DNA from: Sedimentisphaerales bacterium
Lineage (GTDB): Bacteria > Planctomycetota > Phycisphaerae > Sedimentisphaerales > SM23-30
Direction: 5' to 3' (one strand)
Length of the DNA: 64,000 bases
Assembly: GCA_963666285.1 (NCBI GenBank)
Contig: OY762711.1
Shown here: piece by piece, positions 1 through 64,000 of the stretch
Layout: each line of letters begins with the position of its first letter
How positions within the stretch are numbered: the first letter of the stretch is position 1
Made by a program: the position numbers and the translations under genes
The notes under the pieces: model-generated
The model's input: only the letters and a program-made list of their open reading frames with translations
What the model was told of the DNA's origin: nothing
The model's database searches: none

Positions 1-873
1 GTATGTCTCCTTGTTGACCAGGGTTGAGATAGCCTGAACACTGGTTGGGTAACCCAGCTTAAGCGCTCGGAAAATCGGATCCATAGCATGACAGCCTATA
101 TCGCCCAGTGCGCCGGTACCGAAATCCCACCATCCCCTCCAGGAAAAAGGATGGTATGCCGGATGATATGCTCTGACCGGAGCCGGTCCGAGCCAGAGAT
201 CCCAATCGAGATTGTCAGGCACTGTCGGAGTATCGTGAGGGCGATCTATGCCCTGTCGCCAGTAGATATTGAATCTGCCGTTGTTTGGTCTGTCGGTCCA
301 GACATGCACTTCTCTAACCGGGCCTATAGCACCATCCCATATCATCTCCCGTAGACGTCGCGGCCCATCTTCGGCCTGGCCCTGGTTGCCCATCTGGGTA
401 GCAACCTTGTATTCCTTCGCAGCAGCAGTCAAAACCTGTGCTTCATGAATAGTATGAGTCAACGGCTTTTGAGTGTATACATGCTTCCCGCGGCGGATAG
501 CTTCAAGTGAAATAATCGCATGGTTATGGTCCGGAGTAGCGACGATGACGGCATCGATGTCTTTTTGCTCATCAAGCATAATACGGAAATCCTTGAAGCG
601 TTTGGCATTTGGATACCTGTTAAACGTGTGGGCCGCTTTGTTCCAATCGACATCGCAAAGAGCAACAATATTCTGCGAAGCCACACAATCTATATCTGAT
701 GATCCTTTTCCGCCAACACCGACACCTGCTATATTGAGCTTTTCGCTGGGCGGTGTGTTTTCCGGGCCGCCAAGTACATAGCTGGGTACAATAGTAAACG
801 CTGCGGCTGCCGAGGTTTTTTTAATGAACGAACGACGAGAAATGTTATTGTTTGACTTTGCTTTTAATGACAT
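1..873 (-). CDS. Gfo/Idh/MocA family oxidoreductase with Tat signal (partial, runs off window start; not in ORF track)
   Basis: Manual translation from ATG at 873: [19 protein letters not shown] (twin-arginine) ... [13 protein letters not shown] (Rossmann) ... IVALCDVD ... [12 protein letters not shown] ... VYTQKPL. Confidence 0.9.
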
Positions 874-946
874 AAATTATGCTCCGGGAGTTATGCCTGG
901 TTAATAATGCTGATCGCTTATACCCAGTCAAATACAAAAAAATACT

Positions 947-2323
947 TTATTTCTTATTTCCATTCAAATCACCACTGGTGACAATATTTTCAATAATTGC
1001 CTTGTCGGAAATGTTATCCAGGCGGATCGGTAAATGACCGGCATTAGTGATAGTATTATTCCTGACAACACCATGAAAACCGTCCGAGGCGTAAATGCCA
1101 TCGCCGGGACTGTCAATAATGTTATTGTTTTCTATTATGTAAGGGCCGCCGATGAGACGTATGGCGGGATGTTCGAGAAAACCAGGTTCCAGTCCAAGCA
1201 TGCCTCCAGTTACAGAGCCACAGCGAACAATACGATTGTTGCGTACATAAAACCGCTCTACCGTGCCGGTATTAGGAACATCTTTGGCCTGACCATTTGG
1301 ATGAAGCCGCATAAGGCGAATCGCACCCCAGACATTCTGCAGATTACCAGCCCAGTTATCACCGGAATCTTCGATCAGGTTATTTTCATAATTAATATCG
1401 TGAACATTCATAGTCTGTGTGGCCCAGTGCTCAATACCACATTTCACATGATGAATATAGTTATTACGATAGGTAATATTATACTGCTCACCACTATCGC
1501 CCTGATTGGTAATACCAGTATCAAAATAGTGAGAAATCGTACAGCCTTCGACAAGCAGATCGTGCCCGCTGATCCAAAGCTCGATGGCATTCCCAAATCT
1601 AACCGGCTGATTTTCCCATATCCAGGCACCGCCGCCATGAGAAACGCTACAGTCTTTGATAGTAATAAAGCTAACAGCAGACATTGCGATTCCATGAGTA
1701 TTGGTGTATTTGACTGTAAGTCCTTTTATGATGTAATGATGAATCCCGCTAATCTGGATAGTATGCTGCCATTGTTTGCCTATGGGAATCTCAATCGATT
1801 TTGCCATATCAGCAGGATTTTTCTCGGCATAGACATAAACACATTTCTTATCCGGGTCAAACCAGAAATCCCAGTTGGCTTTTAGTAGCCCAACTGCGGT
1901 TTTCATTTCGGAGGCTTTATCATCATGCCACACAGTACCTACATCATAACCACCAATACTGCCGGGAGCGGTTTGCCAGATATTCTCAGCATACTTTTGC
2001 CATTGTTCGGAATTGCTAAAATTTCCCGAGCCGAAGATAGCGGGAATCTCATCTTTATAACTGGAAATTGTAATCCAGGCATTGTCCGTGCCTGAAACAG
2101 CCCCCCGTGATGTATCGATAATCTGGTTGGAACGATAAATACCGCCACGAACAAAAACAGTATCACCTGGGCTGAGTTTTGTAACGGCATGCGTCAGGCT
2201 CTGCCACGGTCTCTCGATTGTGCCGGGATTCTGGTCGTTGCCGGAAGGGGAAATATACCATTCAGCGGAAAATGCTGTCGAAACAATTATCAGAATCAAT
2301 GATATCGGGAAAATGTTTTTCAT
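947..2323 (-). CDS. Secreted right-handed parallel beta-helix protein (DUF1565/pectate-lyase-like)
   Basis: Signal peptide MKNIFPISLILIIVSTAFSA; WYISPSGNDQNPGTIERPW and PGDTVFVRGGIY N-terminal motifs; repeated beta-helix I/V-x-N-N-x-I segments; start moved to ATG 2323. Confidence 0.75.
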   Translation of the reverse strand: MKNIFPISLILIIVSTAFSAEWYISPSGNDQNPGTIERPWQSLTHAVTKLSPGDTVFVRGGIYRSNQIIDTSRGAVSGTDNAWITISSYKDEIPAIFGSGNFSNSEQWQKYAENIWQTAPGSIGGYDVGTVWHDDKASEMKTAVGLLKANWDFWFDPDKKCVYVYAEKNPADMAKSIEIPIGKQWQHTIQISGIHHYIIKGLTVKYTNTHGIAMSAVSFITIKDCSVSHGGGAWIWENQPVRFGNAIELWISGHDLLVEGCTISHYFDTGITNQGDSGEQYNITYRNNYIHHVKCGIEHWATQTMNVHDINYENNLIEDSGDNWAGNLQNVWGAIRLMRLHPNGQAKDVPNTGTVERFYVRNNRIVRCGSVTGGMLGLEPGFLEHPAIRLIGGPYIIENNNIIDSPGDGIYASDGFHGVVRNNTITNAGHLPIRLDNISDKAIIENIVTSGDLNGNKK

Positions 2324-2838
2324 TGTACCTCCATTAGCTGCGTAATTATCGACTTCCAAAGCCTAAGCATAAATTTTACCATAGTATGATAAAAACCACA
2401 ACAAAAAGAGTCCAATAACACAATAATTACAGGCTATTTTTTCCACAATCTGGACAGGTGTTAAACGAAAAGAGCCCTTTTCAATAGTAATAACATAGTC
2501 TGATAAATTAAAGAATAAAAATAGAAGTAAAACTCTAAAAACACAACTGAATTAAACAAAAGAATTAAACAATGATAACACTTGTCCCGAAAATAGAATA
2601 TGGGCGATACGATAAATCACGGAAGATATTATTAGAATAAATCCACATTATTTATATAAAAAGCTACAACAGCTAATATTGATTTATTTTATACTAATAT
2701 CTCCTGTACAAAATTGCTATTAACATCTGCTGTTATTATCAGCAGGTACGATATAGAAGAGTATCTCTAAAACGTAATTCACAGGATGATACAAATTCTT
2801 ATAATCCGGGTAAAAAAGTAATACTAAAAGGGATCGTT

Positions 2839-5295
2839 ATGGTATTTTTAATCCTTGCAAACAACCTGGCAATAATGTTTTTTATGGCATTTATCTATGG
2901 GTCAATGCTAAAGTGTGCAAAAAAAAGCAGACCATGCAAATTCTTGCTAGGAATTTCTTTAGGACTGGCAGCTATTGTCGCAATGCACAACAGCTACAAT
3001 ATCAAACCGGGTGTGTACTATGATTGCCGCACAGTAATAGTTCTTGTAAGCGCTATGTTTAGCGGACCGGTTGTTGCAATACCTGTCACAGCAATTTCCA
3101 TATGTTATCGTTTTTATCTAGGTGGTGCAGCTGCACTTTCCGGGGCTACTGCTATTTGTTCGGCAGCGATAACCGGAATTGTATATTATTATTGGCGTGC
3201 AAAAAAAACAGGACCCGAACGAATTCGACACTACTATATCGCCGGTTTAATCGCACATGTATTCCACGTATTAACAATTCTTATGATCCCTAAAGAGATA
3301 GTTTCAGACGTAATGAGAGATATCGCACCACCGGTTATGATTTTATACCCTTTGGCAACTGTGCTGATCTCGTTATTTATGAGAAGACAGGAGCAATTAT
3401 TAGAAACCCAGAACAGCCTGCATTGGCTGGCCAGTTTTCCATCAGAAAACCCTAATCCGGTTTTGCGAATCAATACAGACGGAACAATTGCCTATAACAA
3501 TACTTCCAGTGAACCGTTATTGAAAGAGTTGAATCTGGACAAAAACGGTAAAGTTACCGGTGAATGGCAAAACAAGATAAAAACCATATACGATTCCTGC
3601 AAGCCATCTTCAGAAGAAAAACACTTTAACGGAAAGCAATATCTGCTTAACATTCACCCGGTAATTAATAAAGGATACCTGAATATTTATGCAACAGATA
3701 TAACCAGCCACGTAAAAACAAAAGAGGCATTAAAGAAAAGTGAGGAAAATTTCCAGGAGCTGGTAGAGAATGCAAACAGCATAATTATCAGGTGGGACAG
3801 CAACGGCAAGTTTATATATATCAACCCTTACGCGATCAAACTCTTCGGATTCACTAAAGAGGAACTCATAGGGAATAATATTATCGGCACCATTGTCCCT
3901 GAAACCGACACATCTGGAGCGGAACTCAAAGACCTGTCAAACAATATCGTGGAAAACCCGGAAAAATATAAGACATTTGAAAACGAAAATATCTGCAAAG
4001 ATGGAAGCAGGCTGTGGGTACAATGGACTAATCATGCAATCGTTGATGATAATGGCAAAGTCAAAGAAATTATTGCAGTGGGCAACGACAGTACCGAAAA
4101 GAAAAACGCTGAAGAACTTATCATTAACTATAACAAAATTCTGGAAACTGAAGTTAAAAACAGAACAGAACAGCTGCAGAAACAGTCAGAGCAGCTACAG
4201 GAAAAAAACATAAAACTTAAAAATGAAATCAATGAAAGAGAAAACGCTGAGAAGATTCTTAAAGATGCGCAGTCTAAACTTATTGAGTCTGAAAAAATGG
4301 TATCAATCGGAAGACTTTCAGCCGGAATAGCTCATGAGCTTAACACCCCGCTTGGCGCGATAGGTTCCACCAATACTACATTACAAGATGGTTTTAACAA
4401 ACTAATCAGAAAATTTATGACCATCGAGGTAGATTTCGGCAAATACAAAAATCAGGTTGACGAAATCATCAATATGATATCAAAAAGCAACATAAAAGTG
4501 ATATCTTCCAGGGAACGCAGGGAGCTAAAAAAAGAGATCAAAAATGATTTATCTGAAAAAGATATCTATAACAGTCATGAGCTGGCAAATTTCCTGGTAG
4601 AAATTGGAATAACAGATAACTACAATAATTATATTGAAATGCTGACCTCAGAAAAGAGTCAAGATATAGTCATGTACATAAGTATGGTAAACAGCATCAT
4701 CCAGGGATTAACAGTCATTGACACCGCGGTAAAGCAATCATCCAGAATAGCGTACGCCCTACGCGAATATGCCCGTGACAGCGAAAACAAGCAAATTGAA
4801 ACAACAAACATAAGACAGACCCTGGAAACAGCTCTAATTTTATACGGCAATAAAATTAAACACGGCATAGAGCTTGTACTGACTTTGGATGATACCCCTA
4901 AAATACAATGCTATCCAAACGAACTTATACAAGTATGGGCAAATATGATACACAACGCAGACCAGGCTATGGAAGGCAAAGGAAGGCTGGAAATAAAGCT
5001 GACATGCGACGATAACGACATTATTGTTGAATTCAGAGATTCAGGCTGCGGGATACCAAAAGAAATTCAGAAAAAGATATTTGAGCCTCTCTTTACGACT
5101 AAACCAGTTGGCGTAGGAACCGGCCTCGGTCTTGACATATCACACAGAATTATTTGCAGACATCACGGCAATATCGAGGTTGAAAGCGAAGTGGGTAAAG
5201 GAACAGCCTTTATCATTAGAATTCCAATAGCACCAAATCTACCTAAAGATCTGCAGAAAAATGAAATAGAAGACTGCTTAATGATCAATAATTAG
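2839..5295 (+). CDS. Membrane sensor histidine kinase (5TMR-LYT/LytS-YhcK sensor, PAS, HisKA, HATPase)
   Basis: Hydrophobic N-terminus with GVYYDCR; PAS (ENENICKDGSRLWVQW); H-box AGIAHELNTPLG; N/G boxes NADQA, DSGCGI, FTTKPVGVGTGLGL. Confidence 0.9.
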   Translation: MVFLILANNLAIMFFMAFIYGSMLKCAKKSRPCKFLLGISLGLAAIVAMHNSYNIKPGVYYDCRTVIVLVSAMFSGPVVAIPVTAISICYRFYLGGAAALSGATAICSAAITGIVYYYWRAKKTGPERIRHYYIAGLIAHVFHVLTILMIPKEIVSDVMRDIAPPVMILYPLATVLISLFMRRQEQLLETQNSLHWLASFPSENPNPVLRINTDGTIAYNNTSSEPLLKELNLDKNGKVTGEWQNKIKTIYDSCKPSSEEKHFNGKQYLLNIHPVINKGYLNIYATDITSHVKTKEALKKSEENFQELVENANSIIIRWDSNGKFIYINPYAIKLFGFTKEELIGNNIIGTIVPETDTSGAELKDLSNNIVENPEKYKTFENENICKDGSRLWVQWTNHAIVDDNGKVKEIIAVGNDSTEKKNAEELIINYNKILETEVKNRTEQLQKQSEQLQEKNIKLKNEINERENAEKILKDAQSKLIESEKMVSIGRLSAGIAHELNTPLGAIGSTNTTLQDGFNKLIRKFMTIEVDFGKYKNQVDEIINMISKSNIKVISSRERRELKKEIKNDLSEKDIYNSHELANFLVEIGITDNYNNYIEMLTSEKSQDIVMYISMVNSIIQGLTVIDTAVKQSSRIAYALREYARDSENKQIETTNIRQTLETALILYGNKIKHGIELVLTLDDTPKIQCYPNELIQVWANMIHNADQAMEGKGRLEIKLTCDDNDIIVEFRDSGCGIPKEIQKKIFEPLFTTKPVGVGTGLGLDISHRIICRHHGNIEVESEVGKGTAFIIRIPIAPNLPKDLQKNEIEDCLMINN

Positions 5296-5337
5296 CTCGC
5301 CGGAATGCCAGAACATCCCGGCGAGTTAAAGTTTTTT
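5292..5337. terminator. Likely bidirectional intrinsic terminator between convergent genes
   Basis: TTAGCTCGCCGG ... CCGGCGAGTTAA inverted repeat followed by a T-run. Confidence 0.65.
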
Positions 5338-5338
5338 A

Positions 5339-8300
5339 TTAATCTTTCAAAGGTAACAATTCAGCTGCACGGATATACACCGGACCAATCAAGCCGGACG
5401 GAAGCAAAGGATCACCCTTTTTCCAATGTTTCCAGGTAAAGAATGTCTGACGCTGGGTTGGACGTGGCTCGTTATTCACAAACCAGTCTGGCCATTTGGC
5501 AAGAGACTTGCCCTGCCATTGGCAATCTTCAGGGTAAGCTTCATCGGCAATTATCCGGTTAACCCAAAGGTTGGTAACGCGAACTTCCAGTTTATTTCTG
5601 CCGGCACGTACAGCTTTACTGATATCTAACCGGTATGGATTTTTCCAGAGTATGCCAAGGTCCTTACCATTAACAAATACATGTGCCATAACCTCTACCC
5701 TGCCCAGATCCAGAGTTACCTGTTTGTCTGAAGCAAGTAAATCTTTGCTAATTTCAAAAGACGTACTGTATGTTGCGGTGCCGGAAAAACCATTTATTTC
5801 AGGGTCTGGTGAATCTGAAAGTGAAATGAGCTTTTTGAATAATGCTGCATTCGGCACAGATAGCTTGCTTTCGAAACTTACCGCCCATGGCCCGTTAATC
5901 TTTACCGGTTTCGGCACAGAATCAACATTTACAACAGACTCGCCACCTTCAGTCTTTTTCAAACGATAAGTTCCTTCATCCCAAACTTTCAGCTTAGCCG
6001 AGCCCTGAACCTGACACAGCTCAGCCGGCCATACAGAAGGAACCCACAAGTCAAATGGTATATTAAGCATTTGATTTTCATCAGCAAAAGTCACTTTTTC
6101 TACACCATCAAGTTTATACAGAACTCTAATATGTTTTGGAACATTAACAACAGGATCGCCGCCGGCAAGACTGTTTGTAATCCTGACACTTAGCACATCC
6201 TGTGATACTTGCGCAGCCAGTTTTTCAGTTACATCAACAGTTTTCAACTCCGGTATTTTAACTAAAACATCAGGAAGATCGCCATAGACAGCACGATTGA
6301 CAACCAGAGTTTTTCCGGCAGGTAAATCCTTGTCAGGCAAATAAAGTCTCTGGCTTTCATCAATTCTCTTAGAATACTTCTTGCCATCATATTCATACTC
6401 GACAAGCAGCTTCTTAACAACACCGTCAGCCGGATCACCTGCTAACTGATTACTGACAAGTGTAGATAACCTGCCATTAGCTACCAAAGCTTCCAATTCT
6501 TTTGTGACATCAACCATTTTACTGTGAGCCAGGTCAAACACACCATATTCAGCTTTGACAATCTCAAGTTTTATCGGCTTATCTGCGGATAAACCGGCAG
6601 GTGTACCTCCATCACGTTTCACTGATATATAATTACTTTGACCGGCCGGAGCAGGATCATTAAATACTACAAAAACAGATTCTGCCGGCTCTAAATTTAA
6701 TGTTACCTGTGTTCTCCCATCCCGCTGCTGCCACATAGATGCCGGTGAAATAACAGCACGTTGGGAATCCCAAAATTCGGGCTTTTTACCTGTAACATTG
6801 AAAACACAGGCTGCTGTTATTGAAGCATCCTGCTGATTGCTGACAAAATATACATCGACACCATCGATAACACGATGGATGAAATTCATATTCAGCCCGG
6901 AATCCAGAACTTCAAAGTCAGGCTTAATTCCTACATGGTCCAAGGCCTGCTGTAAAGAATATCCGGAGAGTAGACGACCACTTCCGAACCTGCTTTCCAT
7001 AGTTCCTGCCTGACCTGTCGGCCACAAACTTTTTGCAATAGTTTTCAGCTGATTCTGGCTTTCCGGGAAATCTGTCAGACTATTGGTATTCTGCGGACAA
7101 TTAGCCAGGATTGTCGCACCATCGGATAATAACTGTTTTATCTTTTTAGCAACCGGTAGACTCATTGTCTTTGTATCCGGCATAACCAGTATTGAATAAC
7201 TCATACCGCTTGGTAGAACCAGCCTGCCGTCAACCACAGACAAAGCTTCAATCAGATCTGTTCCGATGGCATCGTAATCATATCCCATCTGTTTGACATC
7301 TGGGCGATATACCGCACCGTTTGGCACATACTCGCCACCAAAGAATAATATATCCGCATGGAATTTACCGGCCTGCAGTAAATACTGACTTCTCGCTATA
7401 TAGTGCATCCATTCCCTGCCGTCATCCCACCAGGTATTGGTACGCTCGAAATGAGTGCCCCACTGCCCCATAGTCATGCCAGGCCATTTATCCAGCCATG
7501 GCTGATGAGCATAGCGATGGAAAATATATCTATTGATACCATTACACCATATCGAATCACCCAAAGTCTTCATAGAACGAGGATGATTCTGCCAACGTCC
7601 CTGATCCGGACCGGAAGTAAATGATTCAGCACCGACAATCTTCCTGCCGTAGACGTGGGCAACACTGGAAGCAATCCGCACCGAATGATTAATACCACCG
7701 CCAACCCAGAACTCACCCATAAGAATATCTGCCTTAGAAGCTATCGACATACATTCGAACGGACCATCATAAGGCTCAGTTGAACAGAGCAAACCCGCCT
7801 TATGACATTTCTCGGCAAAATAATTGAAGTAATTCTCAGTAAACATATCTGAAGTTGTTCGGCGAAAATCCCACAGAAAACGCTCTGAGATACCCAGATC
7901 ATCGATAACACGACCGGTTAATGCCGGCAGATATTTTTTCAAAGAATACCCGCGACGCTTTTCAAATTCTTTTTCAAAACCGGCCGTCCAGTTGTTCAGT
8001 CCTACCTCATAGCTGTCGATTAAAAGATTATTCATTGTCGGACCGGCCAAATCACCGAGTTTATCGAGAATAGGTTTAATACCGTATTTCCAGTGAACAT
8101 CCATCGCTGCCCTGCTAAGCTTATCACACTCCAGTCCGAGACCAGAATCGGGGGCAGGATGATTATCTTTACCGGTAATAGTATAACCAATCCGCAGAAC
8201 AGTCCACTTACCCGGAGGGCAATCCCATTTGAGCAACCCATTGCTATTCATCTTACCAGTAATATCGATAACACTGTCAGATTGGATAATTGCTTTTTGG

Positions 8301-8914
8301 GGAGCAGGTTCTTTTTCCAGGTCTATACCATAACGAGTCTGAAACACGGCTTTCACAGAAATATCAGGAATTCGATATTCATTATCATCCGGTGTGGGAA
8401 AAGCCAGTACACATATCGGCTTGTAGTAGCCTTTCACTTTTCCAGGTTCCGGCATTTGGACAGTTTTCAAGCCTGGCCCTGTCAATTCCAAATCGCTGTA
8501 TGTTACCTTTTTCATTGCATATTCAGGAGTAATCCAGGGTCCTCCACTGCTGGACCAGCCTGCACAATTATGCATACATATTTCTATGCCAAGCCTGTTT
8601 GCTTCCTTAACCGCATGTCGAACCAGGTCGAGCCATTGATCAGACATATAATCAGCCGGACCAACTGGAATATTAACCGAAGACCGATCACCAACATTGA
8701 AGATTTGAGCTCCGCCAATGCCAACATCTGCCATAGCTTCAAGATCAGCCGTAATACCCTCTTTGGTAACATTACCGTTCATCCAGTGCCACCAGGTATG
8801 CGGCCGTGACGAGAGAGGTGCTCCCAAAAAGTTTTCCCTATATTCTGAAATATCTGCAAACAAAAAGTTGGAAAGAAATAAAACAAATAGAAAAGCAAAT
8901 AACTTAATCCTCAT
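5339..8914 (-). CDS. GH106 family glycoside hydrolase (alpha-L-rhamnosidase-like) with two inserted lectin-like repeats
   Basis: Signal peptide; RPHTWWHWMNGNVTKEGITADLEAM, GWSSSGGPW, IDSYE, GAESFT; C-terminal GH2-type sugar-binding domain (LDLGRV..MA, NLWVNR, PSGLIGPV). Confidence 0.9.
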   Translation of the reverse strand: MRIKLFAFLFVLFLSNFLFADISEYRENFLGAPLSSRPHTWWHWMNGNVTKEGITADLEAMADVGIGGAQIFNVGDRSSVNIPVGPADYMSDQWLDLVRHAVKEANRLGIEICMHNCAGWSSSGGPWITPEYAMKKVTYSDLELTGPGLKTVQMPEPGKVKGYYKPICVLAFPTPDDNEYRIPDISVKAVFQTRYGIDLEKEPAPQKAIIQSDSVIDITGKMNSNGLLKWDCPPGKWTVLRIGYTITGKDNHPAPDSGLGLECDKLSRAAMDVHWKYGIKPILDKLGDLAGPTMNNLLIDSYEVGLNNWTAGFEKEFEKRRGYSLKKYLPALTGRVIDDLGISERFLWDFRRTTSDMFTENYFNYFAEKCHKAGLLCSTEPYDGPFECMSIASKADILMGEFWVGGGINHSVRIASSVAHVYGRKIVGAESFTSGPDQGRWQNHPRSMKTLGDSIWCNGINRYIFHRYAHQPWLDKWPGMTMGQWGTHFERTNTWWDDGREWMHYIARSQYLLQAGKFHADILFFGGEYVPNGAVYRPDVKQMGYDYDAIGTDLIEALSVVDGRLVLPSGMSYSILVMPDTKTMSLPVAKKIKQLLSDGATILANCPQNTNSLTDFPESQNQLKTIAKSLWPTGQAGTMESRFGSGRLLSGYSLQQALDHVGIKPDFEVLDSGLNMNFIHRVIDGVDVYFVSNQQDASITAACVFNVTGKKPEFWDSQRAVISPASMWQQRDGRTQVTLNLEPAESVFVVFNDPAPAGQSNYISVKRDGGTPAGLSADKPIKLEIVKAEYGVFDLAHSKMVDVTKELEALVANGRLSTLVSNQLAGDPADGVVKKLLVEYEYDGKKYSKRIDESQRLYLPDKDLPAGKTLVVNRAVYGDLPDVLVKIPELKTVDVTEKLAAQVSQDVLSVRITNSLAGGDPVVNVPKHIRVLYKLDGVEKVTFADENQMLNIPFDLWVPSVWPAELCQVQGSAKLKVWDEGTYRLKKTEGGESVVNVDSVPKPVKINGPWAVSFESKLSVPNAALFKKLISLSDSPDPEINGFSGTATYSTSFEISKDLLASDKQVTLDLGRVEVMAHVFVNGKDLGILWKNPYRLDISKAVRAGRNKLEVRVTNLWVNRIIADEAYPEDCQWQGKSLAKWPDWFVNNEPRPTQRQTFFTWKHWKKGDPLLPSGLIGPVYIRAAELLPLKD

Positions 8915-9297
8915 GACAATACTTCCTGTGTAGAATGTTACAAGTTAAAATAGAATACAAGAATAGCTATGGTTATAAGATATTCAGCAATAATTGCAAA
9001 TTAAAAATACAAATATTACCCGGTAAAAAACAAATTCCACAGAAAATGAAAAGATATGCAAAAAAACTTGCACAAATTATTAAATTGGTAATACCAAACC
9101 ATGGTAATTAATAATCTTTATTGACAACAATGCACAATCGAGATAGTATAATTCTTATTACAGAGTTGGAGACACACCTGAGTTGGTTAGTTCTACAGAA
9201 TTACATTTTTTCTGAGTATAGTAGAGTTTCTGTATACAATAACGTTTTTTACAAACGCATTAAAAAGCTGTCCATAACAAATAGAATAATGTAAAAC

Positions 9298-9491
9298 AGT
9301 GCGGTTTATGCTTAGCATCACATACATGGCACACTTTTGACTATTCAACATTATACGCAAAGGCCGGAACAGGGCAAATTAAGTAAAAAACGAAGGTGTT
9401 CGGCTATCGTCTCACGCTTTGTTTAAAACATAAGTGTTGCAGGAAGTCCCTTTTAGGCAATTGTTTCAACTTAAAAACTGCGAAAGCAAAC
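9298..9491 (+). repeat. Dispersed ~200-bp intergenic repeat, family 1, copy A
   Basis: Aligns along its length with 49096-49302 (+) and 34821-35007 (-); 9404-9446 is identical to the reverse complement of 34866-34908. Confidence 0.9.
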
Positions 9492-9522
9492 CCAAACAAG
9501 TTATATCAACAAAATAAATTGG

Positions 9523-11715
9523 ATGTGGATTATGAGTAAAAAAGATGGGAAGAAATATTGTGATGTTCTGCATGGATTTATAGGCAATATAAATAAACAC
9601 CGACCTTCAGTTTTTTACCAGATAGGACTGCTCATTACAGCCTTTGTTATGATCTTACTGCCGGTAATATACATCTGTATGATAATAGGAGTAGGCATTC
9701 TCCTGTACCTGCATGCTATGAACTTTGAAAATATTGCATCAATCAGCGGCAGTGCCAGGATAAACGGCAGAGCCATTATACTGCTTTATCTGGGACCGCT
9801 CGCTGTCGGCGTTGCAGTACTTATTTTAATGATAAAGCCGCTATTTGTTCGCCGCCCCAAAAGGAATGAGCCTTTCGTCGCCCGACCGGAAGCCGAACCG
9901 CTTCTGCATGAATTTATCCAGGCTGTCTGCAAACAGATCGGCGCTCCTGTGCCTAAGAAAGTTTATATCGACCTTGAGGTAAACGCCTCTGCAAGTTTCA
10001 TTAAACACCCTTTTGCATTAAGAGGAAGAGGGCTGGCACTTACCATCGGGCTGCCGCTGCTGGCATGTATGAACCTGAGAATGCTTGCAGGTGTACTCGC
10101 TCATGAATTTGGTCATTTCTCACAAGAAATGGGAATGCGGCTAAGCTATATAATCAATTCCGTCAATATATGGTTTGCCATGGTAGTTTACCAGCGAGAT
10201 AACTGGGATATCTGGCTAAAAGATGCTGCCTCCAGCGACAGCTATTATATAATTATTATCGCACAGATCGCCAGGCTTATGGTTTTTCTAACCAGGCGAA
10301 TCCTATGGCTGCTAATGATGCTGGGCCATGTCATAAGCAGTTTTATGAGTCGCCAAATGGAATACGATGCCGATCGCTATCAGGCGAAACTTACAGGAAG
10401 TGATTTCTTTGAGGAAACCTCACTTGCATTATACATTACAAGTTGCGCGAACAATAAGGCACTGGATGACATCGGTGAATCATGGTCTCAAAAGAAGCTG
10501 TGCAATGATATAGCATCCTTATCCAAATATATATGCAGTAAAATGCCGGACGGGATGAAGAAAGCTATAAAAAACAATGTACTGGAGAGCAGTGTTGGAT
10601 TATTTGCTACTCACCCTTCTACTCCCAACCGCATCGAACGCGCTGTCTCATATGAAGAACCTGGAATTTTTTCTGATTCCAGACCGGCACATATACTATT
10701 GAGCAACATTCAAAAAGTTTCACAATATCTAACAAAAAAATACTACCAGAACGCCCTGGGACCGCTTTTCAATGAACAATACCTTGTATCTTTCAACGAC
10801 TTTATCGGGGTAAAAGCTATCGACCACCAGGACAACATGGCATATTCATCCTTCTTTTATAATATTATCGACCTGGATAACCCGCTGCCGCTTGATGTTA
10901 AACTGCCGAAAAACATATCAGATTTATCACTGGCCGTAAAAGAGCTTAATGTACTTTGCAGCCAGATAGAAAAACAGCTGGAAAATGCCCAAAAAGCACG
11001 TGAAGAGTTTGACAGGCTGGAAAATGATATACATAAATTCCACCGCATTAAAGCCCTGGTTGAAAGCGGGTATGAATATACCGACGAAAAATATGGCAAA
11101 TTCCCGGCAAATAAGTCTGCCAATGTACAGATAGTAATCGACACGCTATGCCACAAACAAATCAGGCATAAAGACACTATAGCTGAATTTGCAGTTATGG
11201 TTGCCAAAAGACTCACCTTGTCACTGCATCTGGCAAATGCCGGCAAGTTCGCTGACAAGCATAAAGATGACAAATTTGCCGCAAAGGTGAAAGCTATTAC
11301 CAGTAATATGAAAGTAATTTCACACTGTTTTGCCGATATAAGAGAAATGCAGGTTCTGGCTTCACAGATCGACACATTGTTCCAGTATATGGAAGGTCAC
11401 GAATCGGAACCGGCTATAATAAGCAGCATAAGCAGCAGGCTGGAAATTGTCAAAAAGAGACTGAACTCAATATATACAAAGCTCAAAGACACCAGATACC
11501 CTTTCAGCCATGCGACAAAAGATATATCTATCGGTGACTATACTTTCAATATCAATTCTATCACAGGTGATGAAAGCCAACTCCCAAATGCAGTCAGTGA
11601 CGCAATATCAAATACACACAAACTTTATACTAAACTACTGGGCAGGCTGGCACTATTGACAATTTCAGCAGAAAAAGCCTGCGGATATAAAATGACCGAA
11701 CAAAAGTCGGCATAA
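9523..11715 (+). CDS. M48 family (HtpX/Ste24-like) membrane zinc metallopeptidase with long C-terminal extension
   Basis: N-terminal TM helices; VNASA, LAHEFGH (HExxH), SRQMEYDAD, FATHPSTPNRI. Confidence 0.85.
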   Translation: MWIMSKKDGKKYCDVLHGFIGNINKHRPSVFYQIGLLITAFVMILLPVIYICMIIGVGILLYLHAMNFENIASISGSARINGRAIILLYLGPLAVGVAVLILMIKPLFVRRPKRNEPFVARPEAEPLLHEFIQAVCKQIGAPVPKKVYIDLEVNASASFIKHPFALRGRGLALTIGLPLLACMNLRMLAGVLAHEFGHFSQEMGMRLSYIINSVNIWFAMVVYQRDNWDIWLKDAASSDSYYIIIIAQIARLMVFLTRRILWLLMMLGHVISSFMSRQMEYDADRYQAKLTGSDFFEETSLALYITSCANNKALDDIGESWSQKKLCNDIASLSKYICSKMPDGMKKAIKNNVLESSVGLFATHPSTPNRIERAVSYEEPGIFSDSRPAHILLSNIQKVSQYLTKKYYQNALGPLFNEQYLVSFNDFIGVKAIDHQDNMAYSSFFYNIIDLDNPLPLDVKLPKNISDLSLAVKELNVLCSQIEKQLENAQKAREEFDRLENDIHKFHRIKALVESGYEYTDEKYGKFPANKSANVQIVIDTLCHKQIRHKDTIAEFAVMVAKRLTLSLHLANAGKFADKHKDDKFAAKVKAITSNMKVISHCFADIREMQVLASQIDTLFQYMEGHESEPAIISSISSRLEIVKKRLNSIYTKLKDTRYPFSHATKDISIGDYTFNINSITGDESQLPNAVSDAISNTHKLYTKLLGRLALLTISAEKACGYKMTEQKSA

Positions 11716-11736
11716 TAAAGCCTTACGACAATTAAT

Positions 11737-11765
11737 GCAGGGGACCGCTCAGCGGCATTCCTTGC
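11737..11765. terminator. GC-rich hairpin between convergent genes (terminator or REP-like)
   Basis: GCAGGGGACCGCT-C-AGCGGCATTCCTTGC imperfect inverted repeat. Confidence 0.4.
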
Positions 11766-11837
11766 CTAAAACCTGAAAACTAATGCTGATCTCAAAACTA
11801 AACCATAGGCCGATATGAGTTAATTATGCTATTGAAT

Positions 11838-13928
11838 TTATTCCAGCCAGTTTTCTGCCAGTTGTGAAATTTCATAAAGATTGGTAATGCAGTTTCCGTC
11901 CAGATCAAATACTGACGACAGAAGACAATCATTCAGCAGCCAGAGATTAGATAATTCTGCCAGGTCACTAACAGAAACTGTTCCGCTATTGTCAAAGTCA
12001 CCGTATGATCCGGTAAACCAGGGCGACAGGTAAATACCATCAATTACCTGCTGAGTTATTCCCGGACCGGACCAGGCAACCGCCAGGTTATCTCCACCGG
12101 TACCTTCTTTATGCAAAACTTCAATATAATATTTATTTCCTGCTGTAAGAGTTATAACAGCAGATTTCTGCTCTGGAAATTTATCCCAGATACCGGAATT
12201 GGTCCAGCCTGGAACATTTGCGATTAGTAAAGCATTACCCGGAGTACCGTCAGAACTTAACCACAATTCACAGTTATCATCACCGGCGACCCAGAAGGTA
12301 TAATCACCTGTCGCAGGAGGATACAGATAACCTCTGATACGTGTACCGTATTCATTAGTCCAGTTTGTCGGACCTTCAAGGCTGGTAATCTGTTCGCTAA
12401 TGAAAGGCGTATCAGGATAATCTGAAATTGAAGTCAAATCATTTATTGTTGTTCCAGAAATGCCGATCCATACTTCACGCAGAATCGAACCTAACGCAGT
12501 AACAGGTATGACTACAGGCTCTCTATTGGAACCGGCAGATTCATTCTGTGAAGTATCAAACGCAGTTATCACATAATAATATGTTTCGCCGCCAACTGCG
12601 GTATTATCAATATATTCTGAAACAGCTGCATCAGTAGAATTCAACTTTGTGTAGCCATTGTCATAACTTAACGAACGATAAACATTATAGCCGGCCAGAT
12701 CATCCTCACTGTTATCATCCCAGTCAAGTTTAACAGCAACACTTTCCAGCTGAACGGCCAGACCAGTTGGTGCAGTAGGAGCTGTTATGTCGCTGCCGGG
12801 AGGAGCTAACGCAGGACCGCCTGTCAACGCTCTAACATTGTCCTGATCCATAACCGCATTGGTATAGCGATTAAGCAGCCCCCCGCCATCCAGGGCACCA
12901 TTGTCCCAATAGAAACAATGAATTCCTCGACTGGTAGCAGAATCAAGAATGTATTTATTAAAATATGTCCGTGACGCAAGATGCAAATCCTCATCATCAC
13001 CAGTTAGATCCGAATACGAAGAAGATGTTCGCCTCGTACTGCCAAATTCACCAAGTAATACCGGAATACCCTGACTTACAAACTTGTCTGCCATCATCTG
13101 GAATCGCTGGTCTGCAAAGTCCTCTTCACCCCAGGTGCAGTTGCGAGAAGGCAAAGTGTCAGAATGATAATCCTGACCCCAAAAGTAAAACATATCACCC
13201 CAGCTTACATCTTCCGTCAGACCGCAAAACTGCCATGGAGTATAATAGTGAACTTCCACCATCAAGCGGCCAACCGTCGAATCTACAGGCAGTTCATTCA
13301 TTAATTCATATGTTTTGTCAATATCAGTGTTAGGACCCTGCACTACCAGCCAGCGAGTAGAATTGCTGCCGCCGGTAGCACGAACTGCATCAACAAAAGT
13401 CTGTTCATATACCAGCAAGGTAGCCATTTTAGCTGCCGTATCTGCATTTGGCTCATTACATCCGGCAAATAGTAAACGGTCATCGTAATTGATAAAGACA
13501 TTAGCCACCTGGGTCCAGTAAGCATATTGCTTTGCATTGATCGTTGAATCCACCGAATTGCCAATATTATTTTCCAGCCAGCCATTATCCCAGTGGCAGT
13601 TGATAAGAACATGGAGATTTGCGGCATAACAATAGTCAACCACCTCTTTCACCCGCGCAAGCCAATCCGGATCAATCGCATACGTTGCCTGGTTGGCATG
13701 ACTATCCAACGCAACTGGAATCCGAACAGCATTGAAGCCGGCAGCAGCAACCGCATTTATTAGTTCCTGAGTTACCGGAGGATTATTCCAGGTACCCTCG
13801 CCGCTGGGCGGCTCTAATGTATTTCCAAGATTCCAGCCATAGGTCGGAGTTGGCAGCTGGGCAAAAGAAAACAGCGGAAAAGTCAATAGACTTACGAACG
13901 ATAAGACCAGTATATACAACTTATTAAT
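11838..13928 (-). CDS. Secreted GH5 endoglucanase/xyloglucanase-like enzyme + FN3 + PA14 + dockerin-like module
   Basis: GWNLGNTLE, NEP (acid/base), VHYY, LGEFG (nucleophile), YWDNG; FN3 (LDWDDN..GYNVYRS); PA14 (GDDNCELWLS, HKEGTGGD); C-terminal GDFDNSGTV..WL/DLDGNC..WL; start probably ATT at 13928 (see findings). Confidence 0.88.
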   Translation of the reverse strand: MNKLYILVLSFVSLLTFPLFSFAQLPTPTYGWNLGNTLEPPSGEGTWNNPPVTQELINAVAAAGFNAVRIPVALDSHANQATYAIDPDWLARVKEVVDYCYAANLHVLINCHWDNGWLENNIGNSVDSTINAKQYAYWTQVANVFINYDDRLLFAGCNEPNADTAAKMATLLVYEQTFVDAVRATGGSNSTRWLVVQGPNTDIDKTYELMNELPVDSTVGRLMVEVHYYTPWQFCGLTEDVSWGDMFYFWGQDYHSDTLPSRNCTWGEEDFADQRFQMMADKFVSQGIPVLLGEFGSTRRTSSSYSDLTGDDEDLHLASRTYFNKYILDSATSRGIHCFYWDNGALDGGGLLNRYTNAVMDQDNVRALTGGPALAPPGSDITAPTAPTGLAVQLESVAVKLDWDDNSEDDLAGYNVYRSLSYDNGYTKLNSTDAAVSEYIDNTAVGGETYYYVITAFDTSQNESAGSNREPVVIPVTALGSILREVWIGISGTTINDLTSISDYPDTPFISEQITSLEGPTNWTNEYGTRIRGYLYPPATGDYTFWVAGDDNCELWLSSDGTPGNALLIANVPGWTNSGIWDKFPEQKSAVITLTAGNKYYIEVLHKEGTGGDNLAVAWSGPGITQQVIDGIYLSPWFTGSYGDFDNSGTVSVSDLAELSNLWLLNDCLLSSVFDLDGNCITNLYEISQLAENWLE

Positions 13929-14182
13929 CTCTTCAACCTCCTACTCAACAGCATTTTCTATCTGAGAAAGTGAGCTATCAGATACCCGCTTTCAAAAATA
14001 GTATTCATAACAATTCAAAAAGATATTTTACAAAAAATGGTACATATTATTCAAGAAGAAACGTTTTTTGGCGGTTGAGATGCAAGAAATGGCTGAAAAT
14101 GAACGATAAAAAAGCTCATTCTAATTTCAAAAATCAGAATAAGCTCTATAAACACTTTGATATCAACTATTTGAAAACAATA

Positions 14183-15379
14183 CTACCTCAAAGCCTCCAG
14201 CCAGTTCTGAGCCAGATATTCAATATCATCTAAATTTACAATGGTATCACAGCTGATATCAGCCCCATAACAGCAACCTGGATAATCCAGCCATTCAGCA
14301 GCTATTGCAGCAAAGTCAGATAAATCAACTTCATAGTCAATATCAACATCACCAAGAATCGGTGAAGCGGTTAAAACATCACCATGTAAAAAGAAAACTA
14401 ACTCATTATTCAAAAGCGTCTTGTAACAATCTCCATCAACATAAAATGCCGCTCCATCATCATAGGCATAATGCCCCATTGTACAGACATAAGCCGCTAA
14501 CTCTTGTGCCTGCCCGCCTGAACCGCTACTGGCAGATACAAACCTTAACATAAATGCATAGTTTCTATTTGGTAAAAGATACTGATCGATGAAATCGAAA
14601 GTCAAATACCATGTCTGATATGAGCCGAGCTCAGATGGCAATTTAGCTGTTGGTGAAAGAAATGTACCGGCAAGCCTGGAATCTGTAGGATGATAATATC
14701 CATAACCTATATATAAAACCACAACTTTATCACTAATATCAACACCGGACGTCTTAATCTTAAGTGTGACTTTGTCGAGCTTTACAGGCTGTGTAAATCT
14801 AAATGTCTGACCGTAATTTGTCTCAGTACCCTGGCCGCGATCCCACTTTACCAGAAGCGGCGAACTGCCTGGGTCGTTATCATAGCTAATAAGAATATCA
14901 TCAGAAGCCGGCGGAAGTTCAGATTTGAAAATAGACATCATCCACGACGGACCAAGTACCTCAATACTGCCAGAACCTTCTATAGGTTCATGGATTGTAT
15001 TACCCTGTGTATCTGATAAAATAACTGTACCAGAAATAGAACCGACAACGGTAGTACCAATATAAGGAGTTAATTCAGGACTGCCGACTACATCATCCCA
15101 ATCAAAATTGATCAGATAAACCTCATCAACGGTACAATATCTAACTGCATATGCATCAGTAATTTGCGTACCATCAAAAGCAAGGGTTAACTGAAAATCG
15201 TCAATATAATAGCCTGCAGGCATACTTTTGTGTACAATTGCAAGCAGATCTTCCTGACTACCTAAAGTGTTAAGTACAAACTTATCAGGGCTAAACAGCA
15301 AATCATCTGCAAATAAAGACAAGTAAGGGAATAAAAATATAACCACAACATATTTGAAATATTTTCCTGGAACAAACAT
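14183..15379 (-). CDS. Secreted hypothetical protein with C-terminal dockerin-like (paired EF-hand) module
   Basis: Signal peptide; C-terminus GDVDIDYEVDLSDFAAIAAEWL ... ADISCDTIVNLDDIEYLAQNWL. Confidence 0.7.
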   Translation of the reverse strand: MFVPGKYFKYVVVIFLFPYLSLFADDLLFSPDKFVLNTLGSQEDLLAIVHKSMPAGYYIDDFQLTLAFDGTQITDAYAVRYCTVDEVYLINFDWDDVVGSPELTPYIGTTVVGSISGTVILSDTQGNTIHEPIEGSGSIEVLGPSWMMSIFKSELPPASDDILISYDNDPGSSPLLVKWDRGQGTETNYGQTFRFTQPVKLDKVTLKIKTSGVDISDKVVVLYIGYGYYHPTDSRLAGTFLSPTAKLPSELGSYQTWYLTFDFIDQYLLPNRNYAFMLRFVSASSGSGGQAQELAAYVCTMGHYAYDDGAAFYVDGDCYKTLLNNELVFFLHGDVLTASPILGDVDIDYEVDLSDFAAIAAEWLDYPGCCYGADISCDTIVNLDDIEYLAQNWLEALR

Positions 15380-15514
15380 AATTTATCTCCGTAATAAAGA
15401 TACACATTAAAAAATCGTAAGTTCAAGATAATATTTCGAGTTCTGTAAATAATTACATATACCACTATATTAGCAACGGGATATATAAGTCAACAAAAAT
15501 ATGGAGCAAAACAA

Positions 15515-16339
15515 ATGAATATTGGCAATAAAACCCCCAAATATGTGCACGGGTATTCAACAGTAGAAAATCAACGCCTCCAGGATCAGGCATCAACACT
15601 GGCGGAATTGCTTCATAACGACAGTATATATGAACCTGGTTCACTAATACTTGAAGCAGGCTGCGGGGTAAGATGCCAGACTGTTACTATTGCCGGACAA
15701 AATCCGGATAGCCATTTTGTGTCTATCGATATTTCGCAGGAATCAATAGATAAAGCAAAAGAGCGTGTCCGTAATGCAGAACTAACAAATGTTACCCTGG
15801 CACAAGCTGATATTTTCAATTTGCCATTCGAAGCTAAAAAGTTTGACCATATATTTCTCTGTTTTGTTCTGGAACATCTACCCGAGCCGGATAAGGCACT
15901 GGAAAAACTCATGAGAGTTTTAAGACCGGGAGGCACACTGACAGCAATTGAAGGCGATCACGGTTCTACATTTTTTCACCCACATAGCGAGGCCGCACAT
16001 AAAGCAATTAAATGCCTGGTAGAGTTACAAAAGCTCCCGGGCGGAAACGCTAATATCGGCAGAGAACTGTACCCGCTACTGTCAAGTACCGGGCTCAGTA
16101 ATGTCAGAGTATCGCCCCGTATGGTATATGTAGATTCCAGTAAACCTGAACTGGTAGATGGTTTCACAAAGAAGACCTTTGCCGCCATGATCGAAGGTGT
16201 TCGTGAAGATACCGTCAGCAAAGGCATGCTCTCAACAGAAGAATTTAACCAGGGCATCACAGACCTATACAGAGCCGCCGAAGATGACGGGGTATTCTGC
16301 TACACTTTCTTTAAGGCAAGAGGGATAAAAAGAAACTAG
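15515..16339 (+). CDS. Class I SAM-dependent methyltransferase
   Basis: ILEAGCGV motif I, SIDIS, ADIFNLPF, FDHIF, VLRPGG. Confidence 0.9.
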   Translation: MNIGNKTPKYVHGYSTVENQRLQDQASTLAELLHNDSIYEPGSLILEAGCGVRCQTVTIAGQNPDSHFVSIDISQESIDKAKERVRNAELTNVTLAQADIFNLPFEAKKFDHIFLCFVLEHLPEPDKALEKLMRVLRPGGTLTAIEGDHGSTFFHPHSEAAHKAIKCLVELQKLPGGNANIGRELYPLLSSTGLSNVRVSPRMVYVDSSKPELVDGFTKKTFAAMIEGVREDTVSKGMLSTEEFNQGITDLYRAAEDDGVFCYTFFKARGIKRN

Positions 16340-16360
16340 ATTTTCAACATATAATATACC

Positions 16361-16573
16361 ATGAAAAACAATAACACAATAACCGAAAAAGACCGCATGC
16401 TAGCCAAACAATGCCTGAAATGCCCGGTATGCAACCACGCTCGGAAGAAACAAAAAGGCATTTTATTCTGGTTTGTCAAAAAGCTGGAAAGTTCTGTCTG
16501 CCCGGCATGCAAGGCATATGAGAAAGTATACGGCAAAAAGGCTCATGAAAAAATCACTAATGAAGAATCATGA
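16361..16573 (+). CDS. Small Cys-rich (CxxCxxC...CxxC) hypothetical protein, possibly metal-binding
   Basis: CLKCPVC and CPAC motifs; 21 nt downstream of the methyltransferase on the same strand. Confidence 0.7.
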   Translation: MKNNNTITEKDRMLAKQCLKCPVCNHARKKQKGILFWFVKKLESSVCPACKAYEKVYGKKAHEKITNEES

Positions 16574-16619
16574 AAAAAACAGCCGAAAAAAAGGGCTTTA
16601 AAAACCATTTTAAAATGTT

Positions 16620-18269
16620 TTAAACCGTTTCGCCAGAAGTTTCACCACTGGATGTAGATGTCGAAGTCGGCAAACTGATTGTAAAGGTAGTACCCTCACC
16701 TGCTTTACTTTCAACTGCTACTATGCCACCATGTTCTTCAACTATTTTCTTTACCACAGCCAGGCCAAGTCCGGTTCCGCCGTGTCCTTTACTGGAATGG
16801 AAAGCGGTAAAAATATCTTCCTGGTGATCTTTTTCGATACCCGGACCATTATCTGAAACTGTCAGAATTGCAACATTCTTGGCAGCACTGAAATATGTCT
16901 TAACTGTGATAACACCTTCACCTGATTTCAGAATATCAAATGCATTTAAGATAAGGTTTAGCAGAACCTGCTGGATACCATCTGAATCCATAGGTATAGC
17001 CGGCAGATGATCGTCCAGGTCTGAGAATAAACCAACACCTTTCTGCTGAGCAGTTTCGCTAAGCAGCTCTACCGACTCGGTCACAAGATGGTTCAGCTGA
17101 GACATCTCCTTATTAGGCTTGCGAACTTTACTAAAAGCAAGCATATTGAGCATGAGGTTCTGTACCCTGGTAAGATTTCGCTTAATTACACGCCAGCCTT
17201 TGGCGGACATTTCAACATTATCCTTTTTGAAACCCATATCAACCAGGTCAGCAGCACTTTGCATACCCTGAAGAATATTTTTGATACCATGCGAAATATA
17301 AGCTACTGTTTCACCGGTCGCTGCCAGCCTTTCAGCTTTTACCCCGCTTTGGTACAAACGGGCATTTTCTATTGCCAGACCGGTTTGGTATCCAATAGCG
17401 GTTAGAAGTTCGAGTTGTTCGCCGGCATAGGTATTGGTCGCCATTGTTGTATCAACATAAATTACACCCATTATATTGTTGCGTACCGCAATAGGCACAC
17501 ACAACGCGGAACGTATCGCCAGATTATGAACACTTTCACCCTTGGAAAATCTTGGATCACGCATGGCGTTGGTACAAATTACACCCTCACGTTTTTCCAT
17601 CGCATGCTCAACGATTGTATGGCTTACTGCTACTTTATCACTTTCTGCCTGTTCTTTATCACGGAAGCGGACTGCCACCGGGATAAGCGGCTGATCTTCC
17701 TGCTCGCACAACAGGATAAAACCGCGGTCAGCCGGGAGATTATCAAAGACAATGTCCATTACCTTTTCAAGAAGCTGCTCTTCATCAAAAATCGAACTGA
17801 TAGTGGTAGAAAGCTCATATAAAAGACGAAGATTACCAACCGCAGATGATGTTTCCGGTCCCGCAATAATTACCGAGTCGTCAAGCCCGGGAGTTGTTGC
17901 CATAATGGAAGATTCGATCAGATTACCGTCAGCGTCTATTTGCAGACCACCCGGGTCACCTGAAATACCGGAAGCTGTCTTTTTCTGACCAAATACAATC
18001 AGAGTAGCTCCACATCGGATCTGGTCACCCTGCTTAAGCTCCATAAAACCGGAAAGTTTAACACCATTTACATATGTACCGTTAGCACTGCCAAGGTCGC
18101 GTATTACCCAGCTGTCATCTGCCTTACTGATAAGCTCGGCATGACGACGGGACACGGTATTATCGGTAAGTGGAATATCCGGGCTGTTTCGCCCGACAAT
18201 CAGGGGCGATTCATTTACCTGGAAGGTCTTACCTTTATCTGAGCCTTGTGATATATAAAGTGTCGGCAA
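16620..18269 (-). CDS. Cytoplasmic FHA-GAF histidine kinase
   Basis: FHA (IVGR, VSRRHA, DLGSANGTYVNG); GAF (SALCVPI..MGVIYVD); H-box ISHGIKN; DNGPGI, GGTGLGL. Confidence 0.9.
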   Translation of the reverse strand: MPTLYISQGSDKGKTFQVNESPLIVGRNSPDIPLTDNTVSRRHAELISKADDSWVIRDLGSANGTYVNGVKLSGFMELKQGDQIRCGATLIVFGQKKTASGISGDPGGLQIDADGNLIESSIMATTPGLDDSVIIAGPETSSAVGNLRLLYELSTTISSIFDEEQLLEKVMDIVFDNLPADRGFILLCEQEDQPLIPVAVRFRDKEQAESDKVAVSHTIVEHAMEKREGVICTNAMRDPRFSKGESVHNLAIRSALCVPIAVRNNIMGVIYVDTTMATNTYAGEQLELLTAIGYQTGLAIENARLYQSGVKAERLAATGETVAYISHGIKNILQGMQSAADLVDMGFKKDNVEMSAKGWRVIKRNLTRVQNLMLNMLAFSKVRKPNKEMSQLNHLVTESVELLSETAQQKGVGLFSDLDDHLPAIPMDSDGIQQVLLNLILNAFDILKSGEGVITVKTYFSAAKNVAILTVSDNGPGIEKDHQEDIFTAFHSSKGHGGTGLGLAVVKKIVEEHGGIVAVESKAGEGTTFTISLPTSTSTSSGETSGETV

Positions 18270-18344
18270 ATTAACTTATTCCGTTATTATTTGGGATTCT
18301 ATTTTTTTACTGCAAAATACCACCAATTTCGCAGGATTTATTCA

Positions 18345-19232
18345 TTACATATACTTGTCTATCAGCAAACCAAGGTCTTCCCTGGTCTTAGCCGGCATTT
18401 TTGACTTATCAGACCATATAGCCAGATCCAGTGAGCTATGATGCTCACAGGCCTGATCTAACAAAGGACCGGCCTTAGACACTGCTGCCTTTATCATTGC
18501 AATGGCATTATTAGTTGCTTCATTGAGATTGTCAATAATCTCTGCAATGAGCTTATTTTTATCGATATCGCCTTCCGGCTCCTTCCAGCAATCATAGTCT
18601 GTCGGTAAAGCAAGTAAAGCATAACACATTTCTGCTTCTCGAGCCAACCGAGCTTCAGGCATACTGGTCATGCCAATTAAATGAGCCCCCCAACTGCGAT
18701 GCAATAGTGATTCTGCGCGAGTGGAAAACTGAGGGCCTTCCATACAAACATAAGTCGCCGAATCATGTACTGTTGTATCGACCTGATCAGAAACAGAGAT
18801 CAACAATTTTCTTACTTTCTCACAGAATGGCCATGCAAAATCTACATGAGCAACAATTCCATCATCAAAAAAAGTATTGTCTCGCTTAAATGTTTTATCA
18901 ATAACCTGATCTGGAATTACCAGGTGTTTGGGAGCCATCTCTTCCACTAGCGAACCTACTGCTCCACTAGCAATAATATGGGTCACCCCCAGCATCTTAA
19001 GTGCGTATATGTTTGCCTTATAAGGAATTACAGACGGACAATACATATGCCCCCTGCCATGACGCGACAAAAACGCTATGGGAACACCATCAATTTCAGA
19101 GGTAATTATCGGAGCTGAAGGCTTACCAAACGGCGTATCAAGATAGTGCTCTTCGCCGGAAGTCTGCTCGGTCATTGCCTGCCCCAACCCAGACCCCCCT
19201 ATGATACCTATGCGAGGTTTTACTGATGACAT
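18345..19232 (-). CDS. mtnP: S-methyl-5'-thioadenosine phosphorylase
   Basis: IGIIGGSG, TPFG, RHG, AVGSL, MEGPQFSTRAES, IGMT, TDYDCW. Confidence 0.92.
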   Translation of the reverse strand: MSSVKPRIGIIGGSGLGQAMTEQTSGEEHYLDTPFGKPSAPIITSEIDGVPIAFLSRHGRGHMYCPSVIPYKANIYALKMLGVTHIIASGAVGSLVEEMAPKHLVIPDQVIDKTFKRDNTFFDDGIVAHVDFAWPFCEKVRKLLISVSDQVDTTVHDSATYVCMEGPQFSTRAESLLHRSWGAHLIGMTSMPEARLAREAEMCYALLALPTDYDCWKEPEGDIDKNKLIAEIIDNLNEATNNAIAMIKAAVSKAGPLLDQACEHHSSLDLAIWSDKSKMPAKTREDLGLLIDKYM

Positions 19233-19522
19233 TCTAATCCTTTCGAATGCGTATTTTCAACTAGATTACATACGTTAATCGACCTAAAGCCATTAGAAAA
19301 AACGACTTATGCCCTGAAGTGCCTCTTGTGTACATTACAAATGTCCACCGAAAAACTTGCATTCCAACTTTCACAGCTCGTAATGTAATTAAATTTACAG
19401 AATTACCAGCTTAAGTCGACAACATTATAGCAAAACAGGAATTGTAATTGCTTTGGTACCAATAATCAAGCCTGTAATACCTAAATATCAAGCATATCTT
19501 CCTTTTTGCCTGACATTTTAAT

Positions 19523-20560
19523 TTAGGTCAGGACTTCAACTAGAACATCATCGTAACTTGCCCGAATTTCCCTAAACGTATCAGCAATATCAACAAATGA
19601 ATCAATCAACAACGGGTCAAAATGTGTTCCACTATCCTGAATGATTATTTCACAGGTTTTTTCATGTGAAAATGCATCTTTATAAACGCGTTTAGAGGTC
19701 AAAGCATCATAAACGTCAGCGATAGCCATCACCCTGGCACTAACAGGAATATCTTCACCACAAATACCGTTTGGATATCCCGAGCCATCCCATTTTTCAT
19801 GATGACCTATGGCAATATCATAAGCAACTCGCAAATACCTCGCATGAGGAAATTCCCTTAATACCGCCTCAATTGTCTGACCGCCAATTACAGTATGCTT
19901 TTTCATAAACTCAAACTCTTCCGGAGTCAGTCGTCCCGGTTTCTGTAAAATACTATCAGGAATCCCAACCTTTCCTATATCATGCATAGGGCTGGTACTA
20001 TATATCAGGCGGATAAAATCAGGGTCAACTGTTTCCGGATACTTATTATTTTCATAAAGGTTAAGCGACAGAGCCCTGCAGTAATTACGCACTCTTTCAA
20101 GATGGAAACCTGTTTCCGGGTCACGAGATTCAGCAAGCTTCGCCATTGCATAAATCAAAAGTTCATGACTTTCAAGGTTTACTACCCTTCTACCCGACAA
20201 CAAACGTACAGCAAGCTCGGCAGGATTAAACGGCTTGACAATATAATCGTCAGCACCAGCAGCGAGGCCTTCAACAACCGAACCACGCGAACCGCTCGCC
20301 GTCAAAATAATTATGTAAACATAATTCGATATATTCTTCCTGATCCTGCGACACAACTCCGGCCCATTCATCTCGGGCATATCCCAGTCAGTAATAACAA
20401 TCTGGCATTCATCATCGTTATTAAGCATATCCAATGCTTCCTGGCCGTTTGTCGCCTTAATTGGATCATAGTTATGCTGGAGCAACATATTTTCCAGCAG
20501 GCACAAATCCATCTCATTATCATCTGCTATCAGGATTTTTGTTTTATTATCTTCCGACAT
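19523..20560 (-). CDS. Response regulator with HD-GYP (c-di-GMP phosphodiesterase) output domain
   Basis: REC (ILIADD, TDWDMP, GADDYIVKP); HDIGK, HHEKWDGSGYP, IADVYDALTSKRVYK. Confidence 0.92.
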   Translation of the reverse strand: MSEDNKTKILIADDNEMDLCLLENMLLQHNYDPIKATNGQEALDMLNNDDECQIVITDWDMPEMNGPELCRRIRKNISNYVYIIILTASGSRGSVVEGLAAGADDYIVKPFNPAELAVRLLSGRRVVNLESHELLIYAMAKLAESRDPETGFHLERVRNYCRALSLNLYENNKYPETVDPDFIRLIYSTSPMHDIGKVGIPDSILQKPGRLTPEEFEFMKKHTVIGGQTIEAVLREFPHARYLRVAYDIAIGHHEKWDGSGYPNGICGEDIPVSARVMAIADVYDALTSKRVYKDAFSHEKTCEIIIQDSGTHFDPLLIDSFVDIADTFREIRASYDDVLVEVLT

Positions 20561-23500
20561 TTTTAGCCTCCGGTATATATTCTACACATCTCTGAATTTC
20601 ATATTGAAGCTGATCCAGCTGTGCCTTAAATTTATCCAGCTCACCATTCTTAGCAAAGTCTTCCATCTCAGAAGCCAGTTTCATTAAGTCAACAGCTGAA
20701 GTATTTGCAGCCATACCTTTAACTGTATGTGCTGCCCTTCTTATTGATTCTACTTCCTGTTTCTCCAGCAAGTCAACTATTTCAGAATATTGTATTTCTA
20801 CCTGTTCATGAAATTTGTCAAGCATACGATTATACAAATCGGTATTACCCATACATCTTTCCAGAAACTCATCCACGTTGATTGGAACAGCATCATTCTT
20901 ATTCACAGTACTTTCCATTTCCATTTTGCTTTCAGTTGATTTTTCCTTAACCAAAAAATCCAGGTTATTGGCCGGCTGTTCAACTACAGAATCATTATTA
21001 TCGGATTTAATTTCCAGTTCGTTACTATCGCTATCGTCATCACTATCAGAACCAACTTCCGCGGCTTCTGGTGAATCTATATCCACTAATACAGTACCAA
21101 GCTCTACATGCTCTCTGAGCACACCGACCAGCTCTTCAAATAAAAATGGTTTACCAAGAAAATTATCCATACCTGCTTCGATGCATTTTTCTCGGTCACT
21201 TCCTCTCATATTTGCCGTTAGGGCAATAATCGGAAGCTGTGTATCCTTATCACACCATTCTAATTCGTTTTTGGCAATCATTTGCTTTATTCGTTTCGTT
21301 GCCTCGTAACCATCCATCTCCGGCATCAGGCAATCCATCAAAACTATATCACAAGGATATTCCTTTATCGCTTCAACTGCCTCAAGACCATGATGAGCAA
21401 CCCTGACATCACACTTTAACTGATTGAGCATCTCTACCACAACCATCTGGTTAACTTCATTATCTTCTACTACCATTACCTTAAGGTTACTGCCGTCAAC
21501 AACCTCTTTTCCGATTACCTCGTTGACAACAGAGCTCTCTTTGGCTTTGATTTCTTCGGCATCAATAACCTTGAAGCACGCAGTAAACCAGAAAGATGAA
21601 CCTTCGCCATAATTGCTGACCACTCCGATATTACCACCAAGCAGCTTGACAAGGCCTTTACTAATAGCAAGACCAAGGCCTGTACCACCATATTTTCTAG
21701 TAGTTGTTGAATCTGCCTGGGTAAATGCAGAGAATAGTTTTTCCTGCTTTTCAAACGGAATACCAATACCATTATCTGTAACCGTAAAGGTAAATAAAGC
21801 AATATCGCCTTCATGGTCAATCATTTCACAGGAAACAGTTACCTGGGAATCAATTTCTTCACGAGAGAATTTAATAGCATTTCCAATAAGATTCAGTAAA
21901 ACCTGACGTAACTTGCCTTCATCACCATGGACATGCTCAATACCTTCGCCATCATAATTATATTTTAAGGTAACACCTTTCTTTGAAGCTACCGAGCTAA
22001 CAACACGCATAGTATTTTCAACTGAATTCTTAAGATTAAACGAATATTCGTCAAGCTCCATCTTACCAGCTTCAATCTTGGAAAAATCCAGGATAGAATT
22101 TATAAGATCAAGCATAACAGATGCAGATGATTTAAGAACTTCTACATATTGCGTCTGCTTCCCTGCAAGCTTCGTTTTTTCCAGGAGTTCAGACATACCA
22201 ATAATACCATTCATTGGTGTACGTATTTCATGGGTCATACAGGCCAGGAACTCACTCTTGGACTTATTAGCTGCTTCCGCCTGCTCTTTTGCCATTTTCA
22301 ATACCTGTTCATGACGCTTCTGCTTGGTAATATCACGAATTACAGCCTGAATAACCCTTCTGTCATTAACCGTCATCGCCGAGAAACACACCTCGGTTTC
22401 GACAGATCGGCTTTCTTCATCATGAAATTCCCATTCAAACCTGTGACTTCCTTTAAATACCGCAGAACTCAATGTCTTCTGGAAAAGAATAGCTGACTCA
22501 ATCCCACAAGGCTGTCTTTCAGGTGAAAAATCTACCGGACTCATATTCAAAAGCTCTGATCGATTTTTACATCCAAATAATTCAAGAGCTCGATCATTAC
22601 AATCAAAAATCCTGAAACTCTCATTAATCAAAAGCACTGCATCCTGAGATGATTCATATAAAGAACGGAAAAGCTGTTCGCTTTCCTGCAACCTGCACTG
22701 ATATTTCACCCTGCTGACCATTTCATCACGCAGCTTTTCATTGGCCTCAACCAATTCTGCCGTCCTGTTGTCAATCTGCTTCTGCAGAGAACTGTTAAAT
22801 TCACGGAGTTCCCTGTCACGATCACAAATAGCATCACGCATCTTTCTAAAGGAGGTGGCAAGAGAACCTATCTCATCTTCTGTTTCCAGGTGAGAAATTT
22901 CAAAGTCAAGCTCTCCCTTTGCAATTCTGCGACTGGCGTCATTTAATTGTTTAACCCTACTTATAAGGTATTTAACCAGAAATACCGTCACCAGGATACT
23001 AATAACAAGAACAAACAGGCTCACAGTTACCATACTGTAGCAATAACCCCAAAACGCCTTATCCACAACATCTTTTGACAAACATAAAACGATCTTGCCC
23101 AAACCTCCCGATTCGGTAGGCTGATTATCCACACCGGATATTTCAAGGTCAAATATATTCTGTTCTGAAGCAACTATCTTGTCATCTAGTTTAACTATTT
23201 CTGTTTCAATCCAGAACTTATTATTCTCTTCAATGCCAGATTCATATAACTTAAATATCGACTCATCACGAACATAACGGGAAACAATTTCACCGGAATC
23301 ATTACATACAAGAACAAATAACATATGAGGAATCTGACCAAAAGAAAACGTCTGCACGTCAAGTTCTTCTGTATCTGATACAGCCAGAGGCAATTCTACC
23401 ATATGAGTAAGCTGGTCGGCATAATTTTTTGCTTCTCTTTTGCAATCCTCAAGTACAAAATTATAAATTCGCAACGACCCGATTACTGTAACAGATAACA

Positions 23501-23576
23501 GCGAAACACTGATTATTGCTACCACAGCTGCGGTTGTTTTAACTAGCAAACTTCTCTTTTGTAGAAAACTTGGCAT
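20547..23576 (-). CDS. Hybrid sensor histidine kinase (HAMP, PAS, HisKA, HATPase, REC, Hpt)
   Basis: 2 TM + HAMP (DEIGSLA); THEIRTPMNG; NAIKF; GGTGLGL; REC LMDCLMP; Hpt AAHTVKG. Confidence 0.92.
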   Translation of the reverse strand: MPSFLQKRSLLVKTTAAVVAIISVSLLSVTVIGSLRIYNFVLEDCKREAKNYADQLTHMVELPLAVSDTEELDVQTFSFGQIPHMLFVLVCNDSGEIVSRYVRDESIFKLYESGIEENNKFWIETEIVKLDDKIVASEQNIFDLEISGVDNQPTESGGLGKIVLCLSKDVVDKAFWGYCYSMVTVSLFVLVISILVTVFLVKYLISRVKQLNDASRRIAKGELDFEISHLETEDEIGSLATSFRKMRDAICDRDRELREFNSSLQKQIDNRTAELVEANEKLRDEMVSRVKYQCRLQESEQLFRSLYESSQDAVLLINESFRIFDCNDRALELFGCKNRSELLNMSPVDFSPERQPCGIESAILFQKTLSSAVFKGSHRFEWEFHDEESRSVETEVCFSAMTVNDRRVIQAVIRDITKQKRHEQVLKMAKEQAEAANKSKSEFLACMTHEIRTPMNGIIGMSELLEKTKLAGKQTQYVEVLKSSASVMLDLINSILDFSKIEAGKMELDEYSFNLKNSVENTMRVVSSVASKKGVTLKYNYDGEGIEHVHGDEGKLRQVLLNLIGNAIKFSREEIDSQVTVSCEMIDHEGDIALFTFTVTDNGIGIPFEKQEKLFSAFTQADSTTTRKYGGTGLGLAISKGLVKLLGGNIGVVSNYGEGSSFWFTACFKVIDAEEIKAKESSVVNEVIGKEVVDGSNLKVMVVEDNEVNQMVVVEMLNQLKCDVRVAHHGLEAVEAIKEYPCDIVLMDCLMPEMDGYEATKRIKQMIAKNELEWCDKDTQLPIIALTANMRGSDREKCIEAGMDNFLGKPFLFEELVGVLREHVELGTVLVDIDSPEAAEVGSDSDDDSDSNELEIKSDNNDSVVEQPANNLDFLVKEKSTESKMEMESTVNKNDAVPINVDEFLERCMGNTDLYNRMLDKFHEQVEIQYSEIVDLLEKQEVESIRRAAHTVKGMAANTSAVDLMKLASEMEDFAKNGELDKFKAQLDQLQYEIQRCVEYIPEAKNVGR

Positions 23577-23613
23577 TATTTAGTTAACCCTTTCATAAAC
23601 TCCAACTTATTCT

Positions 23614-24567
23614 CTATCTCCCAACCTTTTTCCTGTACTTTTCTTTATCTCCATACACATAATTTGTGCCATCCAGCATCTCCTGTGGAATACTAATATT
23701 AAGTTTTTCCGCAACTGAAAGATTAAATGCCGGTTCAAATACTGCATATCTATGACTGACCGCAAGTTGATCACCATTCAGGAAAGTGTTAACCATTGCT
23801 GCCAACCCTTCACCTTGGGTTTCGGGAACAACAGCAACTCCAAACAATGCCCCTGCTTTCACAACTTTCTCAGAATATCCAAAAACAGGCACCTGGTTCT
23901 TTATACCTCCCAGTAAAACCAGTTTAATCGTAACCATATTAAAGGTATTAGAGTCTGGATAAGTCCAAATAACATCCGGATTACCCTTCAATATCTTATT
24001 TACGTAATCAGGCCTGTCACTATTTTTAACATCATCTGGAATTTCCACCAGATCCAGATCCAAACCTGAATCTTTAAATAATTTTAGATCATCGTAACCT
24101 TCCAAATCACTTTCAAAATGTATAAATGTGGAAAGCTTACTAAAGCCCGGTAATATTTCCTTTATAAACGCTATCTGCTTTTGTGGATCGACTTTCAGCG
24201 TAATACCAAAATTTATCTCATCATCCAGTAACTCAAGACCATCAGGAGAATATACCATACAATAAGCTATCGGTATACCTGCAGGTAAATTCTCCCTGGC
24301 TATTTTAGCCGGACGGCTGCCGATAACAACACATATGCCGGAATTAATCCGCTTGAGTATACCAGGATCATTTTCCAGTTGTGAATATCCAACATAATCA
24401 CAATTCTTCTGGTATTTTTCCTCCAGGTTATCAACAAACTCCTGCATCGCTACTTTATAGTCCGATATAGAATCTTCATAACAAACAACTATATCAGCCG
24501 CATTGGCATTAACTGAGCCAAGCCCTATAGCAAGAATTAATATAAATTGTAATAATTTAATCAACAT
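23614..24567 (-). CDS. Periplasmic ABC_sub_bind/YfiR-like binding protein with no cognate permease
   Basis: Signal peptide; C-terminal VPVFGYS..VKAGALFGV and FNLSVAEKLNISIP typical of this family. Confidence 0.65.
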   Translation of the reverse strand: MLIKLLQFILILAIGLGSVNANAADIVVCYEDSISDYKVAMQEFVDNLEEKYQKNCDYVGYSQLENDPGILKRINSGICVVIGSRPAKIARENLPAGIPIAYCMVYSPDGLELLDDEINFGITLKVDPQKQIAFIKEILPGFSKLSTFIHFESDLEGYDDLKLFKDSGLDLDLVEIPDDVKNSDRPDYVNKILKGNPDVIWTYPDSNTFNMVTIKLVLLGGIKNQVPVFGYSEKVVKAGALFGVAVVPETQGEGLAAMVNTFLNGDQLAVSHRYAVFEPAFNLSVAEKLNISIPQEMLDGTNYVYGDKEKYRKKVGR

Positions 24568-24580
24568 AAACTATCTATAT

Positions 24581-26602
24581 CTAGAACCTGAACTGCAACC
24601 TTCCAAAAAATGTTCTGCCCACTGTATACTGAATTTCATCAATCCCCTGGTAAAGATTGTAATCATCACTGAAAATATTTTGCACACCGAACATTATTTC
24701 TGCATTGCCGTCGGCAAAACCTTTTGTCAGAGCAACTGTCATGTCACTGTGTTCACATAACGGATCTGCATTGCCACTATACCTGGGATCTCCACTGTAT
24801 TTATAATTTGCACTTAATACCCAGTTCTCCGGCAATGAATACAAGCAGTTTAGACCTGCACGCACTCTGGCCGGCATTATACTCACAAGGTCAGCTTCAA
24901 ATTCCTTAAGATCAATATCATCATAAGAACACCACATATCTATTTCTGCTTTACCGAGGTCAAAAGTAACTTTTCCCTGTGCACCCAGAACTTCAAGGTC
25001 TCCATTATTATCCGGAGTTAAAGCTAAAGGTCCATAAACCGGATCTAACTGGGTAATTGTCATGCCAATAGTGTCTTTATAGTTATGATAATGGCCGTCT
25101 AGCCTGATCTTCACATTTTCTGACGGATCTATAGAATACCCTGCCTGGAAAGAAAGCACCCTCTCATTTTCCATGCTCGGATTTGCTTCAACCGTTTTAA
25201 AAGTTACATATTTCCAACCGTATGCCGGCGAGCGATATGCACGGCTGACACTGAATCTGAGTTTCTGTTTATACTCCTCTGCCAAATCATATATCGCTGC
25301 AGCCATCGCAGAAAAATCTGACTCTTTTGTATCAGAATAATAATCTCCTCTTGCCTGAAATTCCAGGTCTAACCTGTCGGCGATATCCCACCTGTCAATT
25401 ACATATAAACCGGCCTGGTAATCAATATACTTATTGGAAAGAAAATTATTTGAATGTTCGGTATATATATTATCAACAATGAAATGCCTGAAGTTAGTTC
25501 CAAGAGAAAGATCATGCTTTTCCAAGTCATAATCAACCTGGAACTCCAGGTCGTTTTCCATACCCCTGGCAAAATTGTTAAAATACTCTTTCCTTACTTC
25601 ATAATTACCAAACCATTGCAAATGGAATGAATAATCATCATATTTTTTTCTTTCCAACCGGGCAAAGAACCGACTTGTTTCATATCGCTCGTGTACCGGT
25701 ATGGTTGGTAAATATGGATTATAAAAAGTCTGCAGGTCTTTCTGATAATAGTCACCACGCTTGGCCCTGCTGTATGCAGCCCCAAAAGATAGTTCCATTA
25801 AGTCGTTAAGCTCTACAATAGCCTCGGTGTCAATGCGATAGAGACGGGAAAAATCACGTGACTCAAAATTATCTCCACTAACCGTATCTTCTGTAGAACA
25901 CCAGTCATCATAACCAACTGACATACGCCACTGCCAGTTATCTTTTTTATTAGCCCATCGCAGGTGATTGTAAATGTCTCCAAATTCATTTATAGTACCG
26001 GAATACAAAAAGCCTGGTTCAATATCTTCAGGACGCTTGGTCACAATATTGATCACACCGGCAAAGGCATTTGTTCCCCAGGCCGCTCCGCCGGAACCTC
26101 GAACCACCTCTATCTTTTCGATATCTTCCATAAATACGGGCATCGCCAGAAAATCAGTGCTTCCGTTAATCGGGCTGTTCAAGTTACGGCCATTAATTAA
26201 GGTAACATTTCTATCATAATATGAATACCTTAACCCACCCATACTTAGGCGGTAATGATTTCTGCTGCCAGGAAGCAGATCAACACCCGGATGATATTTT
26301 AACAGGTCGGCAACATTGGTAATGCCGCTATAATGAATATCATCTTTATCTATTATAGTTACCGGCACACTCAGATCAGTAACAGCCTGTTCCGACCTGG
26401 ATACCGAATATACTACCGGAATATCTTCAAACAGCATCATTTCAGATTCAAAATCACCTTCAAGACCATCTGAATCTAAATCTTCCATCTGGATATCACT
26501 TAGATCAACACTTTCAATTGATCCTTCATCTGCTGATTTTGCAACAGAAATTAAAGAACTAAACAAAAATGCTAGTATCATAATGTAATTTAAGTTCTTC
26601 AT
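24581..26602 (-). CDS. TonB-dependent outer-membrane receptor (paralogue 2)
   Basis: Plug motifs VTIIDKDDI, LINGR, IEKIEVVRGSGGAAWG..AGVINIVTK; C-terminal GRTFFGRLQFRF. Confidence 0.88.
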   Translation of the reverse strand: MKNLNYIMILAFLFSSLISVAKSADEGSIESVDLSDIQMEDLDSDGLEGDFESEMMLFEDIPVVYSVSRSEQAVTDLSVPVTIIDKDDIHYSGITNVADLLKYHPGVDLLPGSRNHYRLSMGGLRYSYYDRNVTLINGRNLNSPINGSTDFLAMPVFMEDIEKIEVVRGSGGAAWGTNAFAGVINIVTKRPEDIEPGFLYSGTINEFGDIYNHLRWANKKDNWQWRMSVGYDDWCSTEDTVSGDNFESRDFSRLYRIDTEAIVELNDLMELSFGAAYSRAKRGDYYQKDLQTFYNPYLPTIPVHERYETSRFFARLERKKYDDYSFHLQWFGNYEVRKEYFNNFARGMENDLEFQVDYDLEKHDLSLGTNFRHFIVDNIYTEHSNNFLSNKYIDYQAGLYVIDRWDIADRLDLEFQARGDYYSDTKESDFSAMAAAIYDLAEEYKQKLRFSVSRAYRSPAYGWKYVTFKTVEANPSMENERVLSFQAGYSIDPSENVKIRLDGHYHNYKDTIGMTITQLDPVYGPLALTPDNNGDLEVLGAQGKVTFDLGKAEIDMWCSYDDIDLKEFEADLVSIMPARVRAGLNCLYSLPENWVLSANYKYSGDPRYSGNADPLCEHSDMTVALTKGFADGNAEIMFGVQNIFSDDYNLYQGIDEIQYTVGRTFFGRLQFRF

Positions 26603-26631
26603 TTTTTACTCTTCCAACAATACACCATTAG

Positions 26632-28653
26632 TTAGAATTTAACCTGAACCCTTCCGAAGAAAGTTCTTCCTATTGATTCATCGACTTCATCGGGATCCTC
26701 TAAAAAGTTATAATTAAAATCTTCATCAAACAGGTTCTTAACTCCAACCATAATCTCTCCATTACCATCAGCGAATTCTTTCGATAACGCAATAGTCAGA
26801 TCACTTGTATCATCTACAATTACCTCTCCGGCTGAGAAGATGTCATCTGTGTATTTATAATTCGTATTCAAAGTCCAGGTGTCTGAAATATAATACCTGG
26901 TATTTATTCCAATCTTAAAATCAGGTGGCAGAATCGACATAACATCCGTCGGTACTGCTCTTACTTCCGTATCTTCATATGAACTCCACAATTCTATATC
27001 ATATTTTTCATTATTAAATTTAATTTTACCCTGCACACCTAAGACATCAACATCGCTGTTGTTGTCAACCTGAATCAAAGGACCAAGCAGTGGATCAAAA
27101 CCAACCATACTGGCACCGACTGTATCTTTATATCGATGATAATAACCATCAAACTCAAGCCTGACATTTTCCAAGCAATCAAACGAATAGCCTAATTGTA
27201 ATGATTTGACGTGTTCATTTTCTACATTATGATTTGTCGAAACCGTACTGAACGAGATATCTCGCCAGCCATAGGTCGAGTGTCGATATGTGCGGCCAAT
27301 ACTAAATTTCAGTTTCTTTCGCCCTTCTTCAGCAAGGTTCATTATAGCTGAAAAACGACCCGACCAGTCGGAAGTGTCAGTATATGAGAAATAATCTTCT
27401 CTAAGCTGAAATTCCAAATCAAGGAACTCATTTACATTCCATAAATCAAGTAAAAACAAACCTGCCTGGTAATCAACATATTTATTCGACCTGAAATCGA
27501 AGCTGTAATTATCATTATCAAGAATATCTATTGAATAATGCCTGAAGTTTCCACCTAATGCCAGGTTGTGTTTACCAAGCTCATAATCCAGCTGAATTTC
27601 CAGATCATTTTCAATTGCCCTGTTATTGAAACCTAAAATTTCTTTGCGTACTTCGTAGTTACCAAACCACTGTAAATGAAAACCAAAATCGTCATATTTC
27701 ATCCTGTCAATCCTGGCAAAGAATCTACTGTATTCGTAGAGCTGTGACCCATTTGAATAAGGCAAGACCGGGTTATAAATCGTGGTAGAACCCGCCTGGT
27801 ATCTGTCGCCGCGTTTTGAGTGATTATAAGCAGCACCAAAAGATAACTCCGTCAACTCATTGAGATCAACAATGAATTCTGAGTCAAATCGATAATTTCT
27901 GGCAAAATCATTTGAAGCATAATCATCATTATTAACCGCATCTTCCGATGACGACCATTCATCGTAGCCTGTAGACAAACGCCACTGCCAATTGTCTTTT
28001 ACCTGCACCCAGCGAAGATGATTATATATATCACCAAATTCATTTATCGTAGTAGAATACAAAAAGCCGGGGTCTATATCTTCCGGACGTTTAGTGACGA
28101 CATTAATAACACCGGTGAAAGCATCGCTGCCCCAATCGGCAGCACCACCAGACCCGTAAACTACCTCGATCCTTTCAATATCCTCCATAAAAACTGGAAT
28201 TCCAAGATAATCTGAACCGCCGGCTACCGGACTATTGGCACTTCTACCGTTTATCAGCGTAACATTCCTGTCGTTATACGGAAATCTTAAGCCGCCCATA
28301 GTTACCCTGTAGCGATTTCTGCTGCCGGGAAGAATATCAACACCCGGACTATACCTGAGAGCATCAATAATACTAGTTGCACCGCTGTAATGGATATCAT
28401 TTGAATCAATCACATTAACAGAAACTCCTACATCTTCAACACCCTGCCCCAAGCGTGAAGCAGAAAATACAACTGGGATATCCTGGAAAAGCATCATTTC
28501 TGCTGCAAAGTCAGCTTCTATGCTGCCACTTCCTTTATTCTCCTTTTCAGCGATATCAGTGTCAACACCTGTAGTATTATCTGACTCAAGAGCAAAAGAG
28601 CTATAATTACCAACCAGTATAATTAGTACTATGATGTTAAAAAATCGCTTCAT
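26632..28653 (-). CDS. TonB-dependent outer-membrane receptor (paralogue 1)
   Basis: Plug motifs IERIEVVYGSGG..FTGVINVVTK; C-terminal GRTFFGRVQVKF; colinear with the neighbour, both 673 aa. Confidence 0.88.
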   Translation of the reverse strand: MKRFFNIIVLIILVGNYSSFALESDNTTGVDTDIAEKENKGSGSIEADFAAEMMLFQDIPVVFSASRLGQGVEDVGVSVNVIDSNDIHYSGATSIIDALRYSPGVDILPGSRNRYRVTMGGLRFPYNDRNVTLINGRSANSPVAGGSDYLGIPVFMEDIERIEVVYGSGGAADWGSDAFTGVINVVTKRPEDIDPGFLYSTTINEFGDIYNHLRWVQVKDNWQWRLSTGYDEWSSSEDAVNNDDYASNDFARNYRFDSEFIVDLNELTELSFGAAYNHSKRGDRYQAGSTTIYNPVLPYSNGSQLYEYSRFFARIDRMKYDDFGFHLQWFGNYEVRKEILGFNNRAIENDLEIQLDYELGKHNLALGGNFRHYSIDILDNDNYSFDFRSNKYVDYQAGLFLLDLWNVNEFLDLEFQLREDYFSYTDTSDWSGRFSAIMNLAEEGRKKLKFSIGRTYRHSTYGWRDISFSTVSTNHNVENEHVKSLQLGYSFDCLENVRLEFDGYYHRYKDTVGASMVGFDPLLGPLIQVDNNSDVDVLGVQGKIKFNNEKYDIELWSSYEDTEVRAVPTDVMSILPPDFKIGINTRYYISDTWTLNTNYKYTDDIFSAGEVIVDDTSDLTIALSKEFADGNGEIMVGVKNLFDEDFNYNFLEDPDEVDESIGRTFFGRVQVKF

Positions 28654-28999
28654 TTGCTTAGTTTTTTCACTTCTACTTATATAAAATAATATAATTTTCC
28701 TGATAAAAGAACAGGAGGTATACGTTTCAGCCTACTATCCGTATTCAGGTTCATGATCGACTTATTATCTATGTAACTTAATTAGAAAAAATACCATAAA
28801 TAGCACTTATTTAGATGGTTACACACGTTTTTAGGTCAGATAACTATATTCCGATTGAAACAATCCCTTGACAAAGATTCATTTATGCACTAACATCTCT
28901 TGGCTTCAGAGTTGAGGTCAGATTAAACTGTAATATTGTAATTAAACTTTAATCCCCGTTTTTAGAACCAAGTACCATACTAGATTGAGGAGTCTCATT

Positions 29000-30802
29000 A
29001 TGACTTTAACTGCGCACAACGCACTAAACAAATGGATTGACCAGATGGCTCAAATGTGTGAGCCGGACGATATCGTCTTAATTGACGGCACCGAACAGCA
29101 AAAAGAAATTCTTACCGAGGAAGCATGTAAAACTGGTGAAGTTGAAAAACTCAACCAGGAGATCCTTCCTGGATGTATTTACCACAGGACAGCCCAGAAT
29201 GATGTTGCCAGAGTAGAACATCTAACTTATATCTGTACCACCCTTAAAGAGGATGCCGGGCCTAACAATAACTGGATGGCTCCGGATGAGGCTTACCGCA
29301 CAACTTCCGAATTCTTCAAAGGATCTATGAAGGGGCGAAAAATGTATGTTATCCCATTCAGCATGGGACCGGTAGGATCGCCTTTCAGCAAAATCGGTGT
29401 AGAACTTACTGACAGCATATACGTCGTTCTCAACATGCTGATTATGACACGAGTAGGTAAAGACGTGCTGGACGTTCTTGGCTCCGGCGGAGAATTCACT
29501 AAATGCCTTCATAGCAAAGCTCAGCTTGACCTGGAAAAACGACGCATCATGCATTTCCCCGAAGATAACACAATCTGGTCAGTCAATAGCGGCTATGGCG
29601 GCAACGTTCTGCTTGGCAAGAAATGCCTGGCACTGCGTATTGCAAGCTATATCGCAAAAAAAGAAATGTGGATGGCTGAACATATGCTGATACTGGGGAT
29701 CGAAGAACCTAGCGGTAAGATCGAATATGTTGCCGCAGCCTTCCCAAGTGCTTGTGGAAAAACAAACCTGGCGATGCTGATTCCGCCGGAAGGCCTCAAA
29801 GTCAAAGGATACCGTATCTGGACTGTCGGTGACGATATCTCCTGGATGAGAATCGACACTGATGGCAAACTATGGGCGATTAACCCGGAAAACGGTTTCT
29901 TCGGCGTGGCTCCTGGCACAAATACAAAAACTAACCCAAACGCAGTAAAAACAGTTCAGAAAAACACCATTTTTACCAATGTTGTCAAAAACCCTGACGG
30001 CACTGTATGGTGGGAAGACGGTGATGGCGAACCTGCTGCCGAAGGTGCTATCGACTGGAGAGGTAACCCTTGGAAACAGGGCATGAAAGATGAAGACGGC
30101 AACTCTGTCAAAGGTGCACATCCAAACAGCCGGTTCACTGCTCCGCTGACTCAGTGTCCAAGTCATTCTTTCAGAACTGACCATCATCATGGTGTGCCGA
30201 TTTCTGCTATTATTTTTGGCGGTCGCCGCGCTAAGCTCGCTCCACTGGTCTACGAAGCGTTTGACTGGCAGCACGGTGTATATATTGGTGCTACTATGGC
30301 TTCCGAACGTACTGCTGCACAGGTTGGAAAAGTTGGAGAAATTAGACGCGACCCAATGGCAATGAAACCTTTCTGCGGTTATAACATGGCCGATTACTTC
30401 GAACATTGGCTCAAGATGGGCGTTCGCATGAGATGGCAGCCGAAGATTTTCCACGTCAACTGGTTCCGCCAGGATGACAATGGCAAGTTTATCTGGCCTG
30501 GATTCGGTGAAAACCTGCGTATCCTTGAATGGATACTTGCTCGTTGCCGGTTTGAGGTCGAAGCTGATAAAACTGCTATTGGTTTCATACCAAAAATCGA
30601 AGATATCGACCTGACCGGGCTGGATGTTAAAGAAGAAACCATGAAAGAACTATTCAAAATTTACACTGATGAATGGAAAGAAGAAATGGTCAGAATTGAC
30701 GAATTCTTCAATCAGTTCGGTGACAGACTGCCGGTTTCTCTAATGGCTCAACATGAAGCACTAGGCAGAAGATTAGAAGAGCTTGGAAGCGAGAAAGCCT
30801 AA
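29000..30802 (+). CDS. pckG: Phosphoenolpyruvate carboxykinase (GTP)
   Basis: DVARVE, SGYGGN.LLGKKC.ALR, AFPSACGKTNLAM, VGDDI, HPNSRF, DPMAM.PF.GYN, WPGFGEN; start at ATG 29000 after GAGGAG. Confidence 0.97.
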   Translation: MTLTAHNALNKWIDQMAQMCEPDDIVLIDGTEQQKEILTEEACKTGEVEKLNQEILPGCIYHRTAQNDVARVEHLTYICTTLKEDAGPNNNWMAPDEAYRTTSEFFKGSMKGRKMYVIPFSMGPVGSPFSKIGVELTDSIYVVLNMLIMTRVGKDVLDVLGSGGEFTKCLHSKAQLDLEKRRIMHFPEDNTIWSVNSGYGGNVLLGKKCLALRIASYIAKKEMWMAEHMLILGIEEPSGKIEYVAAAFPSACGKTNLAMLIPPEGLKVKGYRIWTVGDDISWMRIDTDGKLWAINPENGFFGVAPGTNTKTNPNAVKTVQKNTIFTNVVKNPDGTVWWEDGDGEPAAEGAIDWRGNPWKQGMKDEDGNSVKGAHPNSRFTAPLTQCPSHSFRTDHHHGVPISAIIFGGRRAKLAPLVYEAFDWQHGVYIGATMASERTAAQVGKVGEIRRDPMAMKPFCGYNMADYFEHWLKMGVRMRWQPKIFHVNWFRQDDNGKFIWPGFGENLRILEWILARCRFEVEADKTAIGFIPKIEDIDLTGLDVKEETMKELFKIYTDEWKEEMVRIDEFFNQFGDRLPVSLMAQHEALGRRLEELGSEKA

Positions 30803-30968
30803 AGTTTGAACTTGAGCTTGGTATTTGCTTGTTTCCAGGGGGTATTATATTATAATGTGATAAATGAAGCTGGTGATACTTACCGGCTTCATTTTATTTT
30901 TGGTTTTCTCAATCGCTTATAGAATTGTGAGCTGGACACCAGACAATATTTACCCACAGGAGATAAAA

Positions 30969-31430
30969 ATGGAGCGTACTTTAATCATCATCAAACCGGA
31001 TGCTGTTCAAAGAAGCCTGATCGGTTCAATAATAACAAGATTTGAAAACAAAGGTATGCAGGTAATCGCCTGCAAACTAATGCAAATAACTGACGAACTG
31101 GCAGCCGAACATTACGCCGAACATGTCAACAAACCGTTTTACCCAAGAATCAGGGATTATATGACAAGCGGTCCTTCAATTGTTTTGGCACTGCAGGGAC
31201 CAAAAGCCGTAAATATTGTCAGAACTGTCATGGGATCTACTTTTGGCCAGGATGCCCAGCCTGGCACTATACGCGGCGACTATTCTAATGGCGGCTTTAA
31301 CCTGGTACATGGTTCAGACAGTCCTGAATCAGCAAAAAGAGAAATCGCACTCTTCTTTAAACCAGAAGAAATCATAGACTATAAGATGACAAATGAACTT
31401 TACCTCTACGGCAATGACCCGACAGTTTGA
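30969..31430 (+). CDS. ndk: Nucleoside diphosphate kinase
   Basis: MERTLIIIKPDAV, HYAEH, PGTIRGD, NLVHGSDS; start moved to ATG 30969 after AGGAG. Confidence 0.97.
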   Translation: MERTLIIIKPDAVQRSLIGSIITRFENKGMQVIACKLMQITDELAAEHYAEHVNKPFYPRIRDYMTSGPSIVLALQGPKAVNIVRTVMGSTFGQDAQPGTIRGDYSNGGFNLVHGSDSPESAKREIALFFKPEEIIDYKMTNELYLYGNDPTV

Positions 31431-32569
31431 TTGCTTTGACTATTGTCCGGCTTACAATTTTCCGAGTCTGGATAGCGACTGACAATTTCTGCCATTCCTG
31501 CCATAAATGTCTTATACGCAGCCTCGCTGTCGCTGTCGTTTTTGCCGATTAAAGTACCCGGAGTATTGGATATTGCCATCTTTACAAGCTGACCATTGGC
31601 TTGAGACGAGTATTCTTTAAACTGCCTGGAAATATCTCCCACTTGCTTTTCCAACATATTGTTATACAACACCGGGGTGTCATTTTTATATGAAAAATGA
31701 TCAAAATCTATCGTTCGCCACTGAACAGGATATACGTTCCTAATTCTATAGTATACCTTACGATCGGTTATGCTATAAATTATCTGCCATACTGTCCTGT
31801 TGCAATGTGCCGCCTCAAGGCAATCAATACCAAACATCAAATTTTCTTTAACATCTTCAAAAGGAGAAAAGTCCTTAATCTTTTGAGCAAGGCTAAAAAA
31901 TCTCTTATTATAACTGGCCTTAGGCATACTTCTACTACCTCCAAAACCGTCACAGGTACGCAATTCCTTTATTGACCTTTCATAAGGTACATTTTCCAGA
32001 ACCTGAGCATCGTTTTCGGTAATGCAAAATTTTTCTCCACTGCCATAAAACTCTACGGCAGCAGAACGACCTGACAAATCACATATGAAAAAATGAACAT
32101 TTGTCCTAAACTGAGAAGATATACGTACATCTTTAAGACTGTTTTTGACCTCATCCAAATTCGAACTGCAATCGAGCTGGTACTGGATCCAGGGCAATAC
32201 ATCAATTGCAGGCCTTGAGTCTGCAACGGGTGATTTTGCTTCCGACAGCCATAAAATCTCAATTACCAGCCCTTTCTCATTCATACCTCCAAGAGGATAT
32301 TCCCTGCCATATTGATTAAAAGTTATACTGCCATACTTTGAAACCCACGCTAAAGCCTTTTCATTGGTTACAGGAAGCAATGCTTTTTTGGCCATACCAG
32401 ACTTATTCACGACAACATGCCCGACATTAATCATCCAGTCGAAATTTTTGCATACATAAATATTGTCGTTAGCCTTATAACTAAATGCCGAACACGCAAA
32501 TAATTCATTACAACCAAAAGTCAAAACAGCTACAAAAAAGACTGCAATCAATTTAACTCTAAAATTCAC
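31406..32569 (-). CDS. Linear amide C-N hydrolase (choloylglycine hydrolase/penicillin V acylase family, Ntn hydrolase)
   Basis: Signal peptide then nucleophile CSAF; NFDW, WVSKYGSITFNQYG, GMNEKGL. Confidence 0.85.
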   Translation of the reverse strand: MNFRVKLIAVFFVAVLTFGCNELFACSAFSYKANDNIYVCKNFDWMINVGHVVVNKSGMAKKALLPVTNEKALAWVSKYGSITFNQYGREYPLGGMNEKGLVIEILWLSEAKSPVADSRPAIDVLPWIQYQLDCSSNLDEVKNSLKDVRISSQFRTNVHFFICDLSGRSAAVEFYGSGEKFCITENDAQVLENVPYERSIKELRTCDGFGGSRSMPKASYNKRFFSLAQKIKDFSPFEDVKENLMFGIDCLEAAHCNRTVWQIIYSITDRKVYYRIRNVYPVQWRTIDFDHFSYKNDTPVLYNNMLEKQVGDISRQFKEYSSQANGQLVKMAISNTPGTLIGKNDSDSEAAYKTFMAGMAEIVSRYPDSENCKPDNSQSNQTVGSLP

Positions 32570-32746
32570 TTCGTATCCTTTCTAAAAGCACATAAATCTT
32601 CCTGAGAAAATTATTAGAACTGTCATTATTGTAAGCCGTTAAACAATTATATCCAAAATAAAAACATTTATGCCTGTAAAGTTTAGCTTGAAAATTCTAA
32701 CTATCCTACTATAATCACAGGAGTTATAATCTGGAAAATTGAAAAT

Positions 32747-34759
32747 ATGAATATCGAAAAGCAAATAGAACAATTACGCAGAGAAATTCGCAAACATGAC
32801 CGGCTCTATTATGTAGATGCCGCTCCGGTTATTTCTGACCAGCAATACGACAAACTGTTCGCCGAGCTTAAACAGCTGGAAAGAGATAATCCTGATCTTG
32901 TCACCCCTGACAGCCCTACCCAACGAGTCGGAGGTGAACCGCTTAAAGGCTTCGATACTATCACACATGCAGTTCCCATGCTGAGTATGGATAATACCTA
33001 CTCTCCTGACGAACTGCGGGATTTTGACAACAGGGTCAGAAAAGGTCTCAATGGAGAGATGCCGGAATATGTCGTCGAAACCAAAATCGACGGAGTCGCC
33101 GTATCTTTGCGATATGAAAACTCACAACTCATACAAGGAGCGACCCGCGGTGATGGCCGGCATGGCGACAATATTACCGTTAATATTAAAACGGTCGGAG
33201 GTGTACCGCTTAAACTCGAAACCGATAATGAATCTATCTCTGTGCCGGACATACTTGAAACTCGCGGCGAAGTCTTCATGTCTTTCAGCCAGTTCGAAAA
33301 CCTCAACGCTCAAAGAGAAGCCAACGGCGATAATCTTTTTGCTAATCCCAGAAACTCTACTGCAGGCACACTAAAATTGCTCGACAGCAAAGAAGTTGCC
33401 AAAAGAAAACTCAGTATTCTATTGTACGCTTTAGGACAGGTTGTCCCGGAAAACTTTTCCAGCTCTCATGGTGAATCTCTGGAAAAACTAAAAGTACTCG
33501 GTCTGCCTGTTTCGCTAAACTGGCAAATTGCCAAAGATATTGAACAGGTAATAGAAATCTGTAATCAGTGGGAATCAAAGAAAAATGAACTTGATTACCC
33601 TATAGACGGCATGGTTATCAAAGTTAACAGCTATAACCATCAAAAGAAACTGGGCACTACCAGCCGCATCCCTAAATGGTGTATCGCTTATAAATTCGCT
33701 GCCGAACAGGCCGAAACTACTATTGAAAGTATCGATGTTCAGGTCGGAAAATCCGGTGCTCTCACCCCTGTTGCCAATCTCAAACCTGTTCAGCTGGCCG
33801 GTACAGTTGTCAAAAGAGCTAGTCTTCATAACTTCGAAGAACTTGCCAGAAAAGATGCACGTATCGGCGACACGGTTATTATCGAAAAAGCCGGAGAGAT
33901 CATACCGCAGGTTGTAAAGGTTATTACCGATAAAAGACCCGACAAAACTAAACCTTTCGAGCTCCCGGAAATATGCCCAGAATGCGGCGGTAAAGTATTA
34001 AAAGATGAAAATACCGTATATCTCAGATGCCAGAATCCTGAATGCCCGGCACAGCTCATCGAAAAGATACGACATTTTGCCGGTCGCGACCAGATGGATA
34101 TCGACGGACTGGGCATATCAATTATCGAACAGCTTGTCAAAAAAGATATGGTTCGATCTTTCGCCGAGTTATACCAGTTGAACCTGCTGGAAATAGCAAA
34201 CCTCGACAGAATGGGGACAAAATCTGCCGAAAACCTGCTCGACGGACTGGAAGTCAGTAAAACCCGGACTCTTGACAGGTTCATTGCCGCCCTCGGCATA
34301 ATGCATGTCGGCAAAAAAGCCGCTTATGTACTGGCCGACCATTTCAATAGTCTGGAAAAACTGCGCAGTACAGACATAGAGGAGCTGGAATCTATCGATG
34401 AAATTGGACCCGTTATGGCACAAAGCATATACAACTATTTCAATTCACCGGAAACTAGCAAAATTATTGACGACCTGCTTGCTGAAGGCATAAACCCCAA
34501 ATGGACTGCCCAAACAACCAAAAACAAGGGACCTCTTACAGGCAAAACAGTTGTCGTTACCGGCTCTATAGAAGGATATGGCCGTAAAGATATGGAAGAT
34601 ATTATTAAATCTCTTGGCGGTAAACCATCCGGATCTGTTAGTAAAAAGACTTCTATGCTGGTCTATGGCGAAAAAGCCGGCAGTAAACTCAAAAAAGCTC
34701 AAGAGCTTGATGTCGAAACTATTACATCAGATGATTTCTTCAAAAAATACGCAAAATGA
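32747..34759 (+). CDS. ligA: NAD-dependent DNA ligase
   Basis: ETKIDG adenylation motif, TRGDG, FANPRN, AYKF, zinc finger CPECG..C..C, HhH repeats, C-terminal BRCT. Confidence 0.98.
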   Translation: MNIEKQIEQLRREIRKHDRLYYVDAAPVISDQQYDKLFAELKQLERDNPDLVTPDSPTQRVGGEPLKGFDTITHAVPMLSMDNTYSPDELRDFDNRVRKGLNGEMPEYVVETKIDGVAVSLRYENSQLIQGATRGDGRHGDNITVNIKTVGGVPLKLETDNESISVPDILETRGEVFMSFSQFENLNAQREANGDNLFANPRNSTAGTLKLLDSKEVAKRKLSILLYALGQVVPENFSSSHGESLEKLKVLGLPVSLNWQIAKDIEQVIEICNQWESKKNELDYPIDGMVIKVNSYNHQKKLGTTSRIPKWCIAYKFAAEQAETTIESIDVQVGKSGALTPVANLKPVQLAGTVVKRASLHNFEELARKDARIGDTVIIEKAGEIIPQVVKVITDKRPDKTKPFELPEICPECGGKVLKDENTVYLRCQNPECPAQLIEKIRHFAGRDQMDIDGLGISIIEQLVKKDMVRSFAELYQLNLLEIANLDRMGTKSAENLLDGLEVSKTRTLDRFIAALGIMHVGKKAAYVLADHFNSLEKLRSTDIEELESIDEIGPVMAQSIYNYFNSPETSKIIDDLLAEGINPKWTAQTTKNKGPLTGKTVVVTGSIEGYGRKDMEDIIKSLGGKPSGSVSKKTSMLVYGEKAGSKLKKAQELDVETITSDDFFKKYAK

Positions 34760-34820
34760 TAATTTAATGACTGTTTTCTAGACTTTTGTTCTATAATACG
34801 GCATATTCGGTAGTTATTAT

Positions 34821-35007
34821 GTAAACTTTCGCGGTTTCATGTTGCAAAAAACGCCAAAAATGGGCCTTCCTGCAACACTTATGTTTTAAACAAAGCGTGA
34901 GACGATAGTAGAACACCTTAATTTTTCACTATTCGTTTTTCACTTAATTGGCCCTGTTCCGGCCTTCGTGTATTAATATTGAACGGTCATAAGTGCGAGA
35001 CCGCACA
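34821..35007 (-). repeat. Dispersed repeat family 1, copy B
   Basis: Reverse complement aligns to 9298-9491, including a 43-nt identical block. Confidence 0.9.
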
Positions 35008-35078
35008 TTATGGTTTTGCATAAAAACATTCCTGATATCCAACATTTTAACCACCCTGCATTAAAACTGGAGGAAACA

Positions 35079-37349
35079 ATGAAAAGATTCCTTTGCGTCA
35101 TTATTACTGTACTAATCTCTGCTAATTCTCTATTTGCTGCCGGTAGACAATTCACCGCTGATGATTACCGCAAAGGATATAACTTCCGCAACGAAGTTCA
35201 AAACCTGGTATATAACGACAGAATCCAGTTTAACTGGCTGAAAGATTCGCCGGCTTTCTGGTATACATCAGAAACAAAAGATGAAAAAGAGTTTATCCTA
35301 TTTAACCTTGATACCAACACTAAGACAAAATTGTTTGACACAAACAAATTGGCTCAAGCTCTGGAATCCTGCATAGACAAAAAATTTGACGCGAAAAAAC
35401 TGCCTATCTTTGTATTCAGTTTCCTTGAAGATAAAAACACTATATTATTCAAATATGAAAATAATAACTGGATATACAAGCTGGACAACGACGAGCTTAA
35501 AAAAGAAGAAAATGCTCCTGAAATGCCAAATCGAAGAGGATGGCGCAGCAGGTATTATGGCAACAGGCTCGATAGCCGAAACGAATCTCCCGATGGTAAA
35601 TGGAAAGTTTATGCTGATGAGCATAACGTGTGGCTGGAAAATATTGAAACATCTGAACAAAACCAGCTTACAACCGATGGTACCGAAGAGAGTTTCTATG
35701 ATAACCAGTTCTTTTGGGCTCCCGATTCTGCTAACGCAATTGGTTTTATTAAAACGCCGGCTGAAATGAGAAAAGTTCATTATATCGAATCTTCTCCTGA
35801 AGACCAGCTCCAACCCAAACACTTTACTATCGATTATAATAAACCGGGTGATAAGCTGACTATCGAAAAGCCGGTACTTATTAATGTAACCGATAAAAGC
35901 TGCAAACATATCGATGACTCGCTTTTCCCAAACCCATATTTCATCTCCGACTATCACTGGAGTAAAGACGGCAATTACTTCTATTTCTTCTACAACCAGC
36001 GAGGCCACCAGGTTGGACGTGTAATCGCAATCGATACCAATACCGGCCAGGCTAAAGCTGTTATTAACGAAGAAACTGACTCTTTCTTTGATTATAACCA
36101 TAAAAAATACCTGAAATACCTTGATGATACTAATGAAATCATATGGGCTTCTGAACGAGATGGATGGAACCACCTGTATTTATACGATGCGGTTTCCGGC
36201 AAAGTTAAAAATCAGATCACAAAAGGAGACTGGCTCTGGCGTTCGGTTGAAAAACTCGATATCGAAAACCGTAATATGATGATCACCATCAGCGGCTATT
36301 ATCACGACCAGGACCCGTACTTTATCCATTACGCCAAAATCAATTTTGACGGATCAGGATTAACCCTGCTTACAACAGGAAATGGTACACACAGGCTGAC
36401 TTTTTCACCTGACGACAAGTTTTATATTGATACTTATTCAAGAATTGACTCACCTCCTGTCTACGAGCTAAGAAATAGTAATGACGGCTCATTGATATGT
36501 GAAATCGAACGGGCAGATGCCGGCGAATTAATAGCCGCCGGTTGGCCGGTAACCGAACCGTTCGTAACAAAGGATCGAAATGATAAATACGATATCTGGG
36601 GGATAATACATCGCCCGCGTAACTTCGATCCAAACAAAAAATATCCGGTCATTGAAGACATCTATGCCGGGCCGCACGGCAATCACGTCCCCAAAAGCTG
36701 GAGAGGATATGATTACTGGCATCAGGCTCTTTGCGAACTTGGTTTCATCGTGGTACAAATCGACGGGCTCGGAACCTCAAACCGCTGTAAAGAGTTCCAT
36801 CATTTCGCCTGGAAAAACCTTGCTGATGCCGGGTTCCCAGACCGCATTAAATGGATGAAAGCTGCCGCGGAAAAATACCCGTACATGGATATCGAACGGG
36901 TTGGAATATATGGAACCTCTGCCGGTGGACAAAGTGCCTTGGGAGCCCTGCTGTTTCACCCGGAATTCTATGATGTTGCTGTCGCATCATGCGGCTGCCA
37001 CGATAACCGCATGGATAAAATATGGTGGAATGAACTTTGGATGGGATACCCTATCGACGACCACTACAAGGAACAATCCAATGTCACCAACGCTCATAAG
37101 CTCGAAGGCAGACTTCTTCTTATTGTCGGCGAACTTGACAGAAATGTTGACCCTGCATCAACTATGCAGGTTGTCAATGCCCTTATAAAAGCCAACAAGG
37201 ATTTCGATATGCTCTATTTGCCGGGCATGGACCATTCGGCAGGCGGTAAATTCGGCGAGAGAAAACGACGCGACTTTTTCATTAAGTATCTGCTTGATGA
37301 TATCCCGGTTGACTGGAATACCGTTCCAGACGACATAAAATTACCATAA
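35079..37349 (+). CDS. S9 family dipeptidyl peptidase IV-like protein
   Basis: Signal peptide; DPP IV beta-propeller (SERDGWNHLY); IYAGP, GTSAGG (Ser), DRNVD (Asp), MDHS (His); start ATG 35079 after GGAGG. Confidence 0.92.
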   Translation: MKRFLCVIITVLISANSLFAAGRQFTADDYRKGYNFRNEVQNLVYNDRIQFNWLKDSPAFWYTSETKDEKEFILFNLDTNTKTKLFDTNKLAQALESCIDKKFDAKKLPIFVFSFLEDKNTILFKYENNNWIYKLDNDELKKEENAPEMPNRRGWRSRYYGNRLDSRNESPDGKWKVYADEHNVWLENIETSEQNQLTTDGTEESFYDNQFFWAPDSANAIGFIKTPAEMRKVHYIESSPEDQLQPKHFTIDYNKPGDKLTIEKPVLINVTDKSCKHIDDSLFPNPYFISDYHWSKDGNYFYFFYNQRGHQVGRVIAIDTNTGQAKAVINEETDSFFDYNHKKYLKYLDDTNEIIWASERDGWNHLYLYDAVSGKVKNQITKGDWLWRSVEKLDIENRNMMITISGYYHDQDPYFIHYAKINFDGSGLTLLTTGNGTHRLTFSPDDKFYIDTYSRIDSPPVYELRNSNDGSLICEIERADAGELIAAGWPVTEPFVTKDRNDKYDIWGIIHRPRNFDPNKKYPVIEDIYAGPHGNHVPKSWRGYDYWHQALCELGFIVVQIDGLGTSNRCKEFHHFAWKNLADAGFPDRIKWMKAAAEKYPYMDIERVGIYGTSAGGQSALGALLFHPEFYDVAVASCGCHDNRMDKIWWNELWMGYPIDDHYKEQSNVTNAHKLEGRLLLIVGELDRNVDPASTMQVVNALIKANKDFDMLYLPGMDHSAGGKFGERKRRDFFIKYLLDDIPVDWNTVPDDIKLP

Positions 37350-37427
37350 TTCTACACAATAAAAGGCTTTGGATTATCTCTCCGAAGCCTTTTTACTTTT
37401 CTTTCCCTTCTTATTACGTCCTGAATA

Positions 37428-37804
37428 TAGTTTATTTTCGCAGTTTTTAAAGCTTTGTTTATGTTTTCTGTTCCAATTTATGGCGATGTAAGGACGAGGC
37501 TGACGAAGAAGAAAACACAGTAATATTGATATATTGCCAGTATCTCCGATATAGTCAGCCGAAGCCGCAACAGACATAAAGTGAACTAGAACAATTAAAT
37601 TGCTCTAAATTGCAATAACGAAGTGCCTTTGGTAATTCGCCTGAAAGGTCCTTCCTGCAACATTTAAATTTAAACGAAAAGTGAGACGCGATGTTAAGCA
37701 ATGTAAAATCCGGATTCATCGCAAACACATTATTTTTTCACTTAATTCGTCCTGTTCCGGCCTTTGCGTGTAATGTTAAACAGCCAAAAGTGCAAGACCA
37801 CGCT
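37428..37804 (-). repeat. Dispersed repeat family 1, copy C, interrupted by a family-2 MITE
   Basis: 37609-37804 and 37428-37449 together reconstitute a family-1 copy once 37447-37608 is removed. Confidence 0.8.
37447..37608. mobile_element. MITE-like element, family 2 (TA-flanked, internal long hairpin)
   Basis: Ends TTAAAGC...GCTCTAA; core GGCTGAC...GTAATAT-TG-ATATATTGC...GTCAGCC closely matches 45956-46134. Confidence 0.8.
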
Positions 37805-38246
37805 GATATATATTGACATTTAACAGCCTTTTAACACTAGCTCTTTCTCTGATTTTATTATTGTATTTACGCTCTATACGATACGATCACCAACCCACGC
37901 AAACCCTTACAACAAAGCAAGTTAGGCCAAAATGGCCACACCATCCCAATAAAGACTTATACTATTTTTTTTGGACATTGGTTTGCAAATTTCCGAAACC
38001 ATAGGATAACACCACTCTCATTCAATTCATGTCGTTTTGTTATATCAATAATATATATGTATAATTAAATTTTTTTAATTGATTTTCAGGTTTTATTCAT
38101 TTACCATTGAACGTGGCAGTTATCTTTTTGAGTGATTATTGGTGTTAATAATTACTGTTTTTTGGTTTTCCTTTTGGCATAAACTGGTTATGTATATGTA
38201 TCAAAAGGAATATGAGTGTGCGTATATGCGCAATTAGGAGTGTATA

Positions 38247-39083
38247 ATGAAAAATTGGATTGTATGTTTATTACTGGTTATATTTATTACTATTACCGGC
38301 TGCCAGAATCAATCGCAAAGCAATAATAAATCTGGAAACATCGTTCCTGATACCGACCTGCAAAAGGCAATATCTAAATGCCTTGATTCTACTGGATGCA
38401 ACGCAAAGGAATGGAGCTTTGATGCCGATGCTGTTGCCACAATTTATGAGGATGAGTGCAAAACACTTATTGCTCAGCATCATTTGTTTAATTGCTGCTC
38501 AGGCAAAACTGAGGTCACTATTGACTCGATTAAGGCTTCAGAAAAAGTCAGTGAATCTATCAGTGCAAATGACAAACTTCAGCTTAATGGGATGCTCTGC
38601 CATAATAACTCTATGGCATGCACTGCGGCAAGGTTAAAAATATATATGGTCGCACTTACATCATTGAACACCATTTTGGATAATAAAGAGCTGAATTTGG
38701 AATATGTTACAATGGAAGATAAAGGCGGATCATGCTGTCATATTATTGAAACTAAAGGGAATATTCTCGCTTGCTGCAGAAATCACAATCATTTCAGCAA
38801 AGACTCACCTTATGATACCTTGAGAATATGGATTGACGATGAGACTGGCTATATCAAACGTATATGGATCAGCTATATTAAAGACCCTGAAACCGGGGAA
38901 TACGGCTATATCGCAGCCAACATCAGCAACTACTTACTGCAAAAAAATGGTATGAAACTTCCTACATCCATGGAATTTATACCTAGTGATTGCGAAGCCA
39001 ATGATTCAGGCATTTCAATGCTGAAAATCGACCTGCAAAGATTCAGATTCCCCGGCGATATGCTCTCTTCTTCTGCTGGATAA
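38247..39083 (+). CDS. Cys/His-rich lipoprotein of unknown function
   Basis: Lipobox ITITGC; three CC pairs; LRIWIDDETGYIKRI suggests a LolA-like beta fold (weak). Confidence 0.65.
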   Translation: MKNWIVCLLLVIFITITGCQNQSQSNNKSGNIVPDTDLQKAISKCLDSTGCNAKEWSFDADAVATIYEDECKTLIAQHHLFNCCSGKTEVTIDSIKASEKVSESISANDKLQLNGMLCHNNSMACTAARLKIYMVALTSLNTILDNKELNLEYVTMEDKGGSCCHIIETKGNILACCRNHNHFSKDSPYDTLRIWIDDETGYIKRIWISYIKDPETGEYGYIAANISNYLLQKNGMKLPTSMEFIPSDCEANDSGISMLKIDLQRFRFPGDMLSSSAG

Positions 39084-39151
39084 AAATAACATGGTAAGCC
39101 CAAAAACATTATTTTTTCGGTACTTGCTTATATTTTTAAAACATTTATAAT

Positions 39152-39188
39152 AAAAACGGTTGGAAATGCAATATTTTCAGCCGTTTTT
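39152..39188. terminator. Intrinsic terminator-like hairpin
   Basis: AAAAACGGTTGGAAAT...ATTTTCAGCCGTTTTT inverted repeat followed by T-rich tract. Confidence 0.6.
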
Positions 39189-39283
39189 CGTTTTTCTTTT
39201 TTAATGCTAGTTTGCGCATAGTTAACTGGACTTACCAAATTTGCCCACTAAATTTGAACCCGCATTATACCCTGAGGTACCTT

Positions 39284-41059
39284 ATGAGTCGTAAATCTAT
39301 CGTATTATTTATAATCATTTTAGCTATAGCCGCAGTCCTATACGCTTCACTCGGTTCAAAGAAAACTGACAAGACCGAACAGCCCGTTTTTACTGCCAAA
39401 AAAGGGGATCTCCAAATCAGTGTATCGGAAACCGGCACTATTAAACCGCGATCAAGGGTTGTTGTCAGAAATGAACTTGAGTCTTCTGCTACTATCACCT
39501 TCCTCGTTGATGAAGGAGCTGTTGTCAAAAAAGGTGACCTGCTGGTTACTTTCGATCCCACCGAACTGGACGACGAACTGATCAACCAGGAAATCAACTT
39601 GCAAAATGCTGAAGCGTCATATATCAGCGCCGAGGAAAAACTCGCTGTTGCCAAAAACCAGGCCGATAGCGATAAAGAACAAGCGCAGCTGACTCTTGAA
39701 TTTGCTAATATGGACCTGGAAAAATACATTGCAAAAGAATACCCAAACCAGCTGTCAGAAGCAAATCAAAGTATCTTTCTTGCTGAAGAAGAGTTAAAAC
39801 GTGCCAACAAAACCCTGGAATCTTCTAAGGAATTACTAAAAGAAGAATATATTTCCCAGACTGAATTTGATGCTGATCAGCTCGCCCAGAAACAAAAAGA
39901 AAGCAGAGTACAAATTGCCAAAAATGACCTTGAGCTGCTTGAAAAATACACAAATATTAGAAAAAAAGCTGAACTTGAAAGCGATGTCCGACAGGCTAAA
40001 ATGGCACTTGATCGTACTAATAGAAAGGCGAGAGCTGACATCACCCAGGCTCAAGCTGACTTAAAGGCAAAAGAAGCCCAATACAAACGACAGCAAGATC
40101 GTTACGACAGACTTAAGGAACAGCTGAGTAAAACCAAGCTCTACGCTCCTGAAGACGGCATGGTAATCTACCAGACCAGCATGGATGACCGCCGCTGGAG
40201 AGATAATAGCGAACCGCTGGAAGTTGGTCAGGAAATTCGAGGAAGAGAAGAAATCATCTACCTGCCAACTGCTGAAACTACTAAAGCTGATATAGAAGTT
40301 CACGAAACCGCTATGAAAAAAATCAGTATAAATCAGCCGGCTATTATTAAAGTTGACGCACTTCCGGACGTTGTCTTCTCTGGATATATCGCAAAAATAT
40401 CTCCTCTTCCTAACCGAGACTGGCTAAACCCGGACTCTAACAAATATCCTTGCGAAATATATATTGATGAGAATAAATATGACCTGAAAAACGGCATGAA
40501 CTGCAGATGTGAAATCCTGATCGAAGAACTTAACGATGTTATTTATGTACCTCTTCAGGCTGTAGTACAAATCGGTAGAGAACACTTCGTCGAGGTTAAG
40601 GAAGGTAAGGATTTCGTCAGAAGAAAAGTTGAAATTGGACTGGATGACAATAAATGGATACATATCGTATCGGGACTGGAAGAAAATGAAATTGTATCTT
40701 TGACCCCGCAATTGTCAAATACTGAAGTTATCCCTGACTCCGGCGAAAAAACCAACATTGAAGGTAAAGATGCAAACAAGCAAAAAAGACCTGCCGGAGG
40801 ACCGGAAAAACAAGGCATGCGCCAGGGACAACACCAGGGGCAGGGACCTCGTATGGGGCAAAACTCAGGACAGGGACAGGGGCCAAATCCGCAATTCATG
40901 CAATTGATGAATAAATTTACTGATGAGGAAAAGAAAAAACTTCGAAACGCTTCTTCTCCTGAAGAAGGAAAAAAGATCTTCGAAGAACTTATGAAAAAAT
41001 ACGGCGCCTCAGCTCAGCCGAAACCTGGCTCTCAAAACACCCAAAAGCAGGAAAACTAA
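39284..41059 (+). CDS. MacA/HlyD-like periplasmic adaptor with long coiled coil and Gly/Gln-rich tail
   Basis: N-terminal anchor; lipoyl-like halves VDEGAVVKKGDLL and LYAPEDGMV; VPLQAV, VEIGLDD..IVSGLEENE. Confidence 0.85.
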   Translation: MSRKSIVLFIIILAIAAVLYASLGSKKTDKTEQPVFTAKKGDLQISVSETGTIKPRSRVVVRNELESSATITFLVDEGAVVKKGDLLVTFDPTELDDELINQEINLQNAEASYISAEEKLAVAKNQADSDKEQAQLTLEFANMDLEKYIAKEYPNQLSEANQSIFLAEEELKRANKTLESSKELLKEEYISQTEFDADQLAQKQKESRVQIAKNDLELLEKYTNIRKKAELESDVRQAKMALDRTNRKARADITQAQADLKAKEAQYKRQQDRYDRLKEQLSKTKLYAPEDGMVIYQTSMDDRRWRDNSEPLEVGQEIRGREEIIYLPTAETTKADIEVHETAMKKISINQPAIIKVDALPDVVFSGYIAKISPLPNRDWLNPDSNKYPCEIYIDENKYDLKNGMNCRCEILIEELNDVIYVPLQAVVQIGREHFVEVKEGKDFVRRKVEIGLDDNKWIHIVSGLEENEIVSLTPQLSNTEVIPDSGEKTNIEGKDANKQKRPAGGPEKQGMRQGQHQGQGPRMGQNSGQGQGPNPQFMQLMNKFTDEEKKKLRNASSPEEGKKIFEELMKKYGASAQPKPGSQNTQKQEN

Positions 41060-41754
41060 TGACCGAAGATAATAAAAAAGAAATTGTCAGACTGGAGAAT
41101 GTTCGCAAAGAATATGTCATGGGTACTTCGGTTGTTCATGCCCTGGACGGTGTCTCACTTAAATTCTGCGAAGGTGAATTCTGGGCTGTTATGGGCGCCA
41201 GCGGATCCGGGAAAAGTACCATCCTGAATATCCTTGGATGCCTTGATAAAGTCACCAGCGGAGATTATTTCCTCGACGATATCAATGTCGCAAACATGGA
41301 AGATAACCAGCTCAGTAATATCAGGCTTAAACGGCTTGGGTTCATTTTCCAGAGTTTTAACCTTATCCCACAGCTCACGGTTCAGAAAAACATCGAATTG
41401 CCGCTCTATTACCTTGGATGGGAAGACGACGAAAGTGCCGAGAGAGCCAGGGTGCTGGCAGAAAAAGTAGGACTCTCAGAAAGACTCGGTCACAGACCAA
41501 ACGAACTTTCAGGTGGCCAGCGGCAGCGTGTTGCCATCGCCCGGTCATTGGCTAACGACCCGCAGATTATTCTGGCTGATGAACCAACCGGTAATCTGGA
41601 TACATCAACCGGTCACCAGATCATGGACATGCTCTGCGAACTTCACGACGAAGGTAAAACTATCATAATGGTTACCCACGAGCCGGAAATAGCTGGATAC
41701 ACCTCTCATCAGCTGCACATGAGAGATGGAAAGATACATGAAATTTGCAACTAA
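41059..41754 (+). CDS. ABC transporter ATP-binding protein (MacB/LolD type)
   Basis: [46 protein letters not shown] coupling to adaptor gene. Confidence 0.95.
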
Positions 41755-41846
41755 TCCTAAACCCGCTCCTAAATAGGACGGCCCTGAATATTTAACTTAA
41801 TGCTGGCTCAATGGTATAATACCGGCCCAAAGTGCAAAATAATAAT

Positions 41847-43115
41847 ATGGCTAATAAATTTTCAAGAAATATTACACTCGGAATAGAAAACCTGCTCTTA
41901 CATAAGCTGCGTTCACTGCTAACAATGCTTGGTATTGTGTTTGGTGTTGGTAGTGTCGTTGCCATGCTTAGCGTCGGGGAAGGTGCTGGTAAAGCAGCTC
42001 TGGAACAGATTCGCAAGCTCGGCAGCAACAATATTATAATCGACTCACAAAAAGCCCTGGAGACTCTTCAGGACTCACAGGGCAACTCTGCCAGAATGGC
42101 TGTTTATGGATTGCTCTGGGACGATTATGAAAGAATGAAAGATACTTTCGGTAATATCAAGAGAGTGGTTCCTGCTAAACTGATCCGCAAAAGTGCCAGG
42201 TTTTATGACAGATCTATCGAACTGCGTATTGTTGGTACCTCGCCTGAATGGTTTGACCTGGTTCCAAGGGAGCTGCTTGCTGGGCGTACTATCGAACAGT
42301 ATGACATCGACAATAAGGCACCGGTTGCTGTTCTCACCGAACATGGTGCCAGGAAAATCCTGGCCGCTAACAATACCGTCGGTCAGGGTATATCTCTTGG
42401 CGGATCTGCCTTTGATATTATCGGTATTATACACAGTGAAAGCGGACAGGCCGGCAATATCCAGATACCTGACACAGAAGTCGATGTTTATGTCCCAATA
42501 AATGTTGCACGTGAACGATTTGGCGACACAGCTATACGTAGAACCGCCGGTAGCAGAATTATGGAAAAAGTCGAGATCCATCAGATTATTGTAGAGGTTG
42601 ATGACTTGACCAATGTCGAATCAGTTGCTAGCGGAATCCAATATATGCTCGATAAATTCCATGACAAAAAAGATTATTCCATGCAGGTACCTCTCGCACT
42701 GAAAAAACAGGCTGAAGCCAGCAAACGCACTTCTAATATCGTGCTCGGTTCTATCGCATGTATCAGCCTGCTGGTCGGCGGTATCGGAATTATGAATATC
42801 ATGCTCGCTAATGTTACCGAACGTACCAGGGAAATCGGTATACGCAGGGCCATCGGTGCCAAGCGTAACCAGATCGTTATCCAGTTCCTCATCGAAACCG
42901 TTGTACTCAGTACCATAGGCGGACTTATTGGTGTGCTGGTTGGTGTTTCAATTCCTATTATTATTGAACTGATGTCAGGCATGCCAACCGTCGTCACTAT
43001 GTGGGGCGTGATGCTGCCGCTGCTTATCAGTGTAGGAATCGGTATTATATTCGGCATCTACCCTGCCGTCCAGGCCGCCAAGGTTGACCCGATCATAGCA
43101 CTAAGACACGAATAA
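41847..43115 (+). CDS. MacB-type ABC transporter permease
   Basis: RSLLTMLGIVFGV, VGGIGIMNIMLANVTERTREIGIRRAIGA, PAVQAAKVDPIIALRHE. Confidence 0.95.
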   Translation: MANKFSRNITLGIENLLLHKLRSLLTMLGIVFGVGSVVAMLSVGEGAGKAALEQIRKLGSNNIIIDSQKALETLQDSQGNSARMAVYGLLWDDYERMKDTFGNIKRVVPAKLIRKSARFYDRSIELRIVGTSPEWFDLVPRELLAGRTIEQYDIDNKAPVAVLTEHGARKILAANNTVGQGISLGGSAFDIIGIIHSESGQAGNIQIPDTEVDVYVPINVARERFGDTAIRRTAGSRIMEKVEIHQIIVEVDDLTNVESVASGIQYMLDKFHDKKDYSMQVPLALKKQAEASKRTSNIVLGSIACISLLVGGIGIMNIMLANVTERTREIGIRRAIGAKRNQIVIQFLIETVVLSTIGGLIGVLVGVSIPIIIELMSGMPTVVTMWGVMLPLLISVGIGIIFGIYPAVQAAKVDPIIALRHE

Positions 43116-43148
43116 ACTCAAACATCAATAAAATAAAAACCGACAGGA

Positions 43149-43670
43149 TTATTTCAAACCGATTTTTAGCCCAAATTCTGACTTTATCCTTAGCATTGCC
43201 TCGGCATTACCCGTGGCATCATCTACCGGGTTATGCGTATGCTTTGTCACTCGCAGATGCTTGAAATTCTTACTGAAATCCTTAACAATACCCTTATAAA
43301 GCGATCCCAGGTTTACCGAGCTGAAACCAAATGGATTTTCACCGCAGAAATGATGAAAATACCAGTTTATAAACTGCCAGTCAAAACCATTATTATCTGA
43401 CACAAATATCGGACGACCACTGCTGACACTTTTCACCCAATCACTAAAATCTGACATTACCTGCTTAGGGTCATCAAACTCAAGCGTCTCCTCACGAGAA
43501 AAACCACTCACTTGCAAGGCTTCTGGTATCCATTCTTCCGATATAGGCTTCAAATTGCCATAATATGTTTCTTCAAGCCCCGGCTTCACCAGTACCGCAC
43601 CAAAACATACCATCGAATAATCACCCGGTATTGGACCATCTGCCTCAATATCAACCATTATAAAACTCAT
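43149..43670 (-). CDS. DEDDh 3'-5' exonuclease family protein
   Basis: VDIEADGP (ExoI), NGFDWQF (ExoII), HTHNPVDDA (ExoIII). Confidence 0.85.
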   Translation of the reverse strand: MSFIMVDIEADGPIPGDYSMVCFGAVLVKPGLEETYYGNLKPISEEWIPEALQVSGFSREETLEFDDPKQVMSDFSDWVKSVSSGRPIFVSDNNGFDWQFINWYFHHFCGENPFGFSSVNLGSLYKGIVKDFSKNFKHLRVTKHTHNPVDDATGNAEAMLRIKSEFGLKIGLK

Positions 43671-43694
43671 TTTACCTCTTTTCTAACTGCATGA

Positions 43695-44414
43695 TCAGGC
43701 AGCTTCACCGGGCATCTTTATCATGCCCTTTCTATGCTGAACCTCTATCGACTTATTTGCCCAGAGGTGCCTCCTCACAAAAAATCGCCAGACTCCCATA
43801 CAAAACCACAACGGAAAACTTAACAGATAGTCCGCCTGCTTTTTGATCGCATCCTGAACACTATTCATAAATTCATATTCTTTTGAACTCAATGCCAGGT
43901 TGCCGTTAAACATAATATAACTCTCTGCTTCCCTGTGTTTTGCCCATTGCTCATTAATGTCAATTTTAGCAAAACTTTGCATATAAGATTTCGGCGGCTG
44001 CGGATGCAAATGACCATCCTTTGTACTGCCTGTTGTTAGTGCATAATCTCCGCCAAAATAAGTAACAAAATCACAAGAACAATTTACCGTTTTGCCGGCC
44101 TCAACCATATAATAACACATAAACATTGGCCTGCTTTTATGCTTCCATCCTGCAATTTCTGCCGATGTAGAGCATATTTGCATTCTATAACTTCCCTGAT
44201 ACTCAAAATCATTCTTCTCTGCAAATATCAAAAAGTCATCCGGAACTTCAAAATCACCCATCGGCTCAATCCTGGCACTTTTGAGAGCATAAGTATAAAT
44301 ACAGTACATAACACTTACTCCCCCAATAGCAAATACAGCTCCTACAGATACAACTGCAAACACTACATCCCTCAACTCAAATAACAATGGAATAATCTTA
44401 TCAAACATAGACAC
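43695..44414 (-). CDS. Hypothetical membrane protein
   Basis: 239-aa ORF with GTG start after AGGA, N-terminal hydrophobic helix, in line with flanking minus-strand genes. Confidence 0.6.
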   Translation of the reverse strand: MSMFDKIIPLLFELRDVVFAVVSVGAVFAIGGVSVMYCIYTYALKSARIEPMGDFEVPDDFLIFAEKNDFEYQGSYRMQICSTSAEIAGWKHKSRPMFMCYYMVEAGKTVNCSCDFVTYFGGDYALTTGSTKDGHLHPQPPKSYMQSFAKIDINEQWAKHREAESYIMFNGNLALSSKEYEFMNSVQDAIKKQADYLLSFPLWFCMGVWRFFVRRHLWANKSIEVQHRKGMIKMPGEAA

Positions 44415-44502
44415 TCCTTATCAATAACACACAAATCATACTCAATCATATCAATTTCAATTTACATTCCACATCTGATATAAACTGTTTAATGCCGAAT
44501 AT

Positions 44503-44593
44503 TTTAATCAAACGTGAGACGACCTGTCCGGAGCTGGTCGAAGGATAGTCGAACACCTGAATGTTTAATTATTCATTATTCACTTAATTGACC
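44503..44593 (-). repeat. Partial family-1 repeat (copy D) carrying a ~22-nt REP-like insert at 44523-44544
   Basis: Reverse complement ...AATTAAGTGAA...GGTGTTCGACTAT[CCTTCGACCAGCTCCGGACAGG]TCGTCTCACG versus copy A GGTGTTCGGCTATCGTCTCACG. Confidence 0.75.
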
Positions 44594-45814
44594 TTATTTC
44601 TCCGGCCCTAATATCGTCGTTGTCACAACCTCCATAGGAAACTGCTCAATCGTCTCATTAATCTGTTCAAGTGTAACTGCATTCACCAAATCCAGCTCCT
44701 CTTTCACTGTCATATATTCCTGCCGATACATCCAACCCATACCTAGCGGCACCAGGCGCCCCATCGGCACCTCGCTGGTTATTATACGCGCTGAACCGAT
44801 CTTGTTCTTGCCAGTCTGCAGCTCATCGTCAGTTATCCCGTTTGCCCGGATATCCGACAAAACATCTTTGACTATTGCCAGCACCTGCTCGGTCTTATCC
44901 GGATCACATGAGATATAGCTGTAATACAATCCGGTACCGTCCAGTGACTCAAAATCAAATGAAGCATAATCTGCCAGCGCTTTATCTACCAGTGCCCAGT
45001 GCAGACGCGAATTGCCTTCATCTCCAATTACACCACCCAATATCCCGGCCGCATAACGCTTCATATTCTGGGCCGATGGCCCCTGCAGCATCAGGCATAT
45101 ATGATCACGCTGGACATTCGGCGAACTGTAACGCTCCTGCGTACCGGTACCAACGAAATCTGACAGCTTACGCGTCGGCTTATGCGGCTGCCAGTGTCCG
45201 CAAAGCTCGTTCGCCTGACTCTTCAGCAGCTCTAGGTCAACCTTGCCGCTGCATGCCAGGATTATATTATCAGGACTGTATCTGCTGGCAAAATATTCAC
45301 GCATCTGGCTGCTTGCCAATGCGATAATTGATTCATCACTGCCCAATACACTATTACCGCTCGGGTATCCCTTATAGTGCTGACTCCGGCATTTATCTAT
45401 TACATCAAAATGCGGCAGATCCTTATACATCGCGATTTCTTCCAGGATTACTCCCTTTTCGATATCAAAATCTTCCTGCTTCAAACCAGGCCTCATCAGA
45501 TCTGACCACAAATCCATCACCTGCCCCTGGTATTCCGGCAAAACACACGCGTAATATACCGTATTCTCCTCGGAGGTAAATGCATTATACTTGGCACCCA
45601 TCTGGTCAAATTCGAGATTAACATCCATCGCCGAACGCTTATCTGTCCCCTTAAACAGCATATGCTCCAGGAAATGACTTACACCCGCTATTTCCGGGCT
45701 CTCATCCCTGCTGCCTGTTCGCACAAAAAAGCCTAATGCTGTCGATAAGGCACTATCGTTGATCTCTGCCAGTACCGTTAAACCATTGTCCAGTTGTATA
45801 TGTTCAAATCGCAT
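44594..45814 (-). CDS. M16 family zinc peptidase
   Basis: GSRDE, GVSHFLEHMLFKGT (inverted HxxEH), NAFTS, EKGVILEEI. Confidence 0.92.
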   Translation of the reverse strand: MRFEHIQLDNGLTVLAEINDSALSTALGFFVRTGSRDESPEIAGVSHFLEHMLFKGTDKRSAMDVNLEFDQMGAKYNAFTSEENTVYYACVLPEYQGQVMDLWSDLMRPGLKQEDFDIEKGVILEEIAMYKDLPHFDVIDKCRSQHYKGYPSGNSVLGSDESIIALASSQMREYFASRYSPDNIILACSGKVDLELLKSQANELCGHWQPHKPTRKLSDFVGTGTQERYSSPNVQRDHICLMLQGPSAQNMKRYAAGILGGVIGDEGNSRLHWALVDKALADYASFDFESLDGTGLYYSYISCDPDKTEQVLAIVKDVLSDIRANGITDDELQTGKNKIGSARIITSEVPMGRLVPLGMGWMYRQEYMTVKEELDLVNAVTLEQINETIEQFPMEVVTTTILGPEK

Positions 45815-45955
45815 AAATCTTCCTTTATTTCTCTATAAACTCTATTGATTATAGCGTAAACATTCCGACAGGTAAACAGATAATAAACACCTGATATCTT
45901 TTAAGGACACCTCTGTTATGAGGTCTTCCTTAAGGATGCCTCTATAAATTACTTT

Positions 45956-46134
45956 TTAGAGCACTTTAATATTTTCTGTTCCGATTTATACCTCTGTGAG
46001 GATGAGGCTGACAAAGAAGAAAACACAGTAATATTCATATATTGCGAGTATTTCTGATGTAGTCAGCCGAAACCGCAACAGGCAAAAAGAGAACACGCCA
46101 CAAAGTGATGCGAAGCATAAAAATTAAGCTCTAA
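45956..46134. mobile_element. MITE-like element, family 2; its end overlaps the GH3 stop codon
   Basis: Terminal inverted repeats TTAGAGC(ACT)TTAAT...ATTAAGCTCTAA; core matches 37447-37608. Confidence 0.8.
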
Positions 46135-48881
46135 TTTACTACTGAACAGATTGCTTTCTGACGGATATTGTCAGAAGATGAGCCAACCTGGACCTCGAAC
46201 CTGCCGGTTGGGACAACATATTTACCGGCATCGGTATCCCAATATCGCAGAGAGGAAGCAGACAGTTCGAACTCAACTGTTTCTGATTTTCCAGAAGCAA
46301 TAGCAACTCGTTTGAAACCGGCGAGGCTATGGATCGGCTGAGGTACGGGTGAGTCTATATGACGGAGATATAGCTGGACGACCTCTTCGCCGTCAACTTT
46401 GCCGGTATTTTTGACATCTACACTAACCTTAATACTGCCGTCAGTTTTGACAATCTTATCAGACAATTCAATCTCGCTGTAATCGAAAGTTGTATAGCTT
46501 AAGCCATAACCAAAGGCATATAGCGGCTTACCTTTGAAATATCGATAGGTACGGTTGGCCATGGAATAATCAGTGAAATCAGGCAGGTCTTTCGTGCTGC
46601 GATAGAAAGTAACAGGCAGACGACCGGCCGGGTTATAATTGCCAAACAGAACATCGGCAACAGCGACACCGCCGTTCTGACCGGGATACCATGCCTGCAG
46701 GATAGCTGACAGGTTTTCAGCTTCCCAAGGGATCGCAATACTACTGCCGGTAAGATTAACAAAGATAACAGGGGTACCGGTTGCGACAAGTTCCCTGAGA
46801 AGGTCGCTTTGGGGCTTTGGCAGTTCGATAATCGTGCGGTCACCCTTATCAAAACCAACGATAGGTTTACGATGGTTCATCTCCTCACCTTCGAGATTGG
46901 CGTTCAAACCACCAACAAAAACAGTAAAATCTGCATTTTTGGCAAGCTCAATAGCCTTCTGAGCTTCATCACTATCCATTGAATAAGGTTCGTCCTGATA
47001 CATCGAGATTGGACAGCCCCTGGTATAGTCAATGATAATATCGTCACCCGCTTCACGACGAATACCTTCCAGAACACTTATCGGGTTGGCAGCATCACCG
47101 TTATAATTAGCATGCAGAACTTTAACTTCAGCTGCGTTCGGGCCAATAACAGCGATACGCCTGAGATGCTTTTTGTTAAACGGAAGCACATCATCATTTT
47201 TCAGCAGTACCATAGATTTCCTGGCAGCTTCAAGTGAAAGCCGGCTGTGCTGAGTGGTATCATTCTGAGAGCCAGGTATTTTCAGATAAGGGCACTCTTT
47301 GGGTGTGTCGAAGAGTCCGAGCTTGAAACGGGCAGTAAGTACGCGGGTAAGAGCACGGTCAAGGTCAGCTTCTGTTAAGAGGCCATCCAGGACAGCATCA
47401 GTTAAGGCAGCATAGGTACCGCCGCAATTCAGGTCGTTACCGGCCAAAATAGAGACAGCAGAAGCCTCTTCGGGTGTACCAACATATTTATGATATCTCC
47501 ATATATCACTAACAGCGCCGCAGTCAGAGACAACATGCCCATCAAAACCCCAAGTATTACGCAGGATATCAGTAAGGAGCATCTTATTGGCAGGACCGGG
47601 CACGCCATAAACAGAATTGTAGACAGACATAATATTGCCGACATTACCTTCCCTCACCGCCATTTCAAACTGTGGCAGGTAAGTTTCAAATAGATCGCGT
47701 TTTGAAACAACCGCATCAAAGGAATGTCGTAGTTTTTCCGGCCCGCTGTGAACGGCAAAATGCTTGGCACAGGCAATTGCCTTGTAATATTCAGGGTCAT
47801 CACCCTGCAGCCCGGTAATAAAGGCAACTGCAAGCTTGCCGGTCAGGTACGGGTCTTCACCATAGGTTTCATGGCCGCGTCCCCAGCGAGGGTCACGAAA
47901 GATATTTATATTCGGGGTCCAGAAGGTAAGCCCGAAGTAACGGGCAGTATTGGGATTCTTTGCCCTGGCTTCATTATTCTTTGCCCTGCCCTCAGTTGAT
48001 ATGACATCAGCAACCTGGTTGAGCATATCGGTATCCCACATAGCCGCCATGCCAATAGCCTGCGGGAAAACAGTTGCCCTACCGGCGCGAGCAACACCAT
48101 GGAGACATTCGTTCCAGTAATCATAGGCCGGCACCCCTAACCTGGAGATTTCATCAGCACTATTAACCAGCTGGCCAACTTTTTCCCGGAGTGACATACG
48201 ACGGATAAGGTCAGCCACCCTCTGATGTATCGGGAAACCGGTATCGGTATAGATAACAGGTTCATCAACCACCGGGATAACCAGCGCCCGCGGATCAACC
48301 ATATCATCAAGATCTTTTGCGTCAACACAAGCCACAGCATAACCATTGGCATCTAAAACAGCAACCGCATTAAATTTGGCATTATTAACTTTTGTCTCAA
48401 AACGAATAGCCAGCGGCCCGTTGATGCTATCTTCCTTATGATACATTTTGGCTTCGAGTTTAATTTCCTTATAGGCCCCTGCCTTGCCGAAGATGTCGAG
48501 GTCCTCTACGATCGGTTCGCTGCCATTATATATGCTAAATACCCGTGCATTCGATCTGTCGTGATAAGTCTCGGCAAGATAGATTTCGAAGGTATATTCC
48601 CCTTCCGGAAGGCCGTCAACCTGAACAATGAATGCCTTGCCATATATTTCCTCATCGTACATGTCCTGGCGGGTTGCTCCAGCTACTTCACACTGATAAC
48701 GACGTTTGGAATGATTTATTTGACCACGCACAATGATGGGCTTACCACATTCTGACATGCCTATTTGGTCGGCACGTAAATCTGATTCAAACAGAAAAGC
48801 AATTAGTAATGCAACAAAAGCAAAGAATATGACTGCACTAACAGGAATATAACGCTTAGAAAACTTCGAAATATTAACCAT
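46131..48881 (-). CDS. GH3 beta-xylosidase/beta-glucosidase with N-terminal malectin-like domain and C-terminal FN3-like domain
   Basis: Malectin-like (YLAETY..RVFSI..DLDI); WTPNINIFRDPRWGRGHETYGEDP, KHFAVH, VSDC nucleophile, EGEE, PAGRLPVTFY. Confidence 0.92.
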   Translation of the reverse strand: MVNISKFSKRYIPVSAVIFFAFVALLIAFLFESDLRADQIGMSECGKPIIVRGQINHSKRRYQCEVAGATRQDMYDEEIYGKAFIVQVDGLPEGEYTFEIYLAETYHDRSNARVFSIYNGSEPIVEDLDIFGKAGAYKEIKLEAKMYHKEDSINGPLAIRFETKVNNAKFNAVAVLDANGYAVACVDAKDLDDMVDPRALVIPVVDEPVIYTDTGFPIHQRVADLIRRMSLREKVGQLVNSADEISRLGVPAYDYWNECLHGVARAGRATVFPQAIGMAAMWDTDMLNQVADVISTEGRAKNNEARAKNPNTARYFGLTFWTPNINIFRDPRWGRGHETYGEDPYLTGKLAVAFITGLQGDDPEYYKAIACAKHFAVHSGPEKLRHSFDAVVSKRDLFETYLPQFEMAVREGNVGNIMSVYNSVYGVPGPANKMLLTDILRNTWGFDGHVVSDCGAVSDIWRYHKYVGTPEEASAVSILAGNDLNCGGTYAALTDAVLDGLLTEADLDRALTRVLTARFKLGLFDTPKECPYLKIPGSQNDTTQHSRLSLEAARKSMVLLKNDDVLPFNKKHLRRIAVIGPNAAEVKVLHANYNGDAANPISVLEGIRREAGDDIIIDYTRGCPISMYQDEPYSMDSDEAQKAIELAKNADFTVFVGGLNANLEGEEMNHRKPIVGFDKGDRTIIELPKPQSDLLRELVATGTPVIFVNLTGSSIAIPWEAENLSAILQAWYPGQNGGVAVADVLFGNYNPAGRLPVTFYRSTKDLPDFTDYSMANRTYRYFKGKPLYAFGYGLSYTTFDYSEIELSDKIVKTDGSIKVSVDVKNTGKVDGEEVVQLYLRHIDSPVPQPIHSLAGFKRVAIASGKSETVEFELSASSLRYWDTDAGKYVVPTGRFEVQVGSSSDNIRQKAICSVVN

Positions 48882-49095
48882 TGTAGAACCTCATAAAATA
48901 ATAGAATTATAATTATTGAAATTTTTGGGGTATTTTATGCGCATTTTGGTTGTTTTTTAGCCTGCGATAAATGATACTATATCCAAACCAATGAGGCATG
49001 TCAACTATTCTTTGACACCATCAATAGCAGAAAATATAAATGCCATAAGGCTATGAAAAAATAAATCCAAATTTAATGGTTCTACAGTGCCTATA

Positions 49096-49302
49096 TTAGT
49101 GCGGTTTATGCTTCGCATCATATGTATAACGCACTTTTGACTGTTCGATATTATACGCAAAGGTCGAAACAGTGCCTTGTAAATGAAAAACTTCACATTT
49201 TATTGTGTTTTCGAGCTATTTCTCGAAAGTGTATTTAATTGAAAGCGTTGTAGGAAGGCCCTATTAGGTGATTGCAACATAAAAACTGCGAAAGTAAACT
49301 AA
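49096..49302 (+). repeat. Dispersed repeat family 1, copy E
   Basis: AGTGCGGTTTATGCTTCGCATCA...ATTATACGCAAAGG...AAAAACTGCGAAAG aligns with 9298-9491. Confidence 0.88.
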
Positions 49303-49309
49303 TTCTTAA

Positions 49310-49790
49310 ACTTTTTAACAGTTCTTCCGGACCATCTTCTCTCAACATATGGCAATATTTGCTTCACCATTTACCTTGCTTCGCTAGATCATTATATGTT
49401 TTATTAGCACATTCCGATATGTACTGGCAGGCATGAAAGTAATCTATTATCAAGGTCGCTGTTGGCAGATTCTTGCTTATATGATTATAAAATCCTTGAG
49501 CTCCATCCATTAAAAATACTACCTCTTCTGCCTTGGATGCATTCAAAGATACTGCTTCACGTTTTGAACCATATTGCCAAAGCGACCGATACGGCACAAC
49601 AACGCTCTATAGATTCCTGCTGGACTGCATTTATCAGCTTTTGAAACTCAGACGCAAACATATCTGACATGTTAAGCAATTGATCCGGCGAAATACTGGA
49701 AAGTTTTGCTTGTTGTTGTTCACATAATAACTTAAACTTATTTGAAGATTCAATTATTCAATTACTTTTCACAATATACTCCTATAAATA
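49310..49790 (-). pseudogene. Degraded transposase remnant, ISKra4/UPF0236-like
   Basis: VVFLMDGA..FYN and LIIDYFHACQYI motifs; in-frame stop (KW*SKYCHMLREDG); N-terminal part in another frame. Confidence 0.65.
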
Positions 49791-49963
49791 CTGATAAGAT
49801 ACTTATTTTGATCCAGCGTGCCAGATACACATCCAATATGTTTATGGCGGCCAACTGCTCTAGCATTACCCAGGCCTGAACAATTTAAACTGAAAATGGG
49901 ATAGGAATGCCCTACCCCAAGAGAACCGAAGTATTAGAATGAAAAAGGCGTGTTTTATTATAT

Positions 49964-51328
49964 TTATTCTTCCGGTTTTTCCGGTAATTTACTAAGCCTT
50001 CTTTCCCGGTTATCATTTTCGAGAACTTTCTGGAACCCGTCCTTTGACATATATTCAGAATGGCCATCCATAAAACCAACAACATAATACGTATTACAAT
50101 TACTTTCAAATCGTTCATAGACACAAATCATTTCAGATCTGGCTTTGTCATTCAGGTCTTTTCCCCTGAAAATATAGCCGGTACCAATATTTTTTAAGGG
50201 GCTGATCAAGCCTTTGGCAGGATAATCAGCTGTGGTAATCAATTCTTCCAAAGACTCAGGCATTTTTCCTTTATGATCATTCATGTGGATACAACAAGCA
50301 GTAGCAATCCCTTTAACATTCAGCATGCTTATTTGAATATCAGCCTGGTGTTTGGCACTACTATAACAATCCATCATAAAAGGAGCGAGGATTTCCCTGA
50401 TCTGAATATTGTTTATGGAGCCTACCAGCCTGCTCCCGGAGCATTCAGGTTTAATGTTCTTTAGCATAGAGTTGATATCAGGATATTTTTCCTTGATCCA
50501 TGGCTCTTCTTTTAACGCGTAGTTTTGTAATAATTCAACCAAAACAATAGCCCGCTGAGCAGCTTCAACACTTTGAGATTGTGCCGTATAGGAAAGATTC
50601 AGTTTCTTGTTCAGATTCAGGCCAAGAGCTGCCCACTGAACCGACCTAGTAAAATCAGCCCCGGTAGCAATATCGTCAGCTTCCCGAAAAGGATAAAAAG
50701 TTTCCTCGATAACACGTTTAAGACTGACAGAAGGTGTAAATAATAACCTGACACCATATTCCTTAACAGTCTCTTCTGCATTTGACACGTCCTGCCGAAC
50801 ACCATCCGTTTTACCTTTGAGTCTCTCAATCGTATCAGATCTTCCAATAAGCAGGGTATCATCAATATCAACCATAGTATCAAGACTAATAAATGGAACA
50901 TTCTTCAATTCGGTAAGATTCAGCATCTGGACAAGTCCTTTTAATGAAGGACAGTCTTTGCCTGGTTCATGAGGAACAACCAGGTAAAATGCAGGTAAAT
51001 CATGCATACTCATAACAAAATTAACATTCTTAATCCCGTCATTTTTGAACTGGGCGAGATAGCCATCGACAACAATCTTAAACGAGTTGATTTTAGCAAT
51101 AGCCTGATCTGCATCTGCCTGATCAAGATACTCTGCTATATAGTACATGAATTCATCAGTTACAGCCTGGGTATCTACACTATTAAGGTCTACACTTAGT
51201 ATTGCTGCCGTTTCATCTTCGAGCCATGGTTCTAATTGCTCATAGCCTGTTGCAGCAGCTAATGAGTTGCAAAGAAAAACTGAAATCATGGCCAAAATTA
51301 CGACATATGCGTTAAATGTTTTATACAT
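49964..51328 (-). CDS. Secreted protein with C-terminal DUF1559/H-X9-DG-like (pilin-related) segment
   Basis: Signal peptide; SMLNVKGIATACCIHMNDHKGKMP and VVGFMDGHSE resemble the planctomycete DUF1559 N- and C-motifs. Confidence 0.6.
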   Translation of the reverse strand: MYKTFNAYVVILAMISVFLCNSLAAATGYEQLEPWLEDETAAILSVDLNSVDTQAVTDEFMYYIAEYLDQADADQAIAKINSFKIVVDGYLAQFKNDGIKNVNFVMSMHDLPAFYLVVPHEPGKDCPSLKGLVQMLNLTELKNVPFISLDTMVDIDDTLLIGRSDTIERLKGKTDGVRQDVSNAEETVKEYGVRLLFTPSVSLKRVIEETFYPFREADDIATGADFTRSVQWAALGLNLNKKLNLSYTAQSQSVEAAQRAIVLVELLQNYALKEEPWIKEKYPDINSMLKNIKPECSGSRLVGSINNIQIREILAPFMMDCYSSAKHQADIQISMLNVKGIATACCIHMNDHKGKMPESLEELITTADYPAKGLISPLKNIGTGYIFRGKDLNDKARSEMICVYERFESNCNTYYVVGFMDGHSEYMSKDGFQKVLENDNRERRLSKLPEKPEE

Positions 51329-51351
51329 TTCTATTACTCCTTATAAAAAGT

Positions 51352-52770
51352 CTATTTGTTCAGTTTAATGCGATAGCCAATGAAATTTGCATTGTCATCC
51401 GGGTCCTGAACATCCAGAATTGCCGTATCTCCTTCCAGACGATAGATGAATTCTTCACCAGTGAATGCATTTTCAGGTAACGGTACATTATTTATATCAG
51501 AAAGCCGTTTTGGCAACTGGTCATATTCGGCAACATACATACGTATTGCTTCGACACATTGCATAGCCTGATCGCGAACCTGGAATCTTGCCACAAGAAG
51601 TTTGCATCTATTCAAAGCGGGAAGAAATTCATAGAATATATTTGGGACAGTCATGTAATGACGTTTCCGGTCTAATTCTTTGCTATATTTTTTCATTCTA
51701 TCGCCTATCTGATGATAAGGCACAAAAAGATATTTGAACATATCATCTCGCAAAGGAAGGTATTGCTTCCATTGAGCCAGCATAACTACCTGGGCAGCAG
51801 GCATCATCTCTACCCTGCGAGAGTCGTAGCCATTTGCCAGAAGATAATTTTTGCCCGACACATATCCTGCGGCAACTATCGCAGCTAAAGGGATGTCATC
51901 ATCTACCATCTGCAGCATTTCGCTGAACTTTTTGTTAGCACGCTCAACGGAGAGTATATCAGTTTCCAGATCATCAATACCATCCTTTACCCACAAGCTC
52001 AATTCATATTCAAATGCCTGATGCATATCAATAAATGGTTGAGGCATTACTTTCAGAGCCCAATAGAGATTCGGACTGTCAGGTTGAGATGCGATGTCTT
52101 CGATTATCCTGTAATTTATTGTCGATATTGCAATAGCGACAAGGTCCTGAATGAGAGTTTTGCCCTTGCTTATATCTTCTGCCAGAGCAAAATTATAGCT
52201 GATCATCTCCAAAGCACCATCATAATCGCCGTCAGCTACTTTCACCCGAGCCTCTAAAGCAATAAGTTTAGCAATATTCTTGTAATCAGACAAGCTCGGC
52301 AGCAACATATTTATGCCGTCTTCTATCGGATCCTGCCAGTCGCAGTCGGTTCGATATGCAGCATGTTTTAAGAAGCTAACAGATGAAACGTTGAAAAACT
52401 TCCTGGCATGATCAAGCTGTTTATTCTTAAATTCATAAAATGGCAACTGGACCAATTCCATACAGTCTAATTCACCCTCCTTAAAATTATGATATTCATC
52501 CAGATCGGCTGGAATCATAGCGTTTAACTTATTCCAGTCAACTGCGGCATTGCCGGGAATAAGGTCGATAATAGGAGGCAACAGCCTGTACTGCAGTGCC
52601 GGGACAGGCTCAGAAGCACCGGAAATGGAAATTTCTACATACTTATCAGGTTCTTTTTCACTATCAGTTTTGTCGGTGGCAATAATTGCCTGTCCTGACA
52701 CAGTACTGCCGGCATACATTGCCAAAACCAGCCATAGTAATATTTGTTTGATAATTTTATTCATCATCAT
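51352..52770 (-). CDS. Secreted helical hypothetical protein (ECF-operon associated)
   Basis: Signal peptide; PALQYRLLP..GNAA, CDWQ, EAIRMY..LP..L..VPLP.NAFTGEEFIY; start at one of the MMM codons. Confidence 0.65.
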   Translation of the reverse strand: MMMNKIIKQILLWLVLAMYAGSTVSGQAIIATDKTDSEKEPDKYVEISISGASEPVPALQYRLLPPIIDLIPGNAAVDWNKLNAMIPADLDEYHNFKEGELDCMELVQLPFYEFKNKQLDHARKFFNVSSVSFLKHAAYRTDCDWQDPIEDGINMLLPSLSDYKNIAKLIALEARVKVADGDYDGALEMISYNFALAEDISKGKTLIQDLVAIAISTINYRIIEDIASQPDSPNLYWALKVMPQPFIDMHQAFEYELSLWVKDGIDDLETDILSVERANKKFSEMLQMVDDDIPLAAIVAAGYVSGKNYLLANGYDSRRVEMMPAAQVVMLAQWKQYLPLRDDMFKYLFVPYHQIGDRMKKYSKELDRKRHYMTVPNIFYEFLPALNRCKLLVARFQVRDQAMQCVEAIRMYVAEYDQLPKRLSDINNVPLPENAFTGEEFIYRLEGDTAILDVQDPDDNANFIGYRIKLNK

Positions 52771-52820
52771 TAATCCCTCATAATTTTCACATAAACAGAC
52801 CAAAAGTCAGTTTGTGTAAT

Positions 52821-53255
52821 TTAACTGTTTAGCATATCTTTAAGAGAATACACCTTGCCATTTTTACCAGTAGATTTCGGTAAAACCTCCAAGCCATGGT
52901 CAAATACCTGTCTGCGCAGCAACAGGTACGAGTTTTCATCCAGCTCATTTACTGGACCTGAAACAACATTAGTTTCAAGGTTTGTCTTGTCAAATTCAGA
53001 ATCTGCATTATCCTGTACAACAAGCTTAATATTACCGAATGACATTTCTGGTACAGTCTGAGACCGGTTATTTGCCATATTCACAAAAGCTAGCACCATA
53101 ACCAAAAGTATCATACAGCCGTTGGAAACCTGCCAGATCCTGGTATTTTTGCGACCCTGCCTGAAGCCAGCTTCATAAGCCACCGCTGCGGGATCGAGCC
53201 CCGGTTCAACTGGAGCAAGGTTCATAAGTTTATTTTCAAATTCATTTATATTCAT
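52821..53255 (-). CDS. Probable membrane anti-sigma factor
   Basis: Directly downstream of ECF sigma; FE..L..L.P N-terminus, AYEAG, single TM. Confidence 0.6.
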   Translation of the reverse strand: MNINEFENKLMNLAPVEPGLDPAAVAYEAGFRQGRKNTRIWQVSNGCMILLVMVLAFVNMANNRSQTVPEMSFGNIKLVVQDNADSEFDKTNLETNVVSGPVNELDENSYLLLRRQVFDHGLEVLPKSTGKNGKVYSLKDMLNS

Positions 53256-53261
53256 GGCAAT

Positions 53262-53744
53262 TCACTCCAATCTATCTTTAAGAGCTTTAATAGCCCTGTT
53301 ATATCTATTGTGCAGGGTTGAGGTTGCTATGCCGGTTATTTCTGAAATTTGCTCAAAGCCCATCTGGCCCCAAAGCCTAAGGGTAACAACTTCGCGAAGT
53401 TCGGTATCAAGTTCAAATAAAGCTTTTTGGACTATTTCGGCGTCCAGCTGATTATCGGTATCCGGCTGAAACCATAATTTACCGTCAACTTTTAGCTTTT
53501 GGACCGCTTTATCTCTGACCTGCTTTTTTCGCAGACGACTGATACAATCGTTTCTAACCGTACGATACAGCCATGCCTTAATATTAACCGGCATATTTTT
53601 CTGGCTGATCAGCTTTACAAACGCTTCCTGAACAACATCTTCGGCATAATTTCCGAGCCATTGCCGGGCGTACAGACACAACCCGGCTGAATATTCGGTA
53701 AAATATTGCTGAATATGTGATGTCCTGGAGGGCAGTCTGTCCAT
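53262..53744 (-). CDS. ECF RNA polymerase sigma factor
   Basis: AEDVVQEAF, AWLYRTVRN (region 2); REVVTLRLW..MGFEQISE (region 4). Confidence 0.9.
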   Translation of the reverse strand: MDRLPSRTSHIQQYFTEYSAGLCLYARQWLGNYAEDVVQEAFVKLISQKNMPVNIKAWLYRTVRNDCISRLRKKQVRDKAVQKLKVDGKLWFQPDTDNQLDAEIVQKALFELDTELREVVTLRLWGQMGFEQISEITGIATSTLHNRYNRAIKALKDRLE

Positions 53745-53890
53745 AAAGTCTTTCTTGCTATAGCATTACGCAACAGGTACATTTTTATTATTATACCTGC
53801 TACATATATAAGACGCATGAAGAATGGTTTTTTCCAATAGAAAATGAGAAAAACAAAAATAATACTATTTAAAATTATGGTCAATAAATA

Positions 53891-55813
53891 TTATTTCAAA
53901 AATCTAGTATTACCCGAGCGGCGTGTGACACCGATTTTGTCCATATAATCAAGTATCGGCAAGGCATATTTGCGAGTTGTATCGAGCAGATATTTCATCT
54001 TAACGCTTTCGAGCCTACCCTGCCCTTCCCCGTTGACATGATCGATAATTCTGCGTTTGGCCTCTTCAATTGCTTCACTATGGAAATAAACCTTCCGTTC
54101 AACCTCAATAATTATTTTCTGCTCGGTGAGAATAGCAATGGTTTTATCATATTCACTTTGAGATGCATTAACCATGCTGCGGATGTCATCCGGATTTGGC
54201 GGAGAGAACAGGTTGTCTTTATAGACAGCTTCAACTTTATCCAGTAAAGCCTGCTGGGCCGGGTCATACTGTTCCTGGTGAGACGTCAGGGCAAACAGTT
54301 GATTTTTCAATAGCAGTTTACCTTCACTAATAGCAAGTTTTACAACTGCATCAAAAAGCGTTTTCTCCAGATCGCTCTGCTGCAGCAGAAGATCACGCTC
54401 CATGCCCAGTCGATCAGGCATTTGTTTGTGAAAGACCTCTAGTTTGCCATAAATATACTCAAGAACATCGTTATACACCTGAGCATGAAGATATTGTTCG
54501 TTAGCAACCTGGATAACAGTATTGCTTTCGACAAACCTGGCCAGAATATTCTTTACAGAATCGGGTTCCAGCTTGGTCCGCAATGCGATCTGCCTGATTG
54601 ACAAAACAGACCATGGATCATCTTTCAGGCAATATTCGATAAAAGACCTATTCTCGCATACTGCATTTGCCCAGCATTTTATTGCATCGATTGAAGATAT
54701 CCTGCTGCGTTTTAGTTTTTTCGGCAGTGGTTCTATGACAGTACCACCACCAACGGTCTGGACCGGACCGGTAGAACGCAAGATAAACCTGTCATTGGGA
54801 CCGGCAACTATTGGCTGATCAGCTAATAGCTGTACAAATACTTCCTGACCGGCAAGAGCGACAGTGTCTTCTAAAAGATATATCTTGGCGGTTACCTCAC
54901 TGGTACCTGTGTGAAACTTCATACGTTTGCCATGTTTGACAACAAGACCATCCAAATTAAGAATCTTTAGAGAACATAAAAACCACTCAGAAGGTTCAAA
55001 ATATTCACCTTTTGTAAGTACATTACCACGCTCGATATCGTTGAAATCCAGCTGCGGCAGGTTTAAGGCGGCACACTGGCCGGAACGGACAGTATCATCA
55101 TCACGACCATAGACCTGGATAGCCTTGATACGGCTTTTTGTGCCTTTTGGCAAAAGAGTAACCTCATCGCCAACTCTGGCAGAACCACTTACAGGGATGC
55201 CGCTAATAACATTACCAAAGCCTTTAACCGAGAAGAATTTTTCAACCGGCTGGCGAAATACGCCTTCTGTGCTTTTGGGCTCAATACTCTTTATCAGGGA
55301 TTTGAGAGAATCATAAAAGAAATCAAAGCCATCGCCCGTGATATTTGACATCGGGCAGATATCTGCACCCGCCAGAAAGGTATCTTTGAGATAATCTTTG
55401 AGTTCGGATATCACCTGCTCAACTCTTTCCGGAGAGACAATATCGGTTTTGGTAAGAGCTACCATGCCATGTTTGACACCAAGCAGGGTAAGAATATTGA
55501 GATGTTCCCGCGTCTGGGGCATTATACTATCATCAGCAGCAACAACAAAGATAACACCATCAATACCGGAAGCTCCGGCTACCATGGTCTTAATAAAATT
55601 TTCATGGCCGGGAACATCCACTATACCAACTTCAAGATCGCCTAGCCGACAAGGGGCAAAGCCAAGCTCTATGCTCATACCGCGTTCTTTTTCCTGCTTG
55701 AGCCGGTCGGTTTCGCAACCGGTAAGAAGCCTGATAAGTGCAGTTTTGCCGTGGTCAATATGACCGGCAGTACCTAGCGTTATATTTATTTGAGATGCCT
55801 GTTTATCGTTCAT
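53891..55813 (-). CDS. selB: Selenocysteine-specific elongation factor SelB
   Basis: GTAGHIDHGKT, EKERGMSIELGF, DVPGHENF, TKTD; C-terminal winged helices ending TTRKYALPILDYMD..GVTRR. Confidence 0.97.
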   Translation of the reverse strand: MNDKQASQINITLGTAGHIDHGKTALIRLLTGCETDRLKQEKERGMSIELGFAPCRLGDLEVGIVDVPGHENFIKTMVAGASGIDGVIFVVAADDSIMPQTREHLNILTLLGVKHGMVALTKTDIVSPERVEQVISELKDYLKDTFLAGADICPMSNITGDGFDFFYDSLKSLIKSIEPKSTEGVFRQPVEKFFSVKGFGNVISGIPVSGSARVGDEVTLLPKGTKSRIKAIQVYGRDDDTVRSGQCAALNLPQLDFNDIERGNVLTKGEYFEPSEWFLCSLKILNLDGLVVKHGKRMKFHTGTSEVTAKIYLLEDTVALAGQEVFVQLLADQPIVAGPNDRFILRSTGPVQTVGGGTVIEPLPKKLKRSRISSIDAIKCWANAVCENRSFIEYCLKDDPWSVLSIRQIALRTKLEPDSVKNILARFVESNTVIQVANEQYLHAQVYNDVLEYIYGKLEVFHKQMPDRLGMERDLLLQQSDLEKTLFDAVVKLAISEGKLLLKNQLFALTSHQEQYDPAQQALLDKVEAVYKDNLFSPPNPDDIRSMVNASQSEYDKTIAILTEQKIIIEVERKVYFHSEAIEEAKRRIIDHVNGEGQGRLESVKMKYLLDTTRKYALPILDYMDKIGVTRRSGNTRFLK

Positions 55814-55823
55814 TCTTATTGTT

Positions 55824-57224
55824 TTAACCCAAAATTTCAGTTAAAGCTTCAACTACTATCTTTGCATCCCCCTCCAGCAAAGACCTGGGATCCAGCAGTA
55901 TTTTATCTTCCTGGATACGGGTAAATATCGGAGTACTATAATGCCTGAGTCTGTTTGCAATTATAACACTACTAATCTTATTACTAAATATTGTCACTAA
56001 CCTGGTTTTGAGGTTCTGAGTCGGAAGAGAGCCGCTACCTGTTTGAGAAAATCCATCGACGCTCTCAATTTCAGCATCTAACTTTGCCTTACGCAGTTTT
56101 GATGCAATTTTTGCCGCTTCGCTTTTGATAGAATCGTACGACCGCAGCATCATCCGCAAGGTTGGAACCTGCTGTAGTGCCTTTTCTTCATTCATAAACA
56201 ACCTCAAAGTTGCTTCCAGGGCAGCAAGAGTCATTTTATCTACTCTAACTATGCGGGCAAACTGGTTCTTTTTGACCTTTTTAACCAGATCAGCCCTGCC
56301 GAGAATAATCCCGGCCTGGGAAGCACCGATAAGCTTGTCACCACTGGAACAGAGAATATCGGCACCATCGGCAATAGATTCGGCAAGAGTTGGCTCTTTG
56401 GCAAAACCATATTTTGAGAAATCAACCAGCGAACCTGCACCAACATCATCAAAAGCAATAAGGCCATTGGCATGAGCCAGATCAACAATCGGTTTAAGCG
56501 GTACTTCACTGCTGAATCCCTGGATTTTGTAATTGCTCGGATGAACTCGCAGAATAGCGGCGGTTTCTTCTGAAATAGCATTTTCATAATCACGCAAATG
56601 GGTTTTATTGGTAGTACCAACTTCGACCAGTTTTGCCCCGCTGAACGCCATTACATCCGGCAATCTGAAAGAACCGCCAATTTCGACAAGCTGACCGCGT
56701 GAAACTATAACCTCTTTGCCCTCGGCGATGGTATTTAATACCAGTGCAGTTGCTGCGGCATTGTTATTTACAATCGTAGCCGCTTCGGCACCGGTAAGAA
56801 TAGAAAACATCTTTTCTATATGGTTGTCGCGACTACTGCGTTTTCCATCTTCGATACCAAGCTGCAGCAGTGAATAGCCGCTGAGTTCGCTTTTTATCTG
56901 ATCTACAGCCGCGTCAGGCAATACCGCCCTGCCAAGCCCGGTATGAAGTACTATCCCGGCAGCATTAATAACCTTGCGATAGAAAGGACTTACCAGTGAA
57001 CCAAGTTCAGATTGAATATCGCCTACAACAGCATCTCTAATATCAAGCACATCCTTTGAGCAGCTGCCGGCTAATATCTCCTTGCGTTTTTCTTCAATAA
57101 CAGAACGACAAACCTTCGTTAATATTGCCTGAGAAAACGATTCCTTGTAAGAATCCGGCAATAGCTGACAGACAGAATCCACCGAAGGTATCTGCCTTAA
57201 CATTTCCTGCTGAGAAGCATCCAT
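55824..57224 (-). CDS. selA: L-seryl-tRNA(Sec) selenium transferase
   Basis: VINAAGIVLHTGLGRA, NNNAAA, SRGQLVEIGGSFR, EVGTTNKTH, VHPSNY, SGDKLIG (PLP Lys). Confidence 0.97.
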   Translation of the reverse strand: MDASQQEMLRQIPSVDSVCQLLPDSYKESFSQAILTKVCRSVIEEKRKEILAGSCSKDVLDIRDAVVGDIQSELGSLVSPFYRKVINAAGIVLHTGLGRAVLPDAAVDQIKSELSGYSLLQLGIEDGKRSSRDNHIEKMFSILTGAEAATIVNNNAAATALVLNTIAEGKEVIVSRGQLVEIGGSFRLPDVMAFSGAKLVEVGTTNKTHLRDYENAISEETAAILRVHPSNYKIQGFSSEVPLKPIVDLAHANGLIAFDDVGAGSLVDFSKYGFAKEPTLAESIADGADILCSSGDKLIGASQAGIILGRADLVKKVKKNQFARIVRVDKMTLAALEATLRLFMNEEKALQQVPTLRMMLRSYDSIKSEAAKIASKLRKAKLDAEIESVDGFSQTGSGSLPTQNLKTRLVTIFSNKISSVIIANRLRHYSTPIFTRIQEDKILLDPRSLLEGDAKIVVEALTEILG

Positions 57225-57248
57225 ATAAGTATCTTTCTAAAAAACGGG

Positions 57249-57785
57249 TTATTTGATTTCAACCCATTCTTCTTTCTTTTCAACTTTGAACGGGCCTAGA
57301 TCAGCATCTAAAACAACTTTTACTTTGCCGCTGAAATTATTAGGAGCTCGCCACGAACTCCGGCATGTGCCGCCTCAGCCAAAGGTAAAATCGCCAGAAC
57401 CGAGCAGTTTTTCCTGTTCATCATAAATCTTATATGATGGAGCATTCTGCATACTACCATTTCTTTCTGCTGCAGGTAAATAGGTTTCGCCGGCATTTCC
57501 CTCTAAAACAGCCCCCAGGTATAAAGTTCGACCGCTGACGGTAACATCTGCCCTGGCAACCAGCGGCTCACCAGGTTTTGAATCATTTTTCCAAGGGGAA
57601 GTTGATATTGAAAGCTCCCATATATTGCCCTGATCATCTTTTACAGATAGCCCAGAGTCTGAGATAACTTTAGCTGACGGATTCATAAACATAAAAAAGA
57701 GGAAAAGACCAATAATTACAAAACCAACAATAAAAATGCCTTTAGGCCCGGATTTATTCATTTCTTCAAAACTTTTTTCTGTCAT
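57249..57785 (-). CDS. Candidate membrane-anchored selenoprotein (178 aa, Sec137 in FG-U-GGTC)
   Basis: ATG 57785 after GGAGAG; TM GIFIVGFVIIGLFLFFMFM; TGA 57375-57377 followed by 41 open codons GGTCRSSWRAPNNFSGKVKVVLDADLGPFKVEKKEEWVEIK to TAA 57249-57251; SECIS-like hairpin; heads selAB. Confidence 0.85.
57343..57361 (-). promoter_or_regulatory. SECIS-like hairpin 1
   Basis: GGAGUUCG-UGG-CGAGCUCC, 8-bp stem starting 13 nt after the UGA. Confidence 0.8.
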
Positions 57786-58133
57786 AGAACTCTCCAGTGT
57801 TAATTTGACGCAAAACAATACTAAATATCAAAACGACAAGGCTATACTATAACTAATAAATGCACTAATTTGTATCAAAAACCTTGAAAAATGATTTCAT
57901 CTGTTATAAATCTGCTTATATTCTCATAAGAAAAGTAGTAATATAAATTTAATTAGTCAAACCACACAACCAAACTACCATAACATCCTATATTAACAAA
58001 GGTTACAGTTTAACAACCTTTTAAGTGCCTTTGTTTTATATACCGAAATATCTTGCAATTATTTTGGGATTATGGCATGATATATGAAGTTATTGTCTCG
58101 GCATATTAGAAATTGCTTTTTACAGGAAATTGA

Positions 58134-58271
58134 ATGAACAGCTATCAATATATACGATTAATGCACTCCGGAAAACAGGAGTATGGCTGAGTTGTTTCCT
58201 GTCGATACTCGTGTCGAGTGTCAGAAAGCAATTCTATCTTTAAATGTTTCATACAGCTTCATTTTATTTAA
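58134..58271 (+). CDS. Candidate Sec-containing leader peptide (45 aa, MNSYQYIRLMHSGKQEYG-U-VVSCRYSCRVSESNSIFKCFIQLHFI); not in ORF track
   Basis: AGGA upstream of ATG 58134 (alternative ATG 58161); TGA 58188-58190; TAA 58269-58271; motif homologous to the 57249-57785 protein; SECIS-like hairpin at the same spacing. Confidence 0.65.
58204..58222 (+). promoter_or_regulatory. SECIS-like hairpin 2
   Basis: GAUACUCG-UGU-CGAGUGUC, 8-bp stem starting 13 nt after UGA 58188-58190; same UCG-UGN-CGA apex as hairpin 1. Confidence 0.72.
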
Positions 58272-58325
58272 TAGAATCGTTAATGACACCAATAATATTG
58301 GTCAAAACCAAATAAAGAGCATATC

Positions 58326-58361
58326 GGCAGACTGGAATTTATCGTCTGCCTTTTCTATTTT
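58326..58361 (+). terminator. Terminator-like hairpin in the leader of the ABC-selD-selC operon
   Basis: GGCAGAC-11 nt-GTCTGCC followed by TTTTCTATTTT, ending about 30 nt before the binding-protein start. Confidence 0.55.
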
Positions 58362-58389
58362 AAATGGGAACATTGCCGAAAGGGAAAAT

Positions 58390-59520
58390 ATGAAAAATCT
58401 TCTACTTGCACTAATCGTTATAACAGCAGCGATAACCGGCTGCGAAAAAAAGGAAACCACATCCAGCGATAATACCACAAATCAAACACCATCAAAAGCA
58501 GTAACATTAAAAGTTGGGCATGTCGGCCACGACCACCACCTGGCATTGTATATGGCATGTGATTACGCTGATGAACTAAGTATAAATGGCGTCAGACTGG
58601 AGAAAGTTGAGGACATGAAATATTATACACTCTATAAAAACGAGACCAAACTTGCAGACGTGGAAATTGTAAAAGTTGGCGGCGGAGCCAAGATGCCTAC
58701 CGCACTGGCACAGGATGTCATAGATATTGGATTTGGCGGAGTTGCACCGGTTATTGCAGCAGTTGATAAAAACGCACCTGTAAAATTAATCAGCCCACTA
58801 CACTCCAAGGGTGATATGTTTGTGATGAAAACCGACTCCGAGGTAAACAATTGGGACGATTTTATTAAAATGGCAAAAGAAACCAAAACACCTATCAGAA
58901 TAGGATACAAAAGTCCATCAGCAGTCGCCAAGTTAATCTTTGAAGATGCTCTAAGTAATGCAGGGATCTCTTTTGGACAGGACCCTGCCCAGACCGATAT
59001 TAATGTGTTAATGGTTAATACCAAAGGCGGCGGCAAACTGAATGTTGCCCTGGAAAGCAATATTATTGATGGTTATGCAGGAAATAACCCATTCCCTGCT
59101 ATTGCCGTTAATAAGAAAATGGGAAAAGTAATTGCCGACCTGGAAGACCTTCCGCCTGGAAACTTCAAGAACCATCCATGCTGCTGCATTGCAGCTAACG
59201 ATAAGGCCCTGGCGGAAAAAACTGAAGCTATCGAGGCAATGCTGACACTATTCAAAAAGGCAACCGATTTAATCAACAACGACCTGAATAAATCAGTTGC
59301 AGCTGCGACGCACTGGATTGGTACATCTGAAGAAGTCGAAAAGATGAGTATTCCGACCAGCGGATACAGTATGCAGGTCACTGAGGATTGGCAGGCGACC
59401 ATGGATAAATGGTTCGAGGCTATGAAGGCTCTTGACACCTATCAAGGTGAACTAAAGGACATACCTGCTAAACAGGCCTGTGATAAAGTATACGATATGT
59501 CAATTTTGAAAAAGATATAA
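58390..59520 (+). CDS. ABC transporter substrate-binding lipoprotein (NitT/TauT family) with GHDHH and HPCCC motifs
   Basis: Lipobox AAITGC from ATG 58390 after AGGGA; LKVGHVGHDHHLAL; IDIGFGGVAP; HPCCCI. Confidence 0.88.
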   Translation: MKNLLLALIVITAAITGCEKKETTSSDNTTNQTPSKAVTLKVGHVGHDHHLALYMACDYADELSINGVRLEKVEDMKYYTLYKNETKLADVEIVKVGGGAKMPTALAQDVIDIGFGGVAPVIAAVDKNAPVKLISPLHSKGDMFVMKTDSEVNNWDDFIKMAKETKTPIRIGYKSPSAVAKLIFEDALSNAGISFGQDPAQTDINVLMVNTKGGGKLNVALESNIIDGYAGNNPFPAIAVNKKMGKVIADLEDLPPGNFKNHPCCCIAANDKALAEKTEAIEAMLTLFKKATDLINNDLNKSVAAATHWIGTSEEVEKMSIPTSGYSMQVTEDWQATMDKWFEAMKALDTYQGELKDIPAKQACDKVYDMSILKKI

Positions 59521-59533
59521 ACAGCTATAAATA

Positions 59534-60373
59534 ATGAACAATCCAAAGATAAGAAAATCAAATATCATCGGCTGGCTGATTATGCCAATAGTGCTGCTGG
59601 GAATATGGCAATTACTAGCGGTTAAACTTAACCAGCCATGGCTGATACCTGCACCGGTAAAGATAATAGAACAGTTGACCCACCCACTGCGAATTCATTT
59701 TTCGTCCGGGTCACTTTTTAGCAATACAATTATCAGCCTTCTGAGAGTATTTATCGGTTTTGCGCTAGCAGCTATTATCGGAGTTTCAGCAGGATTACTG
59801 CTGGGTTCGATCCGGCCGCTTAGACAATGGTTTGAACCAACAATAGAGATTATCAGGCCGTTATGCCCAATTGCCTGGCTGCCGTTTGCGATTGCGGTAT
59901 TCAAACTGAACACTCTGCCTAATCTTTTTGGTATCAGGTTTACTCATACCATACTGGACCAGGTACAGCTGGGTATGATATTTGTAATTTTTATCGGCGG
60001 ATTCTTTCCGATCTTCACTAACACTATGGATGGAGTAATAGGAGTGAGAAAGAATTTTGTCAGGCTGGCCCAGACACTTGGCGCAACCAGAGTCCAGGTA
60101 TTCCTGCAAATATATCTACCTTCTGCTATGCCTCAAATTCTTACCGGATTGCGACAGGGACTCGGCTTGTGCTGGTTTGTTATTATTGCAGCCGAAATGA
60201 TGGTTGGCTCTGATACAGGCATAGGCTATTTACTGATGTATGCCGCAGATAACTCGGCAATGGATATCGTGATATCATGCATGATTATCATAGGTGTGAT
60301 CGGCGCTGTAATGAGTACTGCTATGCGTATACTGATACACAAAAAGGTTGCATGGAAAGGAAAAGAGTTTTAA
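59534..60373 (+). CDS. ABC transporter permease (NitT/TauT, SsuC-like)
   Basis: SLLRVFIGF, RPLCPIAWLP, AQTLGA (EAA region), IAAEMM..GIGYL. Confidence 0.92.
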   Translation: MNNPKIRKSNIIGWLIMPIVLLGIWQLLAVKLNQPWLIPAPVKIIEQLTHPLRIHFSSGSLFSNTIISLLRVFIGFALAAIIGVSAGLLLGSIRPLRQWFEPTIEIIRPLCPIAWLPFAIAVFKLNTLPNLFGIRFTHTILDQVQLGMIFVIFIGGFFPIFTNTMDGVIGVRKNFVRLAQTLGATRVQVFLQIYLPSAMPQILTGLRQGLGLCWFVIIAAEMMVGSDTGIGYLLMYAADNSAMDIVISCMIIIGVIGAVMSTAMRILIHKKVAWKGKEF

Positions 60374-61149
60374 TGCAAACAGAACTACAACATCCTAATA
60401 CATGCACAAGTGTTATACCTCTAATCAGTTTTACAGGTATCAGTAAAGCATTCACCTCCGATTCCGGCCGAATAGTACAGGCTTTGACAGATGTATCATT
60501 TTCGGTGCGACCTGGTGAATTTATTACAATTGTTGGTGCAACCGGTTCCGGTAAAACCACTTTACTGAACCTGATAGCCCGTCTGGAACATTCAGATGCA
60601 GGAATAATAGAATACAACAACTCACTGGATATAAAAAATGAAATATCTTATGTATTCCAGCATTATACCCTGCTGCCCTGGTTAAACATTCAGAAAAACA
60701 TCTCTTTGGGACTGAAGCTGCGTAAAATACCTCAAAAACAACGAATTAAAACCGCATGCAGGTTAATGAAAGATACCGGGCTAAAAGGTTTTGAGCGGGC
60801 GTACCCACATGAGCTTTCCGGTGGAATGAGACAGCGTGCCGCAATTGCCCAGGCCCTGGCAACAGAACCAAAACTACTGCTTATGGACGAACCATTCGGG
60901 TCACTTGATGATGGCACACGAAGCGACTTACAGCAGATGTTAATAAATATCCACCAGCAAAGCAAAACTACTATTCTATTTGTTACTCATAACATTGACG
61001 AAGCAATATTGCTGGCTGACAGGATAATTGTTTTAAGCAAATCGCCTGGAAATATATTAGAAGATATTGAAATTAACCTGGCAAAACCAAGAAACAGAAA
61101 CAATAACGATTTTACTAAACTTTTTTTGCAGATACGGAATTTATTATGA
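60373..61149 (+). CDS. ABC transporter ATP-binding protein (NitT/TauT, SsuB-like)
   Basis: GATGSGKTT, VFQHYTLLPW, YPHELSGGMRQR, LLMDEPF, FVTHNIDEA; TAATG coupling to the permease. Confidence 0.95.
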   Translation: MQTELQHPNTCTSVIPLISFTGISKAFTSDSGRIVQALTDVSFSVRPGEFITIVGATGSGKTTLLNLIARLEHSDAGIIEYNNSLDIKNEISYVFQHYTLLPWLNIQKNISLGLKLRKIPQKQRIKTACRLMKDTGLKGFERAYPHELSGGMRQRAAIAQALATEPKLLLMDEPFGSLDDGTRSDLQQMLINIHQQSKTTILFVTHNIDEAILLADRIIVLSKSPGNILEDIEINLAKPRNRNNNDFTKLFLQIRNLL

Positions 61150-62777
61150 CAATTAATAAAGAAAGACGTAAACGCGTAATGCAGCGTTCTATCAAACTGG
61201 GACATTGTGTATGCGACCCTAAACAACCCTGTCCTTGTGAGATATTCAAGGAAAAAAACATATGCTTATGTGCAGGTGAGAGACTGGAGGAACCAACTGG
61301 AGAAGTTCGCTTAACCCAAATGGTGGAAAAGGCAGGATGCGGCTCCAAAATTGACCAGGCTTTCCTCAAGGAAGTGCTTGGCGATTTGAAAATGCCGGAA
61401 GACACTAACGTTCTAGTTGGCGTACCTGCCGGTGATGATGCCGGGGTATACGATATGGGCAATGGAACCTGCCTGGTTCAAACAGTTGATGTATTTACCC
61501 CAACTGTTGATGATCCATATATGTTCGGCCAGATTGCAGCAGCAAATTCTGTTAGTGATGTATATGCTATGGGCGGCATACCCAAAACCGCCCTTTCGAT
61601 AATCGGCTTTCCGGTACGCAAAGTCCCTGATAGAGTAATGAAAGAGATCATCCGAGGTGGAATTGATAAAATGGCAGAAGCCGGTGTGTCTATTATTGGC
61701 GGACATAGTATCAACGACCCGGAAATAAAAGCAGGCTATGCAGTAACTGGAACAATAGATAAAGAAAAAGTAATTACTAATGATGGCATAAAGGTTGACG
61801 ATGTATTCATCCTTACTAAAGCATTAGGGACAGGAATAATCTCATTTGCATCTCAAATAGGACGAGCGTCTAAAAGTGCAATGGAAGCTGCCGCAAAGTC
61901 AATGGCAACCCTGAATAAAACAGCATGCGAGTTAATGGTGAAATACAATGCCCATGCCGCCAGTGATGTTACCGGCTTTAGCTTGATAGGCCATTTATCA
62001 GAAATGACAAGACGTAGCGGGGTAGATGTCGAGATAACCTGGGATAAGCTGCCCTGGCTGCCGGAGGCACTTGATTATGCCGCTCAAGGAATATATCCCG
62101 GGGCAATCGAACGAAACAAGGAATCATGTGGTCATACCATTATTGTCGATGATAATGTGAGCGAAGCAATGGCTGATATCTGTTTTGACGCTCAGACTTC
62201 CGGCGGCATGCTAATTGCAGCAGCACCAGATAAAGCTGAAAAACTATTAGGTGAACTGAAAGCATCTGGACTGGAATATGCTGCCATCATTGGTAGGACC
62301 ATTTCAAGAGGCTCAGGAAAAATTAACATTGTAACGGACCGGACAAAATCATTTACAGCTTCTAATGCCGCTCAAAACATACAGGAAACTTCAGAACCTG
62401 ACCCGGAGCCATGTTGCGGGACAGGAGCAGCATCTGCAATAAAAGCACAAACAGCTAATGCAGAAAGCTGTTGTTGCGGTCCAGAACCGGATGGGCAAGA
62501 TAACAATAATGAACCAATCAAAGCTATCGAAACCAGTTTTTCCAGCTTTATGAGTAAGGTAAACAGACCCGGCGGACTTGACGCATTCACCAAGCAAGCG
62601 GTGAACCTGGCATTGTCTATCCATTCGAAATGTAAACCTTGTCTCAAAACACATATTGCAAAAGCACGTAAAATGGGCTATACTGAATCTGAGATTGACG
62701 AAGCAGCATGGATGGCAATCGCTTTTGGCGGTTCACCGGCCATGATGTTTTATAAAGAAGTGAAAGCAGAGGTATAA
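61146..62777 (+). CDS. selD: Selenide, water dikinase (Cys form) fused to an N-terminal CxC/CPC/CxC domain and a C-terminal AhpD/CMD domain
   Basis: RLTQ..AGCGSK (Cys65, TGC 61338-61340), DDAGV, TVDVF, NSVSDVYAMGG, GGHS, DVTGFSLIGH, DAQTSGGML; ATGA overlap with the ATPase gene. Confidence 0.95.
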   Translation: MTINKERRKRVMQRSIKLGHCVCDPKQPCPCEIFKEKNICLCAGERLEEPTGEVRLTQMVEKAGCGSKIDQAFLKEVLGDLKMPEDTNVLVGVPAGDDAGVYDMGNGTCLVQTVDVFTPTVDDPYMFGQIAAANSVSDVYAMGGIPKTALSIIGFPVRKVPDRVMKEIIRGGIDKMAEAGVSIIGGHSINDPEIKAGYAVTGTIDKEKVITNDGIKVDDVFILTKALGTGIISFASQIGRASKSAMEAAAKSMATLNKTACELMVKYNAHAASDVTGFSLIGHLSEMTRRSGVDVEITWDKLPWLPEALDYAAQGIYPGAIERNKESCGHTIIVDDNVSEAMADICFDAQTSGGMLIAAAPDKAEKLLGELKASGLEYAAIIGRTISRGSGKINIVTDRTKSFTASNAAQNIQETSEPDPEPCCGTGAASAIKAQTANAESCCCGPEPDGQDNNNEPIKAIETSFSSFMSKVNRPGGLDAFTKQAVNLALSIHSKCKPCLKTHIAKARKMGYTESEIDEAAWMAIAFGGSPAMMFYKEVKAEV

Positions 62778-62793
62778 CATCTCCTGCTTAGCT

Positions 62794-62890
62794 GGAGGTG
62801 ACAGGTAACTGGTGTTGCTCCTGGTCTTCAAAACCAGTGTGGGGCGGTAAGCCCGTCCCGGGTGGGTTCGATTCCCATTCGCCTCCGCCA
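62794..62890 (+). tRNA. selC: tRNA-Sec (anticodon UCA)
   Basis: 8-bp acceptor GGAGGTGA/TCGCCTCC + GCCA; 6-bp D stem with TGGT loop; CTGGT-CTTCAAA-ACCAG; long variable arm GGGGCGG/CCGTCCC; GTGGG-TTCGATT-CCCAT. Confidence 0.97.
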
Positions 62891-62914
62891 TTTTAGACTC
62901 TCCTACCTGAATAT

Positions 62915-62935
62915 TAGCACATTTAATAGCACATT
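62915..62935. repeat. Tandem 9-bp direct repeat (possible integrase arm-type sites)
   Basis: TAGCACATT at 62915-62923 and 62927-62935, between the tRNA 3' end and the integrase-like ORF. Confidence 0.45.
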
Positions 62936-63014
62936 ACTCTTTTATCCTACCTACCATTCTGATATAATATTTCTATCTGAATTTTAAATTATTCATCATT
63001 TATCAGGCTTAATA

Positions 63015-64000
63015 ATGGCTAAAAAAACTGGCAAAAAAGCAAACTATATCATCTTTGGAAACCAAGAAGTTAAAACTGTTTTCGATGGAAAAGAAATTGG
63101 AGTAAGCCTTGATAGAACCACTCAATCTCACTATACAATGCTTCCGCAAAAATCAGGAAGAACCAAACGAAAATGGTTAGGAAAGCATACAGGTAAAGCC
63201 GTTGCAAGTTTCTGGGCTTTAGTAGAAGAGCTCAATAACAAACAAACACCTACAACAACCATAATCGCTCAACAAGAAGACATATCCCCCCTGTATGAAC
63301 CAACGGATAAAATGTCTATGGATGAAGTTGTCAGGTCCAATCAAATTAAGTTAAGAAAGACTGGCAAAGTAATACTTACAACAAAGGAGTCAGAGCATAT
63401 ACAATGGCTATTCAAGGAACTCCAAAATCCCAAGGAATTGGCTCGTAAAACTGGCATCGAAGAGTTTACAGAGTTTGGAAAACTATTAGCCAAAGATACC
63501 AACATACCTCTTAAAGACCTTCTTAAAAACTATCTTAATAAAAAGAAAACCGTTTCAAAAACAACCAGACAACAAAGCAAAACATTTTTTAATAATTTCA
63601 TTAAAGCTATTGACTGCAAGTATGTCGATGAAATCACCCTGAAAGACATACACAACTATGAAGACTATATATACTCAAAAGGATTAGCCGCGAAAAGCAT
63701 CATTAACCAAATATGCACTATATCTACTATCATAAATTACAACACAGGAAGATATCACTGCCCTCATCTATTACAAGTGCATAGTTGGCTCCAGAAAGGA
63801 ATAGACAAACCTACGGAAGATAAACTTTACAATCCAAAATTGATTTCAGTTGTTGATTTTATGGCTTTATACGAAGTGGCTCCATTCAAATGGAAGCTGT
63901 TTCTATTACTTGGTCTGAATTGTGCAATGTATCCAATTGACATTTCCAACTTTCAACTAAAACACCTCAATATCGAAGATGGAACGGTTGCATTTAGACG
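63015..64000 (+). CDS. Tyrosine recombinase/integrase-like protein (partial, runs off window end; not in ORF track)
   Basis: Open from ATG 63015 to the end (328 codons); SAM-like core VDEITLKDIHNYEDYI..KGLAAKSIINQI; box-I-like FLLLGLNCAMYPIDISNF..LNIEDG; starts 124 nt after the tRNA. Confidence 0.75.
   Translation, partial: MAKKTGKKANYIIFGNQEVKTVFDGKEIGVSLDRTTQSHYTMLPQKSGRTKRKWLGKHTGKAVASFWALVEELNNKQTPTTTIIAQQEDISPLYEPTDKMSMDEVVRSNQIKLRKTGKVILTTKESEHIQWLFKELQNPKELARKTGIEEFTEFGKLLAKDTNIPLKDLLKNYLNKKKTVSKTTRQQSKTFFNNFIKAIDCKYVDEITLKDIHNYEDYIYSKGLAAKSIINQICTISTIINYNTGRYHCPHLLQVHSWLQKGIDKPTEDKLYNPKLISVVDFMALYEVAPFKWKLFLLLGLNCAMYPIDISNFQLKHLNIEDGTVAFR

Follow-up and report, generated by a model that had tools for sequence, protein, structure and literature searches.

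Background

Leader-peptide (ribosome-mediated) transcription attenuators of the trpL, hisL and pheL type control amino-acid operons, as outlined in the introduction of PMC3892789. The 5' UTR of E. coli selAB carries a SECIS-like element (Thanbichler and Bock 2002, as summarised in PMC13449736); in that summary, the hairpin acts as a translational repressor at a distance of 3 nt from the Shine-Dalgarno sequence of selA, with neither UGA decoding nor a leader ORF. Selenium-dependent transcriptional elongation is described for fdhF(Sec) of Treponema primitia, also in PMC3892789; in that account the effect lies inside the selenoprotein's own gene, no dedicated terminator or antiterminator is involved, and transcripts are cut short when selenium is low. 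We found no selenocysteine (Sec) attenuator in the open-access literature searched. To our knowledge, little is understood of how bacteria adjust selenium uptake and selenophosphate synthesis to demand, and the SECIS-like operator of E. coli selAB is the sole characterised cis-element.

Here we analyse a stretch of 64,000 nucleotides from a Sedimentisphaerales bacterium (the window), which contains selA, selB, selC and selD and hence the complete decoding machinery. From its sequence and that of its relatives, region 58134-58361 is probably a ribosome- and SelB-coupled transcription attenuator of the ABC-selD-selC operon that would read Sec-decoding capacity.

Results

Pfam, ARAGORN and Rfam bore out the gene order given in the first-pass annotation, with a selenoprotein gene, selA and selB leftwards and the ABC genes, SelD and tRNA-Sec rightwards (Table 1). 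In an Rfam search of positions 50000-64000 (E up to 10), the tRNA-Sec was the sole match. A GGA-containing Shine-Dalgarno-like stretch is located 7 nt 5' of the ATG of the leader mini-ORF, and a consensus promoter scan 5' of this ORF found none. The predicted terminator was missed by a consensus terminator scan with a loop limit of 8 nt, below its own 11 nt, and was detected with a purpose-made finder that allowed loops of up to 14 nt.

Table 1. Genes and predicted RNA elements of the selenium locus (positions in the window)
Feature	Position	Strand	Evidence or remarks
selB (selenocysteine-specific elongation factor)	53891..55813	-	Pfam GTP_EFTU, Beta-barrel_SelB, SelB-wing_2, SelB-wing_3
selA	55824..57224	-	Pfam SelA, E 4.6e-141
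Left-hand full-length selenoprotein gene, 178 aa	57249..57785	-	UGA 57377-57375; predicted SECIS hairpin 57361-57343
Leader mini-ORF, 45 codons, truncated family member	58134..58271	+	Translation with TGA=U
In-frame UGA (candidate Sec codon), codon 19 of leader	58188..58190	+	
Right-hand SECIS hairpin (predicted)	58204..58222	+	8/8 pairs, UGU loop, -8.5 kcal/mol alone
Antiterminator strand A	58199..58210	+	Last 5 nt of spacer and first 7 nt of SECIS 5' arm
Antiterminator strand C	58317..58330	+	5' flank and first 5 nt of terminator stem
Predicted intrinsic terminator	58326..58361	+	7-bp stem 58326-58332/58344-58350, 11-nt loop, U-rich tract 58351-58361
ABC substrate-binding lipoprotein, NMT1_2/SsuA type	58390..59520	+	Weak match to SaoX
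ABC permease	59534..60373	+	
ABC ATPase	60277..61149	+	Start codon uncertain
SelD, Cys type	61146..62777	+	N-terminal Cys-rich extension, C-terminal AhpD/CMD domain
tRNA-Sec (selC)	62794..62890	+	ARAGORN; Rfam RF01852, 76 bits

Sequence reading and translation with TGA=U showed that, as had been proposed, each of the two divergent units opens with an ORF containing an in-frame UGA (LLGSGDFTFG-U-GGTCRSSWRAP on the left, LMHSGKQEYG-U-VVSCRYSCRVS on the right). Both ORFs also contain the described 8-bp hairpin with a 3-nt loop and a UCG-UGN-CGA apex, 13 nt past the UGA, and so have a stem-loop about 11-13 nt 3' of an in-frame UGA, as bacterial SECIS elements do. Pairs 2 to 5 differ between left and right with pairing kept (G-C/A-U, A-U/U.G, G-C/A-U and U.G/C-G). 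The two hairpins are present in minimum-energy folds (z -2.07 on the left and -3.09 on the right), and their loops, UGG and UGU respectively, have G at position 2, which is invariant in 28 aligned leaders. The pattern TGA-N18-TCGTGKCGA has two matches in the window for 0.01 expected, and 0/100 shuffles reached two. Seven UGA-N13-hairpin sites with at least 7/8 pairs were found on both strands of the 6.35-Mb genome; six are genes of one selenoprotein family and the seventh is the right-hand mini-ORF.

This family consists of unannotated, membrane-anchored beta-sandwich selenoproteins with the motif EYG-U-GG-x-C-x-x-SWR-x-P. It is large (1931 clusters at 50% identity), and gene callers cut its members off at the UGA. 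The left-hand ORF is a full-domain member, with one TM helix, a beta-sandwich of about 140 aa and the Gly, Cys, Ser, Arg and Pro that are invariant around Sec (AlphaFold2 mean pLDDT 87.1). No Pfam or NCBIfam model matches the 178-aa selenoprotein or the mini-ORF, and Foldseek against PDB found nothing beyond weak matches of the selenoprotein to Ig-like or macroglobulin-like beta-sandwiches (best E 7e-3). In the right-hand ORF only about 20 residues align with the family. Its UGA context fits the family consensus across the UGA-hairpin segment, and it keeps the UGA and a perfect hairpin, although the conserved Gly-Gly, Trp and Pro are gone (replaced by VV, C and S respectively). The two ORFs, called homologous in the first-pass annotation, are thus related, but as members of a larger family of which the right-hand one is a truncated copy. 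We set aside a peptide-level function for the mini-ORF because the variable sites among five mini-ORFs of genus g44 show no codon periodicity (10, 11 and 14 at codon positions 1, 2 and 3), that is, no coding signature.

The right-hand leader has the parts of a leader-peptide attenuator. A short ORF with a candidate regulatory codon, the UGA, precedes the operon on the same strand, with equivalents in relatives, and a predicted terminator hairpin with a U-tract stands between this leader and the first structural gene, beginning 54 nt after the mini-ORF stop and ending 29 nt before the ABC-selD operon. The UGA spacer and the SECIS 5' arm find their complement in the 5' flank and arm of the terminator, and strands A and C pair in 12 bp around a 2-nt bulge in a helix that excludes the terminator; from the geometry of the leader, its formation would depend on ribosome position. 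The leader therefore has three mutually exclusive predicted helices, namely SECIS, antiterminator and terminator. When the nascent RNA of the window was folded from the UGA to the terminator 5' arm, 11.8 A:C pairs were expected and the SECIS probability was 0.02. In constrained folds, the SECIS together with the terminator reached -49.2 kcal/mol and the antiterminator -45.6 kcal/mol. The A:C helix was in the minimum-energy structure at 12/13 loci folded, and at all 13 the best leader partner of the terminator 5' region was the spacer right after the UGA. The window's antiterminator is the weakest of all modules (-15.4 kcal/mol, z -2.5). Random genomic 23-mers matched the real strand C in pairing with strand A in 1.3-1.5% of trials, which gives p ~0.014 for this antiterminator taken alone. 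The leader stop lies 54 nt from the terminator here versus 20-40 nt in the other 45 modules, so that a ribosome at the stop codon cannot reach strand C at this locus.

Relatives were taken from a genome search, since a search with the SelA locus gave mostly distant phyla and one close relative. The mini-ORF and hairpin, on whose persistence in relatives the proposal had been made to depend, proved to be conserved and not decaying: a module was identified on the side divergent from selA in 46/69 selA-bearing relatives, a count that overstates independence because the genomes are related. A module was scored as present when a terminator lay at most 60 nt from the stop, the best site fell at UGA+0 to +15 and z was at most -2, criteria fixed after the first cases had been seen. 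Near selA, no family site was found within 3.4-7.4 kb in 8/69 genomes, and 13 more were not judgeable. The module scans required TGA, and TGA-less leaders were detectable only by a TGA-free hairpin scan, in which 96/112 hairpins had a correctly spaced TGA; of the other 16, two (L187 and L189) have a stem of the family type. With a covariance model, the module was also detected in other families of the class (31/151 genomes), where SelD starts directly after the module in 4/6 inspected loci.

Full-length genes account for 24 of the 46 modules and truncated leaders for 22, so that a full-length selenoprotein gene occupies the leader position in about half of the relatives. The leader descends from the operon's first gene, encoding a membrane-anchored selenoprotein. 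Tandem copies of family genes are common at this position, often with the truncated copy after the full-length one. Bare leaders are 45-62 codons long and occur in at least 14 genera. The truncated copies in 14 genera, across which SelA identity falls to about 56-68% at the amino-acid level, all keep the UGA, a hairpin of at least 7/8 pairs, the terminator and the complementarity. All truncated leaders examined have an in-frame start codon and a frame open beyond the UGA; in those of G228 and G225 the in-frame start is GTG or TTG, and an in-frame ATG is absent. The distance from the terminator stem to the next long ORF is 15-134 nt, and it does not exceed 60 nt in 30/44 measured cases.

In the alignment of 28 leaders, the strand C consensus is the reverse complement of 19 nt covering the spacer end, SECIS 5' arm and loop, with the exception of one G.U. 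In the A:C helix, 82.5% of cells pair in register versus 34-46% with the partner slid by 1-3 columns. Double compensatory changes are found in three lineages (G010, G023 and G000), and synonymous spacer changes in G010 and G023 have complementary counterparts about 160 nt away. Covariation of this helix is modest (its score was reached by 14/500 shuffles) because most columns are conserved. For the SECIS and terminator helices, 96.6% of cells are paired, nine pairs show double changes and 0/500 shuffles scored as high. As a control, 7/7 family paralogues located elsewhere and followed by terminators lack the complementarity.

Sec-dependent control had been suggested for both operons. The conserved leader, terminator and complementarity support this for the right-hand one; the suggestion is not supported for the left-hand unit, which has a full-length gene without a switch. 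No terminator/antiterminator module and no terminator with complementarity was found before selA, and the left-hand gene has only a weak 5-bp hairpin and U-run overlapping its stop codon. Among 67 relatives with a readable selA upstream region, a family gene in that position is confined to this genome. In seven relatives, a hairpin that shares the apex but has no UGA is present 55-162 nt upstream of selA.

Discussion

In the mechanism that we propose for the right-hand leader, strand A would pair either with the hairpin 3' arm, forming the SECIS, or with strand C, forming the antiterminator, and the terminator would arise when strand C pairs instead with strand D. With abundant SelB.GTP.Sec-tRNA, a ribosome would be held at or be passing the UGA, with the SECIS occupied; strand A would then be unavailable while RNA polymerase makes strand C, so that the terminator would form and the operon would be attenuated. 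When Sec-tRNA is scarce, release factor would clear the ribosome at the UGA, and the free spacer may serve as a toehold for strand C; the antiterminator would form, and the selenium-uptake and selenophosphate genes would be transcribed. We thus infer that high Sec-decoding capacity turns the operon off.

Like the attenuators of amino-acid operons, this leader has a short ORF, a terminator directly before the first structural gene and a mutually exclusive antiterminator, and the sensed quantity would be the supply of charged tRNA for the pathway product. It differs from them in that the sensing codon is a UGA, which needs SelB and a SECIS hairpin to be read; in that this hairpin is at once an alternative helix and a predicted protein-binding site; in that the leader derives from a selenoprotein gene of 180-230 aa and is still that gene in about half of the genomes; and in that the operon encodes uptake and activation (ABC transporter, SelD and tRNA-Sec) and not a classical biosynthetic pathway. 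With E. coli selAB, as summarised in PMC13449736, it shares a SECIS-type hairpin in the leader of a Sec-pathway operon, with SelB.GTP.Sec-tRNA as the likely ligand and negative feedback as the likely outcome. Unlike that translational operator, however, the right-hand element is not a UGA-less hairpin abutting a Shine-Dalgarno sequence: it has a UGA and an ORF, and its hairpin ends 167 nt before the ATG of the binding protein with the terminator and antiterminator between. As in T. primitia fdhF(Sec), in the account of PMC3892789, selenium supply would act on transcription past a UGA and SECIS through translation-transcription coupling, but here through a discrete switch before other genes and, as far as we can deduce, with the opposite sign.

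Systems of the PyrR and TRAP type use the principle of a protein-binding anti-antiterminator. By the same principle, the hairpin could be bound by SelB, with or without Sec-tRNA, to favour the terminator, and the UGA and the translation of the mini-ORF would then be irrelevant leftovers. The three-helix architecture applies equally to this explanation, and same-apex hairpins without UGA lie upstream of selA in the seven relatives noted above. Two truncated leaders lack an in-frame ATG, and E. coli SelB represses selAB through a SECIS-like hairpin without UGA decoding (in the summary of PMC13449736). We nevertheless regard it as unlikely. The presence of a UGA in all 46 modules is uninformative on this point, as the scan itself required it, but most hairpins of the TGA-free scan have a correctly spaced TGA, and in every truncated leader examined an in-frame start codon is retained and the frame stays open beyond the UGA. 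Moreover, strand A would capture the terminator arm with the 13-nt spacer, and this is just the stretch that a ribosome stationed at the UGA would cover.

The long-range helix could also serve the selenoprotein mRNA, masking or presenting the SECIS or protecting the 3' end; its effect would then be on Sec insertion or mRNA stability and not on the downstream genes. Half of the modules do lie inside full-length selenoprotein genes; the helix, however, uses the terminator 5' arm and thus cannot coexist with a terminated 3' end, and the module persists without the protein in the 22 truncated leaders, which makes this a distinctly improbable explanation. Less probable still, in our view, is that the mini-ORF is a decaying pseudogene fragment from a tandem duplication, followed by the selenoprotein gene's own terminator, with the complementarity a functionless old inverted copy. 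Such a relic would fit the frequent tandem copies, the position of truncated copies behind full-length ones and a peptide without coding constraint. It would not explain why truncated copies in 14 genera have kept all of the UGA, hairpin, terminator and complementarity, nor why spacer changes in G010 and G023 are answered at a distance, and the next gene is usually too near the terminator for a promoter of its own.

We lean towards a Sec-specific attenuator whose SECIS hairpin has a second role as anti-antiterminator. Capture of the terminator arm by the 13-nt spacer would be decided jointly by a ribosome at the UGA and by SelB bound to the hairpin, and within this bacterial class the switch would have been evolving from a full-length selenoprotein gene to a bare leader in at least 14 genera. 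With the three helices mapped to single nucleotides, a few point mutations would suffice as a direct test. If true, the 21st amino acid would have its first leader-peptide switch, a coding SECIS would have been reused as a regulatory helix, and selenoprotein engineering would gain a compact, portable sensor that reads Sec-decoding capacity. Such an evolution of the leader would also point to a general way in which UGA/SECIS leader ORFs may arise in front of selenium genes in other phyla.

UGA-hairpin sites and a putative selenoprotein family

In the window, selB and selA run leftwards, and an NMT1/SsuA-type ABC transporter, SelD and tRNA-Sec run rightwards. The first-pass annotation had claimed that both divergent operons start with homologous ORFs, candidates for control, carrying an in-frame UGA and a SECIS hairpin. 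Sequence, translation and folding confirmed the elements in both ORFs: an in-frame UGA, a 13-nt spacer and a hairpin with an 8-bp stem and a loop of 3 nt (apex UCG-UGN-CGA), which is contained in the minimum-energy fold of each ORF RNA. As that annotation had stated, the two hairpins differ at four of their eight pairs without losing pairing at any of them. The pattern TGA-N18-TCGTGKCGA has two matches in the window (0.01 expected), and a scan of the whole 6.35-Mb genome for UGA-N13-hairpin sites, with pairing required, returned seven, six of which are within genes of one protein family.

The members of this family share the motif EYG-U-GG-x-C-x-x-SWR-x-P around Sec, and the apex of the hairpin falls on the Ser-Trp-Arg codons. 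With the left protein as the query, matches were detected in 13 of 41 related genomes, each with exactly one in-frame TGA. The predicted fold of the left protein (mean pLDDT 87) consists of one transmembrane helix and a beta-sandwich, with only weak Ig-like matches in PDB. We found no Pfam or NCBIfam model for the family, and its database entries are labelled 'hypothetical' and end at the UGA. A profile search of the protein library yielded 1931 cluster representatives, most of them ending one residue short of where U would follow as the next; in a minority of the homologues, other residues stand in place of U. Judging from these sequences, the beta-sandwich domain with this motif is a large unannotated selenoprotein family. 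Its members are truncated by gene callers at the UGA in almost all cases, and the domain occurs alone behind a transmembrane helix or at the end of proteins of 380-1000 aa. This genome encodes six copies (the left ORF and, on G000:C1, those near 498566, 1429006, 4259769, 4457575 and 4460979).

The seventh genomic site is the right ORF, which is a truncated copy: about 20 residues match the family consensus (more closely than the left gene does), while Gly-Gly, Trp and Pro, all conserved in the family, are lost together with the whole sequence beyond this stretch, and the hairpin is still paired at 8/8 positions. An independent invention or a working protein was rejected: the ORF matches the consensus but has lost the conserved residues and the rest of the domain. 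The claimed homology therefore holds as membership of one family, the right ORF as a truncated copy and the left as a full-length member.

The binding-protein frame in the mechanical ORF list reaches back into the leader; its true start is likely the lipoprotein-like one, preceded by a purine-rich stretch, so automatic annotation may swallow leader and terminator. SelD is a three-part fusion, and this architecture (~540 aa) is common to most relatives.

Features of the selenium locus and of related loci
Feature	Coordinates or identifiers	Strand	Description
Selenium locus	window 53891-63998
Weak hairpin before selA	57225-57262	-	5 bp and a run of six U; overlaps left selenoprotein stop, 24 nt before selA ATG
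Left ORF	57249-57785	-	178 aa; UGA 57377-57375; translated with TGA=U
Right ORF (leader)	58134-58271	+	45 codons; UGA 58188-58190; translated with TGA=U
Binding-protein frame, mechanical list	58183-59520	+	starts at ATG 58183
Binding-protein start, likely	58390
Antiterminator helix A:C (predicted)	58199-58210 with 58317-58330	+	12 bp around a 2-nt bulge
Terminator (predicted)	stem 58326-58332/58344-58350; U-tract 58351-58361	+	U-tract ends 29 nt before binding-protein ATG
SelD	61146-62777	+	N-terminal Cys-rich extension (~50 aa), Cys-type SelD core, C-terminal AhpD/CMD-like domain
Integrase-like gene	63015 onward		after tRNA-Sec
DUF3034 to ATPase gene set, relatives	L147:1340-7294	+
DUF3034 to ATPase gene set, relatives	L022:1046-6110	-
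UGA-less selA-leader hairpins, genomes	G035, G160, G198, G270, G053, G186, G126
UGA-less selA-leader hairpins, loci	L149, L154, L182, L196, L200, L024, L160

Gene order in related genomes

Among 301 sampled genomes of the same order, 69 encode selA, and the side divergent from selA was fetched for all 69. The recurring layout is selB and selA on one strand and, divergently, one or more family genes, several further genes and selD. The genes between the family copy and selD are the same ABC transporter as in the window (G035, G162, G212, G167 and G063) or, in many relatives, a DUF3034 protein, a SAM methyltransferase, three 2-hydroxyglutaryl-CoA dehydratase D-like (HGD-D) proteins and a BcrAD/BadFG-type ATPase, a set that may represent an undescribed selenium-related pathway. 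The last family copy before the operon genes is truncated in many genomes, as in six species of one genus (g44), where it is an ORF of 62 codons with a UGA context similar to that of the right ORF.

The selenium locus of the window may have been acquired horizontally. In the order sample, the genus of the window is represented by three other genomes, all of which lack selA. The window SelA shares 67-68% identity with members of another family and only 53-57% with members of its own, and an integrase-like gene is also present at the locus.

A predicted terminator complementary to the UGA spacer

Every such last family copy is followed by a strong stem-loop and U-tract, a predicted terminator; that of the window was missed by the consensus scan because its loop is 11 nt long. 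The terminator's 5' arm and the flank preceding it (strand C; the 3' arm is strand D) are complementary to the RNA just past the UGA, namely the spacer end and SECIS 5' arm (strand A; the SECIS 3' arm is strand B). Across the whole leader, the terminator 5' region pairs best with the spacer after the UGA in all 13 loci of the first set. When the nascent RNA was folded up to the terminator 5' arm, the long-range helix was in the minimum-energy structure of 12 of these loci, with 8-16 expected A:C pairs and a SECIS probability near 0.

We aligned 28 leaders from 30 candidates, leaving out L013 and L148:1931-2175 as paralogues not at an operon head. In the consensus, strand C equals the reverse complement of a 19-nt segment (spacer end, SECIS 5' arm and loop), bar one G.U. 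In register, 82.5% of A:C cells are paired, compared with 34-46% when slid by 1-3 columns. Double compensatory changes occur in G010 (C-G to U-A), G023 (C-G to A-U) and the window's genome, those on the coding side being synonymous in G010 and G023; other A:C covariation is modest (score reached by 14/500 shuffles). For the SECIS and terminator helices, covariation is strong (96.6% paired, nine pairs with double changes, 0/500 shuffles). The two states of the window RNA differ little in energy (SECIS plus terminator -49.2 kcal/mol, antiterminator -45.6), and no other antiterminator of the set is as weak as that of the window; with the window taken by itself, 1.3-1.5% of random genomic 23-mers equal the real partner in their pairing with strand A.

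For a census, a module was defined post hoc, after the first cases, as a UGA-hairpin of the family located on the divergent strand, with a terminator no more than 60 nt from the stop and a best complement of the terminator 5' region at UGA+0..15 with z at most -2. It was identified in 46 of the 69 genomes, which are related, so that counts are not independent; two were ambiguous, eight had no family site within 3.4-7.4 kb, and 13 allowed no judgement (contig ends or short stretches). On a question raised by the first-pass annotation, the right-hand UGA and hairpin are conserved upstream of sel operons. The last gene is full-length in 24 modules and truncated in 22, the latter spread over 14 genera. 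Past the terminator stem, the next ORF of 80 codons or more begins at a distance of 15-134 nt (within 60 nt in 30/44 measured), which leaves little room for a promoter of its own. In seven family paralogues at other places that do have a terminator, complementarity of this kind was absent (best site elsewhere, z -1.2 to 0). With a covariance model of the module, matches were obtained in 31 genomes out of a sample of 151 from the class, including 12/16 of another taxonomic family; among six such loci opened, SelD directly follows the module in four, and terminator and complementarity were detected by scan in three.

Constraint on the leader

Variable sites in five g44 mini-ORFs are spread over codon positions 1, 2 and 3 (10, 11 and 14), and long runs are invariant at all three, which points to constraint on the leader RNA rather than the peptide. 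All truncated copies examined retain a frame open through the UGA and an in-frame start, mostly ATG, although G228 and G225 offer no more than GTG or TTG. When hairpins were scanned for irrespective of TGA, 96 of 112 had a correctly spaced one; most of the other 16 are unrelated sequences or upstream of selA, and two (L187, L189) have a family-type stem. Truncated leaders of four lineages (g44, G040, G029, G162; loci L026, L027, L143, L144-L148) read M-E-Y-G-U, with an ATG four codons ahead of the UGA at a position that is Phe or Leu in full-length genes; translation of these leaders might begin there, just 12 nt ahead of the Sec codon.

The selA side

The proposal that the left-hand operon is under the same control was not borne out. 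The left ORF belongs to the family at full length and lies 24 nt upstream of selA, no terminator showing such complementarity was found between it and selA, and a family UGA-hairpin upstream of selA occurs in this genome only, among 67 with a readable selA upstream region. The weak hairpin at the left stop has no complementarity to the UGA spacer of that gene. In 7/67 relatives, a SECIS-like 8-bp hairpin with the same apex (CG-UGY-CG) and no UGA is present on the selA strand, 55-162 nt upstream of selA; these recall the E. coli selAB operator (PMC13449736). The left SECIS lies at an equivalent position, 137 nt from the selA ATG, and could serve the same purpose, which we regard as a lead only.

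A probable selenocysteine attenuator

The closest mechanism to the right-hand module is that of leader-peptide attenuators. The closest selenium-specific cis-element is the SECIS-like element of E. coli selAB (PMC13449736), and an action of UGA/SECIS on transcription has its closest precedent in selenium-dependent fdhF(Sec) transcription in Treponema primitia (PMC3892789). A full-text search of open-access literature found no description of a selenocysteine attenuator, and the words 'attenuat', 'feedback' and 'autoregulat' are all absent from two recent reviews.

The attenuator reading rests wholly on sequence, and its terminators are predicted. The three predicted helices, A:B (SECIS), A:C (antiterminator) and C:D (terminator), are mutually exclusive. 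The 13-nt spacer, the part of strand A that would capture the terminator arm, lies inside a ribosome with the UGA in the A site, and SelB binding should keep the remainder, the SECIS 5' arm, in the hairpin; two regulatory states are proposed from this. Their sign (ample Sec-tRNA means off) is itself a proposal. The stop codon is 20-40 nt from the terminator stem in the other 45 modules, where a ribosome past the UGA, at the stop, could in addition shield the 5' edge of strand C, much as happens in attenuators of the trp type; such a contribution is unlikely in the window because this distance is 54 nt. With ample SelB.GTP.Sec-tRNA, ribosome and SelB would block strand A during synthesis of strand C, the terminator would form and the operon would be attenuated. 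With scarce Sec-tRNA, release factor would clear the UGA and the free spacer would nucleate on strand C, allowing readthrough into the uptake, selD and selC genes.

Follow-up and report, generated by a model that had tools for sequence, protein, structure and literature searches.

Organization of the selenocysteine locus

The window considered here is a stretch of 64,000 nucleotides from contig OY762711.1 of a Sedimentisphaerales bacterium, and it carries an island that combines the selenocysteine (Sec) machinery, a divergent ABC importer and a small gene interrupted by an in-frame UGA (Table 1). SelA, SelB and SelD of the locus all score above their NCBIfam cut-offs, and these searches, together with ARAGORN and Rfam, bear out the preliminary description of the sequence, in which the three proteins and a tRNA-Sec had been placed at this locus. 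Besides the tRNA-Sec, an Rfam search of positions 53000-64000 returned nothing above cut-off. The tRNA-Sec is the only one of 56 tRNAs in the genome to bear a UCA anticodon, and TGA terminates 288 of its 1768 long frames; since there is no other UGA-reading tRNA and TGA is in such regular use as a stop, genome-wide recoding of UGA is absent. A search of this genome for formate dehydrogenase gave no match.

Table 1. Features of the island in the window, in order of position
Feature	Position	Strand	Basis or remarks
selB	53891..55813	-	TIGR00475, 335.9 bits
selA	55824..57224	-	TIGR00474, 542.6 bits
Full selenoprotein gene (predicted, 178 residues)	57249..57785	-	ATG 57785-57783, TAA 57251-57249
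Predicted Ig-like beta-sandwich domain, codons 39-178	57252..57671	-	pLDDT 95-98 across most of the domain
Putative SECIS hairpin	57343..57361	-	8-bp stem, 57361-57354 with 57350-57343; loop UGG 57353-57351, the Trp145 codon
UGC, Cys141, U-x-x-x-C partner 4 residues past Sec	57363..57365	-	Read-through translation
UGA, codon 137, predicted Sec	57375..57377	-	Aligns with TGA in 44/44 matches
Predicted N-terminal transmembrane helix (membrane anchor), codons 15-33	57687..57743	-	Helix of the AlphaFold model
Shine-Dalgarno-like GGAGAG	57790..57795	-	4 nt 5' of the ATG, by eye from the sequence
Divergent ABC importer: SsuA/SaoX-like binding protein, SaoP-like permease, SaoA-like ATPase	58183..61149	+	Best NCBIfam matches, below curated cut-offs
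selD (Cys type) with C-terminal AhpD-like domain	61146..62777	+	TIGR00476, 365.6 bits; TIGR00778, residues 476-526
tRNA-Sec (anticodon UCA)	62794..62890	+	ARAGORN; Rfam, 76 bits

Under translation table 11, the small gene closes at TGA 57377-57375 and yields a product of 136 residues with the C-terminus GSGDFTFG. When this codon is read through, the frame continues for 41 sense codons to a TAA and gives a protein of 178 residues with U137 and C141 in the context U-G-G-T-C, and the selA ATG at 57224 follows 24 nt past the read-through stop on the same strand. The truncated frame, its open continuation, the Cys four residues past the UGA and the spacing to selA had all been noted beforehand, and each holds on the minus strand. 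The 178-residue protein aligns over its full length with read-through frames of 12 other genomes.

A family with a conserved read-through motif

Read-through searches of 41 related genomes gave 44 matches in 13 of them, all bearing the motif (F/Y)G-U-G-G-x-C-x-x-S-W-R-x-P with one TGA each. The UGA, the motif and the downstream hairpin occur together in all 44, which is more than chance would provide. Conservation downstream of the UGA, whose lack had been proposed as evidence against read-through, is thus present in every genomic match, and an alignment of 16 sequences shows no variation at P, G, U, G, S, W and R. A profile search at E <= 0.001 recovered 2062 representative proteins, the majority of which are truncated at this YG; database homologues annotated as ending at (F/Y)G, which had been anticipated, do exist, and gene calls stop at this site in the two closest homologues as well.

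The family occurs mainly in Planctomycetota and Verrucomicrobiota. Its domain may stand by itself, form the C-terminal end of multi-sandwich lipoproteins, precede a multi-pass membrane domain or lie within large lectin-domain proteins, with up to nine family matches per genome and most members taking forms of about 460 residues or larger. The present genome holds six further paralogues, all distant from the sel genes. In a tree of 77 domains, of which 5 of 73 branches are well supported, Sec and non-Sec forms are mixed within every architecture.

The downstream hairpin

The predicted SECIS element, GGAGUUCG-UGG-CGAGCUCC, was recovered at the same coordinates as in the preliminary description; it spans 16-34 nt past the UGA, and its loop starts at 21 nt. 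The bSECIS model, as set out in a 2026 review (PMC13188914), calls for an apical loop of 3-9 nt with a G within the first two positions, a stem of 4-16 bp, a distance of 16-37 nt from the UGA and an MFE <= -7.5 kcal/mol. The window agrees with the model in this published form, having a UGG loop, 8 bp, a spacing of 21 nt and -16.5 kcal/mol for the 41-nt stretch starting at the UGA. That stretch has a z of -2.03, and 8 of 200 shuffles are equally stable, so that the hairpin on its own is only mildly unusual and owes its significance to its conservation in homologues.

Over 101 sequences, pairing in the 7-bp core of the stem reaches 97.0% and 63 cells are doubly changed, a result equalled by none of 500 shuffles, while controls slid along the sequence are 19-58% paired. 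At 164 sites, the stem codons that pair with each other change together (TAC/GTA in 66, CTC/GAG in 37, TAC/GTG in 26 and CAC/GTG in 9), the window's own pair being AGT/GCT. Codon choice follows the same trend. Valine at +30 is encoded by GTA or GTG in 99 of 99 cases, whereas GTC and GTT account for 483 of the 841 Val codons in the 80 codons upstream in the same genes, and arginine at +27 is CGA in 136/152 cases against 105/790 upstream. The loop is UGG at 130 and AUGGC at 24 of 163 sites, and the MFE is <= -7.5 kcal/mol at 140 of the 163. Judged by these sequence comparisons, the hairpin is kept by compensatory changes combined with synonymous-codon choice.

Co-occurrence with SelB and residues at the Sec site

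The distribution of the TGA forms follows that of the Sec machinery. Among the 41 relatives, SelB scores above cut-off in ten genomes, all of which carry the domain, and in none of the 28 genomes that lack it. Across 301 genomes sampled evenly from the phylum, SelB accompanies the TGA form in 30 of 31 genomes and is found in none of the four with only TGA-less forms; in a sample drawn from a single order of Planctomycetota, the family was present in every SelB-positive genome found.

In loci picked without using the motif, the +4 Cys is present in 22 of 23 distinct Sec sites. One paralogue of this genome has Ser in its place. Four SelB-less genomes carry the domain, and two of them (G112 and G262) read FEYS-C(TGC)-GGVC at the Sec site and have no hairpin. 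Cys also takes the position in 7 of the 49 site-spanning database domains, and these, with the two SelB-less genomes, are the kind of Cys homologues that had been suggested as a check. The other residues there are G (8), S (6), L (5), R (4), A (3), Q (3) and others, and among the Gly forms there is at least one NCBI protein translated under table 11. As the U position is not confined to Sec and Cys, many members either function or are decaying with no redox-active residue there. The +4 Cys is retained in 28 of the 49 site-spanning domains, members that lost Sec. Fusions to AhpC-TSA/Redoxin domains bearing CxxC occur in four Cys-form representatives (P0055, P0058, P0132 and P0051), and the fusion evidence consists of these four.

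The gene with UGA-137 is thus almost certainly a genuine selenoprotein gene, a conclusion drawn from the UGA itself, coding conservation on both of its sides, covariation of the SECIS element, a distribution shared with the Sec machinery, the existence of Cys homologues and the fold given by the model. It is extremely improbable that the UGA is an ordinary stop, leaving a product of 136 residues and a downstream frame that is non-coding or a separate small gene. Gene callers do end the protein here and in its two closest homologues, and TGA serves as a regular stop in other genes; yet the frame is open across the TGA in all 44 matches, the downstream 41 residues are conserved and supply four strands of the same sandwich, and homologues with a sense codon continue across the site. 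The covarying hairpin and the tracking of SelB by TGA forms speak equally against termination.

Predicted fold and export

The AlphaFold model of the 178-residue protein has an overall pLDDT of 89 and, apart from helix 15-33, consists entirely of beta-strands. The four strands that follow the UGA (residues 143-177) complete the sandwich with pLDDT above 95. Relatives, paralogues and orthologues alike, begin with either a transmembrane anchor or a lipoprotein signal. The model and the signal or lipoprotein leaders of the paralogues lend support to the earlier proposal of a single N-terminal transmembrane helix followed by a beta-rich extracytoplasmic domain, and the Ig-like domain is likely to face the periplasm, held by its single-helix anchor. 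In the model of a 462-residue form, the loop containing U (residues 411-420) has a pLDDT of 66, the lowest within the C-terminal Sec domain.

The best Z score in a wide VIA-align search was 7.0 with the small form and reached 8.4 with the 462-residue one, in both cases against generic Ig, FN3 or MG sandwiches. Foldseek found no PDB match at E <= 0.001 for the small-form model, and six for the 462-residue model, all multi-Ig proteins with TM scores of 0.12-0.19. As the fold matches are generic, they provide no functional lead. A thioredoxin fold is rejected, the model being all-beta and the 50 best structural matches listed being of the Ig/FN3/MG type or other beta-sandwiches. In the ESM Atlas, the natural Cys form P0014 retrieved only unnamed Planctomycetota clusters, with a best score of 0.89.

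Searches of Pfam and NCBIfam with the window protein gave only DUF5643 at E 0.055, below cut-off, and neither library matched any of the 16 aligned family members; the family profile had no match among PDB sequences at E <= 1. The 2026 review lists 119 prokaryotic selenoprotein families in its Table 1, and within that table none matches in fold or motif (PMC13188914). That no named family had been recognised at the outset is therefore supported by all three catalogues. No description of the family was found in full-text papers, the families of Haft & Tolstoy 2025 being covered through the review's Table 1 and NCBIfam, and no paper found links selenocysteine to Sedimentisphaerales or Kiritimatiellia. 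Table S9 of an earlier study names Planctomycete candidates as 'hypothetical' or 'ASPIC/FG-GAP' (PMC4807772), which are known by name and may or may not belong to the family. The family to which the gene belongs is large, consists of exported beta-sandwich domains and is absent from the catalogues searched.

Comparison with known systems

The exported thioredoxin-fold selenoproteins of the review's Table 1, namely the DsbA-like, DsbG-like, thiol:disulfide interchange, UGC-containing TlpA-like and Prx-like proteins (PMC13188914), resemble the new family in being bacterial and exported, in having a single Sec near a resolving Cys and a canonical bSECIS past the UGA, and in having Cys homologues in organisms without the Sec trait; some relatives of the new family are, moreover, fused to a TlpA/AhpC-like domain. 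They differ in combining U-x2-C spacing with a thioredoxin fold, in contrast to the U-x3-C and Ig-like sandwich found here. The departure from thioredoxin-type UxxC/CxxU, already remarked upon in the initial account, is hence real, and the spacing is conserved. Another family, TsoA (NF045695), with the motif LULAxC, is the only one in Table 1 whose stated motif places a Cys four residues past Sec (PMC13188914), yet its L-U-L-A-x-C is unlike the G-U-G-G-x-C of the new family, and NCBIfam matched neither the window protein nor any of the 16 members. NF049953 (ribbon_DG_selen, hypothetical protein DG), a deep-Sep family with the motif GUxG (PMC12013277), shares the G-U-x-G core and was likewise found computationally as a selenoprotein of no assigned function. 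It is rejected as an identity: over the genome its model reached at best 17 bits against a cut-off of 130, with four matches, none at a locus of the new family.

The N-terminal domain of DsbD (nDsbD) is a periplasmic thiol-disulfide carrier of Ig fold, whose redox pair shuttles electrons between a membrane domain and thioredoxin-like partners. By analogy, the new family may also place a redox pair on a periplasmic beta-sandwich, and one of its architectures joins a multi-pass membrane domain. It differs from nDsbD in the use of Sec, in having no sequence match and in membrane domains that lack a Pfam DsbD match; nDsbD does not appear in the 50 top structural matches listed, in which generic Ig-like folds score alike. 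SoxY is a periplasmic beta-sandwich that carries sulfur covalently, with its reactive Cys on a C-terminal GGCGG arm, and may be compared to the new family as a beta-sandwich with a glycine-flanked reactive chalcogen residue. A carrier of the SoxY type itself is rejected, as Pfam gives no match and the Sec is internal, in a predicted beta-turn 41 residues from the C-terminus, versus the C-terminal tip in SoxY. The only SoxY-related Foldseek row for the small-form model against the PDB is TT0351, which we take to be SoxZ, with a non-significant E = 0.012.

Possible functions of the Sec-x3-Cys domain

In the mechanism we propose, UGA-137 would be read as Sec with the aid of the downstream hairpin, and Sec137 and Cys141, presumably flanking a tight beta-turn, could form a reversible selenenylsulfide. 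The selenolate would attack an extracytoplasmic substrate, which could be a disulfide, peroxide or chalcogen species, and the Se-S bond would then be re-reduced by a membrane or periplasmic relay, either a redoxin of the TlpA/AhpC type or the island's NapH-like ferredoxin module. Fusion of some Cys forms to TlpA/AhpC-like redoxins makes an extracytoplasmic redox centre the likeliest function. Of the redox or Se/metal-binding role put forward in the preliminary description, redoxin fusion and island context together lean to the redox side and are not decisive. The whole explanation, a single Sec gene encoding an anchored Ig-like domain with a Sec137/Cys141 redox centre, is judged rather probable, and we give about an even chance to selenium-based redox chemistry outside the cytoplasm, with a Sec-x3-Cys centre, as the function of the family.

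The main rival keeps the genuine selenoprotein and makes its Sec-x3-Cys loop an extracellular binding or carrier site for chalcogen (selenide, selenite-derived Se or polysulfide) or for a soft metal (Cu(I) or Hg(II)), which might pass Se on to SelD and the importer next to it, or behave like a SoxY-type arm. The neighbourhood is in keeping with this, as the small form adjoins selA/selB in six genomes (G000, G010, G027, G033, G035 and G019) and lies beside the SsuA/SaoX-like importer and selD in two (G000 and G035), the same importer genes adjoining selD in G035. The Sec would also be exposed, being flanked by glycines (G-U-G-G), its loop is modelled with low confidence in the 462-residue form, and the frequent retention of the +4 Cys after Sec loss is as expected of a single-thiol ligand or carrier; in addition, according to the review, prokaryotes have no known specific high-affinity Se uptake system (PMC13188914). 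Yet the 16-sequence alignment has no conserved His, Met or Asp ligands near the loop, Pfam searches yield neither a SoxY or CopC nor a heavy-metal domain, and most members, of about 460 residues and up, are not beside transporters. The orientation of the gene relative to the sel genes also varies among genomes, so that co-transcription with them is not conserved. On balance, a carrier function is possible and rather unlikely.

Gene orientation bears as well on whether the small ORF is mainly a Se-sensing leader, in which selA translation would be coupled to, and set by, ribosome passage across UGA-137, 147 nt 5' of its start. Such a role would suit the close same-strand spacing to selA and the minus-strand gap between them, which has no terminator-like site in a promoter and terminator scan whose counts were at shuffle level; it would also suit three genomes (G005, G029 and G040) that keep only the C-terminal 60-85 codons beside the sel genes, with UGA and hairpin intact. 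However, in those three and in G010 and G035 the gene or fragment lies on the strand opposite selA/selB, and coupling therefore cannot be its conserved role. Conservation at the protein level over the whole domain, and the paralogues far from the sel genes, likewise make a leader very improbable. Returning to the extracytoplasmic redox protein, its place beside the sel genes could mean that a Sec island is inherited as a unit, instead of pointing to a shared function.

The island also encodes a NapH/MauN-like ferredoxin membrane protein, 14 kb from the selenoprotein gene, and, in addition to the SelD-AhpD fusion, a small anchored protein ending CPT-U-x-x-stop. We tentatively suggest that Planctomycetota, Verrucomicrobiota and neighbouring phyla possess an undescribed extracytoplasmic selenoprotein system, in which a family of Ig-like Sec-x3-Cys domains with thousands of members would join the island genes (Sec machinery, Sao-like importer, SelD-AhpD, NapH-like protein and, as at least one further unlisted selenoprotein, the CPT-U protein) in a selenol redox or chalcogen relay at the outer side of the membrane. 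The island, and not formate dehydrogenase, might then be the reason that Sec is kept in anaerobic Phycisphaerae.

Implications

Bacterial selenoproteins are mostly cytoplasmic or thioredoxin-fold enzymes. The family surveyed here is systematically mis-annotated as truncated hypothetical proteins, and its signature, YG-TGA-GGN-GGN-NNN-TGY followed by a UCG-UGG-CGA hairpin, offers a repair rule for thousands of gene models. The hairpin would further provide an unusually clean natural case of an RNA structure forcing coupled residue changes (Tyr/Val, Leu/Glu, His/Val and Ser/Ala) in the encoded protein. Finally, the family points to unexplored periplasmic selenium chemistry in bacteria that are abundant in sediment and wastewater, and may bear on how prokaryotes acquire selenium.

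The window gene and its family

The preliminary description had proposed a frame that stays open past an in-frame TGA and ends shortly before selA, a Cys four residues after the Sec, a SECIS-like hairpin, and genes for SelA, SelB, SelD and tRNA-Sec in the same locus. All these items were found again in the sequence, the hairpin at exactly the stated coordinates, and the observation is therefore correct throughout. The read-through product has 178 residues, with U137 and C141 forming U-G-G-T-C, and selA, selB and selD all score above their NCBIfam cut-offs. Starting at the UGA, a stretch of 41 nt has a folding energy of -16.5 kcal/mol (z -2.03; equalled by 8 of 200 shuffles). The genome has 56 tRNAs, of which tRNA-Sec alone reads UGA, and TGA terminates 288 of its 1768 frames of at least 400 codons; thus its code is standard. 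The window ORF is almost certainly a real, correctly read selenoprotein gene.

Features of the window and of related loci (G, genomes; L, extracted loci; G000, window genome)
Feature	Coordinates	Strand	Remarks
GGAGAG ahead of window-gene ATG	57795-57790	-	sequence
Window-gene ATG	57785-57783	-	sequence read directly
Table-11 stop TGA	57377-57375	-	after ...GSGDFTFG; ORF translation
Hairpin GGAGUUCG-UGG-CGAGCUCC	57361-57343	-	downstream of UGA; sequence
TAA of read-through frame	57251-57249	-	41 codons past TGA
selA ATG	57224	-	24 nt beyond TAA
ABC importer	58183-61149	+	between selenoprotein gene and selD; best NCBIfam matches SaoX, SaoP, SaoA, all below cut-off
selD fusion	61146-62777	+	Cys-rich N-terminal stretch, Cys-type SelD core, AhpD-like C-terminal domain
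tRNA-Sec	62794-62890	+	tRNA and Rfam searches
Stretch past tRNA-Sec, G000	63015-63998; L161:1-7600	+ (window part)	~8.8 kb
CPT-U gene, G000	L161:7606-7866 = G000:C1:4455606-4455866	+	7.6 kb beyond window end
CPT-U gene, G010	L162:13382-13690
CPT-U gene, G035	L164:13938-14186
CPT-U gene, G033	L165:8423-8806	-
Prepilin-type gene, G035	L164:5392-6309	-	adjoins selA
Prepilin-type gene, G033	L165:16873-17865	+	adjoins selA
Double-cubane-cluster reductase-like genes, G010	L162:8538-10834		beside selD
Double-cubane-cluster reductase-like genes, G033	L165:10046-14289		beside selD

This gene belongs to a large family of Ig-like Sec-x3-Cys domains that are probably exported. A word-indexed protein search returns only the truncated 136-aa product itself and two homologues (130 and 135 aa), both with the ...FG ending for which the preliminary description had suggested looking. 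A six-frame search of 41 related genomes with the read-through protein gives 44 rows in 13 genomes, each spanning exactly one TGA and sharing the motif (F/Y)G-U-(G/S/Q)-G-x-C-x-(Y/L/F/S)-S-W-R-x-P. Conservation beyond the UGA, also proposed as a check, extends in the relatives to the C-terminus (G-x-F/Y-x-V-x-V...D-x-G-P-F). The Cys occupies the fourth residue past Sec at 22 of 23 distinct sites, the sole exception being a paralogue in the window genome with Ser, and P, G, U, G, S, W and R are invariant in a 16-sequence alignment. A profile built from this alignment and scored against 1.84 billion representative proteins matches 2062 at E <= 0.001, 312 of them at E <= 1e-10. When the proteins listed from the profile and word-indexed searches were re-aligned to the profile, 104 of 153 domain stretches stopped exactly at the position before Sec, which indicates that gene callers cut them at the TGA, and 49 continued through. 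A pattern scan with one genome per species recovers at least 136 stretches; the contig titles among the matches listed include Sedimentisphaerales, Phycisphaerae, Pirellulales, Planctomycetaceae, Brocadiaceae, Verrucomicrobiota, Kiritimatiellia, Hydrogenedentota, Sumerlaeota/BRC1 and Riflebacteria. There are seven paralogues in the window genome itself, all with the UGA and the hairpin.

The domain occurs in several architectures. In the small form, that of the window gene, it follows a single TM helix; in a tree that is poorly resolved the window gene clusters with the remaining small forms (SH-aLRT 92). Proteins of ~460-500 residues carry several beta-sandwich domains behind an anchor or a lipoprotein signal and end with the Sec domain. 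A further form has a signal, the Sec domain and then a multi-pass membrane domain. Large, C-terminally anchored proteins of 670-970 residues also contain F5/8 type C and Laminin_G_3 domains. In a Sec-less relative (database protein P0031) the domain lies behind a Ser/Thr kinase. Pfam covers the Sec domain itself in none of the architectures examined.

A coding SECIS hairpin

A stem is preserved at 164 distinct sites; it pairs +17..+23 with +27..+33 (numbering starts at the U of the UGA), and its loop is the UGG codon of the conserved Trp. Covariation was assessed on 101 of these sites, from loci L001-L104, leaving aside second pattern matches in L010, L016, L034 and L084 and all sites in L105 and above. 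In this set 97.0% of cells are paired, with both sides changed in 63, a level matched by none of 500 shuffles; the slid controls show 19-58% pairing. The three pairs that vary most (18-32, 19-31 and 20-30) are free positions of the search pattern, so that their pairing was not imposed by retrieval. Across the 164 sites the mutually pairing codons change jointly, as TAC/GTA (Tyr/Val, 66), CTC/GAG (Leu/Glu, 37), TAC/GTG (26), CAC/GTG (His/Val, 9), TTC/GAA (4), TAT/ATA (4) and, in the window, AGT/GCT (Ser/Ala); thus the RNA stem forces coupled amino-acid changes. Synonymous choice is under the same constraint: Val at +30 is GTA in 64 cases, GTG in 35 and never GTC or GTT, codons that make up 483 of 841 upstream Val codons in the same genes, and CGA accounts for 136 of 152 Arg codons at +27 compared to 105 of 790 upstream. 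Most loops are UGG (130 of 163 sites) or AUGGC (24), and the MFE is <= -7.5 kcal/mol, the limit in the published bSECIS model (PMC13188914), at 140 of 163.

Predicted structure and comparison with known selenoproteins

An AlphaFold2 model of the 178-residue product (31-row alignment; mean pLDDT 89.0, pTM 0.74) reproduces the proposed N-terminal helix (15-33) and beta-rich domain, a sandwich spanning 39-177. U137 falls in a turn of two residues that joins the short strands 135-136 and 139-140, with C141 just after, the Sec-Cys distance being inferred from the model topology. Four strands (143-177) lie beyond the UGA, and the 136-residue product would be an incomplete sandwich. The model of a 462-residue member (pLDDT 90.8) shows sandwiches in a chain, the Sec loop being the least confident part of its C-terminal Sec domain. 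Fold searches give only generic matches for both, of Ig/FN3/macroglobulin type for the small form.

The family is in no catalogue searched, the families of Haft & Tolstoy 2025 being compared via a review table and NCBIfam only. Neither its motif nor its fold is among the 119 prokaryotic selenoprotein families or subfamilies that a 2026 review lists with motifs and model accessions (PMC13188914, Table 1); the entries closest by motif, TsoA (LULAxC) and 'hypothetical protein DG' (NF049953, GUxG), have HMMs that do not match it, in keeping with the earlier failure to recognise a named family. All ten database clusters looked up are unnamed or 'hypothetical protein', the matching passages of the deep-Sep and BSepDB papers make no mention of such a family, and a full-text literature search found nothing on it. 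Unnamed Planctomycete candidates in PMC4807772 (Table S9) could or could not belong to it.

Possible function and the Sec island

Judged from sequence, the Sec domain is probably exported, as had been proposed, because the TM anchors of homologues have basic residues ahead of the helix and paralogues have lipoprotein or signal leaders. The placement of Sec and Cys, four apart across a modelled turn, points to a selenenylsulfide couple. In four Cys-form representatives the domain is joined to an AhpC-TSA/Redoxin domain bearing CxxC, a hint of a thiol-disulfide relay. In the window island, 14 kb away, a small anchored CPT-U-G-S-stop protein directly precedes a NapH/MauN-like ferredoxin membrane protein, beyond which lie a multi-pass and a large form of the family. 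The turn-spanning pair, the redoxin fusions and the island genes make redox chemistry the favoured function, and we hold an extracytoplasmic redox role at about even confidence. Residues at the Sec site are mixed in the 49 database domains that span it (G 8, C 7, S 6, L 5, R 4, others). A single base change in TGA gives codons for G, C, S, L, R and W. Among the Gly forms there is at least one table-11 NCBI protein, and in the poorly resolved tree Sec and non-Sec forms are intermixed inside each architecture group. These observations count against a strictly catalytic Sec; a carrier of chalcogen or metal is the less probable alternative to the redox role.

The window importer, whose binding protein is SsuA/SaoX-like, is a candidate selenium-related transporter; a SaoX/SaoP/SaoA-like trio precedes selD in G035 too, and similarly long SelD genes occupy the equivalent position in G010 and G035. 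In these two relatives the CPT-U gene directly follows selD. In the window genome ~8.8 kb separates tRNA-Sec from the CPT-U/NapH-like part, a stretch which includes an ORF immediately after tRNA-Sec as well as a gene for a protein whose start resembles, by motif, that of a serine recombinase; it may be a mobile-element insertion at tRNA-Sec.

The CPT-U protein has a single N-terminal TM helix and, in each of the four genomes examined, the ending ...CPT-U-(G/V)-(S/K)-stop; a hairpin (CAUGG-UGU-CCAUG) ~17-20 nt past the UGA overlaps the start of the NapH/MauN-like gene. It has no NCBIfam match and looks like a second unlisted selenoprotein, in 'UXX-stop' style. A prepilin-type protein (GFTLIE N-terminus, 305-330 aa), ending ...PVPG-TGA-stop or ...PVPG-TGA-G-stop with a hairpin past the TGA, may also carry a C-terminal Sec. 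Double-cubane-cluster reductase-like genes are seen in G010 and G033, the latter with a putative activase recognised by its N-terminal sequence, and none in the window.

Co-occurrence with the Sec machinery

Ten of the 41 relatives have a SelB above cut-off, all of them with the domain, and the 28 without the domain have none; the remaining three domain-bearing genomes are G019, whose selB is partial and lies at a contig end, and the two 78%-complete genomes G022 and G023. In 301 genomes sampled evenly across the phylum, SelB is present in 214 and the domain in 35 (84 rows, 70 with one TGA and 14 without). SelB is present in 30 of the 31 sample genomes with a TGA form, the exception being G169 (83% complete, 420 contigs), and the four with TGA-less forms only (G112, G148, G262 and G278) have no SelB at E <= 1e-66. 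Two of these, G112 and G262, encode FEYS-C-GGVC with TGC at the Sec site, the Cys replacement that the preliminary description had suggested seeking and the Sec/Cys pair expected for a true selenoprotein. Both lack the hairpin and have (A/T)GK in place of SWR, whose conservation is thus partly owed to the RNA.

The small form adjoins selA and/or selB in G000, G010, G027, G033, G035 and G019, in varying orientation. Only its last 60-85 codons lie beside selA/selB in G005 (L008), G040 (L009) and G029 (L011), with UGA, motif and hairpin intact and the N-terminal part absent from every frame; these are either remnants or shortened genes.

Formate dehydrogenase alpha has no match at E <= 1e-10 in the window genome, and none of its six AhpC-TSA genes contains TGA. 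Therefore, with these two checked among the known selenoproteins, the family is a candidate for the selenoproteins that sustain the Sec trait in this organism.

Follow-up and report, generated by a model that had tools for sequence, protein, structure and literature searches.

Bacterial selenocysteine (Sec) insertion is specified by a SECIS hairpin located ~11-13 nt after an in-frame UGA, with a G in its apical loop, in a genome that carries selA, selB, selC and selD. Thanbichler and Bock are said to have described in 2002 the translational repression of E. coli selAB via a SECIS-like RNA in the 5' leader, with no UGA, leader ORF or terminator being involved. In classical attenuation, viz., of the trp operon of E. 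coli and the his operon of Salmonella, a leader ORF contains control codons for the sensed metabolite, and the competition between an antiterminator and a terminator results in readthrough when the charged tRNA is scarce (bioRxiv 10.1101/834739). Among the mycobacterial loci covered in the same source, the codons of polycysteine leaderless sORFs act as sensors for a chalcogen amino acid whose supply operons they control; these systems use several Cys codons, and as described there act by translational Shine-Dalgarno (SD) control at the studied locus with no SECIS (bioRxiv 10.1101/834739). In fdhF(Sec) of Treponema primitia, the decoding of UGA as Sec is coupled to transcription elongation around the SECIS, with low selenium truncating the selenoprotein's own mRNA, and an excerpted account of this system describes no separate terminator or antiterminator (PMC3892789). 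According to the same account, attenuation by a rare amino acid had been engineered and was unreported in nature before the differently built T. primitia case (PMC3892789).

Here we describe an element from a 64,000-nt stretch of contig OY762711.1 of a Sedimentisphaerales bacterium (GCA_963666285.1; hereafter the window), which is a real, conserved regulatory element and probably a variant not seen before within leader-peptide attenuation. A search of the full-text literature, with most subscription journals and supplements outside its reach, returned no natural Sec-codon attenuator. Unlike in the trp and his systems, the control codon is a single recoded stop, at which release-factor termination can replace stalling; the switch strand is a SECIS, thereby involving a dedicated elongation factor; the antiterminator is long-range (~120-150 nt); and in many genomes the leader coincides with the 3'-terminal part of a gene for a full-length protein. 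It shares with the reported E. coli selAB operator a SECIS-type hairpin 5' of the Sec machinery that would sense SelB-Sec-tRNA in negative feedback; however, the hairpin here lies inside an ORF, after an in-frame UGA and ~170 nt from the operon RBS, and is accompanied by a conserved terminator/antiterminator pair. On the first three of these grounds the hairpin does not qualify as a selAB-type translational operator. In contrast to T. primitia, the genes to be controlled here are those for selenium supply, located downstream behind a terminator of their own, and the polarity is predicted to be the opposite. We propose, with a probability of roughly three in four, that it is a Sec-tRNA-sensing transcription attenuator with a translated leader that is ON at low selenium; that a Sec-linked switch of some kind exists here we consider very probable.

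The selenium island and its leader

The element is part of a selenium island. Its minus strand encodes selB (53891-55813; TIGR00475), selA (55824-57224; TIGR00474) and, directly upstream of selA, a full-length selenoprotein (P0001; 57249-57785); the plus strand carries the leader, followed by an ABC transporter, selD and tRNA-Sec. The transporter comprises an NMT1/SsuA-like substrate-binding lipoprotein (58390-59520; PF13379, with the SsuA and SaoX models below cut-off), a permease (59534-60373) and an ATPase (60373-61149), for which the best NCBIfam models, respectively SaoP and SaoA, are likewise below cut-off. The ATPase stop overlaps the start of selD (61146-62777; TIGR00476 over cut-off), which is followed by selC (62794-62890; ARAGORN). 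The window SelD is a Cys form with a Cys-rich N-terminal extension and a fused C-terminal CMD/AhpD domain (PF02627). An integrase-like gene (63015-64000; SAM-like domain, weak Pfam matches) starts 125 nt past the tRNA-Sec and suggests a mobile element inserted at selC. On the 3' side of selB (49964-53744, minus strand), a putative ECF sigma/anti-sigma pair was recognized by eye, along with two proteins of 454-483 aa without a Pfam or NCBIfam match.

The leader ORF (58134-58271) has 45 codons, begins with an ATG at 58134 preceded by an SD-like AGGA (58124-58127; anti-SD duplex -4.3 kcal/mol), and ends in a TAA (58269-58271) followed by a TAG. A weak candidate sigma-70-type promoter (58053-58081; TTGCAA, 17 nt, CATGAT with an upstream TG) agrees with the consensus at 8 of 12 positions and is placed 81 nt before the ATG. 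Six short leaders that are close relatives have a promoter-like site 81-83 nt ahead of their start; in a promoter scan of the region, such sites occur at chance level (12 against 9.7 +/- 3.2 expected). Codon 19 is a UGA (58188-58190), and the probability of a frame remaining open by chance for 18 codons before and 26 after it is ~0.03 (mononucleotide model, 31% GC). The UGA is followed at 13 nt by a SECIS core hairpin (58204-58222) with an 8-bp stem and a UGU loop, which agrees with bacterial SECIS elements in spacing and loop, and is more stable than most shuffled sequences (z -3.1; 2 of 200 equally good).

The leader ORF is a remnant of the TGA-bearing YG-U-GGxCRYSWRVP selenoprotein family, which it matches through its YG-U-xxxCRYS-x-RV segment. 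The UGA-plus-SECIS motif occurs eight times in the genome, viz., in seven long family genes and the leader, and not at all when the genome is read backwards. The seven long members are P0001 and those at C1 498566, 1429006, 4259769, 4457575, 4460979 and 5361320. Each of the 42 family matches, found in 13 of the 41 genomes searched, has a single in-frame TGA. On these sequence grounds the leader UGA is probably a Sec codon, at which Sec would be inserted with SelB bound to the SECIS, with selA, selB, selD and tRNA-Sec being encoded nearby.

The family is apparently unnamed and widespread, with a YG-U-GGxC motif and an all-beta domain that may be C-terminal or internal. It lacks a sequence match in Pfam, NCBIfam or the PDB; against the OS_HP2 selenoprotein model (NF041425), 2 of 29 members gave a match, with a best E of 0.016 that is not over the cut-off, and the 8 matches of that model in this genome all lie outside the family genes. 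An AlphaFold model of the domain is confidently all-beta (pLDDT 93), and a Foldseek search with it recovered nothing at E<=0.001, with weak Ig-like matches. A profile search of 1.84 billion representatives recovered 989 proteins. Judged from the best 150 of these 989, the relatives in databases are almost all annotated as terminating at the UGA: 118 of the 150 end exactly at that position and 32 read through it, 3 of these with a Cys there.

Downstream of the leader stop is an intrinsic terminator (58326-58361) formed by GGCAGAC (58326-58332) and GTCTGCC (58344-58350), i.e., a 7-bp stem with an 11-nt loop, followed by a T-rich tract (58351-58361); its region folds better than most shuffles (z -2.5; 5 of 200 equally good), and a simple terminator scan missed the hairpin because the loop exceeds the 8-nt limit of the scan. 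The initial annotation, whose positions for the signals from the AGGA to the lipoprotein start all agree with the sequence, had suggested that TCGGCA (58324-58329) might alternatively pair with TGCCGA (58374-58379), and had seen no clear upstream antiterminator. The former pairing is predicted at -10.3 kcal/mol; however, its 3' strand lies past the U-tract, just ahead of the lipoprotein ATG (58390), and thus follows the termination site, for which reason we rejected it as the switch. Contrary to the latter statement, an antiterminator does exist: the 5' strand of the SECIS has two complements, namely its own 3' strand and, 120 nt downstream, the 5' arm of the terminator. The antiterminator 5' strand (58199-58210) consists of a toehold and the SECIS 5' arm, with 58199-58207 pairing with 58322-58330, and 58208-58210 with 58317-58319 (-15.4 kcal/mol in total); the 3' strand (58317-58330) shares 58326-58330 with the terminator and thereby covers five of the seven bases of its 5' arm. 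In a transcript ending in the terminator loop, this antiterminator is both the minimum-free-energy (MFE) and the centroid fold (z -2.6; 3 of 200 shuffles). In the antiterminated fold the SECIS 3' arm is predicted to be captured in a scaffold helix between 58218-58223 and 58284-58289, present in the MFE and centroid folds of 58190-58342. Four structural features of a leader-peptide attenuator, namely an ORF with a start and SD, a control codon, a terminator and an exclusive antiterminator, are thus present. No Rfam riboswitch, T-box or leader family was found at the gathering score in eight loci, and 57700-58500 yielded only a chance snoRNA match (E 1.4).

Conservation, covariation and origin of the switch helices

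An initial protein search recovered four proteins, three besides the window's own. Using the binding protein as bait, we obtained 19 matches in 251 genomes of the order, 72 loci from a genome collection and 79 from metagenomes, mostly from Sedimentisphaerales, Phycisphaerae and other Planctomycetota. These amount to 127 distinct loci, of which 43 had too little upstream DNA. Among the 84 left, 48 have a UGA-SECIS site just 5' of the first operon gene, all of them belonging to the 64 loci whose binding protein is at least 50% identical, with none in the 20 below that value. The 16 negatives at or above 50% include one whose element heads a longer operon (G063), one cut by the contig end in which the SECIS and terminator are present, five with a different tiny UGA leader, one with a UGA and hairpin and no start, one with a proximal family gene lacking a terminator (L170), and seven that showed no leader. 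On a short contig, L144 has a terminator, with the UGA and SECIS absent upstream; the partner-plus-terminator half that survives there (about -1110 to -1060 from the binding-protein start) is possibly what is left by a deletion that would silence the operon.

We then compared operon-proximal sites, defined by position only, with paralogues further upstream in the same loci, after dropping non-family sites (L082 at -3753, L120, L207 and L208). A terminator follows 49 of 50 proximal UGA sites as against 3 of 34 distal ones, and a duplex of the SECIS strand overlapping the terminator 5' arm is found in 49 of 50 versus 2 of 34, as is the complete order of UGA, SECIS, stop, SECIS-complement, terminator and U-tract. 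The median duplex is -18.2 kcal/mol in the proximal and -9.9 kcal/mol in the distal sites, and it is better than dinucleotide shuffles (p<=0.05) in 46 of 50 versus 1 of 34. These counts overstate independence, since the loci are kin and were merged only when identical. Many distal copies have an identical SECIS strand; e.g., in G063 two full-length paralogues share the same 12-base SECIS strand and lack a partner, whereas a 22-codon leader that follows them is equipped with both the partner and the terminator. In the window too, no attenuator follows P0001. The distance from the terminator to the next start codon is 28-132 nt, with the window at 39 nt. When a strict DNA pattern in two parts was used, which misses the window itself and other variants, there were six matches in 401 genomes of the class, four of them true elements, with one match in the backwards control; the other two (L214, L215) are unrelated chance matches.

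The antiterminator pairing is in the same register in 56 aligned rows, in which the partner was anchored by similarity to a consensus and not by pairing. Pairing holds in 390 of 392 cells at its seven core positions, although at three of these the partner base is under constraint from the terminator stem as well. Three positions display double changes: L155 and L005 have A-U in place of C-G, L061 and L002 have U-A in place of C-G, and the window and L061 have A-U in place of G-C, the last of these with a change in the SECIS partner too. The toehold pairs in the antiterminator and not in the SECIS, with its position 3 unpaired in the latter in 56 of 56 rows. In a separate 40-row alignment, in which L061 is misaligned, the antiterminator is 91% paired as against 24-50% for slid controls, and the SECIS core is paired in 99.7% of the cells. 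The covariation score of the antiterminator exceeds all 500 shuffles, and 24 of the 500 equal its three doubly changed pairs; the SECIS and terminator, whose stem also covaries, exceed all 500 on four of five measures, with 4 of 500 reaching them on the fifth. These shuffles ignore relatedness and the cells with double changes are few (n=6); with that weight, the compensatory changes in the sequences support the antiterminator pairing. The element therefore displays three mutually exclusive helices, which are conserved, covarying and limited to the family copy that heads the operon. Given that the pairing of the SECIS strand with the terminator is conserved across the relatives, the element is likely to be a switch; the attenuator-like layout seen in the initial annotation is thereby backed at the sequence level by an antiterminator specific to operon-proximal copies.

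The leader is, in many loci, nothing other than the end of a full-length selenoprotein gene on its 3' side, and in 19 it is short. The short leaders have frameshifts, with the +4 Cys lost in 3 and the Trp in 5, and their post-SECIS protein identity is 0.37 as against 0.69 in full-length copies and 0.89 for the SECIS codons. Nevertheless, all 19 have a start in frame with the UGA, several with a good SD, and the frame remains open for 24-46 codons past the UGA, with the stop always 17-50 nt before the partner strand. On a quick tree of 44 binding proteins, in which the window and L061 form long branches with a loose mutual placement, 10 changes between the full and short states are needed, at least four of them forced by well-supported branches; from these sequences, the shortening of the leader is a repeated event. 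The proposal that the leader was recruited from the neighboring selenoprotein family holds for the family but not for the neighbor: its 25-nt SECIS segment differs from P0001 at 11 positions and from 22 full-length operon-proximal copies at 3-7, which rules out direct descent from the divergent gene.

Ribosome position, proposed mechanism and alternatives

The nascent RNA of 50 loci was folded at equilibrium under a 30-nt mask representing the ribosome. The antiterminator has a probability >0.5 in 47 of 50 naked RNAs and in 45 with the ribosomal A site on the UGA; past the UGA this drops to 26 at +1 codon, 4 at +2 and none at +4 and +8, before returning to 15 at +12 and 39-46 further on, with 39 at the leader stop codon. 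In a second set of models, the corresponding numbers are 45 for naked RNA, 49-50 at the UGA and 35 at the stop codon. Because these models lose the antiterminator past the UGA, the switch strand would start at the leading edge of a ribosome waiting there. In the models, the ON state under Sec-tRNA shortage is robust, irrespective of the ribosome being stalled or released. Since a ribosome at the stop codon mostly leaves the antiterminator intact, the OFF state would depend on timing, with a ribosome in transit over the SECIS while the terminator is synthesized, or on a clamp by SelB at that moment. The antiterminated fold is favored over the SECIS by a median of 8.3 kcal/mol (4.5 in the window), and by the model energies 8.3 kcal/mol would be a large gap for SelB to bridge.

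A comparison of folds with the ribosome at the UGA and at the TAA had been suggested for the window, and only the latter gave a uniform answer: with the ribosome on the stop codon the antiterminator probability is 0.00-0.02, and with the ribosome on the UGA it depends on the boundaries, being 0.05, 0.26 and 0.98 for three boundary sets in which the naked RNA has 0.90, 0.97 and 0.12, respectively. In the full-length RNA of the window the terminator is favored by ~5 kcal/mol. We hold the full model lower than the existence of a switch because the window folds vary with the boundaries and a ribosome at the stop codon mostly does not produce the OFF state.

Under the proposed mechanism, at low selenium a ribosome would wait at the UGA or be released there, leaving free the four-base toehold below the SECIS stem, which would invade the nascent terminator arm and allow RNA polymerase to read through into the ABC-selD-selC operon. 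When selenium suffices, SelB-GTP-Sec-tRNA would hold the SECIS and the ribosome would then pass over the toehold and SECIS, so that the antiterminator would come too late and transcription would end near 58351-58361. Selenium uptake, the synthesis of selenophosphate and tRNA-Sec would in this way be under negative feedback, with the leader peptide itself probably being dispensable. We infer transcription, translation and polarity at the locus.

The failure of the stop-codon ribosome to switch off most models could also be accommodated by a translation-independent device of the same polarity, in which SelB-GTP-Sec-tRNA bound to the nascent SECIS would block the antiterminator on its own, leaving the UGA and its frame as leftovers. 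The weak SD of some leader starts (L049, L069) is in line with this, as is the control that E. coli selAB is reported to undergo via a SECIS-like RNA without a codon. Against it, all 19 short leaders keep the UGA at a constant spacing and in the frame of a start codon, and this frame is kept open, with the stop 17-50 nt before the partner, despite frameshifts and deletions; although the site pattern required a UGA, a manual look at the negative loci revealed no UGA-less leader of this SECIS-plus-terminator type. We therefore regard this version as unlikely, although better placed than the alternatives that follow.

The polarity might also be reversed, with the operon being ON when selenium is available: a ribosome stalled at the UGA would hide the toehold, and readthrough and release would free it. 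The antiterminator probabilities of 0.05-0.26 obtained in the window with the ribosome on the UGA and the upstream leader RNA free to fold are of this kind, and in T. primitia fdhF low selenium leads to premature termination near the SECIS (PMC3892789). However, across the loci the antiterminator persists with a ribosome on the UGA in 45-50 of 50 and is lost only beyond it. Moreover, induction of uptake and selD at scarcity fits the logic of attenuators, and in Methanococcus putative transporter transcripts rose upon selenium depletion (PMC11097638). Reversed polarity is hence quite improbable relative to induction at low selenium.

The initial annotation had named a decayed paralogue fragment as its main alternative, under which an ordinary leaky terminator would follow a dying gene and the complementarity would be an inherited accident with no selenium response. 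The decay of the protein is indeed visible, GC-rich terminator arms pair readily with GC-rich strands, and L144 keeps a terminator alone. This alternative is correct for the protein, which decays, but not for the RNA switch, which is retained. Accidental complementarity is contradicted by the partner bases outside the terminator stem, which are conserved and covary with the SECIS, by paralogues that have the same SECIS strand and no partner, and by the at least four shortenings, in each of which the UGA, SECIS, partner and terminator were left in place. Were the terminator constitutive, its position 39 nt 5' of the operon would also allow scant room for a promoter, and we give this explanation very little credence. 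Least probable of all is a functional 45-residue selenopeptide (for selenium storage or redox) whose transcript is ended by the terminator, the operon having its own promoter: although the window peptide keeps the Sec and the +4 Cys and two 9/12 promoter-like sites occur at 58248-58296, the number of such sites is no higher than expected by chance and the two precede the terminator, and beyond the SECIS codons the short leaders have no sequence in common, with even the +4 Cys not being universal among them.

Operons under the element and a second class of leaders

The usual order of the island is selB and selA, divergent, family genes, the attenuator, a porin-like gene (PF13557), the ABC genes, selD and selC, and selA is present in 38 of 45 binding-protein genomes, many of these genomes being incomplete. 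The element heads different operons depending on the genome, usually with selD and selC at the end. Copies found without the ABC bait occur directly 5' of selD (L213), or 5' of genes for a DUF3034 protein or a SAM methyltransferase, behind which come double-cubane reductases, their activase, selD and selC. The latter operon, with DUF3034, a SAM methyltransferase, three double-cubane/HGD-D proteins, a BadF-type activase, selD and selC, was observed at L031 (5482-13365), L032, L037, L038, L039 and L220, and may represent a route recovering selenium from other compounds. One genome (G005) has two attenuated operons (L037, L056). The theme common to these operons is selenium supply.

A second, unrelated tiny leader was found by hand 5' of the same ABC operon, comprising a strong SD, Met, and 7-8 codons ending in Arg and UGA, with a SECIS-like hairpin 11-15 nt past the UGA. 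It occurs in L082 (-1066 to -945 from the binding-protein start), L098, L104 (Victivallales), L109 (Kiritimatiellae) and L192; in L098 a hairpin and U7 lie downstream of the Arg-UGA leader, and L106 and L191 have a UGA and hairpin with an in-frame start that is not clear. A pattern search for this class over 151 genomes returned only L109, the locus from which the pattern was built, and the class thus stays at five hand-found cases.

A broader reading, which we place somewhat short of an even bet, is that this would be the first natural selenocysteine attenuator, in which a SECIS became a three-way transcription switch while still part of a functional selenoprotein gene, at its 3' end, with repeated reduction of that gene to a leader peptide, and with unrelated Arg-Sec leaders of 8-9 codons arising at the same transporter in other PVC lineages. 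Both classes would mark a selenium-starvation regulon, in which the porin and the multi-Cys ABC system form the long-sought dedicated importer of selenium with high affinity, and the methyltransferase and double-cubane genes mobilize selenium from other compounds. If the attenuator acts as proposed, the 21st amino acid would join the metabolites sensed by attenuation, and a recoding signal, the SECIS, would have been reused as a transcription switch. The series from full-length gene to leader is likewise a clear record of a regulatory leader arising from a protein gene.

The element may further serve as a genomic label for selenium-starvation genes. According to a 2026 review (PMC13188914) and a 2024 study (PMC11097638), a transport system that is specific for selenium and of high affinity has yet to be identified in prokaryotes; the candidates that the attenuator names are the ABC system, two porin-like families, the methyltransferase and the double-cubane reductases. 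From its context and from the invariant triple-Cys motif in its sequence, we infer that the ABC system imports selenium. In 11 aligned relatives of the binding protein, this HPCCC motif is invariant, and there is a His-rich GHVGHDHH motif. The nearest described transporter is the SAO system (SaoB/SaoX/SaoP/SaoA), which provides the best NCBIfam models for the window permease and ATPase, likewise has a multi-Cys binding protein, and is tied to double-cubane reductases and selD; its description also reports a tight co-occurrence of double-cubane proteins with selD, and the word 'leader' is absent from its main text (bioRxiv 10.1101/2022.07.06.499078). Unlike SAO, the window subunits lack an internal Sec and score below the respective cut-offs (SaoX 45.5 vs 300, SaoP 141.8 vs 295 and SaoA 236.8 vs 360 bits). 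The HPCCC motif of the window protein recalls the CC motif of SaoX (bioRxiv 10.1101/2022.07.06.499078).

Follow-up and report, generated by a model that had tools for sequence, protein, structure and literature searches.

In a planctomycete of the order Sedimentisphaerales, the genes of an ABC transporter run directly into selD, raising the question of whether this transporter supplies selenium to the selenocysteine machinery. According to the available text of a 2026 review, a specific system for high-affinity transport of selenium has yet to be identified in prokaryotes (PMC13188914), and in a 2024 study five candidate transporters were knocked out, none of which was required (PMC11097638). 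We analyzed a window of 64,000 nucleotides (contig OY762711.1 of assembly GCA_963666285.1) and relatives of its genes in other genomes. Our analysis favors an optional importer of a selenium anion, likely selenite or hydroselenide, that feeds SelD, a reading we regard as reasonably probable. Gene order, protein families, linkage and conserved residues were observed directly; from this genomic context we infer selenium as the substrate. The transporter is a testable candidate for the missing dedicated bacterial selenium transporter.

The transporter is a NitT/TauT-type ABC importer, encoded by three adjacent ORFs with the domains of their families (Table 1). Pfam scores relative to cut-off were 73.3/24.7 bits for the binding protein (PF13379), 65.8/26.4 for the permease (PF00528) and 111.4/25 for the ATPase (PF00005), in which the Walker A, LSGGM, Walker B and H-loop motifs were all found. 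The ORF and tRNA coordinates agree exactly with the layout described in the initial annotation: a 13-nt gap (59521-59533) separates the binding-protein and permease genes, the permease and ATPase genes overlap by TAATG and the ATPase and selD genes by ATGA, and tRNA-Sec starts 16 nt after the selD stop. The overlaps represent tight, co-transcription-type spacing and suggest translational coupling. Scans of the locus for promoters and terminators gave chance level only, and no Rfam leader was found there. The neighbors of the transporter in the window are selA, selB, selD, tRNA-Sec and a 136-aa ORF, with selA and selB upstream of the operon in divergent orientation. In SelD, Cys65 occupies the catalytic Cys/Sec position; the protein also has a six-Cys N-terminal extension (residues 21-42) and a C-terminal AhpD/CMD domain with a CxxC at 496-499. 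A ferredoxin-thioredoxin-reductase-like identity of the extension was unsupported (BLAST E 0.79, hhalign probability 6.9%). Stand-alone PF02943 genes adjoin three distant homologues.

Table 1. Features of the sel-transporter locus (positions within the window).
Feature	Positions	Strand	Details
selB	53891..55813	-	TIGR00475 335.9 bits, cut-off 242.25
selA	55824..57224	-	TIGR00474 542.6 bits, cut-off 267.9
Probable selenoprotein gene, between selA and transporter	57249..57785	-	in-frame TGA 57375-57377
SECIS-like 8-pair hairpin	57343..57361	-	starts 13 nt past UGA; compensatory changes across relatives
Substrate-binding lipoprotein, NMT1_2/SsuA-like fold, 376 aa	58390..59520	+	lipobox ITG-C18
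NitT/TauT-type permease, 279 aa	59534..60373	+	
ABC ATPase, 258 aa	60373..61149	+	best NCBIfam match SaoA 235.6 bits, cut-off 360
SelD, 543 aa	61146..62777	+	TIGR00476 365.6 bits, cut-off 125
tRNA-Sec, anticodon TCA	62794..62890	+	ARAGORN, Rfam RF01852

The binding protein was present in 14 of 201 genomes of the order. selD occurred in 13 of these 14 carriers versus 35 of 187 non-carriers (Fisher p = 2.4e-8, a value overstated by kinship and physical linkage), the exception being G186 (89% complete, 670 contigs). Within genera, the carriers fell inside the selD-positive subset (3 of 15 genomes within 5, 2 of 13 within 7 and 1 of 4 within 1; joint p about 0.0015); a family-level repeat re-sampled nearly identical genomes and contributes genus sizes only. 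The transporter genes run contiguously into selD in 10 of the 13 other carriers of the order, a recurrence of gene order that makes the arrangement more than chance; in many relatives a PNPOx-like gene lies between the ATPase gene and selD. Each of the 32 informative clusters with at least 50% identity adjoins either sel genes or the double-cubane/methyltransferase block associated with selD. Thus, when profiled against selenium genes, the close family proved mostly linked, with none of 32 close orthologues with adequate flank lying away from the locus. Among informative clusters below 50% identity, 8 of 14 had no sel or double-cubane/methyltransferase neighbor. Two distant lineages have the transporter near unrelated SelD types. 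The order in L093/L094 is selA-selB-transporter-barrel-selD-tRNA-Sec, with a Sec-containing SelD of 38% identity, and in L101/102/105 selD (42%) comes about 3.5 kb later on the same strand. Two further homologues fit a selenium role. L088 lies inside a corrinoid/MtaA-like/RamA/AcsV-like/double-cubane cluster of a kind (type 1 mlp, for methyl-selenium/sulfur metabolism) linked to methyl-selenium use (PMC10418091); the window locus is without those genes, and the term 'ABC transporter' has no occurrence in the available main text of that paper. L129 has a YedE-like pair and a TrxB-like gene upstream. selD is present in each of the 9 carriers from Planctomycetota beyond the order, a weak co-occurrence at phylum level given a background of 73% (p about 0.05). 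In the phylum sample, 211 of 221 selA genomes were without the transporter. G745 had no match to selD, selB or the double-cubane gene. Together with G186 and the distant clusters that have no such neighbors, these findings weigh against a selenium role. A plasmid search returned two 25% matches only.

We located the motifs that had drawn attention to the binding protein and permease: GHDHH from residue 46 and HPCCC from residue 262 of the former, and RPLCPIAW from residue 108 of the latter. In the binding protein, His47-Asp48-His49, His262 and Cys264-Cys265 are invariant and Cys266 is variable. HPCCC was found in 120 of the 120 closest matches, and its third Cys is replaced by M, V or G in distant ones; the triple Cys was accordingly rejected as the key motif. 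Cys264-Cys265 was kept in all 24 binding-protein sequences at 34-64% identity. The top fold match was the Zn-bound S. aureus structure PDB 3UN6: Foldseek gave E 3.6e-18, and VIA a Z of 29.1 (rmsd 3.0 across 286 residues), level with the 28.5 of CmpC-CRD. Note that PDB matches came from wider profiles, single-sequence and close-profile PDB searches having given nothing. The two proteins share the fold, a His in the first loop and a vicinal Cys-Cys at the hinge, and profile alignment (E 9.8e-24) equates the His of 3UN6 with His49 and its Cys-Cys with Cys264-Cys265; the alignment suggests that the latter pair lies in the cleft. In contrast to 3UN6, to which it is 17-18% identical, the binding protein has an extra N-terminal beta-insertion and His47, Asp48 and His262. 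The correspondence of ligand residues makes a metal-thiolate site likelier than a free triple-Cys, judging from sequence and fold comparison. Of the three Cys behind the earlier proposal of thiol-based capture, the first two alone are invariant, and the alignment with Zn-bound 3UN6 favors a metal site over plain thiols. A search for Cys-to-Sec variants was negative in 134 binding-protein and 121 permease tblastn matches (redundant sets): no TGA, including at the presumed permease gate, was seen in the permease matches, the only stop among the binding-protein matches was TAA, and none of the representative fragments broke off at the Cys-Cys.

The permease aligns with CmpB (E 3.9e-31) and NrtB (E 1.3e-28) and keeps both channel arginines: Arg108 aligns to CmpB Arg129 and Arg207 to Arg210. 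Arg108 was found in 64/64 close and 25/26 distant matches and Arg207 in 62/62 and 24/24, respectively (redundant matches). In the channel segment, the permease has Cys111, a residue conserved in the family, in place of a Pro; Cys213 is conserved in close relatives.

A His/Cys-Cys site common to 3UN6, SaoX and the binding proteins linked to clade B CODH is not selenium-specific. The site might instead bind a transition metal (Zn, Ni, Co or Fe) or its chelate as cargo, imported for Cys-rich metalloproteins of the locus, namely the SelD extension, the double-cubane protein and a ferredoxin-like membrane protein. The Zn in the top structure match would fit this reading, as would the metal import proposed for 3UN6-like proteins next to clade B CODH (PMC6344411) and the surroundings of two of the eight distant clusters that have no sel or double-cubane/methyltransferase neighbor: L133 adjoins CooT/CooC-like and DUF364 genes, and L127 adjoins DUF1847 and a radical SAM gene and is faced by a convergent ZnuA-type system. 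However, proteins of this fold class (NrtA, CmpA, SsuA) bind anions, the arginines retained by the permease are those used by CmpB/NrtB in anion recognition, nickel has been argued against for such binding proteins (PMC13592312), and a need for metal would not be expected to confine close orthologues to selD genomes. The CODH-linked proteins also differ in context, which here is the selenium machinery (PMC13592312, PMC6344411). We consider metal import rather unlikely.

The SAO system resembles the transporter as a NitT/TauT-group ABC importer of anaerobes with a Cys-Cys in the binding protein and frequent double-cubane neighbors. Against the SAO models (NF040735, NF040727, NF040733 and NF040729, for SaoX/SaoB-SaoP-SaoA; bioRxiv 10.1101/2022.07.06.499078), SaoP and SaoA were the top NCBIfam models for permease and ATPase, and SaoX was second for the binding protein. 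All three proteins scored below cut-off (SaoX 45.5/300, SaoP 141.8/295, SaoA 235.6/360 bits) and SaoB gave no match at E 0.001; the transporter is thus not SAO. No match to SaoL/T/C/E/D was found among the scanned part of the neighbors of the window and its relatives. The nine-gene SAO locus has two binding proteins, whereas here there is one, with no Sec found and no Cys at permease AEM positions 221-223, where the gate (the position of MetI Met163) is tentatively placed. The setting differs as well: a selABD-tRNA-Sec locus in diderm bacteria, where a gene for an outer-membrane barrel is usually present and the double-cubane gene is dispensable, unlike in SAO, which is reported always to occur together with that gene (bioRxiv 10.1101/2022.07.06.499078).

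A related function would be SAO-like import of an organometallic or methylated metalloid for a double-cubane reductase and methyltransferase, with proximity to selD secondary to those enzymes. Besides the SAO-type best models and the co-occurrence of SAO itself with double-cubane genes, this reading draws on the methyltransferase or double-cubane gene found near 17 of 46 informative clusters. Against the reading, a double-cubane match was lacking from 10 of the order's 14 carriers (completeness 76-99%), so that the transporter's link is to selD, and from 4 of 11 distant carriers; in the present genome the double-cubane gene (NF040772) lies 4 Mb from the locus. Moreover, transporter and double-cubane block are anti-correlated among selD genomes, and the AEM positions taken as the gate have neither Cys nor Sec. 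We judge this alternative improbable.

Among selD genomes, 28 of the 35 non-carriers but 3 of the 13 carriers had the double-cubane gene (p = 4.8e-4). Seven selD genomes had neither module by HMM: in two the block was present after all, two were cut by a contig end, two had a broken selD and one had another SelD type. The position of the transporter module within the sel operon varies: there are at least two such slots, one preceding and one following the double-cubane block. The transporter and the methyltransferase/double-cubane block are thus largely alternatives, both upstream of selD, and the optional transporter module seems to alternate with the block at the same locus. This alternation suggests a role of the double-cubane enzyme in selenium supply, which is testable. 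The argument from redundancy would weaken if the double-cubane protein consumes selenium rather than supplying it, as it may (bioRxiv 10.1101/2022.07.06.499078).

Import of a sulfur species (sulfide, thiosulfate, a thiol or a sulfonate) for Fe-S clusters and cysteine, with selenium incidental, is distinctly improbable. The transporter shares superfamily and fold with NrtABCD, CmpABCD, SsuABC and TauABC, from which the metal-type site of its binding protein sets it apart, and NitT/TauT relatives transport sulfonates. We take 3UN6 to be encoded by a TauABC-like operon of S. aureus. Such an operon of S. aureus is under CymR control and sulfide-repressed (PMC5480029), and the YedE-like pair by which homologue L129 lies consists of PF04143 sulfur-transport genes. 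However, all scores were below cut-off, far so for SsuA and TauA (SsuA_fam 64.8/163.5, TauA 20/304, ntrB 133.7/209, TauC 122.9/342 and SsuC 89.7/347 bits). No genes for sulfur assimilation or desulfonation were noted beside close orthologues, and a sulfur importer would not be expected to be confined to selD genomes.

Selenium transport has likewise been proposed from selD linkage for YedE/FdhT (Lin et al. 2015, PMC5322559), with inconclusive YedE knockouts (PMC11097638). The YeeE-type membrane protein YedE (PF04143) is no ABC system that depends on a binding protein, and our permease gave no PF04143 match; the genome's own YedE/YeeE-like PF04143 pair, which counts against the selenium-importer reading, lies away from the locus, at C1:4763503-4764608. 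The available text of PMC5322559 names no ABC transporter ('ABC' has 0 occurrences), and no description of the present transporter was found in the literature searched.

The two clades linked to selD form sister groups (support 1.0), so their link may be one ancient event. That an unrelated transporter landed once in the sel island and has since been inherited or transferred with it is hardly credible: linkage is not independent of co-occurrence, tRNA-Sec is a hotspot of integration here and the linked clades are sisters, but the link outlasts a change in gene order (the barrel gene lies upstream in one clade but downstream in the other), holds across operon slots and across SelD types (three, 38-100% identical), and has no exception among the 32 close orthologues.

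Between selA and the transporter lies a gene that probably encodes an unlisted selenoprotein, on the strength of its reading frame and hairpin: the in-frame TGA lies in the motif F-G-U-G-G-x-C-x-x-W and the frame runs 41 codons on to a TAA. The 60-nt SECIS region alone folds no better than shuffles (z -0.95). No NCBIfam family for the GUGGxC protein, no Cys-containing homologue among 12 candidates of 103-331 aa and no description in the literature searched was found, and in database entries GUGGxC genes end at the UGA. Formate dehydrogenase and MvhD/FlpD were rejected as sources of demand, the genome having no PF00384 or PF02662 match. In this genome, selenium seems to be needed chiefly for the products of the GUGGxC genes.

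For the preferred selenium-anion importer, the following sequence of steps can be proposed. In most relatives the solute would enter through a predicted outer-membrane barrel (PF13557), the gene for which is absent from this genome. The lipoprotein would hold a zinc-type ion on His49, Cys264 and Cys265, as in 3UN6, and the selenium species may bind in the open site or to the thiolates. The permease would conduct the anion via Arg108 and Arg207, Cys111 lying next to this route, with the ATPase supplying the energy. Incoming selenium may be reduced or handed over by two parts fused to SelD, the CxxC AhpD-like domain and the six-Cys extension, and SelD would convert it into selenophosphate for selenocysteine synthesis; SelA, SelB and tRNA-Sec would then place Sec in the GUGGxC family (five copies) and a second SelD. 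Since the binding protein is soluble and purifiable, with three candidate ligand residues, and the system comprises three genes, the question is directly testable. Taken jointly, these features could describe the first dedicated high-affinity bacterial selenium importer, passing a selenium anion from a His/Cys-Cys zinc site to a SelD with its own reductase-like domains, and interchangeable with a second selenium-supply module (DUF3034 barrel, methyltransferase and double-cubane reductase), both serving unlisted exported GUGGxC selenoproteins. We offer this joint reading tentatively, as possible but leaning toward doubtful; if true, the interchangeable module would give double-cubane proteins their first physiological role.

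A barrel gene is also found in G046, which has neither transporter nor selD, so the barrel alone is no selenium marker. In the window, the 3' end of tRNA-Sec is the integration site of a downstream element.

ORF, overlap and tRNA coordinates confirmed the positions of the four ORFs and tRNA-Sec given in the initial annotation: a three-gene ABC importer (the transporter) upstream of selD, with tRNA-Sec beginning 16 nt past selD. The sequence motifs it had claimed, GHDHH (46-50) and HPCCC (262-266) in the binding protein and RPLCPIAW (108-115) in the permease, were also present. selA and selB, each exceeding its NCBIfam cut-off, lie upstream and divergent from the transporter. Cys18 marks the binding protein as a lipoprotein, and the Pfam assignments of the transporter genes are NMT1_2, BPD_transp_1 and ABC_tran. 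SelD has an N-terminal extension, CxC-x5-CPC-x8-CxC, with the six Cys conserved in 45-46 of 46 aligned sequences, and a C-terminal AhpD/CMD domain with CxxC.

Features of the locus and of the genome containing the window (G000; C1, its coordinates)
Feature	Position	Strand	Remarks
Binding protein	window 58390-59520		ORF call; 13-nt gap follows
Permease	window 59534-60373		TAATG overlap with ATPase
ATPase	window 60373-61149		ATGA overlap with selD
selD	window 61146-62777
GUGGxC gene	window 57249-57785	-	in-frame TGA, read-through scan
GUGGxC paralogues	G000 C1 +1429000, +5361314, -4460985, -498572		five copies in genome with window copy
Second module (DUF3034 barrel, SAM methyltransferase, NF040772 double-cubane, two HGD-D-like genes, activator)	fetched loci L140-L155, L159, L028; G000 C1:379443-384705		precedes selD in most relatives lacking the transporter
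ECF sigma factor-like gene group	window 49964-53744	-	directly downstream of selB
Element at tRNA-Sec	window 62863-64000; G000 C1:4446863-4455578		~8.7 kb
Second selD	G000 C1:1953363-1954280 (L035)		TGA at catalytic site
Split YeeE/YedE-like pair	G000 C1:4763503-4764608 (L160)

Among 201 sampled genomes of the order Sedimentisphaerales, G000 included, 14 contain the binding protein (carriers) and 48 contain selD. selD is present in 13 of the 14 carriers versus 35 of 187 non-carriers (Fisher p 2.4e-8, inflated by kinship and physical linkage). Within genera, the carriers are found among the selD-positive genomes (3 of 15 genomes within 5, 2 of 13 within 7 and 1 of 4 within 1; joint p ~0.0015). 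The order binding protein-permease-ATPase-(PNPOx-like)-selD recurs in 10 of 13 relatives; in G086 the contig stops before selD could be reached, and in G170 and G186 the transporter leads into a methyltransferase/double-cubane block. Of 105 loci examined, 100 had a full open match, giving 75 clusters at 90% identity. Their neighbours were sel genes (21 clusters), sel plus double-cubane/methyltransferase genes (7), double-cubane/methyltransferase genes only (10) or neither (8), with 29 clusters too short. Profiling against selD, proposed initially with mostly unlinked orthologues as the refuting outcome, upheld the association in the close family, where all 32 informative clusters of at least 50% identity adjoin sel and/or double-cubane/methyltransferase genes. 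It held in part among distant homologues, with such neighbours in 6 of 14 informative clusters and none in the other 8.

The AlphaFold model of the binding protein (pLDDT 88.9) best matched the Zn-bound S. aureus structure 3UN6 (Foldseek E 3.6e-18; Z 29.1, tied with the nitrate-binding CmpC domain). In a profile alignment, the His and Cys-Cys of 3UN6 fall on His49, Cys264 and Cys265. His47, Asp48, His49, His262, Cys264 and Cys265 do not vary across 24 sequences of 34-64% identity; of the triple Cys noted initially, the Cys264-Cys265 pair therefore stands, whereas Cys266 varies in the same set. A section of PMC13592312 models 3UN6-like sites as a metal with two Cys and one or two His as its ligands, the substrate being unknown. 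Zinc held by His-Cys-Cys prefers soft S or Se ligands, according to a passage of PMC10418091. Cys-Cys is widespread among 150 representatives and so marks a metal-site class, not selenium as such. The permease aligns with CmpB/NrtB and retains both arginines named as channel residues in a passage of PMC13287603. Its Cys111, conserved in 62 of 64 close hits and 23 of 26 distant ones, lies between two channel residues. The suggested search for Cys-to-Sec variants yielded zero in-frame TGA in any binding-protein or permease hit.

On balance, we consider it probable that the transporter is an optional selenium importer. The metal-thiolate site of the binding protein would capture a small selenium anion, the arginine-lined permease would carry it across, and the Cys-rich and AhpD-like domains fused to SelD may then reduce or accept it. 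Gene order, linkage and residues are observations; metal binding, substrate, direction and hand-over are what we infer. Molybdopterin oxidoreductase and FlpD had no match in the G000 genome, which would make selenate an unlikely substrate. According to passages of PMC13188914 and PMC11097638, prokaryotes have no known dedicated selenium transporter, and YedE is the only one proposed in the relevant part of PMC5322559. Among the papers accessible to it, our literature search found no description of this system. The YeeE/YedE-like pair of G000 is closer to TsuA than to selenium YedE and adjoins, as judged by eye, ArsR-like and CoA-disulfide-reductase-like genes.

Import of a metal is unlikely, and is favoured by two distant loci (L133 and L127) with metal-handling genes as neighbours. 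These loci, the carrier G745, with no match to selD, selB or double-cubane, and a weak enrichment across the phylum Planctomycetota weigh most against a selenium-only reading. The phylum sample contains 11 carriers among 301 genomes, and all 9 carriers outside the order have selD, with no sel genes near the transporter in the stretch fetched from each. The enrichment is weak because selA is already present in 221 of the 301 genomes, a surprisingly high share. In the phylum of G495, 2 of 251 genomes are carriers, G495 and G745; G495 itself has two selD genes, both away from the transporter.

A FastTree tree of 64 sequences, with short close loci excluded, resolved three clades. The two selD-linked clades are sisters, and so may reflect a single old association kept through rearrangement. 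Loci L093/L094 (44% identical) show the order selA-selB-transporter-barrel-selD-tRNA-Sec, and their SelD contains Sec and is only 38% identical to that of the window; in L101/102/105 a third SelD type (42%) is encoded four genes beyond the transporter. In L129 a YedE-like pair lies upstream of the transporter. In L088 (1598-12887) the transporter sits amid FTR-like, double-cubane, activator, methyltransferase, corrinoid, MtaA-like and RamA/AcsV-like genes, an arrangement similar to that of type 1 mlp clusters; a passage of PMC10418091 ties this corrinoid/MtaA-like/double-cubane type of cluster to methyl-selenium use. Some distant Cys-Cys proteins (P0227, P0257, P0263, P0267, P0284, P0294, P0302, P0310) match the profile in swapped order, their C-terminus aligning with the N-half of the query, which suggests a circular permutation. 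Homologues without Cys-Cys (P0256, P0264, P0272, P0275, P0285), whose His loop is also altered in the sequences inspected, possibly bind a different ligand.

Import serving a double-cubane enzyme, as in the clostridial SaoX/SaoP/SaoA (SAO) system, is quite unlikely. The transporter is of the NitT/TauT type and in its mode of action comes closest to the SAO transporter and 3UN6-type proteins. It falls outside SAO by its cut-offs, locus and double-cubane dependence, and its hits showed no Sec. The top NCBIfam models were SsuA_fam/SaoX, SaoP and SaoA for binding protein, permease and ATPase, respectively, and the comparison with the SaoX HMM advised initially placed the binding protein below cut-off, as it did the other two subunits. 

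In the order, 32 of the 201 genomes have NF040772 double-cubane genes, and selD is present in 31 of these; part of the Haft preprint (bioRxiv 10.1101/2022.07.06.499078) reports 955 of 970 double-cubane proteins in SelD genomes. Among selD genomes, 3 of 13 carriers versus 28 of 35 non-carriers have the gene (p 4.8e-4). In 15 of 20 regions from 19 transporter-less genomes it belongs to a gene series that leads to selD and consists mostly of methyltransferase, double-cubane, two HGD-D-like and activator genes, often starting with the DUF3034 gene, a predicted outer-membrane barrel. In G000 this block is 4 Mb away and without DUF3034. The transporter's own predicted barrel (PF13557) is found in 12 of 14 carriers and is absent from G000. 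Of seven selD genomes with neither module by HMM, two have the block, two are cut by contig ends, two have a broken selD and one has another SelD type; at some loci the two modules stand together, in either order. The simplest inference is that the two are interchangeable selenium-supply modules with differential loss. Alternatively, double-cubane proteins consume selenium instead of supplying it, a role raised in the same preprint. Under either view, it is selD that the transporter follows and not the double-cubane gene.

Sulfur import is decidedly improbable; that the transporter is a passenger is hardly credible.

A read-through scan showed that the ORF separating selA from the transporter continues past TGA, as do four paralogues, in the motif [YF]-G-U-G-G-x-C-x-[YS]-S-W-R (GUGGxC). 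Matches in fetched loci had TGA in 74 of 74 cases and Cys in 0 of 74 (a redundant set from many loci). A conserved hairpin 13 nt downstream of the TGA pairs in 95% of cells, with 10 compensatory double changes in 21 sequences (hand-picked rows of related sequences). NCBIfam has no model for the protein, and database copies stop at the UGA. Judging from these sequence features, the GUGGxC proteins are a probable new selenoprotein family. Such a gene flanks the transporter in G186, the only one of the order's carriers in which selD had no match.

The ECF sigma factor-like group, judged from sequence, comprises an anti-sigma-like gene and two exported proteins in addition, and was not seen in 16 related loci searched. 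The element inserted at tRNA-Sec contains an integrase-like gene, and its far end is marked by a 30-bp repeat of the tRNA 3' end; it displaces a small protein and a PF12801 ferredoxin-like gene, which in relatives come directly after tRNA-Sec in that order. The second selD of G000 encodes a different Cys/His-rich N-terminal extension; this type also adjoins the transporter in L093/L094 and is found in G495.
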